Shown here piece after piece: positions 1 through 64,000 of a stretch of 64,000 bases of DNA; position 1 is the stretch's first letter; each line of letters opens with the position of its first letter. The notes under the pieces are model-generated. The model ran no database searches and had not been told where the DNA came from. It saw only the letters and a program-made list of their open reading frames with translations. Source of the stretch: Epiperipatus broadwayi (lineage: Eukaryota > Animalia > Onychophora); assembly GCA_028023455.1 (NCBI GenBank), contig JAQFVV010000002.1, forward strand, positions 33,108,001 through 33,172,000, given 5' to 3'. The translations under genes were made by a program, and so were the position numbers.

Positions 1-340
1 TCATTTAAAAATGTTCTTAACTCCAAATATTAAAAATCTTGTGAAAACAAAACAAACTCTCAAGACTCATTTAAAGGAAACAACATTTTAATATTTGTTC
101 TGTGATTGACTAAGATATTTACTAGCGCAGTTTCAGACGGTATCAACTTCTACGCATGCTCTGTTCTGTTGTTAAACCAAAAGTTTTGGTTGTCTATGAA
201 TATATTGTACAGGCTTAACACCTGCATTCGTATATGTAATATATGCGGGATTCGAACTCAGACTTTCACACGACCCACAATTCTCAGTGCCATTTTATAT
301 TGCTGAACCACCTGATCACACACATGTTGAAAAATAATCA

Positions 341-382
341 CCAATACTCATATTTCGTGCTAAATCAGCACTCAGCAGTTGG
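341..382 (-). ncRNA. Type I hammerhead ribozyme, core variant (A1)
   Basis: CCAA CTGCTGA GTGCT GATTT AGCAC GAAA TATGAG TA TTGG; A6->C in the core and imperfect stem III. Confidence 0.75.
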
Positions 383-502
383 TCCAGATCACCATCTCCA
401 CACATATACAATCAGTATTCAACTTTATATTAAGATAGCCAATCTTCATACTTTAATGGTCAGGCTAAAGCTGAGTACTGATTGTGGAGATGGTAATCTG
501 GA

Positions 503-544
503 GCCACTGATAAGTGCTGGCTTAGCACGAAATACTTATATTGG
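503..544 (+). ncRNA. Type I hammerhead ribozyme, core variant (A2)
   Basis: CTGATAA GTGCT GGCTT AGCAC GAAA TACTTA TA TTGG; G8->A. Confidence 0.7.
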
Positions 545-1146
545 TTATTATTTTTCAACATGTGTGTGATCAGGTGGTTCAGCAATATAAGATGGCACTG
601 AGAGTTGTGGGTTGTGTGAAAGTCTGAGTTGTCTATGAAGAAACTCATCTTTTTAAAATATCATGTGGCTTTATAGAGTTTCCTCATAGTCAACAAACGT
701 TGGTTTAATATGACAATACAGGACATGTAGCAGTTGATTACTGTGTTTAGAATTATATTTGTTCTGTAGTACATTATTATGAAAGAAATGTTAAATATTT
801 CTGTATTGTATTGTATATAATAGCAACCTAAAATGTATATATATGCATGTGAAATCATGGTTGGAAAAATCGTTGCATGAACTTAAAATGTTGACTACCC
901 CCAATTTAGAATGATCATTACTGATTTTCTTTTATCATGGCCATTTAACATACATATGCATTCATTTTCTATAAAATTAATAAATTGCGCATGCTCAATC
1001 GATTTCACATAATATATAACTTTGTTATTTAGTAGTAAAAATTTACAATGATAATCGTAGACCAGTTTGTAATTTGTGTTGTATTATATATATATATGTT
1101 ACGTTCGCCTAAGGGAAAGCAAGTTGAAATAATTTGGTTTGTATCA

Positions 1147-1220
1147 GCATCTTGGTGGTCTAGTGGTTAGCATAGCTGTCTTCCAAGCAGCTGGCCCAGG
1201 TTCACTTCCCGGTCAATGCA
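1147..1220 (+). pseudogene. tRNA-Gly(TCC) pseudogene
   Basis: Closely follows the metazoan Gly-TCC consensus; anticodon arm GCTGT-CTTCCAA-GCAGC; 2-nt insertion in the acceptor stem and T-loop TTCACTT instead of TTCGATT; followed by TTT. Confidence 0.85.
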
Positions 1221-1792
1221 TTTGACATATATATAATAAATTCTTTATATCATTAAGGTATATATGTGCTGCTGAAACTTCGTTCTAATGCTCATCTAAC
1301 TTATTGGTGTGAGGATAAATTGGGTCAGTCAAGATTGTACTGCTATATGAAATGGTCAAGTATTGTCTAATAACATATAAGTATATACAGTGTTATATCA
1401 TAAATACGGTTTTTATTGTATTATTGCTCTGCATTGTTTGATGAGATGGTAGATTCTAGGGTTCAAAGTCCTTGGATCACGATCCCATTTGTTTTTAACA
1501 GTATTTGACTTCTTATGAACTCCTGAACAATAAACCATTTAATTATTTGCAATTAAAGAATTTAAAGTCATCATAAATTGACCTCTACTGCTTTCTTCGT
1601 AAAATGTATACATTGAAAACTTTTGAAACAAGACTAGTATAATATTAAAGTTCAAGAAAAGAGAATGAAATAGAAGTTTAGTACTAAACTAAACCATTTA
1701 ATGTGTTTGATATTTTGACTTTGATACATGCAAATAGGTTTTTTTAAGTCTAATTTTAGTAATTGAAACAGTATCTGTTATTAAATATAATA

Positions 1793-1855
1793 CAAATTTG
1801 CATATGTTTGTTCATTTGCATAACAAACACAGGCGAACAAACGTATGTAAATTTG
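1793..1855. repeat. Imperfect 21-bp inverted repeat (hairpin)
   Basis: CAAATTTGCATATGTTTGTTC / GAACAAACGTATGTAAATTTG with 2 mismatches. Confidence 0.75.
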
Positions 1856-1974
1856 AATTACAAATATGGAAGGAAAAAGCAATAATATATTAAATACAAT
1901 ACTAATTTTTAGACAGTTTAAGAGTAAATCTGTGAACATTACGAGTTAATGTGCACACTTTCGGCCTGTGCCTT

Positions 1975-2125
1975 TCTAATGTTGGCTTAGCATGAAATAC
2001 GTATATTGGTGAATATTTATCTTTTCAACATATATGTGTTCAAGAGTATCAGTTTTATGAGGTAATGTGAAAATGGTGGGGCGTGTGAAAGTCTGTGCTC
2101 ATATACCCTATATATTACATATATA
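1975..2125 (+). mobile_element. Degenerate family A HHR repeat (A3)
   Basis: GGCTTAGCAT GAAA TACGTA TA TTGG followed by the family A tail ...GCGTGTGAAAGTCTG...TATATTACAT. Confidence 0.75.
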
Positions 2126-4669
2126 GACACAGGTATATAATAAGCCTGTGTGTTTCAGTGATTAACAAATATATATGAAATACTGATGTAAATAATATTA
2201 TTAAGATTAATCCTTATTCATGCCATCTTTAAAATGTTTACATGGCCAGCAAGAGATGAGTTATTTTTCCATCAAACATTACCAATTGGAAGATTATGAA
2301 AATTTTTATAGAGGGCATAAGCATTTTCATTAATTAATAATATCTATTGGTGTATTTTGTTATGCAAACATATTTATACATGTATATACTCATTCTTTGA
2401 CTTTTTTTAATGTAAATTATCAGTGTATACTATCATTTATATTATTAAAAATATCTTATCAAACGATACTTATCAAATGGTATTATCTAAGTACTACACG
2501 CAAATATATTTGTTGAACCTTGATATGTGTACACATACATGTGTCCAATTTTTCTGATGAATGTATAATTTTAAATTTTGAGCTATTATATAATTTTTAG
2601 TTCTTTACAATATATTTTAAAAAATAATAACAAAACCATTTTAAAAGTGATGTAAACTCTTACTTTACCAATGTTCTAAAGTAAAATTATATATATATTA
2701 AATGTACATAATTTTAAAATGTATTTTTGTGACATATACGTTGTTTATATATAATGTTTTTAAAAATGTTATTGTTGAAAATTCAGATAAAAATTATCGA
2801 CTTCCATTCAAACACTTCATTTCTTCAATTTTTTTTTTTTTGTGTTGTTATTGTTGACCTTTTATATTCTGTTATATGGTAATGGCAAAACAAAAAAAAA
2901 ATAGATAAAGGTCTCTGTAATTAGATCCTAATAACTTATTTACCTGCTTTTAAAGAAAATTACAGTATAACACTTTACAAACAAACATTATGGTGGTGCT
3001 ATCTCCTGATCAGGGTATAAAAGGTTAATATATTTATACTGTACTATTTTTTCTCTACTGTTGTTATTGAAAATAATTTTATCTGTAAATCAATAAATAA
3101 ATTGACATATTAAACTATTGTTTAGTTTGTTTTTTATTTTTGTTAAAATATTTATGTTGAGCCCTAAGTAAATGCTTTTAAATTAATCTGTCTGTGTTTC
3201 TGTCAGGATGTCCACATTTTTGAATTTTTAACAATTAAAAAAAATCTGGTCCCTGATTACAACTGGAACTCACAACCTTACTTTTTCCACAAAAGAGCCA
3301 ACATTAACATTACTTGTATAGAGTAAAATTTGGTTAATATTAATTTATTTTAATAAAACAAATATTTTCTACTAAAAGCTGAATTATTCATCTGAAATAA
3401 TTAATATTTCACAAATATTTTGTAAAAAAGAATATGTAAAAAAAAAAAAGTTAGATAAATATGTATTTTTTTCCCATTTCCATCTCCATAATGAACACAA
3501 CTGTTAAAATCTTTGACAGCAGGTGCTCTCTTGTGGAAAGAACAAGAAACAAAAAAAAAAAGACTCTTGAAGAAAATTATTTTATTTAAATTGAAATTAT
3601 ATATTTTATTATCACTAAAAAAAAAAATATTTTAAGAAGATTTTTTTAAAATAATGCTTTTATGTAAATATTCCACTAAAAAGTAAAAAATAATGTAATA
3701 ATCCATTCCATAAAAACATTTGAAACTTTTCATTTTTATAATATATTTATGTCTCAAATGCTTTTATGAAGTGGATTATTACTTTATTTCTTAGTTTTTC
3801 ATGGGATATTTACATAAAAGTATTTTTTTTAATTTAAATATTATTTTAATAATCCAACAAATGTTAGAAGTAGTGAGAATGTGTTTAAAGTATATGATCT
3901 GAAATTAAAAACCTGTACAGTTTAAGTTATTAGTAGTAGCATTATATGGTCCAATCACCATACAATAGTAATCAATTATATAAATCTATTGTTTAAATGA
4001 ATAGAAACTCCCAGTGACCTGTCAGTAAATGTAGAATGATCTCACTTATATTTTAGCTTTGATTGTATATACACATAACATTTTCTGGTATATTTATATG
4101 CAAATGGTAATTTATATGTGCTAACATAATTTTAAGACAACTATAAGCTATTCTGCAATCATTAAAACTGACATGATTTTCAGTACTTTATTTACATCTA
4201 TATTTATGCTATTAAAATGTTATATATAAATCTACTGTTTATAGACTGCTATATTTCTAACTTTATCTTTCCAAATTCTATCAATTTTCTTACTTTTACC
4301 CTCCACATTACTATTTTTTCCCCATCTTCAAATACTTTTTACTCTATTGTATTATTGTGATATATTGTTATTTATTGCTTTTATATTTTTTACAACAGCA
4401 ACAATACCAATATACTACTTTATTATTTCATTTCTGCACTTACAACATGCATACACACATGTAGCAAACAATTTTAAAATAAATATTCGCATTCCATTTC
4501 CAAGGAAAGAAAAAAAATACTTTAGAAATACGTTTTATAATGACTATACAACTCAATCTGTGAAAAATTAATATGTCCATATATAGAATGTGCTGATACA
4601 ATTTTATGTTCGATATGTTAGAATGCTATCTTTTAATTTCTCCAGCAGAAAATATTCCTTTCTGAAATA

Positions 4670-5208
4670 CTTCAATGCCATGTCCAATTGTAGCTCTTCA
4701 GTGTATTCTATTCTCTACCATATCTTCCCAACATAAACAATTGACATTGTGCTTCTTTAGAATGTCTTTGAGATAATCGGTATAATGTAGATGTGGTCTA
4801 CATTCCTATGAAACCCGTGTTCAAGTTTACTGTAAATCACCATTTTAGGAAGTTTTCCATTCTTCATTCACTTTACATGTTTAATCCAATGAAGTTATTT
4901 TATGATAGTATTACATCCAGCAAGTTGAAGAACATATTGATCATTTGATCTTGCCATGGTATTTTTAAAATTTTGTAGAGTATCCTTAAATGAAATTTCT
5001 GCGAGGTCTTTACATCAGTAGAGTATCCCAGTTTCACCTCCATGTAATGAAGTAAAATAACATATACACAACTAACATAGTTGTATTTGTTATTTCTCTG
5101 TGATGTAATACTCATCTTTTAATGTGTTATAAGCAGCACATTGGAGACAGTGTGGTATCACAGCATCTAATTCTACCTTTCTACTTATTACCAAAGTGTT
5201 TATGAATA
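4670..5208 (-). mobile_element. RTE-clade LINE 3' fragment (decayed)
   Basis: Minus frames give FHLRILYKILKIPWQDQMIN and LHYTDYLKDILKKHNVNCLCWEDMVENR, typical of the RTE C-terminus. Confidence 0.8.
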
Positions 5209-5321
5209 CCAAACTGTCCATACAGTAGTGCCACCAAGTGCAAGTCTTCATAATTAATGGATGCAAGAATGTTTGATTATGAAAACTTGAATGTGGTGGC
5301 ACTACTGTATGGAGACTTTGG
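5209..5321. mobile_element. MITE with TA TSD (Tc1/mariner-type), short copy
   Basis: TA|CCAAACTGTCCATACAGTAGTGCCACC ... GGTGGCACTACTGTATGGAGACTTTGG|TA; same ends at 49055-49480 and 52993. Confidence 0.85.
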
Positions 5322-5323
5322 TA

Positions 5324-5900
5324 AGGTGGGTGAGAAAGGTAATACAGTATGCAGAAGATTTGGATAAAGAATTTATATTTATACAAAAGATGGGCTGAGT
5401 GTGTTAGGAGAAATGTTGCATGTTGTAGTGGCAAGGAATGGAAGAGAAGAATAGATGCATTAATAAAGAACAGGAAGTTGGAGAGATTGAGATTAAAAAG
5501 AGTTTAAATATATATAGACGTAAATGAAATATTGGATGTGAGTTAATTTATGATAATAGCAAAAAGAGTAGTTTACTGTTTAAAGCTCAAAGAGAATCAT
5601 TAGCAACAAGGGAATATACACAAATGGGAAAATGTGAGTGATTTAGTCTGCAAGTTGTGTGACGAAGGCATAAAAAATATTAGACATCTGTTAATTGAAT
5701 GTAAGCAGAAAGGATACAAATAATGAAGTTGTGGAAGAATAAATGTAAGCAAAGTGATTATACAGAAAGTGGGTTCTTGGTTTTTATGCTAGGTTTGAGA
5801 AAAGATATGGGGAATTTAGATATAAAGGTTATGGTGTTGACAATTATGTTGTGGAAACAGGATGGAGCAGGATAGAGAAGAATGTGAGAAAATTTAGGGC
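5324..5900 (+). mobile_element. Non-LTR retrotransposon 3' fragment with CCHC-type zinc finger
   Basis: YDNSKKSSLLFKAQRESLATREY and VCKLCDEGIKNIRHLLIEC (CX2CX8HX4C). Confidence 0.75.
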
Positions 5901-5989
5901 TGGGAATGGAAAGGGAAGGTAAAGTGGCTAAGCAATTCCTGACTCTGTATAAGAAGTCATATTATATCACATTACTTTAATTAGAAACG

Positions 5990-7050
5990 TGTTAAGCATA
6001 TGAGATGATGATCATATGGTGTTTTGATGGTGTTACAAAGTTTTTAAACTGACTTTCATTATCAAGTCGATATCCATTCAAGCTAAAAGTTGCCGAGAAT
6101 TTTTCTTCTATTATTGGCTGATAAAAAACCAGTTTTTGAACATTAATTAATAAATCAAAATCTTTTAGATGTTGCAATCAAAACATTAAATACATTCTGT
6201 AAAACATCTTTTGAACTGGCAAAAATAGCATGATCATACTAAAAATCCAGAACCAAAGAAGATGACTTTTTTGCTTTGCTTTTAATCAATCCAAATTAAA
6301 AATTCAATTCATCAAACCTGCATTTCGAATATTTTAATCTTTTTAACTATTTTTAAATTATCTCAATTTGCCTTCATATAGAAAACTTTATACTTACATA
6401 CAACATTTTTCAATGGACTATAAAAAATATCACTGTTATTTGAATATCGTCTATTATTGTCTTGCTATACATTAATGTATTTCAGACTCTAATCATTTTT
6501 GTTTATCTACAGACTGGTTCTCCATTAAAATCAGACTTCAGGATATCAGTTAAATTTTTATGTAATAATCATAATTTCTTATGCTTACATTTGTTTTACT
6601 GCAGAAATAATAAGATACGTGCAACAGATCAATTACAGAGGTTCATCTTCACTGCAATCTATGAATGTTTAATTGATGACAGTATAATTAATGCCTGGGT
6701 AGGAATGCTGAAACTCTACTTTCAATCCTTGACATTTTCATCCCATAGATGGCGTACTTGTAAATAGGTACATAAGCTTTTTGCTCCAGAATTGAGCATG
6801 CGTCAATGTGTTCTATCAAATAATAGATATCTAATAATTATGATATTGTCAGACTATCTTTTCAAATGGACTTCCAATACATAGCCAGGTCCTTTCCCTT
6901 ATTGAAAATAATCAGATTCACTTAGCCAGCTTTCTCATTTGCCTCTTTATGTCAGTGATTCTTTATTTACTTTTATTGTTATTTTCATTGGACAATTGTA
7001 TTTTATGTTCAGTCTGATCTTGATAACATAGTTTGGACAAGTCTATTGTG
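5990..7050 (-). mobile_element. Decayed LINE reverse-transcriptase region
   Basis: YDHAIFASSKDVLQNVFNVL (YADD-like) followed by LLINVQK...FSLNGYRL; many stops. Confidence 0.55.
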
Positions 7051-7926
7051 TGTTTAAAAATATGTAAAACATTAAGCATACAAATAATTAACATATTTTG
7101 ATTAAGAAAGGATAAGAAGGCAATACTCTATCTCTATTACCCCTCATACTCCACTCCCCCTGTCTTGAACTATTCAGACTAAATATAAAAAAAGGAAATT
7201 GTCAATATAAAAGCTATGAACAGTGATATTTTTTTTTTTGGCTTTTCAAAACACGAGCTGAGAAACCAATACCATAGAAGATTTAACCCTGAGTTTTCCC
7301 TGAAAGTACTAATGCAGGATGCCCTGACCTTTACAGGCTGCCCCAACCTTTACTACATGTTTAAATACACCTTACAGCAACATCAAACTACAACTTGGCT
7401 ATAGTTATTTTTTATATGTAAATAATATCTGATGTAATTAAAAGAAATCAAAGTTTTTTGGATATTCTTTAACAATTATTGTGTATATTATTAATAGTGT
7501 CAAATTATTAAATAATATTTAAAGCATCAGTAATCTCTTATTAGTCTGTTTATATAATCTCATATCTTTACAAATTTATTATTTGTTTATTATCTTATTC
7601 ATTCACAATTACGTATATAAAATCAACTCCAGACAGAATATAGCAGTCTTGTTGGGTTTAATGTCATACTGTTGGTGTTAATATTAGATAACATAACATT
7701 CAGGATATCCTATTTTATCATTTAGTTTCTATTTTATTTTTGGTCATGAATTGACCCTGATTTGAGATTAAAAGCCATCTAAAATAATTTTCAAGTGGTA
7801 ATTTTGGTATGAATACTGTTTTTTCTTAACAATTCTATTATTTAAAACTGTTTAAGACAATTCTTTAAACAATATTTATAGAGGAATATATTTACTAATA
7901 TTTTCTCTTTAATAGTGTACCATACC

Positions 7927-7959
<33 letters not shown>

Positions 7960-8699
7960 TGTATGGTATGTGAGTGTTGGCAATTGGTAATATTTAAAAG
8001 TTTAAAAAAATAAAAGATTAGAAATAGTTAATAAACACTATTTAGTTTTTTGTTTATGTAATTTATTGTCCCAAGTTAGCGGGTTCGCTTCCCGGCTGTT
8101 GCTATGACACATGAGAAAGAAAAAAAATTTAAAATTGTAAGGAATAGAAATACATGCAGATTGTTAATCCAGATAAACAAAAGAAAGAAATTCCAAATGT
8201 AAGTAATTACGATCAATATTCTTTTACTGATAATTAAAGATGGCACTGAAGTAATTTATATAGAAAAAGAACTTTGTAGCTAGAAAGCAAAAAGTAGTGA
8301 ACAAGATTATCAACTTATATTCTGATAAGAAAACAAAAGATGAAAATAATTTTGGAGCTTGGTCTTTTGGTTAGTGGTTTTCTAGGGGCCTAGATGGAAT
8401 GAGAGGACAGGAGGAGCTAATTGCCGCCATCCAGGCCTAATTTGCTGCACCAATTTATCTTGCATGAGTAAAAACCAGAGTGTTTGCTGACACTGTCTCA
8501 CAACAAGGTTACCTAAAAGCTTCAAGTCAAGCCCTACTATGGACCAGAATAAATACATGCACAAACGAAACCCTAACTAGAAGGTTCCAATACAAACAAA
8601 GAGACAGTCACTTTTCTATTCGCAAATGAACTTTAAATTAATTAATTAGCATTGTTATATGAATATGTGTGTGTATGTTTATTCCATTTTCTTAATCCT

Positions 8700-9120
8700 T
8701 TATAATTCTCATCTAATATTTTAGTTTGCTTGTTTTAGTAAAATATGTATCATTAATATAACCCTTTCATTGCACGTTTTTAATTTTAATTTGTTAGATT
8801 TTATTGAAAAAAATATTTTGAGAATTGTATAAATTACCTATACCAATATGCTTTTTAATAATCAAGCCTGGATGGAAGTTAGTATAAAAGATTAAGTGAC
8901 AAGAAAGTGAAACTCTGACAATACTACATTTAGCTATTTGATACAAATCGATGGGTTATGTTGTGACTTGGGTTAGTGGATGTACATAACCCTGGTGCCC
9001 TCTTAAACAAATAAAAACTGATTCCACTGGCAATTCAAAGCTGAATAAAATATTAAATCAGTTAATCAAGAAAAATAACTGTGTTTTAGAAATATCCGAA
9101 TTCACACTTGAAAGGAATAA
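8700..9120 (+). repeat. Unclassified dispersed repeat, second copy at ~54790-55200
   Basis: Shared blocks GTATAAATTACC..ATATGCTT, TGCCCTCTT..AAAACTGATTC, GTTAATCA.GAAA..TTTTAGAAATAT. Confidence 0.65.
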
Positions 9121-9194
9121 ATCTTACGCAGTTTGATTAACAATATATTAGACTGTGTAATATACATGCCTAATTTACTGGCAAATGGTACAAT

Positions 9195-9447
9195 ATTAAT
9201 AATTTTTATAAGTCATTCATTAGACTAGAGATTATCCACTTAATAATATTTCTGTAGAGTAACTTTCATTACACCACTCAATGCAAAATAGAGACTGCTT
9301 TCTATCCACTTATTAACACCTTGTAAAGGGATGTAATCATAAACCCATGACCAAAGACATGAAAAAAGGTATGATCCTAAGATGCACATTTCATGCTGAA
9401 CCAGCACTCATCAGTTGGCAGATCACATTCTCTTACACATATCTTTA
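9195..9447 (-). mobile_element. Family C HHR repeat (C1)
   Basis: Starts after (TA)n with TGAACAATGATAAAGATATGTG; homologous to 16809-17030, 45947-46215 and 46300-46505. Confidence 0.85.
9371..9426 (-). ncRNA. Type I hammerhead ribozyme with intact core (C1)
   Basis: CCAA CTGATGA GTGCTG GTT CAGCAT GAAA TGTGCA TC|TTAG; AUC site after 9381; distal TGATC/GATCA stem; one stem I mismatch. Confidence 0.85.
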
Positions 9448-10148
9448 TCATTGTTCAGTATATAGGAAATTACTCTAGTTTATTTGTAAGAACTTATTGC
9501 CCTCTAACTTTGATGCATCAATTAAACTGGATATATATATATATAGTGACCTTTTATTTAGGTCCCTAAATTAATAATTCCAAAATTTTAAATGATGATA
9601 TATTTAACATCAAAATCTTACTAAAGTGGTTTTCAATAGAGATTATTTTGAATGTACTGGGAAATTTGCTTGAGTGGAGATAAGATTTCAAACTCAGTCT
9701 AGGCTCTGACTAGACTAAAATAACAATTTAAAAGTATTATTATTGTTTGGTAGATAAATACATTGCTATTCTATTAGTTTTGAATAGCAATTGAAATAAA
9801 TAAATAATTCAATCAAATTATTAAAGTCTTATAAAATAAATCGTTATAGTAAATTATTTAAGCATATTTTTTTAGTACTAAACATAAAGCTGTCTTATGT
9901 AATAATGGATAGTTATTAAAAATGAAGCCAGAGGGGGTAATACTAATTATGCATACCCAAAATCATTGGCTAATTCACTCCCAGAATGCATTATAATAAA
10001 AGCTAAACACAAACCTCTGCTCTGATTTGAAATAAAAAAAAAAAATTAAAAATCAGCAAAATTCTGAAATCTAATTGTAGGGAAGTAGATTACCTTACTG
10101 TCTAAAAATGTTTGAATAAGAAATCTTAAAACCTTACTATATTTTAAG

Positions 10149-10264
10149 CCATTTCCACGACTGCACATTTCCTAGGATTCATACGGGAGAAGGAAATTAA
10201 AACCATGGAGATAAGTTTTTATTTGAATAAGTACTGCTTTAAACCCAGGAAATTTCAAGAAGAA
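10149..10264 (+). CDS. Candidate internal exon of an unknown gene
   Basis: TTTTAAG acceptor, GTAAGC donor, open frame ISTTAHFLGFIREKEIKTMEISFYLNKYCFKPRKFQEE; no recognised homolog. Confidence 0.3.
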
Positions 10265-10741
10265 GTAAGCTTTTACTTTTGTATTATTCATATATTTAAA
10301 ATTTCTTCTTTAAAATTAACGCACAAATTATTTAGTCATAAACTAAAAAGTTGATAATGTTTATGTTTTCGTGCCATTAGTAAATTATAGAGCAAAACAG
10401 ATGTTCGTTTGAAAATCATAATTGTAAGAAAATAAATTCAAAATAGTTTTAAAAAGAAATTTCAGAAGATATTAGAAATAAAATTAAAAGTCATTTTATA
10501 TCATATAATGTTAATAAAGTTTAAACAAATAATTGCGTGATTTTATTCTCAATTCTCATCTGCCTATTTTCATCGCGACAACTTTGTGTAATGTTAAAAA
10601 GTTAAATGATTACAGATTCATTAAAACGTTGAAAATGTCTTAGTGATAATTGAATAAATCCGTTCTAATATTAAGAATCACATTATACTTTACCAATAAG
10701 AATGGAATTAAATAAATATTTACTTGTAAATTTTTATTCAG

Positions 10742-10903
10742 AAATATCGTCTTTATAATAATGTTTACAATGTTGGAATATACTCCGGCTGCTTAAATAT
10801 TGCTACACATATATGGATTGCCATGCTGAGAGGAATAAAATTCACAAAGAGTTTTAAAAGAAAGGGAAATATAAATATGCTACTTGTAATCAAATTCCAC
10901 TAA
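10742..10903 (+). CDS. Candidate terminal exon of an unknown gene
   Basis: TTTTATTCAG acceptor; phase-compatible with 10149-10264; 53 open codons KYRLYNNVYNVGIYSGCLNIATHIWIAMLRG...FH*. Confidence 0.3.
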   Translation, partial: KYRLYNNVYNVGIYSGCLNIATHIWIAMLRGIKFTKSFKRKGNINMLLVIKFH

Positions 10904-11214
10904 TTTTTCAGGAAAAAATTATCTTGATTTAAACATAAATAAATGATTCTTGTTCTAATTCATTTGAAATGCTTACCTAATAAATCAATAAAGATTTTAA
11001 TAAGTTTGTTTTGAAGTTTGTTTTGAATTATCTAGAGCAAAGTAGATAAATTCTTTTTTTTTTTTAAATCTGCTACAATTAAAAACATGAATGTTAATTG
11101 CCTGATTAATTATCGCTACAGAAACAATTAAATAATTTCAGCTTTTGAAGAAGTATCGAATATTGCCCAAAATATATTAGCATCAAACAAGATAATAAAT
11201 ATATATATATATAT

Positions 11215-13088
11215 TGTAACGGAATAGCGTTACATGGTATTCAAACCCAGGCGTATGGGGGTATATTTAATTATAATCAATGGACGAAATAACTGACAGG
11301 GACAAAACTTTTATAAAAGCGGTCTTGCTTTAATAATAAGCGAAGAACAGCCGTTTCTAAAAGCCGATCACAGCTATATAAGAGTACCTGTCAGATTTAT
11401 TGAAAAAAAGAGTAAAAATTGTTGTTATTTTATTATTTTGTGTGTGTGTGCTAAGAATAAATCTATAATCCGTCGTTGTAGTTTTTTTTATTATTCATTT
11501 TTGATTAATTAAAGAAGAATGATTGAACGCAAGTTTAACTTTTATCAAATAATTTAAATTAATTAGCAATATGTTCTGAAATTCCAAGCAATCTCAGATT
11601 AATTTGTACAAACGTAATTAGTAAATGTAAAATTAGAAATTGAAACAATAGGCAGGATATGTGCTGGTACGCCGAGATAAAACAAGCCAAAATTAGAAAC
11701 AGAGGTTCCCTACACGTACTCTTCCGATCTCGACTCAGATTTCTGTCCCCAGAGAAACAATACCTAAGAAAAACGGTTAAATTCCAAACTAATGTCAACA
11801 ATCCCAGAAATCTCGGAGTTGAGCTGACACGCGATGGACTTATCAAATAAAGGGACTCACAGGTGCATGGGATTGATTGGAGGAGAAAAATTCAAGGTGT
11901 GAGGGCATGAAGGCAAAGATCAAAAGGCCGAACAGCGTTTTCAGAGGACAGTTGTCTCTTTTTAGAGAAATTATTAAGAGACTTGATTTTTATTAGACGT
12001 TATGAATCTAACTGCCATGCGTTGCTGAATATAGAATTGCGCTGACCGCCGGACCTCTCTCCAGTCCAGCTGATTGCCATCAAGATGCTCATACCACCGG
12101 AGAACCTCAAATTAGGACCACGCTCGCTTGGAGACCGCGCAAATCGCCGGAATACATCATTAAAGAATAATCTTCGCTCAGGATCCCATTACAGTCGTTC
12201 TACATTTCACAGGTAGCTATCGTAAAATTTGTTATATTCAATTGTGCACTTAAAGAAATAACTTTAATATCCAGAACTATTAGAAAGACATTAATCTAAA
12301 ACAGTATAATTAATATTAATCATTTATGAACAGTTCGAGAATTTTTACCTAATAAATTTGCCGACTGATCAACAGTCTGAAATAATATGTGCAAAGTAAT
12401 TTGAAGTTTACCGTTAATTGTCTCGGCTTGCCGATCACATACCTGCGTTAATCATTATTAAACAGATTAAATAAATATGTATGTAGCTCATTTTTTTGTT
12501 ATTTAATTGCTTGGAATTTCAACATAAATTTATATATATCGGAATGAATGCTTTAGCGTAAGTTTGTTTGTATGGAAATGAATGCAGTTGATATTTTGGG
12601 GGTGGGATTTTATTGATTTTATGCTGAATGCAGTTGATATTTTGGGGGTGGGATTTTATTGATTTTATGCTTATGTCGTGATGCTTTTTAGACTAAAGTT
12701 AAGTTGGATTAATTTGTTCTGTGGGATGTAGGGTGGGCCCTTCTATGATTATAATAACGGAGGTAGTGTGAAGGGTAATTGTGGCTGTGTTCGTTTCATG
12801 TTTCCGACTGGAGCGAGGCACGGGCATGTTTTGTGATGTAATTGAGTGGGCTTATGCACATACGTGGCGGACTCTTCTAAAAGTTCTCCTGGCGCCTATT
12901 ACTGGGATTCGATTCGAATCTATGTATAAAATAAATAAAGCATACGTGTATGGGTGTTAGAAATTATCGTCGCAGAACATCATGTAATCCCCGGACGGAA
13001 GAACACAGCGGGTGCCAACAAAAAAAGGAATCGTCAAGCAAGGATTGGAGTAGGTAGTGGTGTTGCCACGGTCCCGTGGGTGGTTACA
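11215..13088. mobile_element. 1874-bp CpG-rich LTR-type element inserted in (AT)n
   Basis: Termini TGTAAC...GTTACA, ATAT on both flanks, TATA-like 11375 and AATAAA ~11456; no intact ORF. Confidence 0.7.
12579..12670 (+). repeat. Perfect 46-bp tandem duplication
   Basis: TGAATGCAGTTGATATTTTGGGGGTGGGATTTTATTGATTTTATGC x2. Confidence 0.95.
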
Positions 13089-13879
13089 ATATATATATGC
13101 ATTATCAGGAATGTTTTGCTAACCACAATATTCATTCTTAAGAGTCGTTTTTATTATTCTAACTCACCAGGACAAAATAAATTGGATGATCAGAATATAA
13201 AATTGTAATGGATAAAAGTGTACTCTTATTATTATTATTTTTTATTACTGCTGTGTTATATATATTACTTACGTAATGTGTTGTTTAGAAATTTTGTTTA
13301 TAAAACCTATGCATTTTACTGTGGCATGAAAAAATATATATATTAAGTTCAGAAAAAAAAAATGTGTAAAATATATATCTGTTTTATGTATGTTTTTTTT
13401 TTTTAGTTAAGAGAAAACTGGAGAATATATATATATATCATTTATTTAGAGAGAGTGATAAAATAATATTTACTTTTCTCATAGTCTAAAACTAATTTTA
13501 AGGTATATTTTAAAAAAAAAGTAAATGTACAGACATTTTATCAAAAATATATATATATATTGGCATGACTGAATTATTTTCTTATATAAAACAAAATCTG
13601 ATATAAACGTTTTTCATTTTGTAATTTTATATAGAAATGAACTTGTCCACTTTGAATACAAATGCAGGTTTGGTCTTTATTGTTTAAATCCATTGTGCTC
13701 TCTTTAATAAAATATAGTTGTCATTCTAAAATGATTAACGACCATTGGACATAGGTATTTTGATTTGGCTGTTAATACATTAATGAGTTTACATTATAAA
13801 AATGGAATATGTAAATTTTCACTGTTATTGTTGATATTGTTTTTATCTTACTATAATTTGAGAATGACTAGTGACAGTT

Positions 13880-16636
13880 TTTAGTTAATGGGATGTTCCA
13901 ATTGAATGGCATCCAATATATTAATATTTATATGGAGCATAGGCTGATGGAGTGTCACCTATGGCTAATTTCATGAGAGAAAAGATGGATAGAATCTGAG
14001 CAGTAATTAATGCTCATTAGTATAAATAATCCTAAAAAGAAAGGATATCTATGGTTTGAATTCTAGTCTTTTCATGGTGAGGCAAGGCCCACACATGTAC
14101 GTATACCCATAGAGAGGTATAGAATCAGCCATATATTATTATACAACTGTCATGTTGTTTTATAAAGTCTCCCATCTTAGTGTTAAATTCCTCATGATAA
14201 TATAGAGATAGTTTTTCCATCGTGTAGGGTAAAGTATAATAGGTCCAGATCATATAGCAAGGATAAAATAATATTAAATTTGGGAATACTCATCTAGTAT
14301 AGTGTTTTCTTAATTGAAATAGTGTTTATGATGTTGTGGGATCATCATCAGTTGTTGACAGACCAGATCAGAATTTATTAATGATGATGGAAAAATTTAA
14401 ATGTAAAAATAAGAGATGCACACTGGCATAATGGATTCATTTTTATCAAATAATGATGTGACAATAAAATTGTAAGATCAGTTACGTATTCAAGGGTTGA
14501 GCTGTGTACATAGGTAATGCTTAATGAGATCTAGGTGTCTTTGACTTTTGAATGTTTAATCATATTCATTTAATGCACTAAACTTAGTCATTTCAAAGTT
14601 AAATAAGTTAATAATTGCACAGAGTGTGATAATTGCCCTTATCATATTCCGATAAAAGATAGGGCTTTGGGATAATGCAATACTTTATAATGTTGGAATT
14701 CTAAATTTAAACTTTGTGCATATCCTAGAGTTCTAAATATACTGCTATTATGTAATTTAAGTCCTAGTGTAGCTTAAATAGGTTTTATTATCTGATTCTT
14801 AAAAATCTGCCAAAGAGTAACAAATGATATTTTGAACATTATTTTCTATTTGGTTGTATCATTTGCTGATTATATGGTCAAGGGGATATTAAGTATTTGT
14901 CCCATCCATAAAGTATTTTAATAGATTAGTTTTATTTCATGCCATATCTGTGAATTAAAAATTTGTACATAGTGTAGATAAAGTTTGTTGTATTTAAAAA
15001 TTTATGTAGTTGCATGTAGTCTTATTGCTAATTACCACACATATATACTATTATTGTTATTGCTATCAACCTACCAGAAGATTATAATTGAAATAATCAT
15101 CATCCAATATAGTACTATTAACAATATTATGCTGTATCATAATAATTTGGTAAGTCTTGTGATTTATTGGTACATCTAATGCATTATCACACAATAATTA
15201 AAATGTCAATAACTTGTAGTACAGATTGTTTTAAGTAATATATTAAAATATAAACATAATATTGATTTAATTGATTTAGTTAAATCCACAGATCTTGATC
15301 ACATGGTTTATAATTATTTAAGAAAAGGAATTTGGTAAGTTATTGTTTTTTAATTATCAAAAAGTCATTTCCATTCATAAATTTTAAAGTTAATATTAGT
15401 TATAAAGTTTCTTTAGAACTGCTAAATATAATTCTTGATTTAAGTTATATTGAGAGCTGTTTTGTGCATTATGTTTGGGTAGTGGTAAAATCCCTCTTAC
15501 TGACCCAAATTTATTTTGTATAATGATTTTAGTGTTTGAACCCTGAGAAGAATTAGTTGTTAAATTTCAAGATAAAATATAAAGTTGTAATGAAATTTAT
15601 ATTTAGTCAATTGTTATAGTAAGATTTGAAATAGATTAATTTCACTGTTTTATGAAAGTCAACTAAGCTTTAAGATGCAAATTATTTTTTGGTATACAAT
15701 GTATAGTTTGTTTAACTTCATGATAATATTCTGGTTGTGTCAAGCTTGAAATCCCTATTTTTACCATTTAATACTATATTAGTTTATAGTTTAAGGTTTC
15801 AGTCTCCCTTATTAACATTGTTCTTCAATTTCATCTTGATCAATTATGTTATTTATTCATTCCCATTTGACATTAATTCATTGTCATAAGTGATTAATCA
15901 TACATTAACTTTTATTCTCTTATCATCTTCACTATTCATTAACTATTATTCTATCATCCTCTTAATCATTCATTACTCTCATACATATTCATTCTTTTCT
16001 CTTCACTCTTAGATTCCTTTCATTCCACTATTCCATTATTACTTCTTTCCATCATCCATTAGTCATCTACATCATAATTTATTTATTATTTCATCTATAA
16101 GTTTAATTTCATAATCATTCCAAACATATCATTATTAGTTATCTTGTTAATTTGCTGAATATCAAAGTTAACTCATCTCATTTTGTTTGTGTGGATTTCA
16201 AAGCTGGTTTGACCACAAGTTTTTATCTTTATTAGTTGCCTTGTGATCTTCTTTAGATTGACAGTTTCATGCTAGTTTTATTCAATCCAGGAATCATTTT
16301 GTTAGTTTTGCATTTTTGTTTCTTTATGCTTATATTCTGGATCGTGTGAATACGTTAGGTTCCATAAGAAAATTTAATCACTAAAATGTGCGGTATGTTT
16401 CATTGGTGGCCAGCTAGATCAGGAAGCTAGGTTACAGATGCGATTATAGTGCTTGCCAATGTGACATGACTGTTTAGCAGATGAAGGCTGGCTGTTGCTA
16501 GGTTACAGTTGTGATTATGCTGACCAAGGTGGATGGCATGATGATTGTCTGTAGTTATGGTACAGTAGTGACTATGGTGCCTAAAACATGTGATATGATT
16601 CATTTATAGTACAGCAGTCTTTGGGAGAAGGTTACA
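13880..16636 (-). mobile_element. Heavily decayed Gypsy-like LTR retrotransposon
   Basis: Integrase-like FILAI*SGPIILYPTRWKNYLYIIMRNLTLRWETL at ~14150-14290; purine-rich gag-like zone 15800-16300; terminus GTTACA|(AT)n at 16636. Confidence 0.5.
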
Positions 16637-16708
16637 ATATATATATATATATATATAAAATACATATTTTGCGGGTTCATCCGTGTTAAAAACTTTTAAT
16701 ATCAATAT

Positions 16709-16748
16709 ACTGACGTTTCGACTTGGTCACACAAGCCATCCACAGAGT
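16709..16748 (-). ncRNA. Minimal PLE-type hammerhead, core variant
   Basis: ACT CTGTGGA TGGCTTG TGTGAC CAAGTC GAAA CG TC AGT; A6->T. Confidence 0.7.
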
Positions 16749-16808
16749 TATAAATATATATATATATATACTGAACAATGATATATATATATATATATAT
16801 ATATATAC

Positions 16809-17030
16809 TGAACAATGATAAAGATATGTGTAAGGGATTGTTGTCTGAGGCAACAGATAAGTGCTGGTTCCACATGAAATGTGCATCTTGGAGACTATAC
16901 ATCTTTTTCACATGTCTTTGGTCAATTTCTTATGGTTACACCACTCACAAGGTGCTAAAAGCAGATAGAAACCAATACCTACCTTGCATGAGAGTGGTGT
17001 AGTGAAAATTACACTAAAAAAATATTGGTC
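16809..17030 (+). mobile_element. Family C HHR repeat (C2), degenerate core
   Basis: CAGATAA GTGCTG GTT CCACAT GAAA TGTGCA TC TTGG AGAC with the family C tail. Confidence 0.85.
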
Positions 17031-17729
17031 TTTTATATATTTGTTTTAAATATCTGAGTTATATAAACATTTAAGAGTGAACAATTAATTAAAGAATGAC
17101 AATAATACTTTTATTGATGCCTTTATTGGGTTTTACCTTTTAAAATAAGTATAACAGTTTAATATGCATGATAAAAATAATATTTATTGTAACGATTTGG
17201 GTTACATAGTACACAACAACATAGTTATGTTGTGACATATATATAAAATGTCCGTTAATTAAAACAAAATTGTAATATAATAAAAATAATAAATTTAACG
17301 GTAATAAATTATTATAAACAATCCTTAAATCCACAGAAATACTTTCAGTTAATTTCTTAAACCTGCCTCAACTGCCATTAAATTAAAAACCAAAGCAGAA
17401 GCAAACATCAATTCAAATCCCACGAATATTGTATTTTAATGTTAGCTGCTTGTCTATTTATTAAGTGCATTTTATTCCTATTTATAAAAATTGCCTCCTT
17501 AATTTTTCTTTTATTATGGTTTCTCTCTTCAAGAAGAATTTTCCAAATCAAATTTAAATTTAAATTTACATGTTCTTTCATGATCGATTAATTAGGAGTT
17601 ACTTGAAAAAAAAAAAAGAAAAACTTTGATGAAGTATTGTCAAAAGAGTAAATATTTTTTAAAGAAAAGTTTTACTTACCATAAAAATTAGATAATAGTA
17701 TAAATACTGAACCTTACCATTTTATGGTG

Positions 17730-18560
17730 TTCTTTTTCACCCAATGCACATCAATATACCGATTCACAGGCCGTCTGTTTGTTTGCATAATATTACAGTA
17801 AACGACCAAAGTTTTTTTTTATTCCACCCGGGTTTTTTTTTTTTCATTTTTTAATAAACAAATACTTTATTTTTAGATGGTCTAGGGGTGTTGGTTTGTT
17901 TTTAAATTATCGACTAACTGTCTGTCAGTTTCTTTACATAATATTGCTTATGATAAACCAAAGTTGTTTTTTTCACCCAATTTTTTTATTTGGTTCATTT
18001 TTTTAAGAAACAAACGTTTTGTTTTTAGATGATGTTAGGGGTATTGGTTTGCTTTGAAATTATTGATTAATGCTCTGTCAGTTTGTTTACACAAAAATAC
18101 AGTAACAAACACTTTGTTGTTTTTAGATGGTGGAGGAGGGTTGGTTGTTTGCTTTGAACTTATCTCCTTTTTTTTTGTTTGATGTTTTGATTTGCTGAAA
18201 GACTTCAACAGTTCGGTACTTTTGAATAAACAAACACTTGGTTTTTTAGAGGGTGGAGGGGAGAGGGGTTGTTTTAATTTTGAATTGTTGTCTTTTTTTT
18301 TTGTTAATTTATTACGAGACTTTTCTATTTTTTTGTTTCAAATCTTTATGCTACAGAAAGCTATATTATATGATAGCAAAAAGTTCTTTCTTAATTTTTA
18401 GGCCTTTAATTTTAAAAAAGACATAAACATTTTGTTTTTAAAGAATACTTTTTTTAAGCTGGGGGAGGTGGGTGGGGTGGCAGGGAAGGTTTGTTTTAAT
18501 TTTTAATTATCGACTTCTTTTTGGATTTTCTTTTTGAACATTTTATTATGTTACTGCACA
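17730..18560 (+). repeat. Degenerate tandem array, ~5 units of ~100-200 bp
   Basis: Recurring AAACAAA..TTTTAGATGG..GGGG..TTGGTTTG..TT(G/A)AA.TTAT at ~17853, 18008, 18104, 18227, 18425. Confidence 0.7.
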
Positions 18561-18862
18561 GTTCTTTATCATTATTTTATATATATATATATTTTGGGTG
18601 GGCCTTTTGAATAAACTCTTAAACAATTCTTTTTTTATTTTGGTATAATAAAATATTACCTATTTTAATTAACTGTTAATGAAACTTATCAAATATTACC
18701 TATCTACTTTCTAATTATGTGAACAACAACAAAAAACAATAGCTTCCCATAAAATAATTTATTGAATCAAAAATAAATGAAACTTTGGACAAGTTATGAA
18801 CCAAAACACGTAACAAAAAAAACACCATTTTGGGAGGCATAAAAAAAGCCAAAAGTAACACA

Positions 18863-18944
18863 CAAATAAAATAACAGGGAAGCCTCAAAGCTGTAAGAAA
18901 AGAAACACCCAAATAAAATAACAGGGAAGCCTCAAAGCTGTAAG
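18863..18944 (+). repeat. 35-bp direct repeat with period 47
   Basis: CAAATAAAATAACAGGGAAGCCTCAAAGCTGTAAG x2. Confidence 0.95.
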
Positions 18945-19009
18945 TAATGGGATTTTGGAGCCCTTGAACCAACTTCTCTTACAGTTCTCGCATGGATTCA
19001 CATGTAAAC

Positions 19010-19390
19010 GGGCATTAACACATGAAATCAGCAACAACTCTGCTGAAAAGAATAACCTTTTCAAGTTGTGTGCAGTTCAAAAGCATAGGGAAGCATGTAT
19101 GATGACAATTCTTAATAAGGAATACTAATTCCACTACACTTTCTAAAAAATTTCCAAAAATGAATTTTTGCAGTTTTGTCTCTTTCAAATACAGCCACCA
19201 TTAAATCAGACTGTGGCGAGAGTTCAAGAGTGCTCACTTGACAAATACTGTTGCAATGCAATGGGCATAGTATTTCATTATGTAATCGTAGAATACATCA
19301 TCCTCAGGTGACCTGTTACGGCTCAAAAACATCTATTGTAGTGTCAGCCATAAATTAAGGCCACTAAAATGGTATATTGATGTGCATTTT
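19010..19390 (-). pseudogene. Decayed ORF of unknown origin
   Basis: One frame reads protein-like over ~120 codons with 3 stops (MFLSRNRSPEDDVFYDYIMKYY...WWLYLKETKLQKFIFGNF...). Confidence 0.3.
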
Positions 19391-20259
19391 GTGAAAAATG
19401 ATGCCATCAAGTGGTGGGGTTCAGTATTTATACTATTACCAAAAAATAAAAGGCTTATTAATAGCTTTAATATCTATTTTGTTATATACACACACATCAT
19501 ACATGTGCATTTATGTATTATTAAAAATGAATTGAATTTTTTTTGTCTATGACAATTCAAACATGTTAATTTTTAATTTATTATACAGCATATTCAAGTG
19601 CTTTTATATATGTGCATTTTATTGTTTTTTGACATTGAATTAATTATGAATTGAGAAAATATATGATTTATTAGGTTTATTTTTTGCATAAATTTTAGTA
19701 TCCATGCCCACACATATATGTTAAATCAGTCATTAATTATGTATTATAAAAATAAATTTGCTTTATTATATGTCAATTCAAATATGTCCATTTTATATTA
19801 TGCATGCACATCTGTATATTGATATATAAGTGTTTTATATAAACCTGTTGGAACATATATATAAATTAAAATGTAATAATGGATTTCTTTTTGAATGAAT
19901 TAAAATCAAAAAGCATAATTTATATGTATAGCCATATTCAGTAGACCTTAATTTCATTTTAATTGTTATTAATAAATTGATTGTTCATTGCTATTCCAAT
20001 GAATTTATTTAATCCTAAAATTCAAAATATATGTTTGTATTATATTTTTTGTTCACAGTAAAACAGTTATAGAGCTTTTGTTTACCGAGCTGAATTTGAG
20101 CATAATGGCCTGTTATATAAAAGGGATTTATATTTAGTGTTTATGGATATACGGTTGATGATAATCCTGGTTGGCTCAAAGAGAATATTCCTTAAAGTCC
20201 ATGCAATACAGTTCATTTTAATTATTTATTTACAAATTAAATGTATAGTTGGCCAGTAC

Positions 20260-20510
20260 ATTAATGGTATTAAGTGGCCAGAGTATTGATGATGATCAGC
20301 ATGTTTTAGTATCTCAGCATTATTTTTTGGTTATTTTCTTATGGATTAGCACTTAAGTTTGTGATTTCAAATTGTTGTATTGCTGCTCTAGCTTTGGCAA
20401 GGGCTAAATAATTAGCCTGGTCTATAGTTGACCAATTTGAAATCCAGCCACAATATTGGCTGTTGATTTATTTTTATGGTTGATCATTCATGATGATGAT
20501 GATGATTACT
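20260..20510 (-). repeat. Unclassified dispersed repeat, inverted copy at ~55420-55690
   Basis: TATAGTTGGCCAGTACA..CCAGAG.ATTGATGATGATCAGC..ATGGAT.AGCACTTAAGTT is the reverse complement of the 55.5-kb block. Confidence 0.75.
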
Positions 20511-22639
20511 TGTGTAATGCTGGTGAACTTATAGTTATGTCTGTGTTGATCTCTCATGCTCCTGATATTCATTATCAATTTTTTATGTTCAATTTTGTAT
20601 TTTGATTGACTTGGGATTGATGATGGTGAGTGCACCATCGCTCCAGGCTTACCATTAAGATCCATACCATTACAATGTATACATTTTTTTTTAAAATGAT
20701 TATATATAATATGAGGAATAATGCCTTAAAAGCCCCCCAAAAAATTTAGTACTTTAATATTATTCCTGCTATGACTTACTATTCTGGTAATGTTTTCATC
20801 TGATAATATTTATTTGAAGTTTATATATATGATGTCATGGCAACCAAGAATCCTGACATGACTAATCCATGACCTTTTACTTTCCATTTTAGAAGACATT
20901 AAATGGTTCACTCCGCCATAGTAACTTCCCCTTCCCCACAATATAATACATCTCTCACATCATTTATAAGTAATACAGTTTTATATTTAAAAATACATTT
21001 ACTTCATATATTTGTAGGGGAGGTGGGGTTGCTAAAACTTTGTGTGTGTTTTTTTTAATTATTTAAAATATAATGTTAAACTTGCAGCAAATGATGTATT
21101 TATTGCATTATATGTAATTTTTTTATTATTTAAAAATACAGTGGTAAAAGTTATTATATTTGGGGGTGGGGGGATGATAAACTTTATATTCATTTATAGT
21201 TAAAAGTTGTTATATTTATTTGGTTTTTCAAAAAATATATATTTAAAATATAAGATTAAACTTACAATTTGCCATTTTTAGATAAAGGTACTACCTTATC
21301 TTACAGTTCGCCATTTTGTTTTTGTGTTTTTAGGTTAAAAAAATAACAGAAATCTAAAACTTTGTTACCACTCACCATTTAAAAAATATTTCATGGTTTT
21401 TTTATATATATTTCTCCCTTTTTCCATAACGAATGCATCTCTCCATCATCGGAAATTATGTTTGTTGTTTTTTTTAGATTTGAACTTTGCTATTACACGT
21501 GGAATATGATGACACAAAGTGCTGTACTATGCCGGGAGAAGGAAGGATGGCTTTGATGGCACAAAGTCTCATAATAAAAAGACACAACTCACAAATACCT
21601 GTTTTATTTAGTATTGTAATCTCTTTTTTTCATAATCAATATGTGTTTTCATTATTTTTTTTTAGATGTTAACTTTCATATTACACATACTATGACATAT
21701 TATTTATGATGATATATTATTCTAAGTTTGCAATATGTTTAAAATAATGCTTCCCCGGGTTCTGCAGACAAATTTGGTTGATTAAGTTTGTCTGCAAATT
21801 CCTTGGAAGCATTATTTTAAACATCACAAACTTAAGAATAATACACCATTGGAGTAATGCAATAATACCAAAGTACCAAATTTTTTTAGGGGGTCCCAAT
21901 TTTGGTTGTTATATATAATTTAAGCAAAAGTGTGGGAAATCCATAAATTACTGAATTCCACCGTTATCTTTTTATTTAGTAAACACTACAATAAGACTAA
22001 AAAAGATTTTGAAAATAAATGGATATATATAGAGTTAAATGTAAATGCCCCCCCCCCCGACCTTATAAAGCTTTTTGGTATTTATTCTATAACAAAACAA
22101 AAAGGTTTTACATATACAGAGAACTTGCTTCATTTTTATTGGAGTAGAAATATCACATGACTTGATCCTATTCTGCTGAAATTAATTAAACATAAGTTTC
22201 AAATAGATAATCATGCATAAATGCACATTCTGGAATCCATTATGTTAATATTCTGTGACTGTATTATTTTGATTAATTTAATTAACGATTACATTAACAT
22301 ATTTTGTTCCCTAAATTTAATTGTGATTTTTTTATTAATTATTTTTATTCGTTATGTTATAATTTTTATTCATTTGAAAAAAATAACCTAAGTTTTGTGC
22401 TAATACTAATATTATAATCAATTTATTTTGTTTTTATTCTTTGACTTATATGCCACATATGATAGTGCAAGGAGTAAATATGTCCTAAATCATATAAATA
22501 GACACACACTAATAAAAATATAATCATGAAAGTATATAAAAATATTAAAAGCCTAAAGCTAAACTAGACAAGAAAATAATCAAAATTACCCCAAATTCAA
22601 AACTCAATCAGACTAGTCAACGAAAATAAACTCTAAAAC

Positions 22640-23060
22640 ACAATCATTGGTTTCACTGCTACGGGCAGACTTCCCTAGTGTGAAGAACTAAAACATATCA
22701 ACAAACATATACTAAATCTCAATTACATTCCAAATACCCTTAATATTAAAACAACTCTTAAACAAGTTAATTGCTTCAGAATCATCAATTTTTGATAATA
22801 AAGATTCTTTAATTCTTTTTCTTTCATTTCTTTCAAAGAAGACAACCTTAGTCTCATTAATACTAATAGTTTGTGGTCTGTATCTCTTTCATGGATATAT
22901 AAAGTAGAACTGAGATATTTATTTCTAGCCCTACTTTTATATGCTTTTATTCTTTTATTTGAGCCCAAACTACTCTGACCTATATATAACTTCTTACCAA
23001 AACATGGAATATTATACACTGTTCCAGGAATAGACTTTCTGTCAAGAATTTCCTTTGTAT
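22640..23060 (-). mobile_element. Penelope-like element, GIY-YIG endonuclease 3' relic
   Basis: YNIPCFGKKLYIGQS..RIKAYK; degenerate HHR-like motif (CACA CTAGGGA AGTCTGC..GCAGT GAAA) just downstream. Confidence 0.8.
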
Positions 23061-23117
23061 TTAATATTTAAATACAAGTATATTGTCTATATTGAACTTA
23101 ATGTACATAGAAAGCTG

Positions 23118-23240
23118 ATCTCAGACTTTCAAGCTCCCTACAGCTATCCACTCCATCTTATACAACCAATACACATGACCACATGTGAAAAAAAAGATAT
23201 CCAATATAGGTTTTTCATGCTGAACTAGCACATTAAGGTC
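23118..23240 (-). mobile_element. Family B HHR repeat (B1), degenerate
   Basis: GTGCTAGTTCAGCAT GAAA ... TATTGG plus tail AGATGGAGTGGATAGCTGTAGGGAGCTTGAAAGTCTGAG. Confidence 0.75.
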
Positions 23241-23459
23241 TTATACATGAGGATCGGAGTGACTTAAAATCAACAAGCTTAATACAATAATATTGGCATC
23301 AGTAAGGGTTTTAAAGGTTCCATCATCAGATTTGCAATATGGATGGCTAGTTGGAAGGTGGAGAAGATTGAAGCTTGTCCATTAAAGTTTGAAGATTTGC
23401 TATTTTAATATAAATTGAGCACTGATTATATATATATTATACCAGATACTCAATCTATT

Positions 23460-25480
23460 CTGACACAGAGGGCGCCACCAGACCATTACGTGTCTGGAAA
23501 ATTTGTTTACTGTGATCAGAATAGATGATGATGATGGTTTGCGCCGACTAGACCCAGGGAGAAACAAGAGATCTTAAATTGTTTAGACAATTGAGACAAA
23601 AGCACAAAGACAAACGTCAGCCAAATTAAGTTTAAACATATTTCATAAATTTTATTATGAGAAAAATAAATTATTAAATATAAGTTTATGATACGATAGG
23701 TGGGGGTTAACTCAGGCGTGTACCAGACATAATAAAGGCAAAGCTATGACAGACTGACTGATCTTCTAATAAACAAATTTAAAAGGGAGGAAGCAAATTT
23801 CATTCAGCAGAGGATTCACCTAAACATTGGTTTTCACCTTCAGATATTTAAACCATATGCCCCTGAAATAGATCAAAGAACCCAGTGCCGATGAGCTTTC
23901 CGAGATCTAAGCATGGTCAGATCTCGGATGTCCTTATATCGGTATGAACTGCACCAATTACTATGTTTAAAATAACGGTGATTGATCCACCCCAAGAACA
24001 ATCGAAAAATATCATTGAAATGAAGAAACAATTAAACTGGTGAATCCCAGCCAAACGATTGGCGAAAATTACTTTAAAATTAATAATTAATGGTCTCAAT
24101 AAGAGACAAGTAAATGATTAGAAAAACAATTGGTCTGCCCCAGCAATTAAAGAAAAGAAAATGAATTACAAACAAATTCTGAGTACACGCTCTGATAAAT
24201 TTAAAGCATACGTAATAAATACAAAAATAAATCTATCGGAGAGTGCACATGAGTACGAGAATATTAAAAGTTGTAAACACTTTAGCAGAACGGAAGTATC
24301 GCTCACCTGTAATTTAAGAAAGGACAAATTTTATCTTCCTGCTGACAACTTATAAAATTACAAAGAAAAACACAATTCTAATTTCCACGTTTAGAGATCT
24401 TAGAACGAAATCTCCACCTGCGAAAATCAGACAATAAAGCCGTCAGCCAAAAGATTTTTTTGGAGGTTTAGCAAGAGGGCAAACATAGAGTATAAAATTA
24501 ATTAATTATTAAATACTAAATAATTACAGGTAAGCATTTTAAAAGCATGACTGTCAAAGCATTTATAAAAATCTTACATAAAATAGAAAACTCACTCGTC
24601 ACTCAACAAAACGGAAAGCAAATTAGAATCTTAAAACTAAGATTCTAAGACACACTATAAAATATTGAAAAACACAGCAAATATTAAATATGAGGCTCTA
24701 TTGATTTAAGAATACATATTTGTGGTTAGATTGAGTGGAGATTTAATGAGAACTAGTTTACCCTGGGAAGAATAAAAACGAAAATAATTACCTTTCGGTA
24801 AAAGCAATGTTCACGGAGAGTGCACACTTTTAATTAAGTTCATTTTCAGGTTCTTTAGGCAGCAAAGTAGATGTAGAGAGGTTCCGGCTTCTTTTAGGTG
24901 TTCAAAGCATTACTGGAGCAAACTTGGAAGTCAGGGATCCGTCTTTTGTGGAGTAAGCAAGCCATTCGGGTGGTGATAACGAGTATAGAATTTGTCATTT
25001 TTGCCAGCGAAAGTCTCTAATAACAGCTGATGTCCTTTAATTAAGAAATTTAAATGTCCGTGCTGCTATAACTTTCACGTGAAACAACCACTTGTCTATC
25101 TCTCAAAAATGGATTAATTGACACTCCAAATTTTCGGGGCTATTTATACGATGCTCCATTTCCTGTGAAACACTTTCCTTGTTGTTCAATTTCTTTGCCT
25201 TAGGCAGAACCAATATTAATCTCCCGCTCAATCTATCTAGGAATTCTACCCAGGGTTTATTGAAATGAAAACAACAACACAAAAATCAAATCTCCGCTAT
25301 CAAAATTGTTTACAATAATTAAAATAAGAGCAACAGGAATGCAATTAGCTAGCCAGCTTGTTTTTAAATCAAATGGATTTAAAAACAAGCGGTATATGAA
25401 AACTATTTTAAAACAAATCGATAAATATTTTTAAAAAATCCATTTTACATATAAACACGTGTATACTTGGATACACGCAT
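23460..25480. mobile_element. Unclassified CpG-retaining ~2-kb element with decayed minus-strand ORF-like segments
   Basis: Abrupt CpG enrichment; stop-interrupted protein-like frames at 23700-24100 and 24830-25240; internal hairpins; ends unresolved. Confidence 0.45.
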
Positions 25481-25591
25481 TCTGTTTAAATAATAATGAA
25501 CTTTAAACCTTACGTTTAATGAAACTTAAAAGCTTAGTAAATTTCTTTTTTTTGATAACGCAATTGAATCGGATTTCAATCAGGTTCAATA

Positions 25592-25760
25592 TATATGTGA
25601 GAGATGATAATCTGGACCAACTGATGAGTGCCGATCTCATGAAATATGTATATTGGAGATCATTTATCTTTTTCACATGTATGTTGTCATGTATATTGGT
25701 TATATAAGATGGAGTGGATAGCTATAGGGAGCTTGAAAATCTGTGTTCAAATCCCTTCTA
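25592..25760 (+). mobile_element. Family B HHR repeat (B2)
   Basis: Follows (TA)n; HHR then tail ending GGGAGCTTGAAAATCTGTGTTCAAATCCC. Confidence 0.85.
25607..25660 (+). ncRNA. Type I hammerhead ribozyme with intact core and short stem II (B2)
   Basis: ATCT GGA CCAA CTGATGA GTG CCGATCT CAT GAAA TATGTA TA|TTGG AGAT; AUA site after 25652. Confidence 0.75.
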
Positions 25761-26514
25761 ATTACATTTATATTATTTAATAAATTATTCAAATTAATAC
25801 CCTTTTCCAAGCAATTTTATTATTTCCAAACAAATTAATATTTTTCTTTAGTATTATAAGAGGATAATTTAAAAAAGAAATAAAATCATATTTTTCTTTA
25901 TCCTTTACATTTTAATTACTATTAAATAAAATACTTTTAACAAATTTATCAGAATAGCCAACACTCACATAATCTTTATAAAATTGACCTTTTTGAAACA
26001 AAGCTGCTCCACTAGAATTATTTAATCTCTGATTTCTATAGCAACAGTTTCTGAAAGCAGCTTCTTATAGCTATCAGGTTTAATTATAGAACTTAAATCC
26101 TTACTCTTAAAATAGTGACTACATAACAATTATTCTTTACATTTGTTATTACCAATAAATCTAAAAATTTTAATTTAACAACCCCCCCCTCTTCCACATT
26201 TTTTATAGAAGGATCAAAACAACTAACTCATTTATCAACTCCTTCAATTTATCATTCTCAACTACAAACAAACAATCATCCACATATCTAACAAATAACT
26301 TTTAAATATATACAATCCTTCTTAATAATAATTTTCTTTACCAAATAATTAATATAAACTGAACAATAGGTTATATTATTTCTCCTTTAATTTGTTCAGT
26401 TTATATTATTTAGAATAGGAAATTATTACTAAGAGGGATTGTATATATTTAAAGTTATTTGTTAGATATGTTGATGATTGCTTGTAGTTGAAAATGATAA
26501 ATTGAAAGAGTTGA

Positions 26515-26724
26515 ACCTACCCTGACACCTCTCTGAGAAGTGCCAAAGCACGAAACCATGGTCAGGGGTTTGGGGAGGGGTTCCTGACAGAGATATTTTA
26601 AGTGCTGGCTCTGGCTAAGCATTTATCACAAAGCTTGTAGAGGAACCGGCAATCCTCATTGTTTTATAACTTACAATCTTAAGACATAGGGTCATGTGAT
26701 CTGACTCTTATTTTGACTATTTAT
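26515..26724 (+). mobile_element. 210-bp retrozyme-like insertion with 6-bp TSD
   Basis: AGTTGA duplicated at 26509-26514 and 26725-26730; the left PLE arm shows the empty site; contains an HHR. Confidence 0.8.
26527..26569 (+). ncRNA. Type I hammerhead ribozyme, near-canonical
   Basis: ACCTCT CTGAGAA GTGC CAAA GCAC GAAA CCATGG TC|AGGGGT; palindromic stem III ACCATGGT, GUC site after 26563; G8->A. Confidence 0.85.
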
Positions 26725-29694
26725 AGTTGATAAATAAGTTTAATTCTTTTTATCCTTGTATAAAATGTATTGTAGGAGGTGTATTTAGATTTTGTTAAAT
26801 TAAAATTTTTAGATTTACTGGTGATAAGAAATATAAAGAATAATTGTTTGGTATATAGTCACTATGTTAAGAGTAAGGATTTAAGATCTATCATTAAACC
26901 TAGTGGCTAAAAATCCGTATTTCATTAAATTGGCTGTTTTAAGGAAATATTGCTACCATGTTTCCCTGAAAATAAAATCTGGTCTTATATTAATTTTTGC
27001 TCCAAAAGTCACCATCGGTCTTATTTTCAGTAGAGATCATATTTTTATGTACTAGTGCATGTAAATTAAAATGGAAGAGCATCAAAAATTCTTACCTCAT
27101 CCTGTATTATGTAATGATGATGATGATGATTGTATATCAAGTCACTATGGAAGGGATTAACCTAAATTTAAATTACAAAAAAATTTTCTAGCTTAAGAAA
27201 CCTTTCCCCCTGTTCTATGTTGCTTCTTATGGAATAAACTCTTTCAACTGCAAACATCCTGAACCTTCCAAGTGTAAGACTACTAAAAATAGAATTTTAC
27301 AAATACGTAAATCAAAAAAAAAAAGAATAACACATAATAATTTTGATTTTGTTCAAATCTTCCTGATTAAAATGTCTTTTATAGATATAATCTGCTCTGA
27401 TAAATCCTCCATCATTCCTCAGATTCTCCGGTAATGCACTTGGATGGGGTTGTTTCTATTTCAAACATCACTCTCTTACAGGATTCACTCAGACATTTCA
27501 GATAAGGCATTAGGCATTTTTCTAGGCATTATTTATATGAGTGAATTAAATCATGCTTTATGGCAATTAAGGCAGCACCCTGGCACTATGGCACAAGTAT
27601 CTAGCCAGTATACATTGTTTAGTAATTTATAAAATAGAATTAAATTTTTGTCAGCTTATTATTTGGCATTTAGTAAATTTATGCAAAAGAAAGTTTTACT
27701 TCATCGTTTATCAATATGTGCTGGTGATATAACATTCTTTTTTCTTGTTCAATTGACAGTGCAATCTTCTGTCTTTGATTATCAATAGAAAATTATTTTA
27801 GTTTTGTTACGCTGCTAAAAATCATTAACTTTTGCTGTTTTAAATGTTTATTATGATTTGCTTCAACTTTTAGTGCTTTAAAATTTTATACAAAAGAGAT
27901 ATTTATTTCCGAACACAATCCATTTTATTCTTTGTTCTAATGTTCGATCTTAAACTATTTACTGCTTGCGGTTGTCATATCACTTGATAAAATATGAAAA
28001 AGAAAGGAAATGAACTGGGTTTATTTTTATACTGGACCTCGTTTGTGTTGTCTAATATACTCGCATTTCTAATTTCCTTTTCCATCACTGTGTGAGCTTA
28101 CTGTTGCACGAATTAATGGTTATTGAAATTACTTAATAAAATTATATAATAAAGTTATGTCGTAAAATTCTACTCTCATTTTCCACCATGTTGTTGCTTA
28201 GGTACTGACTTGATCTAAGGTCATCACCATATCTACTAAGTTACTGTCTTACATTGTGACCTTTACACATTAACAAACAAGTCATTATTGGTATAGATAT
28301 GGTACCCTTTCCCACCATGTATTGTGTCTGCCTGATGGCACTGTTGCTTGCAAAAGCACAGAAATATGCCATTTATGTGGCCCAACTTACAGCCTCTAGA
28401 AGTTGTTCATATTAGCCATTATTAGGCATACATGCTGTGCTTTGTGTCACTATGAAAATAGCATGCCTTTCATATATCATTACCTGCATCCTATTATATA
28501 CTAATAATTGTAAGTCTGTCACCCATTTCCCTTAACATCTTTGAAAGTGAAATTAATTGCAAAGGTGTACATCATTGAAGTATTTCACGTCACATGAAAA
28601 GACAAGTTTGTGCAAGAACAGCTACACGAGTAGCTATATGAGTAATACAATGGCTGCCAGTATCCATTATTTTGTAAAATATAATATAGGTCTGCTCAGA
28701 CTAGAGCATGGCAAACCCATCAGAGGCCCTACACACACATTCCAGCACTATGCACTGGCAGCTATGTTTTCTCAGACTAGAGCATGTATTGGCCGGTCTT
28801 TGGACCAGCAAAAACATTGGATCCCCCCCCCCTATATTCCAGTGCTACACACTGACAGCTTATCTTTTCTAATTTTCAGTCAAAAAATAAGACACATTTT
28901 CAAAGTCTTTGTTTGATATATTTTTTAAATGAAAATTTCAGTGAAATACCATCAGAAATGTTGTAAACATAATTTCCCATCATAAATTTTTTAAAAATAA
29001 TTTGAGAAATTGGCAGAAAGCAGGAAACAAAAAATTATCAACCCAGTAATGTTACATTTCATTATTTTTGCAAGCAACAGCGCCATCAGACGGCCACATT
29101 AACACAGTCGGAAAGAGAACCATAGCCACATATATGAAAGGTTTCTATGATTAACTTCCATAAAAAAGGAGATTTACTTCATTTCAACACTATTTTGGTT
29201 TGGTGCTTATTAAACTTCAAGTGTGTATATATTTATATGTCTGTTTGCATAAAGAAAAAAAATATCACATATCTAACCTATTATCTCAGCTTATGTTTTT
29301 CATGGGTTTAGTTTAATACTGTGGACATATAAGGGTGGGTTTGAACTGGATTTGTAAGCTACCCTTACAAAGCATAGGACATGATCACGATATATTAGAA
29401 ATATTTTTAAATAAATATATATATATTCAATAACTACTAAAAATGTATCATTAGGCAAGCTAATTTTAAAAACAAGATATCTAAATTAAATATAAAAAAA
29501 TAATACATGATCAGTAATTGCTATCTGTTTGTTCTAAAGTGAAATATCATGTGACTATCATATGACCCCAACTTATCTATTTTCTTTCAGCAACATATTA
29601 TTTTTCTTTCAGCACAGCCATACCATCTACTGTAATTTTTAGTAAGATAATAAATACCAGGTGATAGTAAAAGGGGTAAATGGTGTCTGATAGG

Positions 29695-29800
29695 AGGTTG
29701 CATTAGACCCCAAAAGTCCATCCAGCTGCACTATTCTGAAGATCCAAACTACTTATTAATGAAAGCCATAAGCTTGAAACTAGTCTGGTGATATTGGCTA
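29695..29800 (+). mobile_element. Family D HHR repeat (D1)
   Basis: TTAATGA AAGC CATAA GCTT GAAA CTAG TC TGGTGAT; upstream flank homologous to 49150-49260 (minus). Confidence 0.7.
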
Positions 29801-30074
29801 GAATAACACAGAATAAGGGTTATTAAGCACTATCATCTGGCATCTATTAGTTAATAAAGTTTACAATAGGTGGCATGGCTGTCACGAAAAAAAAAAAAGA
29901 ATATGCTGATGAAAGTAAGATAATGCCAAGAATAATTATCAGCTTGAAGGATATAAAAATAAAGGTAATTTTTGGTATTACATCAGAATTATATGCTTAC
30001 ATGAAGATATTGTGATATTCAAAGATCAAATCATCAAAATGATGCAAAGAATATAATTATGTACCTATATATAT

Positions 30075-30634
30075 TGCTTAACAGACTGTCAGAGGTAATT
30101 GTTCTAACTGTTCATGCCCAAAAATGTAATGGACTGTGGTCTGGCACAATTTCCAGATGGATACTCAATGTATCAAAATGAAACAGTAAGCAATGGAATA
30201 TTGTTGATGGAGAATACGGGAAAATGTCTACATTATACTTGACCAATATTTAAGCTTGACTACAAAAGTTGAGGTAAATTTTAAAACTTGGTCAAAATAC
30301 AATTTAAAATGGTATACCCAGAGCCCTCCCAACTTACAAGTCCTATTATGTCTTGGAGTTCAAACTCAGTGAAGAAATTTGCCTTTAACTTTTTTCAAAG
30401 ATGGATTTAAATAGGATGGCAATAACATAACCTCTATATAAGTCCCTAATGGCTTTTTACTAATGAATATATCAAAAATGTGTGAACATGTACATAGATA
30501 TTCTAGTGAGTGAAGTATGAATGATGCTCGATAATCTAGAGACCAGAGAAACAAAGATTTAAACTTCAACAACAAATATTTATTAATAAAATCTGGGTTA
30601 AATTTATAACCTTTATAACTTAATAAAATATAAA
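30075..30634 (-). repeat. LTR copy (probable 3' LTR of the Gypsy element at 30075-36619)
   Basis: Roughly 90% identical direct repeat of 36075-36619; begins TG after (TA)n. Confidence 0.8.
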
Positions 30635-33600
30635 CATGAATATAAGAAAATGTGGATCTGTCTTTACTGTAATACAACTTAATATTGCTGTTGATTGGCG
30701 GTTACAACAAAATGGTCCCATACCCCAAGCTGAACAACAGAAGTTAAATCTTAAACATATCAATGAAAATGAAAATTATACAATTACAATGCATAATGTA
30801 GAATAAAGGAACTATTATTTTGATGATCAACCTATATTATTAGATGTTCAATGTTTAATTTGATGATGTCATCTGAATATATATTACAATTATGACTATG
30901 GATTGTTAATTTCTTTTATAGAGTTCATTCATACGATTGTTAATCATACAATTAGGATAATTTACTCATATATAATTACTTGTTAGTAAGTAAAATAAAA
31001 TATTTAATTTTATATATTAAATGCCTAATTAAATGTAGATGTTTAAAAATCTTACTTTTGTCTTTAAAGCCAATGTCCAGACGTCAAATCTAATACGCCC
31101 ATTTATACTAAGATTTTATTTACAAACATATAAAAAATATATATGTATACCTTGAGTTGTGTATTTATATTTTTCTCCTCATATCAAAATTTAAACAAAA
31201 TGGGTTCTTTACATTTTAAGATTTAGAGAGAAAAAGTTTTCTGAAAATGAGTAAAAGGGTGAGAAAAATCGTAACTCAACTCTCAGTATACATCAAAAAA
31301 TACAAATATAAAATATTTAAGAGCATCAAAATTAAACGAAATCTTGGATTTCTTTAAAAATAAAAGGTTAAAATTTGTAAGATGGCTTCAGTGTTTTTAG
31401 CAGATGGTGTATTTCTTTTATTCGAGCATGTTGAATGGTTTCAAACTCCAACCACTTAAAAGAATTCCCACGATAAAAACGAACTCATAAAGCTCCTGAT
31501 TATGTACCAATTTCCTTTCTGAATCCATGATAAGTTTCTCTAAATCATTCCATGCTTATTTAGACCCTAGGCATACCAATGGTTAGACTTTATTACCATC
31601 TGATGACACGAAGAAGGCACAAAGATCCTGCGACAATTAATTTAGCAAGATTGCATCATTATATTATATATCTCCAAATAAATAGTTAAATGTAGGTTTT
31701 TTCAAAGTTCGCATTATAATATAAATAGAAACGCTATTTGTATGCAGTTTATATACATATATAAGATGTGTTATAATATATTTTACTTCAAAAGAAATAC
31801 AAATTAGTATTTTAAAATTCTATTTCATTATTAGTTTCCTTTTTTTTTAAAAGCATTTTATAATTATACGACTTTTGCAGTTGAAAAGCAAATATAAATC
31901 TCTCAAAATTTATTCAAACGAAAGTTCATAACTTAAATAAAGAATGTCTCTTTTCTTTTTAAAATATCCTGCACTTTACCAAATCAATAATAGATAAATG
32001 CAATTCAAGATATTAAAGTTTTTTTTTTTTTAAAAATAGAATCATGAGAATTAATATAATAATAATAAAAATATTCTTATTCTAAAGCTTTACTTGAAAC
32101 TTTATTCCTTTCTTTTTTTAACAACTCTCAACAAAACTAAACTGTTGCTTAGCTTTTTTTTTTTATGTTCAAAATCAACAAATGTTTACTCTTTTCTTTT
32201 ACACTTTTAAACAAAAGAAACTTGGTTAATAATAATTTGATGTCAGATTCTTATTTCTGTCATGTCATGATTGAAACTCAAATCTTCATGTACAAATGTG
32301 TGTGTAGATATTTTATTCCACATTTAATAAAAAAAATTAGTTCATTCCTTTATGAATGTATGGTTATTTATGTATATATGTGCCTCAAGATATCCTAATA
32401 ATTATTTAATGTTTAAAATGCTGGCTGCCTATCTAATCTTTATAATCTTGGCTTGTCATTCCAAAACATGTTATTTATTATTTTTTATAAGGACTGAGCA
32501 TCATCTTACATTTCCCCCATCCTTAGAGGATTAAAATTTAGCCTATTGTCAAATTTTAGCACATGAACAAAGGGTTGGATGGTTATCACGTTGGATCATT
32601 TTATTATTTCTTTTTAAATAGTTCTAATGCTTATAAAAAAATAAATCGATATTAATGAGTCTCATTTTTGTTGGCCTCCTGTCCTTATCTTTCTTCTTGG
32701 AATTGAACTGCTGTTATCATTAACATTGTTCCTACTATAACAGAATTACTGACTATATGATGGTTGAATAACCTGAATTTGACTGATTACATATCTGTTC
32801 CAGAAGGCACATATTTGGGGTTGTCAGCCTATATCCTGCTCCTTGAAGTCTTATTGAATTTCTATAAGGACTGAATGAAATATGGGATGCCCACCACATT
32901 GTATGGGTCAACTCCCACATCTCAGCTGGTTCTAAGATACCCCTAGTGAATGTTTCCACATTAACTTGAGTGTATCCTCATATCTACTTACTCTAGCCAT
33001 TTACTCACATACAATGCTACCTTTCTCTTATTATAATATACTTGCATATACACATTTATTATAAACTCCACTTTCATTTACATTAGTCATATTCATTCAT
33101 TTATGGACAACTGAGCTTCCGCATTTGGTGGTTCTTCTTGATAACCAATGTACGGCTTCAATATCTGTGCATTATAACTTTGTTTTAGTTCTCCCTCAAT
33201 GTTTAACCAAAATGTATTTGGGCCAGCTTGTTTTTCAAGTGTATGGTCCAGCATATTGTTGACAAAATTTATAATAAACATTATCCATCGGTTTACTTGG
33301 GTGATGTTTTCACAAAAACCTTGTCTCTAATCTTAAAGTGATGTCTACTTTTTCTTATTCCTAATATTAGCTTTATCAGTTAACTGTTGGCGAGTCATTT
33401 GAATTTTTTTTGTTATATTGATGACATTTAATTGGAGGCTGGTATTTTAAAAGTAACGAAGGAATATGTTGGTCAAAATGTAGTTGTATGGGTGCAAATC
33501 CAGTGGATTCATTTGCACCCCAATTAATATAATTCTCTACATGTTCTGTCTGCTTCCGCCACCCCCTATTACCTATATGGTTTAATGACCAAAAATAAAA

Positions 33601-34197
33601 TTTAATGTAATGTCCTTTTTATATACATATATAATCACATAACATTATGTATAGGGTTCAATTATTAAGAGTCTATTTTTATGTTCCAGCGTCACAATCA
33701 TGAAGTCCATCCCTTAATTTGTGCCTTTCTCTTTTTAAAAACTTTCATTCACATATTTAATGAATGTGAAGGGGCCTTCATAAGTGTTGCAAAGCTTATG
33801 GAACTTGGGACCTTTGTTTCTTTGCAGGGAATATGGTTGTCTCCAGTATCATCTGGCAACTTTCTATGATTTGGTCATCTTTTCAATTATGAAGACTTCA
33901 TATGCCATAATACACATTTAAGATGAACAAGTCTATCTTCAAAATGGTCCCTCCCAAGTTGGCTTTACTAATGGGAGTTTTTTGTGGAAAGCCTTTGAGC
34001 AAATAGTAACCTTCCTTGGATTCTGCTACGATGCTCATGGACCTTATATTTAGAGTAAACTTTAAGTTCTGAACATAAGATGCTCACACTAATTTGCATT
34101 CCTCGGTCGTATACTTTACTCGTTCCCGTACTCATGGGCAGTTAGAATACAGGAACCAGTGTCACTCCAACATGTATTTGGGATCACTCCTCCCAAC

Positions 34198-35200
34198 TTA
34201 AAATTGGTGGAATGATTTTCTATTCAGGTACTTAATGAGTCCAACTAACAGAAGACTCAATTCAAAAGGTTCCGCAGTAAAAGAATGCTTAATATTTCGA
34301 TTGGAGTCAAAAATGAAACCAGGTACGTCCTTCATATTATTATCACTACTCATACTATCCATACTACTATTAATATCATCAGTTTTAGCTTCTATACTAT
34401 CTATATTCTCCTTTATATATTCCATCTTTGTTTCCAAATTATCTATCAGTTTTGGTTGCCATGGTAGCCTTCATATCCTCTATCTTAGTGGTCCTGGGTT
34501 TGGTGAAACTGCTTAATTTTATTATCAATTCGGGTAGTAATGCTTTCCATAAATCCAGTGAATCACTCTTGACACTGCATGTTCCCTATGTTTACCTCTA
34601 TTTCTCATCTCTTCTACATCTTGCTTCAATTCCATATTACTGTTATGCATTTTATCCATCTCCGAAGATAACCGCTCCATGTCTGTGGACAATTTCATTT
34701 CAATGCCACTAATTCTCTTCTCAACTTTCTCATCCAATTTTTCAATATCTTTCTTCAGATCTCTTAAACCATGTTTTCTTTCAATTCAGTTTCTATTCTG
34801 TCCATATCAGCCTTGGTTACCATGTTATCCATCCGACCACTCATGTTGCTCAAATCAGCCTTGATTGCATCTATCTGACCACTCATGTTGCTTACATCAG
34901 TCTTGATTGCACCTATCTGATCACATCATTTTGAGCATTTGCATCATAGCTGCCCCATCTGCTGTAATGTGAGTTGTCAGCTTGAGGTGGTTTTCTGATT
35001 TCATTAATAGGGGTCTCCTGGTTTTGAGAAACTGGCTCTATTCTTGCATTGACAAAGAATGTTCAGTTCCCACCATTGAACCCGCTGGGTACATGTATGT
35101 CTAGTGACCCTTCTTGTCCCACATCAGGATCACCCTCACCTTCATTGCTACTAACATCCTGTGGCTTTACATTTGATTCTTTATCCATACTCGCTAAATT
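34198..35200 (-). pseudogene. Gag-like coiled-coil ORF, broken
   Basis: GQIDAIKADLSNMSGRMD (42-bp repeats), DLKKDIEKLDEKVEKRISGIEM, METKMEYIKENIDSIEAK; frameshifts and stops. Confidence 0.6.
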
Positions 35201-35729
35201 TTTCCCCCTTCTAAGTAACATGCAAAATATTTCCCCCTTCTAAGTAACATGCAAAATATTTTTCTTTGGAATATTTATTCTATAAACACAGTTCTTTTCT
35301 ATACAATACTTATAACATGTCATAGGATTTCCTACCAACTTGTGATATCTCATGTGAATATTTTGGTTACCTTAAGTATTTTATACCTCATTGTTATCAA
35401 TGCCGGTTTTACATATTTTGCCCTTTATCTGCCTCACTTGCCTACTCTTATTAGATTCTTGATCATCTATTTAGTTTTGGTTTCTATTTATCAATTCATA
35501 CTTTCACTCGAAGTTATTTGGAGTTATTATTGATTGACTTAAGTTAATTATACCATTAAGTTGCCATATTGTTTAATCCATAGGGTTATATAACATATAG
35601 TCTGTTAAATGACTAACTAAAATATGATGTACCAAGTTATACTGAAATTATGGACAATTTCTCATAAATTCAATTTGTTTCACACTAAAAATATATGGTA
35701 AAACCTGATATTTAATTCTCTAAAGCTCA

Positions 35730-36125
35730 ACACATTGTGTACCAAAATGTAATAGACCTAACTATTCACATGTCGTGAACCTAAGAACTCATGCCTACCA
35801 CATTGCATGCCAAAAATGTAAGACCTTAACGGGAATGAATTCACTAATTGGCTAGTACGAACGCAACATGGTAGTCAACTTACAGTAAGTCTATATGTAC
35901 TGGTGCACCTATTATTTAGACACCACTGTTGATTGTGCCAAAAATATAAGACCACAGTCTGCACATGTGGTGAACCTAAGTATTCACTCCTATCATGCTG
36001 CACACCAAAAATGTAACAGTATACTTGTCACCAACAATCATCAACTAACTGAGCCCACGATGGTGCACCAAAAATGTAACACTGTCAGATGTAATTGCTC
36101 TAACTGTTCATGCCCAAAATGTAAT
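35730..36125 (-). repeat. Repeat-spacer array of LTR-end/PBS units in the Gypsy leader
   Basis: TTACATTTT(T)GG at (plus coordinates) 35742, 35810, 35938, 36005, 36068, 36114; spacings 68, 128, 67, 63, 46; spacers mostly dissimilar. Confidence 0.85.
36051..36070 (-). promoter_or_regulatory. Primer-binding site next to the 5' LTR
   Basis: GTTACA TTTT TGGTGCACCATCGTGGGCTC; resembles the tRNA-Lys(CTT) PBS TGGCGCCCAACGTGGGGCTC (Ile/Met also similar). Confidence 0.6.
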
Positions 36126-36619
36126 GGACTGTGGCCTGGCACAATTTCCAGATGGATACTCAATGTATCAAAATGAAACAGTAAGCATTGATGGAGAATA
36201 CGGAAAAAGATTTACATTATACTTTACCAATATTTGAGCTTGACTACAAAAGTTGAGCTAAATTTTATAACTTGATCAAAATACAATTTAAAATGGCATA
36301 CCCAGAGCCCTCCCAACTTACGGGTCCTATTACATCTTGGAGTTCAAACTCAGTGAAGAAATTTGCCTTTAACTCTACTCAAGGATGGATTTAAATAGGA
36401 TGGCAATAACATGACCTCTATATAGGTCCCTAATGGCTTTTTACTAATGAATATATTAAAAATGTCTACACATGTACGATAGATATTCTGGTGAGTGAAG
36501 TATGAATGATGCTTGATAATCTAGAGACCAGAGAAACAAAGATTTTAACTTCAACAACAAATATTTATTAACAAAATCTGGGTTAAATTTATAGCCTTTA
36601 TAACTTAATAAAATATAAA
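36075..36619 (-). repeat. 5' LTR (outer boundary unresolved)
   Basis: Ends GTTACA on the minus strand at 36075; direct repeat of 30075-30634. Confidence 0.8.
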
Positions 36620-39600
36620 TATAATAATATTAAATCGTGCTGTCACACTTCCAACGTAAAGCTGTAACAACAAATAAAAAACTAAATTAAATGGCTGAGC
36701 GTTTTCAAGATGTACTTCTCATATTCATAGCCAGTTATGATTCTTTCTTTGAAATCATTATATAAATAAATACCATATGCAAATTCTATGCAAATGAGTC
36801 ACTAAGACCATCTTTTAGATATAACAAAACATGCATCCATACGAATAATGGCGGAGTCCTCTGCTAGAAAGTAAGATATTCTTAAAAGTTTGAACCTTTT
36901 TTCAAGTACAAACATAGAACGTCACAAAATTACAAAAAAATCAAAGTAATAATAAAATGAGAAAGTGAAATTTAATCAACCATTCTGCTGTAGAAGCAGA
37001 TACTTATATTTTATCATAGACTATGTTTTTATTTGCACTTCCTTTGTCATATTTAGTGGAATATGGGTTCAGCACATTCACAAATCGCTAATATCAATGG
37101 TTTAAAAATATTGCTGACAAAAATAAAGCCTAAAATTAATAATGTGGTAGCAGCACACCAGGTTCAAAACATGATTTTTATTTTAATATTCTTCATTATC
37201 TTAATGTTCTTTGTGTATGAATATAACAGTGGTTAATTTTAAAAAATAATTTTATAATTTAGTTTCAAGATGTCATATCTTTTTTACTGTTTTCGAATAT
37301 AGATAGAAACATAGGTACATAAAAAAATGTAAATTTGCCACATTGTCTTTGCATTGGCTTCAAGAAGATAGACTGCTTTGGGGGGGGTGCTGAGCAATTT
37401 TTTCACTGAAATGTGGCAATAGACCAAATAAATTTTGGAATCTCTGGACTAGATGATTCAAGATTAATAGTTTGTTAGTATATACTAGCAACTTAATAAT
37501 TTATAAGTAATTTACTCGAGCAGATTTTTTTAATATATGTCTTGAGAATTTGCCCTCTCCATCAATTTAGAAATATCATAATTAAGCAACTAAGACAACC
37601 AATACATCAACTTCAGTCAGTTTTTCTTAAATTCCATCTCAAAATTAGACAGCTTTGAAAGCACGTGATCTATTTTAAGTTTTGCATTTTAGAGGAAAAA
37701 AAATTAATTCATAATAAATTAAATATGGAGTAGTTATTTTTTTGTAGAAAAAAGTTGCCAAATAATAAGGCACTACACAGCAACTTGAATGATGGTAATA
37801 AGTATAGCAAATGTAATTTATTAGAATAATTAAAATTTTCTAATTACTGTACTTTCAAAGCAAAAAAAATGTTTCTTATTGAAATGAATTTTTTCAATTT
37901 ATCATTAGAACAACAACTGAGGAACATCTCACTTCTCAAATGGTAATAAAAGATCAGTTTTCTTGGAAATTATTTTTTGGTGGGAAAAATTGGTTTTTCG
38001 TGTTTTAGTGATATTTAATGGCAATAATTAATTATGTTACATAAAAGCAATAAAAAAAAATTGGAAGATTTTAATATGTATATTGTCTGAAAAAAACAAT
38101 CCATAACTAAAACTAAATGTTGGTAATAAATATTTAAAATATAATTTCAAAGATCACATAATAAACAGGAAACTTATAGTTGCTTACATTTAAGGTTTTC
38201 TATTTTAAATTTATCCCCCACCCCACCCCAATATTTTCAATGAAAATTGATCTTTTATTGCCCATGTTCATCATTAATTGTTGTAATGTAAATGAAAAAA
38301 TTGTCATTCTCAAAAAAAAAAATCCCCCATTTTAAAATTATTAATAGGAAAACATTAACTTTACTATGGTATAAATTGCTTTGCTACATTTATTATCATC
38401 ATTCAAGTCCATGTGGATTTTTTAAAAATTATTTTCAGTATTTTTTATTGATTTGTTATTGAATTTTTTTTTTATAAGACAAATACATAAATATGGAACA
38501 TTTAATTTATAGATTAATTTCTTCACTGATTTTTTTTCTATAAAGTGCCATCTGGTAGATAGATTGTGAAATGTAAGATAAATCACATACTATAACAGTA
38601 CCAATATGATTTTATGTTGGCTATGTGATAGTACACCAGCAGGCAATGGCGCAATGAAACAAAACAAATCAGGACTATCTCTGTGCGCATGTTATTTAAA
38701 GTCATCCATATTTGACTGTAAATAAATTAATATAATTTAAATTTAATCTTACGAATAGTCTCTTTCTTTCTACTTGTAGAATATGATAATTCATTATTAA
38801 AATGTTACAAAAATATTTTCATTATAATGAAACAAAAAAAGAAATGAATATTAAAACATTTTGTAGATGTTTTAGACCTTAACAAATAGAAAAAAAATTG
38901 TTAAAAAAAAGTCAAGTATTTAAAAAATGAAGAAAAACAATAACGTAAAACATATGTAAATAATATTTTTGTTATGAATAATTAATGTACTGTAATATCA
39001 TTATTTTCTTTCATTTGTTATCGTTAGCTTATTTTGAATTATATTTACAATCAAAGCAATTATAATTATTTAAATTGTTTATAAACTTTTTCTATATAAA
39101 AGCACAATTAGGACTTAGTAACAATGAAATTTTAGATAAATATACTTCTGGGAAAAAATAAATAGTTAATAAGAGAAAACTAAACAAAAAGAATATTGTG
39201 TTTTCTTTATAGATATTTGTTCATAATTATGCGAGCAGATAAATATGAACTCCATATCATGTTATGAATTTTATACATTGAAGCTAATATGTTACAAACC
39301 TGTTTCAAATTTTTTTTTTTTTAAATTACAAATACATTCAATTTTTATTCTGAAGATTCATTAGTTAAACGAGAATATGAGAAAAATAATAATAATAATA
39401 AACAAACTAAATTATAGCTTTATACATGTTTTTTTTTTATTTGTTTGTTATGTATTCTATACAAAATATTTTGAAAACATATTAAAAATATATAAAAGTT
39501 GTTATACATATATACAAATAAATAATGAAATTTGTATTTATCGTAAAAATTATCACATTTCTTAAAGCAAATATCTTTTTTTTTAAAGATTTATGTACAA

Positions 39601-39704
39601 TCTTAAGAAATATTTAGGTGTTATCTTTACAATTAGTCAATAAAGATTAATTACTGATGGACTTCTCTGGATAATTTATAAAACCAACAAAAAAAGAATA
39701 TGTT

Positions 39705-39857
39705 TCAATCTTCCTTTTCATCTGCATTGAATTTGCTGGCTCGTTTAATTCTAGCATAGGGTCCGATATCAGGATCCATAATAAAATCATAGAGAACTTT
39801 AATCCAGGAATTATGTTGTGGTAAATTATCATAATATTCGGGTGCAATTTTCTTTAT
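39705..39857 (-). CDS. DEGS1: Sphingolipid delta(4)-desaturase, exon 3
   Basis: TTTGTAG acceptor; [39 protein letters not shown]...ED*; missed by the ORF track. Confidence 0.97.
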
Positions 39858-40928
39858 CTACAAATAATAAATTTAATTAATCAAATTAAATAATTAATTC
39901 ACAAATGTATGCATGTATGTAACATTTTAAAAAAAAATATGTAAAAGGTACTTTTTTTTTTTACTTTAAAAATTATAAAAACAAATTTAAAAAATAAAAG
40001 CAACATAAATGCCCATTTATTTCATTTGAAGAATTTTTATTTCATTAAACAGACTATCATAATCAGTGAACTAATCAAACTAGTACATTTGTCTATTTAT
40101 AATTCGGTTTTATATAATCGAAACTACTTCATTTTACCCGCTTAAATCTTCTTTTTTTATTTTAATTATATACCACAGACTTAACCATTAATTGTTTTTA
40201 AATTTTTTTTTTAAAAGTTAATTTATCTTTCTTTTAATAACTTTTAGAATCATCCAAATCCTCTTCATTATGGGTTTCTTTTTTTTTTCTTTTTTTTTTT
40301 TGTCCAATTTCATTAATTGGACATTTTTTATTTCTGTAAAAAAGTGCTGAGAATATCATAGTTAATATAGTTTTTCTTTGAGCATCTATTTTCACTTATT
40401 AATATAAAAATATTCTCTACACCTTGATCTTCTCTTAAATTTAATTATTATATGTCTACATATTGTAGAAATATAATATATGAAAGAGAGAAAAATGTTA
40501 AAATTCATTATTAAGATATCAATCCATTCAAAAATTGTTCCAAATCTCTGACATTTTAAAGATACCACTACTAAAGAATAATAGACAGGCAGTCATCCAC
40601 AATCTAAAATATTATCTAGAATTGTCCAAGGAGATAATTTGGAATTTTACACTTGTCATTGTTGAGTAGATACCAATATCAACTATATGTTGGATAAAAA
40701 AAGGGTTCTTATTTAAGATATATAATGAACTATCAATTTATTTATCTCCAAGATAATAAACTCTTAGCTTTATCTAAAGAGACTGTAGATGTAAGGTAAA
40801 TTTCCAGGTGATCTATTCTTCTAGTTTAGAAAAAAAAACTATCAGATAATATATAATTCAATATCTTCACTATCCCTTTACCAAAACAACTAAACTTTTG
40901 ATTTTTTTAAAGAATATTACTTTTTTCT

Positions 40929-41090
40929 CTTTAGACTGAATCTGCAGCCTTCATCAGAGATATGTAAATATTTTACAATATTATACTGCAATATGAAGTG
41001 TAGAATTTAATACTTAACATAATGCAAAATGTAATATAAAATATTTACATATCTCTGATAAAGTCTCCATGTTTAGCCAAAACATTTATA
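40929..41090. mobile_element. Foldback PLE-end relic with two outward-facing degenerate HHRs (DEGS intron 2)
   Basis: 23-bp perfect stem 40953-40975/41037-41059; minus CTGATGA AGGCTG..CAGTCT AAAG; plus CTGATAA AGTCT..AGCC AAAA CATT (CpG-decayed GCCGAAACGTT). Confidence 0.65.
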
Positions 41091-42909
41091 AGAAAATAAA
41101 ACGTTTAAAAAATATGAAAAAGCTATAATCTTCCGGTTATTAAAGTTTTGTGATATTTTTTAATCAGTATGCAGTTTCTTCTACATGTGGATGTATTTGT
41201 GTTTTGCAATTGATTTGTCAAAACACATTTCTAAAGTAGACTTTTTTCCACTCTCTCTTTATTATTATTATAGTGAATATGTGGAACATAACATCTTCAA
41301 TCAATGTCAGATTTCTACTTGAGTTTAGTACTCATGTATTCAACTCTCCTATGAATTCAAGTATTGCAATTAACAACACACATTAAATGACAGATTTTGA
41401 TCCTCAATATTTTCTCTATAGAAATGTTTTGTTGTTTTTTTTTTTAAAAAAAGGTAGAATTTAGAAAAAAAAAAATCTTACATGAAAGTTTTTAAAAAAT
41501 AAAACTAAAAGACAGTTGGTTTTTTTTTTTTTTTTTTGTTCTTTTATGTAAAATGATACAACTTTGAATATCTTTCTGAAAATATATTTTTTTTAAATAT
41601 ACTTTATAACTGGTATCTCTAATTACAAAAAGAATATAGACATCAAAAGATAAAAGAAGATAAAGAAAAAAAATTGATTTTCTGCAACACTTTATATTCG
41701 TCAAAAATATGGATTCCAAATGAAGTGGTATAAGTTGAATACACAAATAATAGCTCAGAAATGAATAAAGGTTTAACTCAAAAGAAAAATCTTTTTTTCC
41801 CTAAATATTTTTCTTTAATTTATAAAATGTTCAAAGGAGAGTAATTTTATTCAAATTTTAATTATCTAAATTAAAATTTACTCTAAAAAATGGCAAATAT
41901 AACTTGCATTTTTTTTTTTTTTTTAAACAACATTCTTTGTGAGTACATAAAATTCAATAAAATTAAAATAAAAAAAATTCCATTAAGATGGAAAGATTTT
42001 TTAAAATTCTTACATATTTATAATCTCTTCTAAATCTTAGTTCACTTTGGATGGCTATAAAATAATTATCTTTTTTAATAATTAAGTAAACATAAATTAT
42101 TGAAATTATTTTTTTTATCAATCTTGATTAGGAATTAAATAAGGCAATTCTTTAATTGTGATTTTAATAAATGATTTAACATTTTGCAGATTTTTTTTCC
42201 ATCCGATTATTAAATTTTCCAATAATACATATAAGCAAATCATTTAGAATAATGTAAAATTACAACCAAAAACTACATTAAACAAAAATAAAGCTAGAGA
42301 ATTTTTCAGCCTTTAATTTCTAAAGTTTTTTTTTTTTTTGCTTTTTTGTTGATAGGTCTGCATAAAATATTCTCTTTTTCTTATCTGTTAGGATATTATC
42401 TCTTTTTTTAAAATTAAAAATACATTCGCTGATTATTCTCTCAATAACGTAAAGAGTTTATGGATGAAGTTCTAAAACTCAGATCCCAGAAAAAAATGTG
42501 TTAACAGGATGAGCAGGCCAATTATTACTGCTTGGCTACATTGCTCAATTCCTCATCATACCTTGGGGCAACAAACATATAATTACTATAATCCACCATC
42601 CGAAAAACTTTCTTTTAAATACCTATCAGCAGTTCCTTCTTTTCCACACTCATAAATGAATTCTATTATTTTAAATCCTGATTTATACCTTCTATTAATG
42701 TAAATTTAAAATTTGTAATAGCATAATTAACAATAAATCTCATTTGTAAGACCTCAGAATAAACTTCATTCACTTTTTTTGCTTAAATTTTCTTCTACGT
42801 TACTTGCTATAGTTTATTTTTCAATATACTTTATAGGAAATAACTGCACAGTGAATATCGGCTTAATTACGTAATTAAAATATACATAATATAAAAAAAA
42901 AATATTTAC

Positions 42910-43652
42910 CTCAGGCAATCTTGATCCTGGTACACTGGGAAAGTCATGATGTTCATTGTGGTATCCAACATTAAATGTGATCCAATTCAACGGTCCATAA
43001 TAAGAATATGTCTCAAAACCTTTTTTAAACATGTAATGCTCAGATATAAAGTGACCTGCAACTGGATGCAAACCCATTGCAAGCAGAGAACCTGCAATTA
43101 AATAAGTAAGAGCTCTCGGACCCCAAAAATATAATACGATGGCATCAAAAATAAACTGAACAGTTGTATTTATAATTTCTAAATTGCTCAAAGGTTTTGG
43201 TCTCATAAAAAGTGGTCTTAAAGCATAAAAAAATGGCTGAAGAATAACCCATAAAAATTTTGTAAAAGTATTACGAAATAACTTAGCTTCCAGCTTCGAC
43301 GGTATATCAACATCAAGCATGTCATCTCCCTGATAACGATGATGTTCAAGATGATACTTTTTAAAAGTAATCGACATTGGAACACCAATAGGTAAATTTG
43401 CAAAAAATCCAAAAATCCTGTTGTACATTGGCCGAGAGTGTCCAAATGCCAAATTGTGAGCAATTTCATGTATGGCTAAACTCAAAGAATGATTAATAAC
43501 TCCTCCAAAACAATATGCTGCAATGAATATAAACGGCCATGATGCATCCTTGATAAAATAACAGGCAACTAACTGAACCAACACCATAAGTACAACAATA
43601 TACTTAAACCTTGTATCAAATCCCATAAGTGTTTTTATTTGGGGATATTTTT
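42910..43652 (-). CDS. DEGS1: Sphingolipid delta(4)-desaturase, exon 2 (743 bp)
   Basis: Poly-T AG acceptor, GTAAAT donor; His boxes HEIAH, HLEHH, HNEHH; [10 protein letters not shown]...PGSRLPE. Confidence 0.98.
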
Positions 43653-43949
43653 CTAAAAAAAAAAAAAAGATTTAAGATGAGAATTCAGTTTAATAATTAA
43701 AAAATAAATGTTACTTAACATATACAATTTTTTTTAATATAATTGAATTAATGAAGTTTATAATACAGTAATATTCCAATATTTAATGCCATTTGAGTCG
43801 AAGCTTTCCTGTGGATAATAGTGAAATTTACATGTGTTTAACATATGCAAAGTAGATACATTTATAGTACAATTTATTTTTAGAATATACAAATTCAGAT
43901 ATCAACTAAAATTAACAAAAAAATAGAGTAATACATTATGAAAAACACA

Positions 43950-44800
43950 GTATGTGGTAGAACTGTTATTATCTGATGTGTTACATAAAACTGTAATATC
44001 ATAACTCACAATTGACATAATGAGTACACTTTTTTTGCTACATCACAACAATGTGAGTACTTGAGATTAAGCGAATGCATAAGACAGAGAATGATTGAAA
44101 TAAGAAAATGATTTATGCAATATGGGCAAGTACACTGAACACAAGATTTAAGAAGCGCTTTTTTTACTTTCAAATATTGAATCTGTATTTTGAGAGTGGA
44201 GACATGAAAGAATTACTATGTTAGAAATATGTACTCAAACTTGGAGATTCACAGTAATGTTAAATTACTTGCCTTCAAGAAAATAAATATGTATAATTGA
44301 AAGAAAGATTCAATATGTTGTAGTTATTGATCGCATGACGACGCTAGTTGAGTATAAGATGAAGGAAAAAAAAACCAAAGTAATCAAGGTAGAAAAATTA
44401 TATATAATTACTGCAATTAAATCAGTAATAACAATAAACTAGCTTACAATTTATCCTTGAAGCCATAAACAGCTAAGCAAGCCTTAATAACTATCAAATA
44501 AATATGGAGAAATGTATATTAAAATATAACAAGAAAAGATTAAAAATGTAATAACATGGCTAAGAGAACAAACCAGTATTTGACATCATAAAAAGAATTA
44601 AAAGTGAAATAGAATTAGACTGGATGTATTGCTAGAAGAAAATGATAATAGATAGACTGTAAAAGTTTTAAATCAAATCCCAAGAGATTGTAAAAACCCA
44701 AAAATAGACCAAATGTGAGATGAATGAAATTAGAAAGTTCACTGGTGTAATATGGAGAGGGGAAAAGCTTAAAATAGGAGAAACTGTATTGGTAGCATTT
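43950..44800 (+). mobile_element. RTE LINE relic in DEGS intron 1
   Basis: Decayed RT and 3' end (ATTAGACTGGATGTATTGCTAG..CCCAAGAGATTG..GAAATTAGAAAG), related to 51215-51415. Confidence 0.65.
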
Positions 44801-45869
44801 AAAAATAGATAAATGAATAAGAAGAAATTTTTTTAAAAACATTGCATAGATTTGTAAAAAAATTTAACAGATGCTCGTCATAAGAACGTATCTGCAAAAA
44901 TATATGTAAAATTTTAATTCTTTTAAAGGTGAATTATCAGATTTTGGTACCTAATTTTTTCTAACATTAAATGCCTTTTATCTATAAGTTAGAATGGAAT
45001 TTTTCTAAACCAAAAGTATGGTAATTGTGTGATACTAAATAAAAACAGATAGTTGTACCTCTACTATGGCATTCTGCAGTCACACCCATACTCTGCACTG
45101 GAGAAAGGTATAACATTCTGCCTGAAAGTCTAATATGTAAATACCAAAATTATTATACCAAAGTCATTGCAGAAAAAACAAGATTTTATCAACAAGTCGA
45201 ACCAATCCAAATCATTCAACGGACACTTGATAATCTACAATATTTTGCAGGTCATACATACCAACCATAAAAATTTAATTACATGATCCATTTTTATAAA
45301 ATAACTGTATTTTATACCAATAGGATAAGTTTTTTTTTTTAAAAAATTCTTATTTCATTTTTTAGATTTTATTTTTGAAGTCTGAAATTTGGTAAATTTC
45401 ATTTCTGTAAGAGCAAACTTTATTAAAAATAGATCAAAATTTTACTGATATATTTAATGACTTGTACTTTAAAAAAAAAAAGTTTTATATACTTGGGTCT
45501 ATGACTTAATGAGAAAAAAAGAGTTCTAATTGTATGATTGCAGAGAGAGAAAAAATAGTAAAAAATTTTATAACCACAGAAAATGCAGCGAAAGAAACTA
45601 GTAGTATTAATCAATTAGTTTTCAAAAGAAGGTGAGGAATCTAATCTTGAAATGAGATTATTTGCATATAAATAAGTATCAAATTTTCTATAAACATTAT
45701 AAGACAAGTGTTTCAAAACACAGAAATAACACACACATAAAGCTTTATACATATTAATAATAAACAAAATATGTATGCACATGTTTATTATTATTGCTTT
45801 TGCAAATGTACTAATCCAATGCCTTCATCAAATTAAGGAAAGTCTTTAGCATGGCAAAACTAGTTAAAG

Positions 45870-46215
45870 AATTAATAATTTTTACTAGGCATTCATTAGA
45901 CTAGAGATTATCCAATTAAATTGTAGTAATTTATCTATATATATAGTGAACAATAATACAGATATATGTAAGAAGTTGTGGTCTAGGCCAATTGATGACT
46001 GCTGGTTCAGCATAAAATGTGCATTTTGGCCATCATACATCTTTTTCATATATTTTTGGTTATATGTTATGATTACAACCCTCCCCAAGGTGATAAAAGC
46101 AGATGGAAGCTAGTCTCTATCTTATGTGAGAGTGGTGTAGTGAAAATTATATTACAGAAATATTAAGTGGATAATCTCTAGTCTAATTAATGACTAGTAA
46201 AAATTATTAATATAC
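45870..46215 (+). mobile_element. Family C HHR repeat (C3) with an inverted copy of its own tail upstream
   Basis: 45870-45914 is the reverse complement of 46168-46211; core TTGATGA..AAAA mutated. Confidence 0.85.
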
Positions 46216-46299
46216 TTTCCATTAAGTGGTTTGTGCCAAAGTTGTAAGGGCAGTAAAGTTTGCCACTTATTAATTAACTGTAGCTATCTATATATATAT

Positions 46300-46505
46300 T
46301 GAACAATGATAAAGATATGTATAAGAGATTGTGGTCTGGGCCAATTGACAAGTGCTAGTTCGGCATGAAATGTGCATCTTGGGGATCATATATATTTTCC
46401 ACGACTTTAAGTCATGTTTATAATTACACCTCTCCACAAGATGTTACAAGTAGATAGAAATCAGCCCCAACCTTGCAAGAGTGGTGTAGTGGAAATTACA
46501 CTACA
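46300..46505 (+). mobile_element. Family C HHR repeat (C4)
   Basis: (TA)n TGAACAATGATAAAG...CCAA TTGACAA GTGCT..GGCAT GAAA TGTGCA TC TTGG. Confidence 0.85.
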
Positions 46506-47065
46506 CTACGGAGTTAAAGATGATTTCATTGCGGCGCTTTAATATTCGTTTAGCGCAATTACTATTTTTTTAATGCTATAAATAAATTAGAATGATATAT
46601 TACATGTATACCGAAATTACCATTTTACTAGTAACTGGTTATTAGGGAAAAATTCTATCGGTTTTAATTGAGTATTTTGTAATGTTCAAACTAGAATACA
46701 ACAAAAAAGATATATTTTTAAAAATATCTAACGTAAAAAGATAAGCAAATTGCATTGAAACATTCTTTAGTTTGTGCACTTGGCTTTTTATATATAAAAA
46801 TAGCAAATATTTTTCTTGCAATCAAGTCATAAGATCTATAAGATAGTAAAAAAACATTTCAAAATGAAAGCCGAAAAAAGGAAATCAACAGAATAAAAAC
46901 AGAATTTGCGGCTTAGAGCATTAATCCTATTAAAAATAAGTTTTATCTAACGAAATAAATGTTATTAACTTAGAATAAAAATAAACACAAGATGTAACAA
47001 ATTTTTCATACATAATCCCTAAATATTTAGAAAAAGTAAATAACGTAATCAAGAGGCTAACTTAC

Positions 47066-47147
47066 TAAGAATTTCTTTACGCCGGGTCGCATGAGGCTCT
47101 TCCGTATAAACCCATTCAAAATCCGTTCTGGAAACTTTAGCGCCCAT
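47066..47147 (-). CDS. DEGS1: Sphingolipid delta(4)-desaturase, exon 1 (82 bp coding)
   Basis: AAAATGG start, [27 protein letters not shown], phase-1 GTAAGT donor; MG myristoylation-type N-terminus. Confidence 0.97.
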
Positions 47148-47149
47148 TT

Positions 47150-47470
47150 TTAATTATATTACGATAAATATAAAAGTGTATCCAAATAATTAAGGATTAG
47201 TAAGTTATCTTCTAATATAAAAGTAAAATATGAACGGAACAAGCAATCATCCAGCTATTTATTTTAATAAGAGAGATAAAATGTGAGGTGACGGATACGT
47301 CAGGACGATCACATGATCGGAAATGAAGTCATAGTTGACGGCAGATTAGTCGAGTTCATTTTAGTTGACCAACATAATTATCATTTATCAAACGATAATC
47401 ATTATATCAGTCGTATCGAAACGCTTGAATAGATAAAGAAAGTGTAAAAGAAGATTATGACGTTAGGTTT
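47150..47470 (-). promoter_or_regulatory. CpG-rich DEGS 5'UTR/promoter
   Basis: Local CpG island; CGATCACATGATCG E-box (47306-47319), TGACG/CGTCA half sites (47289-47302), CGGAAAT. Confidence 0.6.
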
Positions 47471-49054
47471 CGAAACTGTAATAACGCTTTGTTTAAAGTC
47501 TGCATTTTTTTTAATCTTAATAATCTATTTACTTTTAAGACCTCGTTTCTGTTTTTAAGTGACCTTCAGTTTATTTAAAAAATAAAATAATTTTTATAAT
47601 TAAATTTGTTATAAAATCACTCTTTTATTGCTCTTTTTAATTTCAAAAAAATGTAAAACGCTATTGCATGAATAATTTTGAATAATTCTCTAAACTTTCC
47701 GTATTATTTTACTGTTCAATTTCAATTATATAAGTTGGATTATTCAGTCTTTAAAAAAATGACTATTAGAGTATATATGTTCATATTGCATCAAATTGAT
47801 AATTCAAAAATATGCTCCCTGCCCCCAATTCTCAAACTTTTTCTAAAGTGAAAAAGCTAGCTTATTAGTAAAGACTAATAGATACCACTGACTTCATTAA
47901 AAGATTTAAGAGACTGAAGCTGGCCTGTGCTCGACATATTGCTAAAAGGTATTATATTTTGACAGTCTCTAAGACGAATGAGGCAGCGATAATAATAAGA
48001 ACAATACGCACAGAATTTTATATATAACAATAGTAATAATAATGAGGTAAAAAATGTTAAGAAGGTTAAATTAATTAGGCTATAATTTATCCTCGAATGG
48101 AAATATATCATTCATATAAGGAGTAAACCAATTTCACGTGTTTTCTTATTTAACTTGCATGCACACACGCATATATTAGCAAATACATATAATCTTTTTA
48201 AAATTAACGTTCAGAAATTTAAATATATTTAGCCGACAATGTACTATTTCCAAATACAAATAAACATAATTTATACATTTACTATTACTCATTATGGTTT
48301 AATCTTTTCTTCAACAACCATTTCAACCGACAACAAATAATTATTTTCACCTACCATCACTTGACTGCTTGGAGTTTTAATTATACTCTGGTAATTTGTA
48401 TGCATATGTTTTTATTATCATATAAATTTTTACCTCAATTAAATTTCTATTAGGACGGTCACTTTTTGGAGTTTCTAGAGAAGTTTTGTGAAACAAAAAG
48501 AATGTTTCACAAGTGAAGAAATCTGTATTTACAAAATAAATAATCTTTATTAACACATATGTTTTTATATACACAAACATTCCACTCCTCCCAATTACTT
48601 TAAAAATAATAAGCCCAAACTTGATAGGTTGTCTACGTATATAGGGAGTCTTGGAAATAACTTTTTATTCATCCTCTTGAAGTAGTTAAACATGTTTTTC
48701 TTCCTATAGAAACTCTTCTTAGTTATCAGTTCATCTTAATACAGATCATTTTAAATTATCTAATGCAATATCTTTTTTTTTCTACTTCATCCATGAATGT
48801 CCAACGAAATAAAGATGGAGGCGATTAATATTTCCTCATTTTTATCCCGTTTTTTTAATTTGACAACCCGTAATTGTTTTGGTAATAATTTTTCTATTAA
48901 ACCCATCTGGGCATTCATTTTATTTTAAGAATACTGCATATGCAAATGCTTTCTCCCAATTTTGATATTTATTTTTTTATTGGTAGATGGTAATAGATTA
49001 TTAAACATCACATGATCAACATTTTTTATACTTATACAAGTTGTTTACACAAAG

Positions 49055-49480
49055 AAAAACTCTCCATACAATATCGCCACTCAGTGCAAGCCATAGTAAT
49101 CAATGAATGCAAAAAGGTTTGTGCATAAAATTCCTATCTATACTCATCTAACATTTCCAGATTAGTTTCTAGCTTGTGGCTTTCATCAGTGATGAGCCTT
49201 GGATTTGAGAGTACTGCACCTAGATCTTAGGATCCAATGCAACGCTCCAGCAGCCACCTTTTACCTTTTTAACTAACTATAAAGTGTTGAGTCCAAAATA
49301 AAAGCACAATAATGTTTTCAATTCAAGCTCATTAGCTTGTATAATTGTATAGATCTGAACTCAGTTCAGTATCCATATTTTTTGGTGGTCTTTGGTTCTT
49401 TAATAACAACAATCATCACAATCCTATTGTGCAGGATACTCTGGCTTGCACTGACTGGCACTACTGTATGGAGAGTTTTG
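49055..49480. mobile_element. MITE, long copy with ~40-bp TIRs
   Basis: AAAACTCTCCATACAATATCGCCACTCAGTGCAAGCCA / CTGGCTTGCACTGACTGGCACTACTGTATGGAGAGTTTT. Confidence 0.85.
49154..49196 (-). ncRNA. Family D hammerhead (D2), intact CTGATGA core, stems mutated
   Basis: TCATCA CTGATGA AAGC CACAA GCTA GAAA CTAA TC TGG. Confidence 0.65.
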
Positions 49481-50400
49481 CTTCTATGTAGATAGTAATA
49501 GCTTTGTCAAATGAATCTGGAATAGAATGTCATATTTGTTAACTTTGCTAAAGTCTTATTTATTGCTGTATTTGATGAAAAATGCTGGTTTTACATAGCA
49601 TTTACTAATGCTTCCAATACATCATTTATTCCAGTTATTTTCAACACATTCTTTAAATGCTGAACTACTTTCTCCCCAAGACCATTATTTTCAGGATGAT
49701 AATGTGGAGTAAGGATATATTTAATCCCTTTATACTACAAGCAATTCTTAAACTTCTGTGAAATAAAGCCTATATTATTATCAGTCACTATTATCTCCAG
49801 ATAATCATAGTTAGTAAATATTTCCTTCAGCACTGATATTGTATATCCCACGTTCATACTTTTTACTATTTTGAATTTTAGTCCATTGAGAGAATTAATC
49901 CACTATTATCAATATTATACATTCTTTTAAAAGTTCAATGTGATCCAAATGGATATGCGTCCAAGAGTCGTAGACTTTTTCTATGTTTCCAATTGTTTAA
50001 ATGGCATTTTTGCAATTTGTGGACACTACATTTTTTAACCATCTGCTCAATGTCACCAGTTAAATTTGACTACTATAGTATGGTCAGGCCAGTGCTTTCC
50101 TATTTACAATTCCAGGATGACCTTGATGCAAAAGATCCAATACACGTGCTCTGCCTTCGAGGGGAAGGAGTATGCAATATATAGTCCATATACCTCCATT
50201 GCAGACTGAAAGACCATCTCATATATTCCAGATCAGTCTTACTACTCCCATAGGAAGTGTTTTAAGCCAGCCAAATTTAATCTAGTTCATGAGTTGAAAA
50301 TGTCCTTTGTCTTACCAGTTTATTCAGCTATTACAACTGTTTAAAACTACAGAGTTTAATATGTCTATGTAGTAACTGCATATTCCTTCTCCTTATTGTC
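49481..50400 (-). mobile_element. Gypsy (K02A2.6/Mag-like) integrase relic
   Basis: RARVLDLLHQGHPGI, DIEQMVKKC, WTHIHLD, GIKYILTPHYHPENNGLGEKVVQ. Confidence 0.9.
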
Positions 50401-50549
50401 ATTCGCCATCTTTACATTAACACTTATAATCTATCCCACCCCCAGATTTATAGTTTTCTTTTTTTTATTAATAGCTCTGTTCTCCACTAAATTCTGTATC
50501 TATTATTTTTGTCTTACTTCTCAAATGTCTGGGCTTACCACAACAAAAA

Positions 50550-50660
50550 GCACAGGTGAGATATGTGGATGAAATAAGAAAGTTTGCTGGCATGTTATGG
50601 AAAAGAAAATAGTTTAAATTTGGAGAGCCCTTCATTCTATAGTGGATAAATATAATGGTT
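50550..50660 (+). mobile_element. RTE 3'-end fragment
   Basis: GATGAAATAAGAAAGTTTGCTGGCATG..TTGGAGAG.CCTTCAT matches 51215-51415. Confidence 0.7.
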
Positions 50661-51214
50661 TCAAATGATGCTGCTTATATGTATATTATTGAACATAGTT
50701 ATATGTGAAGAGTATCTTTTATAAATATTACATAAATATTTAAATAAATAGAGAGATTTGCACGAAATATATATATTGGACATGATCTACCTTTTTCCTA
50801 AGTTTATTATGGACATGGGTATCGGTTGTTTGAGATAGAATGAAGGACGAATATAGACAGAAAAATTCTAAGTTCAAATCGGTCTATTTACTTGTATAAA
50901 AAACATTCACTACACTGCATGAATAGACTAATTACATAAATATTTATAGATAGTTTGGATGTATTACTGTATGGAAATTGCTATCCAATATATACACATA
51001 TATGTACATATCATATAATTATAAATATTAGATGTGTATTAAAGCATTGTCTATAGAGTTAAATATGAATTAATATAGCAAAATCACTAAGTTTCTAAGT
51101 TCACAAATGAAACATAAACACACAGGACTCTGGTTTTGAATACAGTATTTAACTTTGATATATAAAGATGGATACATTTTATAATTTTGAATTATAAAAT
51201 ATACTAGAAGAGAT

Positions 51215-51415
51215 GATAAATAGATGGACAATTAAAATATTAAACTGGATTCCAAGAGATTTAAAAGACCCAGAAAAAGACCACATATGAGATGGATGAA
51301 TGAAATAAGAAAGTATGCAGGGATGATGTGGAGAAGAAAAGCTAAAGATCGGAGATGGATTGAACTTGGAGAGACCTTCATCCTACAGTGTATAATGTTT
51401 GATGATGATGATGAT
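51215..51415 (+). mobile_element. RTE 3'-end fragment with (GAT)n tail
   Basis: RWTIKILNWIPRD..RPHMRWMNEIRKYAGMMWRRKAKDR then (GAT)n. Confidence 0.85.
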
Positions 51416-52299
51416 GACATTTTATAACTATTCCTACATTTGTATATTTTTCTATTTATATATTTAATCAAACAAATCTTTTTTCATACAATGTTAATGA
51501 AAATAAATGTGAATACGAAGAATAGTAACTTCCCATATTTCAGTCAGAGAAAGGATAGATTTATCAAATGCCGAAATAATTATGTTTTTTTTTTTTAAAA
51601 AAAAAAAGTGGGGGGGGGGGGGCAATGTTTTTATTTTTTAAGGAGAACTAGAAAAAAAAAAAACATTAAATATTTAAGAATAGTAAAGTTTGTTTTTTAT
51701 AAAAATTTTAACTGATGATGAATTATATAATTTATTAGCCAAATAATTTGTTTATTTTACTTTGGGAAAGAATAATATAAATTCTACTATTTTGACGCAT
51801 GGAATAATATATAGTATTAATTTGTGAAGATTAAATCTTATTTCAATTAGAGATTGTCATTAATTATAATTTTAACATACTGTAAATATTATGTTTTGGT
51901 AGATTGATTAGTTTCACTTTAATCTTTTATATATTGAAACTTTATATACATGAAAACAATTTAGAAAAAGAGTCAACGTACTTGTCTAATATGCACAAAT
52001 CTGAGGTTCAAATCTGGATTGAATGAACCTATGAGATTTTTTCAAGTTAAAATGTACATTGTGCTTGTTATTAGATAGTTAACATGTAACCAATCTAGGT
52101 AGCATCCAATATTGGTCAATAAATCGATATATAGCTGTTATTTGCTAGAGGGTAATAATTAATCGGGATTGGGTTAATGATTGTTGGTGTCCAAAACAAA
52201 AAAAATAACGTAACAGGATACTATTGTCATTTTTATTGGGAGATATGTAAAATAAATAATGATGACAAATGAACTAATTGGAAAGTTGCAGATTATTAA

Positions 52300-52985
52300 C
52301 TAATTTAAATTTGATTTGGAAAGTCTGTAATCGACCAAAATAATAAATCCTTGTCAGTCTTTTTTAAAATCGCTGACATAATGGAAAAGCAAACTAAATA
52401 GTATCTTGCATTTGGTAATCTATAAATGCTAGTCATTGATATTTGCAGTGAAGGATGATGAACGGACTCCAGGTTTTTGAGATCTGATGTTTGACAAAAA
52501 TAAAAAGAGGATGCTGAATTGAAAAAAATCATCGACATTTTATTTATTCTACCAATCCAGGATATTCTTTGTTTTTCCTTATTATTGTAACCAGAGCACT
52601 AAAGTATTGCTTCAAATAAAAAAGCCATCTTTAAAGATTAGAGGATGTATTACTGTGGCAATGATACACTGAAAGTAGAAAATGAAAAAAGAGCAGTAGC
52701 TAAGGAAGACTACAAACAAAAATGTGTCACTGGATTTCTTGTAATTTTTATTGAAAATTGTACATGGTTATATGTCATTCTTCTAGAAAAGACATCAACA
52801 CAAGCTGGAAAGATTTAGCATGGATTGTTAACCCATTAATATCTTAAATAATATGTACCACAGTAATCATGCCAAGTAAGGATACTTAATAAAGGACAAG
52901 TGTAAACTAGCCCTGTAGTTGATGAAAATGTGGCATGCCACTGAACACAATATGTTATCATTCTTGATTTCAGTTCTATTATTTT
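52300..52985 (+). mobile_element. Decayed Gypsy pol fragment (RNase H-integrase zinc-finger linker)
   Basis: KEDAELKKIIDIL...SCQVRILNK..PVVDE in one stop-riddled frame. Confidence 0.5.
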
Positions 52986-52992
52986 CATGGTA

Positions 52993-53062
52993 ACAAACTC
53001 TTCATACAGTAGTGCCACTGAGTGCAAACCTTAGTAATCAACAGATGCAAAAAGGTTTGTGA
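52993..53062 (+). mobile_element. MITE left end (third copy)
   Basis: TA|ACAAACTCTTCATACAGTAGTGCCACTGAGTGCAAACC. Confidence 0.8.
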
Positions 53063-56000
53063 TATTTTAATGGTTCTATTATTTTCCTATATTTTATGGG
53101 TTTAGTATCCTTTGTAGTAATGATATCCTCTGTAAAAACTCGGTCATTGTTTATTTTATTATACAAATTGTCATCTTTATTGTTCTACAAATTCTAATCT
53201 CTTTCATTTGTAATATTTCTGATTGCAGCAGGCTTATTGCTATGATTTATGACATTTTTTTACAACTATTATTATCTGTTATGTCAATATATCAGATTAC
53301 TCTGAATATAACCATTTTCATGATAAATTTCTGTATGTGTAATTGGTCTAGCTAATTATGCATTGATGATGTCACAGAGAGATAGAGCTGATATATGCAA
53401 TACCCACACTTTTATTTTTGTATATATACTTAAGTACATTATCAATATATCAATAGCTTAACAATACGTAGTCAAAACTTTATAAACCATATTATAAGTG
53501 ACAACCCTACAGCAATTGTTTAATATGATAATATATTCTAAATACATCTTTAACTAGCTTCATCTATAGCTCATCTTTGTGTGTTTGGACCATTATGCAT
53601 GATGCCTTTTAAATGTTATTCAAAGCCCTTACAATATGATTATTTTTACAATGTTTACCAATATTTTATGAACTATTTTCCTTTTAATTAAAAAACTACA
53701 TTTTTTGTTAAATTAACGTATTTTAATTCTAACCAGTTATCAGTAACATCAACAATGTTATTATATATTGGTTAGGCTTATATAATCGTTCTAATTTTAC
53801 TACTTACTGAAACTTCTTCCTTAATTTTTCTTTTTCATATACAACAATATATCTTTTAAATAATTACTATCTTTTTACACCTTTTAAGCAAAAAATATTT
53901 ATTATTATAATTACAGTTTCAACTGTTCCTCTCAGTCTTCTTCAGATCTTATTCAAAAGATATATTGTTTTACTAAAGCTTGTGAGATAAATAGATAGAT
54001 ATACATATATATATAAAGTTAATCTTTGTTTCTTATTTATCTATGTAATTTAATCAAAATAATGATGATATTAGAAAGTGCATACAGATTATTTAATCCA
54101 TATGTTGAAAAGAAATTCCAAATTTAAAAGATTATGATCAGAAACATCTTTCTAATGCTGATTAAAGATGGTGGAAGTAACTCATAAAAAAAAACCTTTT
54201 AGCTGAAAAAAGAAATAATGTGGAAGATTATAGAATAATAAGACAAAAGATAAAAAAAAATATGTGCAGGACTTCTCAAAAATGATCTGAAGTATAAAAG
54301 GAGCAGACAAGTTGGGAAGAAGTCTTTTTTCACCTGTGTGTTTTGGGCAATTTCTCGTGCAGCATATTTTTTAAAATTAATAATAAAATGTTGCCACTTA
54401 GATCTAAACTGAACCTATTTCCCATGTGCATGTAGAACCAGATAATTCGCCAACACCTCTCGGAAAAAGTCACTTAAACCTTCGTCTAATCTTGCCTCAA
54501 TATGAATCAGAGATATGGAAGAAATGAAACCATAAAAAACAGTACTGCAGACTATCCATCGAAAGGAATCAGACTACTAAAGAGAGCAATCACCTACGTA
54601 AACACTTGAAGCTTACCGGTAAGTTAATGACCATAACTTCTATCTAGATAAAAGATTTGTGAACTGAATTTTAAATAATAAACTGTTACCGTAGACAAAA
54701 AGAAAATAGACATTAGCTAATACTTCAAAGTAAGATATTTTAATCCAAATGGTTAAAATAATTATCTGAGTATGCGTATGTTTCTTTCCAATATTATAAT
54801 TTTATTATTATAGGTGTTTAAATGTTTAATGTGTTATAATAAATCTTTCCTACTAATATAAAACTTTTAATTTTTAGTTAGTTATGTTGTTAATTTTGAG
54901 TGTTAGATTTTATTATTTAGTTTTAGAATAGTGTATAAATTACCTTGCCGATATGCTTATTTCTTAATTAAGTCCAGGAAGAATATTTTCTTAAAATAAA
55001 TTGACGGGAAATCTTAATCCCGATCTTGTAATTATTCCTTTATAAGTTACGATGTGCTTGATACAGAATCAGTGAGTCTAATAACTTTGATGCCCTCTTT
55101 TATAAATTAAAAACTGATTCGGCCATCAGTTGAAATTGTAATAATTCTTAGGTCGAGTTAATCAGGAAATATAGCTATGTTTTTAGAAATATGAGTGAAA
55201 TATTTTTCTTTGTCATAGCTTGATTAACTCACACATTCTAGTGTGTAATTTAAAGCCTATCAAAACATGAAAAATGTTATAGGAGCAAGACAAATCTATA
55301 GAGATCACTTTGAAAGAGCAACTAGTTAACTATCTTAAGTATAAGCATAATTAATTATAAATCGACCAGCATTATCAATAAGTAAAAGTAAGTATAAGTA
55401 CTCATAAGAACTATTCAAAAGTAATAACCATTCATCAGCATGAATGATCAATCAAAATACGTCAATACAATAAATCAACAGTCCATCTTGTGACTGGATT
55501 AGAAATGGATCTACTGTAGACCAGGACAACTATTTAGCCTTTGCCAGCTTGGGCAATTATTTAACAATTGATGCACCAACTTAAGTGCTCATCCATAAGA
55601 ATACCTAACCATAAAAGCAATAATGCTGGGATATTAAACCAGGCTGATCATCATCAATGCTCTGGCAACTTAGTGTACTGGCCAACTATAAACTTAATTT
55701 CTAATAAGCCTAAATTAAAATAAAATGTAGTGCATGGGCTTTAAATCATATAATCTCAGAGCCAACCAGGATATGTCAATCACACTGGATGATCCTTAAG
55801 CACTAAATACATCCCCATTCCTATAATCAGACCATTATGCACGAATCTAGCTCAGAGAACATAAGCTCTATTACTGTATTGTGACCCAGAGATGATGTAA
55901 ATATAATATTCTACAACGTGAGAATTAAGTTTACTGAAATAATTTTAACAATGAAATACAAGTTTATTCATAATAATAATAAAAAATTGAATTTAAGGTC

Positions 56001-59000
56001 TGTAGAATATAGCTATACACATATCAATTAAGCCTTCTCATTTTGATTAATATACAATAAAAAAACATATCATCTTGTAACTTACATGATTAATATACAA
56101 AATTCAAGTGACTATTGTGGTTTACCTATATGTTCCATTAGGTTTACTTAAAACCCATTCAGCACACAGGGATGTGGCTTGATATAAAATGAACGTTTGA
56201 ATTGACATTTAATAATATAAAAAAAGATTTAAAATTTATACATAAGTATTTGACAAAGATTGATATATATACACATTTCTGAACATATTTGACTTGTTAC
56301 AAAATAAATATTTTTAGTTATCACTTTTAAATGATATAAAATATCGCAATGGTTTACATAAACACATATATATCCACCCAAATGTGTGTTTTATAATATT
56401 TATTAACATATTTAAATTGACAAAATGATAAATGACAAATTTTTATATGTAATTAATTATGGATTTAACATATATGTTTGTGTACATAGGAATGTATGTA
56501 CACTTTGGTGTTTATATCCTACATTTTTTTAATATGTCAGACAATTATATTTTTCTTAGTTAATTCAATATTGAAAGTATATAAAATTCACACATGTGTA
56601 TACAAAAAAAAAATTGCACTAAAAAAAATAATGAATATAAGAGGCCAGAAATCACAAATGGTATTACAATCATCTAAGATACATAAAGTAAACAAATGTG
56701 TCACATCCTGAGATGAAGACAACCTAAATTAAGGCAGCTAACTTCAGTGAATACTCTAAATTATCTTTTCTTGAGCTTGGAGTGATGGTTTGTTTAAAAC
56801 CGAGAACTATTCATATACAATCAATGACAACCTTAATAAAGCCTGTCTATGCAACCAGATTGAACACCATTTCAGGATTTAAAACAGGCAAAACTCTCCT
56901 CATGTAATGATCCATTCAGGATTTGTTAAATTACAGCTTTAGGATGTTGTTTATACTTTGAATGAGGTGAAAATGATGGGTTTAATTGAAATTAATAAAT
57001 TGTAAGCATGGCCAGAGATTACTATAATAAACTTTTAATTGCTTTATATAAAATTATTGCCGACTAAATTGTGGCATGATAAAGAGAATAACTCAATAAT
57101 CTCTTGCCATGCCCGCTTATAAACATTTAACAAACAATTACTGACTGAAACATTTTCATTAGAGAGGAGATAAATAATACTAATGCTAGAGATTCATAAT
57201 ATTCTTTTAAAGTTCATACCTATTTCTTTCAGCAGTAAAAGCTCTAGTTCATTCTTTAGGTATTAGTATATTTCAATGGACCTTATCTGTTGAACCATAG
57301 CTATGGTAGCGGTCTAAGTTTTGATCATCATTCAAAATTCATGAGGTATCTCCAGTGGTAGTTTATTCTTTGATTGATAGCTGATTTCTTTCTGAAGCTT
57401 TGGACATTTGAGGTTTATGCATATACAGTGTAAATGGTACTGGACACAATGTCCAAGATGTTTCTTTATTAGTTAATAAATACTTTTCTGAACTCAGTGA
57501 TGGACTATGACTTGCACTCCACCAATTGGTCAGAGTGATGCAAATGGCAGCTTCCTACTCCTGCATGGCATTGAAATCAAAATACATGAATAAACATATT
57601 AGCTGGGAAAGATAAGCTATATTAATTAAAGCACACAACGGAGTAAAATCAGAATAAGAATAATAACAATAAACTTATGATCCCTATTTATATTTTTTTG
57701 GTAGGGCTTATCAGTAAAAATAGGATCCATCGGTAGTTATTTAAATCCTTCGATCTATTGATTATAGATGTCTGTTCTCCATTTTGATCTAGTTTGATTT
57801 GCCCAATCATACCATTTACCATTTTCTATCTTTGAAAGGGATTAATCAAATAACCATCTAAATTACATCAGATATTTATCTCCTTAATTAATCTGTTTAC
57901 AAGCATTTTAATTACTTTCTCTAAGAATTTCATTTCCACTTTGTAATTGTTAATAAAAAATACATTTTGCTTTAACATATTTTTAAAATAAATTTATTAT
58001 TAATTATATTGGATATATTTATCTATAAACATTACAAGCATAAATTATATTTATCTGTGCATATAAATTATACATCATAATCAAATTGTTTAAAACATTT
58101 ATTTTTAAAATTCCTTCGAATTTTTTAAATTAGGGACATGAGATGCATATATAAATATTGTTTCATTATACATTATGTATATGGCAGTAAAGCAGGTAAA
58201 TAAAGTATTATAAATTATATAAAAACATACATATGAATTATATAAAATAAGTGCATATATCCAAATAGCTTTATACGTAAGTATTATATAAATGATGACT
58301 AACGGCAATATATATTAATTCTCTAATTAGTTTGTAAAATGAGCCATATATGGTAAAAAATATATATATAAATGTGATTACAGAAGCAAACTCAGGTTAC
58401 ACAATTTCTGTCTTTACTGAAACAATAGGGCCAAAGAAATAAAAAACCCATGTGAAATCTTCAAATATCTTTTGCTGGGGATACATCTGGCAGTGCCCTT
58501 GCATGATGTGAAAAGTATGTAAAGATCACTACAACTTTAGTTTACTTTGTATATACTTGATCTATTGTTTACATAATAATGTATTTGTTTTATTAAACTT
58601 AACACCTTTCTCAGTCTCATCCACTTATTGGGCAGTACTTTGAAATTTTGACACTAAACCAGCTCGTGAATTCATGCCAGGGATATTAGTTTAGACCCCA
58701 TCTATTGTCCCGAAGACTCACACCTAGACATAACAATAAGAAAAAACTGGTAATCAGCAGCAACATTCTTGAGGTGAATAATAAGAAAATAATTTCTTGA
58801 ATGAATTATTATTTACTAGTCTTTAGAATAAGTACTTCTCTTTAGATGGAATTTTAATCTTCCCCATCAGTAAGATTTGAAACAATCCTTATATATAAAT
58901 ATATGAAATTTCTCCAATCTGTTGCCTTTGGCAGAGCATTTGCCTTAAATTTGATATTAGAGAATCTAAAAGTGCAAGTTTGACTTCTATGTGAATACTG

Positions 59001-59019
59001 TCATTGTGCATATCAGGTC

Positions 59020-59200
59020 AGCAACACCTGAAGAAGAGTGGAGAATAATACTACACGAAACATTGTGTAATTACTAACCTGTGTTGTCTATTTGTGTCTT
59101 ATTACTAACAAGTTGTTTATATTTGAGAAGTTTAAAATTTTCTATACATTCAACATTTACTAACAGATGATGGAAATACTCCAAAATATCACATGTACTG
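59020..59200 (+). mobile_element. Family E repeat with two minimal HHR-like motifs
   Basis: CAC CTGAAGA ..CTACAC GAAA CATT GTG (59025-59067) and CAGATGA TGGA AATAC TCC AAAA; homolog at 61060-61255 (minus) and partial at 61290-61345. Confidence 0.6.
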
Positions 59201-59559
59201 ATAAAAACTTGCAAATACTGCAATAGTTTGTAGTTACTGCTTCAGAAAATTTTCATTATATTAAATAACAGCATAACTGATTTATGAGATACTGCTAAAT
59301 CCCATATAAAAAGCAATCATTTTAAACCATGTTAATATTGCTTTTAAGTAACTAAAACAAAAGTTTGATTAAGTGAAAAACTTTATCCGTAAATGCTAAA
59401 ATAGAATGTATTCTAAATGTTTTGTTTTTTTCTACATAAATTAATAACTTCTGAATAAACACTAATATAATATTATTCAACTAAACGAACTTTTCTCACA
59501 CAAGAAAGAGCACGCGGAAAACATTTTAACCAAAGTTTATATCTATGTGATGTGATGTG

Positions 59560-59705
59560 ATGTACTGTAGCTTCGCCTTAAACGAAGTCAAGAATCTATA
59601 CATCATTAATACCAGCACGCCGTCTATTGGTAGGTCTACTCTTTACGCTTCTACATGGCGGTTTTATTTAAATCGAGGAGTCATTCAATCTCCTCGATTA
59701 TACGA
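59560..59705 (+). promoter_or_regulatory. Candidate promoter
   Basis: CpG-rich; reverse CCAAT (~59625), YY1-like ACATGGCG (59653), Inr-like TCATTC (59681) inside a 10-bp hairpin. Confidence 0.4.
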
Positions 59706-59918
59706 TATTTTAATAAAACTAAAAAAAATTACATTTTTTTCGTCAGTTTAAAGAATAATAAAAGAAATTAAATTATTTAGAGTAAAGAAATAAAAAAAAA
59801 TTCTACGTCAATTAAATTATTTAGCGTCTTGGCATAAATAGTTTTACCTCGGATTTTCTACCCTATAAAAATTTAGTAAGACGATTTGCATATTGGATAA
59901 TGAATAAATTCTTTTCTA

Positions 59919-60346
59919 ATGACTGTACATCACTTTGAGATTATTAGAAGTATGGAATCTAAGTCAACTTCACAATGTAAGGATTTGAAGGAAGTAACAC
60001 CTTCGCGTTCGATTCCTTTAGCTAAATCACGACTAAGATATGCTTCTTTATGGACTAAATCTCGGAGCTCGCCGAACGCAATTTGTCTTGATTCTCAAGT
60101 TTCCCAGGCAATAATTCTTCCTTCGAAATCTATTGCCACCTCGATTAAAGGACGTTATTCTAAACGTATTAGGCCTGAATATGAATCTCCTAAAAGTCAG
60201 TCTAGCAAACGAAATCCGTTAAAGGAAGCTAATCGATGTCGTACTGAATTTAAACAAGTTCCTGAAATAAGTTTTGCTGCTGTTAGTAGTAACCCTTCCC
60301 TAAAATTTGAAGGCAATAGTGCACCATTGCAAAGGGTAAAAAACTC
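59919..60346 (+). CDS. Probable first coding exon of an unknown S/K/R-rich protein
   Basis: 143-codon ORF whose stop lies inside a perfect GTAAGT donor (60347); CpG retained; second ATG at 59952 has a better Kozak context. Confidence 0.6.
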
Positions 60347-60544
60347 GTAAGTAATAATCCATATTTCATTAAATAACTTTTACCAAAAAGTATATCGCAA
60401 ATAAAAATTATTGCAAAATATTCATTGTTTATTTTTGGTAAAATTAAAAGAAAATGAGGGTTTATAAGTTACTGCTTTTTGAGATTTTAAAAATTAATAT
60501 TTTAATATAATTTTTCTAAAAAGACATCTTTATTTAATAGTCAT

Positions 60545-60765
60545 TCACTCTACCCTATACAACTGATACATATGACCACATACATATGAAAAAGGTAAAT
60601 AATGTCCAGTATATGTATTTCGTCCAGAACCAGCAATCATCAGTTGGTCCGGATCATCTCTCACACATGATGAGTGCTGCCTTAACATGAAATACTGTTA
60701 TTGATCATTTATATTTTTTATAGTTGTTGTGTGGGAGCTTGAAATTCTGGGTTCAAATCCTCTAG
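60545..60765. mobile_element. Back-to-back inverted pair of family B HHR repeats (B3 minus, B4 plus)
   Basis: Minus CCAA CTGATGA TTGCTG GTT CTGGAC GAAA TACATA TA CTGG; plus ATGATGA GTGCTG..CAT GAAA..GGGAGCTTGAAATTCTGGGTTCAAATCC. Confidence 0.8.
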
Positions 60766-61059
60766 TTTAAATATAAATACTATACTACTTGTATTTAAAT
60801 ATTAATGTTTAATCGTAATTAACAATTGTGAATTATCGATTATTTTCTTTGTAATACTTTAGAATGTGAAGGATTCCACTCAACTTTTAAGAAATTTGAC
60901 ATGTAAAGCCAATATTATTTTGGCTAAGCCAAATCATTACAAACCATTGTACTCTTAATTGTGTGCTTTGGTGAAAGTTACCAAAAAAAGTTAGGAAACA
61001 TTGTAGCCAAAGAAAGAATTTATTAGTTTTTTTTTTTACCCAACTTTTTATTATTTGCC

Positions 61060-61345
61060 TTGTAATGATGGTATGTTAGATGTGATAATATGACAGACTA
61101 TTTCCATCATTAAATGTTGAATTTCTAGAAAATTTTCAACTTAATTTAAAATTTTCAAATACAAACAAATGTTAATAATAACATACAAATAAACAATACA
61201 CAAATTACTAAATTACACAACATATCGAATGGTATTCTTCATTCTTCAGGTATTGCTGGTCTGACGAGTGACAATATTAACATACGAGTCATACTCAACA
61301 TTTATTCGTAGATGATGGAAATAGTCTAACATATCACATTTACTT
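61060..61345. mobile_element. Family E repeat, minus copy plus inverted partial copy
   Basis: Minus CTGAAGA ATG..CATTC GATA TGTT GTGT; plus AACATTTA..GATGATGGAAATAGTC. Confidence 0.6.
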
Positions 61346-62399
61346 TCTGTATTTTTTATATTATTCTTCATCACATCTATATTTTATTGTTTTTGTTTGT
61401 ACAATCAGTGTAGTTGGTATTGCTGATCTCATTATGGACACCAGAAAATATGAATGATAGTATGCCTATTAAACTCAGTATATTACAGGATCCCTTTATT
61501 ATTGCTTCTGTTCAATATGGATTATGTTCATGTTGCTGATGTAATGTTTCATCATTCTTCTAAGATTTTGTAATTAAAACATGAAAGTGTATTAATGGAG
61601 TATAAAACTTAGTATCAATTTCATTAGATTAGAAATATATTCAATTATACATAGATATGATACTTCAAATTCTTTTCCTTAATGACCTAGAAATAGGCAA
61701 ATGAATGAATTGAGTTATAATGAAGAAATTAGGAAATTTATTTGATAATTTAGTGTTTTTGCATGAATGAATGGACGATACTAATACAAGAAAAAATCAA
61801 ATGGCAGATGAGAAATGTTTGTTTGACTTCAGGATAATCAACCAAAAATTTTTGAGTCCTGAGAGCTTCAAATTTTCTAAATCACATAGTTAATCAATTT
61901 AGGTGATAAACTGTGGAGATGAAGATGATCACTTTTTGCTTTACTTTATATCAAACAGTCAAAGAGATTAGAAAGAAAAATGTAAGGACATGAATGCTGG
62001 GGTTTTGGATATTGTTATGGTATCAGCAAAAACAAAGTTAATAAGGTAATGTTTGATTGACGATTTATGTTAATGGCACTTTAGTAGTAATTATTTGTTG
62101 GATTATTTCCATCATTTAATATTATTACTGAATAGCTTTAGAAAAAAACAAACTTTTATTTAAACTTTTCAAGTATATCAACTGTTCGTATTTAGCATAC
62201 AGTCTAGTATATAAGACATTTCAAATAGTATTGTTCTCCCTTTTTCAAGTGGGCTGGCCTGAGCAGTGAATAGCATGGGAATTGAATGTAGACCTTTAGG
62301 TTTATGAATATTAAATTTAAAGTAACCCTCAAACCAATTAATCTTTTCTGCCTAAGCGTCTCCTAATTTCTTCACTTTTTCTTAAGAGCAAGGTTAATT

Positions 62400-63690
62400 G
62401 GTGGTTTCCAGACATTAGGTATTGTTGCACTAGGTTGGCTTAAGGAGATTATTTGCCATTATCATGTGAATAGCTTTTTTGAATATCTTATTTGTATTTT
62501 TCCCTCGCTATTCAATATTTTTGTATTTTCCTAATTGAACATACATGGTTTGCTGCTTTATATATATATTCATTTTCTCTTTAGAATCATCAGTTTGTGC
62601 TCTTTCAATTGCTTTTCAGTGGGACAACTTGTCTCACCAATATACATCTTTCCATATTCATATGGTATTTTATAGATGAAATTTTTGTTTTTCAGCATTT
62701 CAAGTTTAGGCTTTGTAGTTTTTGGAAAGCTGTTGTGATGTTATACTGATTGCAGATTTTCCTTAATTTGTCTGCTATTTCTGCTATATATGAATATACT
62801 ATAGTACCAATAATTATTATTTTTTGTATATATTTCTTTTTGTTGTCTGTCTAAGATATTGTTAATGATAGCTGATGGATAATCATTCTTTATGAGAGTA
62901 TGTTTTATGTAAATTTTTTTTTTTTCCAAATCACTGGTTTTTGAATAATTTTTCTTTGTTCTGTTCCATTATTATAGTATAACTCTATGTTCTATATCTG
63001 TTGTGATTGGATGAATATGTTAAGTATTTTCCTACGAGCATAGGTTTTCTGTAAACTAATTTTGATTTTGCCATGAGGGAATCTTGTCACAGTAATATCT
63101 AAGAATGCCAGTTTTTGTTCTTGTTTTGAATCTATTGTGAATTTTAATTGAAGAGGGATTGTTGATGTGTGTCCAGAGCATATGTAAATAGCACTTATCA
63201 TCGACATAGCAAAGCCAAACTTTAAATAAGTCTAGTGTACTCTTTGTGGCTGTTGTTTCAACTTTTTTCCTGTAAATACTGCTAATCAGGAGTGATAAGA
63301 ATGAGCTGATACCTATACTTTGATTTTGTTGGAAGAATTGTTGTATTGAAAGTATATTATGTAGAATGTTATTAGTTCTATTGTGCTATCAACAGAAAGT
63401 GTTGTTTTGGGTTGGAAGCTATTACTATCATTTAATCTTTTCCTTACGATAGATACTACATTTGTGAATAAAGTTTCCACATCAAAACTTATCAATGTGC
63501 CAGTTCTTTCAATTTTTATGTACTTGATTAATTCTATAAAATGCATAGAATCCTTGACAAAGAATCGTGTCTTGTATGCCAAAGAACTAAGAACTTTGAG
63601 AAGAAATCTTGATAAGTTTTGGCAAGGTGAATTTCTAGAACCAACAATAAGTCTCAATAAAAATCTTGTGCCAATTTTTTTTTTAATTAA
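62400..63690 (-). mobile_element. Penelope-like element, RT plus GIY-YIG, frameshifted
   Basis: RLIVGSRNSP, LISFDVETLFTNV, LKFTI..LAFLDITVTR, KNDYP, IYKIPYEYGKMYIGET..KEHK. Confidence 0.92.
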
Positions 63691-63746
63691 AGAGTAAAAA
63701 TAAGGATTTTTGAAATGAATTTAAACATCAGTAGACTCCAAATATA

Positions 63747-63848
63747 GATGATGAAATATGGTTGCAATTACTGGACTACTTGACAGATATATTTCTGATT
63801 TTAAATGAAGTTAATACATCTCTTCAAGGACTTAAAGTATGTATTTAA
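63747..63848 (+). mobile_element. hAT (Charlie/Buster-like) transposase fragment
   Basis: DDEIWLQLLDYLTDIFLILNEVNTSLQG. Confidence 0.8.
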
Positions 63849-64000
63849 CATTAGATATATGAGTTTCATATATATATAGTGTTGTTAGTGTCATACCTGG
63901 CAAGTTTTCTTGTTGAAACAATAGAAATATTAATTGTATCAACAGTGGTAATAAAGCCAGAGTTAGTTTTATGATATCTAAGTATTGAAAATCTAATTTT

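Follow-up and report, generated by a model that had tools for sequence, protein, structure and literature searches.

Tandem modules of an LTR end and a tRNA-Lys(CTT)-type primer-binding site in the leader of a Ty3/Gypsy retrotransposon family of Epiperipatus broadwayi

In retroviral replication the extent of U5 is set by the primer-binding site (PBS) in use, and LTR boundaries are usually taken as fixed by one PBS. In 2004 Voronin and Pathak reportedly studied engineered vectors with two PBSs, both of which initiate; initiation at the downstream site is said to put the upstream segment in U5, and hence in both LTRs. LTR retrotransposons are also known to carry hypervariable tandem repeats in their untranslated regions, one example being the array of Su(Hw) sites in Drosophila gypsy. 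The Drosophila Gypsy element uses tRNA-Lys,2 as its primer, which binds an 11-nt PBS directly 3' of the 5' LTR (Gabus et al. 2006, PMC1635307). It has more than one tRNA-binding site; the second, near the 3' end of the genome, pairs with a different portion of the tRNA and is dispensable for cDNA synthesis (PMC1635307). A different kind of primer site is multiplied in the Sireviruses of plants, whose polypurine tracts are clustered by the LTR junction and conserved family-wide (Bousios et al. 2010, PMC2829016). Here we describe a retrotransposon family in the onychophoran Epiperipatus broadwayi in which the PBS and the LTR end are duplicated together. A brief literature search with a few phrases found no natural tandem PBS array, which is weak evidence of novelty.

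The window, by which we mean the whole 64,000-nt stretch of DNA analysed (G+C ~28%), holds on its minus strand the 5' leader of a Ty3/Gypsy LTR retrotransposon that is old and degraded (Table 1). Direct-repeat search and pairwise alignment identify two LTRs of ~550 nt each, ~92% identical and 5985 nt apart. The initial annotation had drawn a single LTR at 36075-36619; it belongs to a real pair, its 36075 end is the TTACA of unit 2, and its outer limit is given in Table 1. The 5' LTR starts with TA(TTTATATT..) and ends with ..GTGTTACA, a terminus set by analogy with family copies whose LTRs stop at TTACA. The 3' LTR starts with TGTTTATATT, i.e. TG, and its final two bases mismatch the terminus of the 5' LTR. 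The two LTRs remain homologous across unit 1 and part company a few bases at most from the unit 2 TTACA. Unit 1 therefore belongs to both LTRs, and its duplicate in the 3' LTR carries a seventh copy of the motif described below (30129-30119). The array had been placed between the 5' LTR and a putative gag-like ORF; unit 1, however, lies inside the LTR.

Table 1. Features of the window copy and of its unit array (positions are those of the window)
Feature	Position	Strand	Description or basis
5' LTR	36075..36621	-	Direct repeats and pairwise alignment to 3' LTR
Unit 1 (45 nt)	36080..36124	-	Inside LTR (U5); PBS-like part fits no tRNA (best Gly, p=0.066)
Unit 2 (63 nt)	36017..36079	-	LTR terminus at its TTACA; then TTTT and the boundary PBS TGGTGCACCATCGTGGGC..
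Unit 3 (67 nt)	35950..36016	-	Standard unit with strongly decayed PBS; 74% identical to unit 5
Unit 4 (128 nt)	35822..35949	-	First ~66 nt a standard unit; last ~65 nt a family-wide insert unrelated to the unit
Unit 5 (69 nt)	35753..35821	-	Conserved penultimate unit, in almost every copy examined
Unit 6 (last)	35684..35752	-	3' limit arbitrary; continues into unique leader
Degraded internal region	30637..35683	-	Short stop-free pieces
3' LTR	30078..30636 (30078 approximate)	-	Homology to 5' LTR

The window copy is wholly decayed and inactive. No minus-strand ORF of at least 80 aa is present in its internal region of ~5 kb, and ten stop-free pieces compared with Pfam gave no retroelement domain and no pol, yielding weak matches of coiled-coil type. 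Inspection of the flanks by eye gave no convincing target-site duplication, and no purine run was seen by eye adjoining the 3' LTR. Two short tandem duplications lie inside the element, at 34827-34910 (42 nt x2, 88%) and 35196-35261 (29 nt x2.3, 97%). On the opposite (+) strand, an ATG-initiated ORF of 93 aa (35895-36176) overlaps the array, with no evidence that it is a gene.

Within 36124-35742 the motif TTACATTTT(T)GG occurs six times on the minus strand. Its copies start at 36124, 36079, 36016, 35949 (this one reads TTATAT), 35821 and 35752, and are thus spaced by 45, 63, 67, 128 and 69 nt. When one mismatch is allowed, the whole window contains 20 matches on both strands, six of which fall in this one 383-nt stretch. 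The other 14 matches give an expectation of ~0.04 per 383-nt stretch on one strand and, by our own arithmetic, P(at least 6) ~1e-11, so that the clustering is far beyond chance. The motif array that the initial annotation had reported is therefore real, as is its identification of the repeated core with the LTR terminus plus the start of the PBS, for family LTRs stop exactly at ...TTACA. The anatomy of each unit is the same: the LTR terminus TTACA, a T-rich spacer of 3-5 nt, a PBS derived from that for Lys(CTT), and ~40 nt of leader.

What had been taken for spacers, unrelated to each other apart from the third and fifth, are in fact homologous over their full length in an alignment of 43 units. 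Identity among the units of the window copy is 54-74%, and it is because they are only this much alike that Tandem Repeats Finder, run on the window, did not report the array. The array is a decayed tandem repeat with a period of ~69 nt and not a repeat-and-spacer array. A decayed seventh unit, suspected in the 128-nt gap, is rejected; the second half of this long unit is unrelated to the units. We also rejected the idea that the tail of the unit is a copy of U5, since the last 40 nt of the units and of U5 share nothing beyond ..GTCCA.

The primer was sought among host tRNA genes found with the Rfam tRNA model, which gave 713,541 first-look candidates genome-wide, and with ARAGORN; ~13 isoacceptor types were sampled. 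The PBS TGGCGCCCAACGTGGGGC follows from the host tRNA-Lys(CTT) genes, downstream of which lie T-run terminators. For each unit of the window we took the best of 39 host tRNA 3' ends and compared its score with those at 1236 control TGG sites. The best match is of Lys(CTT) type for U2 (p=0.0008), U6 (p=0.0016), U5 (p=0.019) and U3 (p=0.066), and the boundary PBS of unit 2 is a decayed Lys(CTT) PBS with 15/17 aligned positions matching. The host Lys(CTT) PBS is also matched by the LTR-proximal units of other family copies, where the match begins 4-5 nt past TTACA and extends to 17/18 positions in L018, 16/18 in L021 and 15/18 in both L007 and L022. Mismatches in these LTR-proximal units lie mainly at two CpGs; transitions make up 69% of mismatches and are concentrated at the same two sites, in line with the transitions and CpG decay that the initial annotation had noted. 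Across 125 units, positions 4-18 match at 0.69, compared with 0.44 in shuffled units, which bears out the proposed tRNA likeness against such controls. The distal PBS-like parts match tRNA at 10-13/18 positions. The string GCTCGA in U2-type and penultimate units is suggestive of tRNA likeness past the 18-nt PBS; as a gapped tally of positions 19-24 gave 0.58 against 0.57 in shuffled units, likeness past the 18th base is not claimed.

The initial annotation had interpreted the array as a CRISPR-like stack of sites for tRNA-Lys(TTT), Lys(CTT)-like and Ser primers, which might provide alternative primers, keep a record of priming or act as a decoy for tRNA fragments. The Lys(CTT) part of this assignment stands on the test above. 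U4 does have Ser(TGA) as its best match (p=0.027), but this is confined to the window copy, and its orthologues in other copies are unlike Ser. U1 contains GAACAG, which recalls Lys(TTT), but against Lys(TTT) it scores p=0.27 and its best match is Gly (p=0.066). Both candidates were rejected. Moreover, the units of such a stack would not be expected to be homologous along their full length, as these are, and when all 125 units are ranked against tRNA ends, Lys(CTT) variants fill the top six places. The multiple-tRNA reading is thus largely refuted, and we consider the CRISPR-like stack, whether as a source of alternative primers, a record or a decoy, to be very improbable. The sequence comparisons support one primer type, Lys(CTT), rather than three.

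Sequences resembling a primer tRNA joined to the end of an LTR occur elsewhere in the genome. L082 (G000:C2:34160300-34162800) shares the window's contig and lies ~1 Mb away. Its tRNA-Lys(CTT)-like part (841-898) encodes CCA and adjoins AATGTAACTGGACC.., which reads as spacer, TTACA and U5 end in reverse complement; over 50 nt it is 84% identical to the PBS/U5 junction of L018. This tRNA-like part sits in a repeat of ~260 nt in which CTGATGA strings are present, and a search for a hammerhead gave no Rfam hammerhead above threshold. The arrangement at L082 resembles a fossil junction between primer tRNA and minus-strand strong-stop DNA, of a kind that Ohshima et al. are said to have proposed in 1993 for tRNA-Lys SINEs. 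L059, L067 and L075 form a SINE-like family in which a tRNA-Lys(CTT)-like part with encoded CCA precedes (G)TTGTAACGATCCAGAG.. and a tail common to them, the part after CCA resembling the reverse complement of another ..GTTACA U5 end. In the window itself, ARAGORN reports a tRNA-Gly(TCC) at 1149-1220 (+). At several stem positions it departs from the Gly(TCC) of L074, which would fit a pseudogene or the head of a SINE.

The leader is present in at least 420 copies in the 5.6-Gb genome by a first-look count, 40 of which were scored. In copy L076, Pfam identifies RT_RNaseH_2, RT_RNaseH, Integrase_H2C2 and SH3_Tf2-1 on pieces split by stops; the RT core domain itself was unmatched among these pieces. 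Because the domains stand in Gypsy order, the family is assigned to Ty3/Gypsy. Array structure was read from 30 leaders in register. Complete arrays carry 4 to 9 units. Nearly all copies examined have the three distal units (118-131 nt, 69 nt and the final one), and it is the number of units upstream of these that varies. In L003, L021 and L013, neighbouring units are closer to each other (90%, 81% and 80%, respectively) than to any other units, which indicates that duplication recurred in separate lineages. For window units the closest paralogues reach 54% at most and the orthologues in L003 reach 92% (unit 2) and 84%. A DNA contig of a related copy jumps 36011-36120, which equals two units. 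The youngest subfamily, whose copies are 96-98% alike within one LTR type and which has therefore been active recently, carries a minimal four-unit array.

At least three unrelated LTR types bear the same leader array. What two otherwise unrelated LTR types have in common is the last ~15 nt of U5 and the leader, and the start of homology at this point suggests that recombination may have exchanged LTRs while retaining the integrase end and PBS. In two copies foreign DNA is inserted just past the first TTACA/PBS, 177 nt in L015/L078 and 584 nt in L025. Contigs from small sequencing runs, presumed to be of RNA, match U3 and internal parts with 85-95% likeness and are thin over the array; these RNA-like contigs show neither expression nor silence of the family.

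All LTR termini located so far fall at a TTACA, and they do not all fall at the same one. In L077 and L078 the LTR stops exactly at the first TTACA, with zero units inside; the window copy has one unit within its LTR; and in L081 both LTRs hold two whole units and stop at the third TTACA, after which the 3' LTR is followed by unrelated DNA. We searched with a 431-nt query consisting of U5, a U1-type unit and three further units of L081. Among its 40 scored matches, nine stop at q205-206, which is the second TTACA (after one unit), another nine at q276-277, the third TTACA (after two units), and one at q346, the fourth; this last, at C171:2663638-2663983, is a candidate for an LTR with three units. 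Eighteen termini were called as 3' or solo LTR ends from alignment stops, in addition to four copies that were paired with their 5' LTR or read directly. Elements on C12569, C6215 and C12398 have a long 5' match together with a 3' match stopping at q206, and in the element on C8 (L081) the stop is at q276. A query from the young subfamily returned almost solely 5' LTR and leader matches and was uninformative on termini. Where a junction acts as a terminus, its sequence is the ..GTCCA TTACA also seen at the end of U5; junctions of the three distal units keep TTACA alone, and these units were never at an LTR terminus among those located.

These termini bear on whether the array is a neutral minisatellite, that is, a by-product of template switching in which only the LTR-proximal PBS is used and units reach the LTRs through duplication or recombination within U5. 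L027 (C12398) and L081 share the same 5' array (q1-420, 87%), with the same order and number of units, and yet their 3' LTRs end one unit apart, at q206 and q276. Duplication internal to U5 does not predict this outcome, whereas priming at the next module does. That nine termini of each kind lie exactly at TTACA further argues for integrase-competent ends. A neutral repeat would be at home with the unstable number of units, the low tRNA match of the distal PBS-like parts and the minimal array of the youngest subfamily, and also with the poor boundary PBS of L081, where 11/18 positions match without gaps. This last value means that priming in L081 needed partial complementarity or a primer that our tRNA set does not sample. 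Weighing these points, together with the conserved core described below, we regard the neutral minisatellite as a rather improbable account. The positions of the termini instead suggest that more than one module has started reverse transcription. Several PBSs are indeed stacked, as originally noted, with 4 to 9 modules per copy.

Conservation is far higher in the core than elsewhere in the unit. Paralogous units within one copy have an identity of 0.94 over the 12 core columns and of 0.59 over the others; for orthologous units the corresponding values are 0.97 and 0.87. Because units were located via the core, these core identities carry some bias, yet nearly every 69-nt period has a recognisable core. 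CpG-free columns outside the core are not conserved. A drift of this size between core and remainder is a further point against neutrality, and it raises the possibility of a regulatory or packaging repeat, in which the core is a site for a host or element protein (as in an enhancer, insulator, Gag-binding site or packaging signal) and likeness to a PBS is ancestral only. Insect Gypsy-type elements are known in which the 5' UTR bears short protein-binding motifs set in arrays. The conservation of the core even in the three distal units that never form an LTR end fits such a role, but we can name no binding factor, RNAalifold predicts zero pairs from 43 units, and an Rfam search of 35300-36700 (E<=1) gave a chance match alone. 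Every base of the core also falls on the LTR terminus or the PBS start, and the combination of integrase end and PBS start is reason enough for constraint in modules able to act as termini. As an explanation of the array, a regulatory or packaging repeat is therefore unlikely in our view. It can nonetheless coexist with the module explanation proposed below, and in the distal units the core may be conserved for another role, e.g. protein binding.

We propose, as the likeliest account, that the tandem modules, each with an LTR end and a Lys(CTT) PBS, were probably made by template switching of the reverse transcriptase, and that downstream modules have sometimes primed minus-strand synthesis and so moved the U5 boundary. 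The proposal starts from what is observed in the family, namely the anatomy of the modules, the Lys(CTT) origin of their PBS, the variation in copy number and the differing LTR termini; from these we infer the priming events and the mode of duplication. The ancestral duplicated segment would have comprised the last bases of U5 (..GTCCA TTACA, the integrase end), the T-rich spacer, the tRNA-Lys(CTT) PBS and ~40 nt of leader. Template switching between the repeated modules is the most likely source of both the duplications and the losses. As each module has an LTR end and a PBS, a downstream module could start minus-strand synthesis if the tRNA annealed there instead. The sequence upstream of the PBS in use would then become U5 and be copied into both LTRs, and the new LTR would still end in TTACA. 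Downstream priming of this kind would account for the unit 1 found in either LTR of the window copy, and for sister copies that share an array but end their LTRs one module apart.

It is also conceivable, but in our judgement doubtful, that the array is a selected device, in which redundant modules let the element shift its initiation site and its LTR boundary. If so, replication would be kept when the proximal PBS is mutated or is blocked by host factors that recognise the PBS, with tRNA 3' fragments or DNA-binding repressors in view, and U5 would grow by the capture of leader modules.

Use of the modules would offer a simple mechanism for the growth of U5 and for variation in LTR length, and those who annotate such elements should be aware that PBS-like sequences can sit inside LTRs. 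The family is also a testable system for the tRNA complementarity that a Gypsy-type element needs, and for redundant primer sites in relation to PBS-directed host silencing.

All that the array shares with CRISPR arrays is a superficial likeness, a short conserved core that recurs at regular intervals: here the stretches between cores are homologous to each other, acquisition machinery is absent and the host is eukaryotic. Hypervariable UTR repeats lie downstream of the PBS and have neither a PBS nor an LTR end, unlike the modules described here. Like the polypurine tracts of Sireviruses, the modules are clustered copies of a primer site for reverse transcription by the LTR junction; those tracts, however, are plus-strand primers with 8-nt motifs upstream of the 3' LTR in Ty1/copia elements, with no reported shift of the LTR boundary, whereas here whole modules are duplicated. 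With Drosophila Gypsy the family shares the Ty3/Gypsy type, a primer of tRNA-Lys(CTT) type and the presence of more than one tRNA site, but its sites are tandem copies of one module of LTR end and PBS in the 5' leader. The two-PBS vectors resemble it in having at least two PBS copies per leader and an upstream PBS segment inside the U5 of both LTRs. Those vectors are laboratory MLV/HIV constructs; in Epiperipatus broadwayi an outcome known from engineered retroviral vectors is encountered in a natural genome, with 4 to 9 modules, each bringing its own LTR end.
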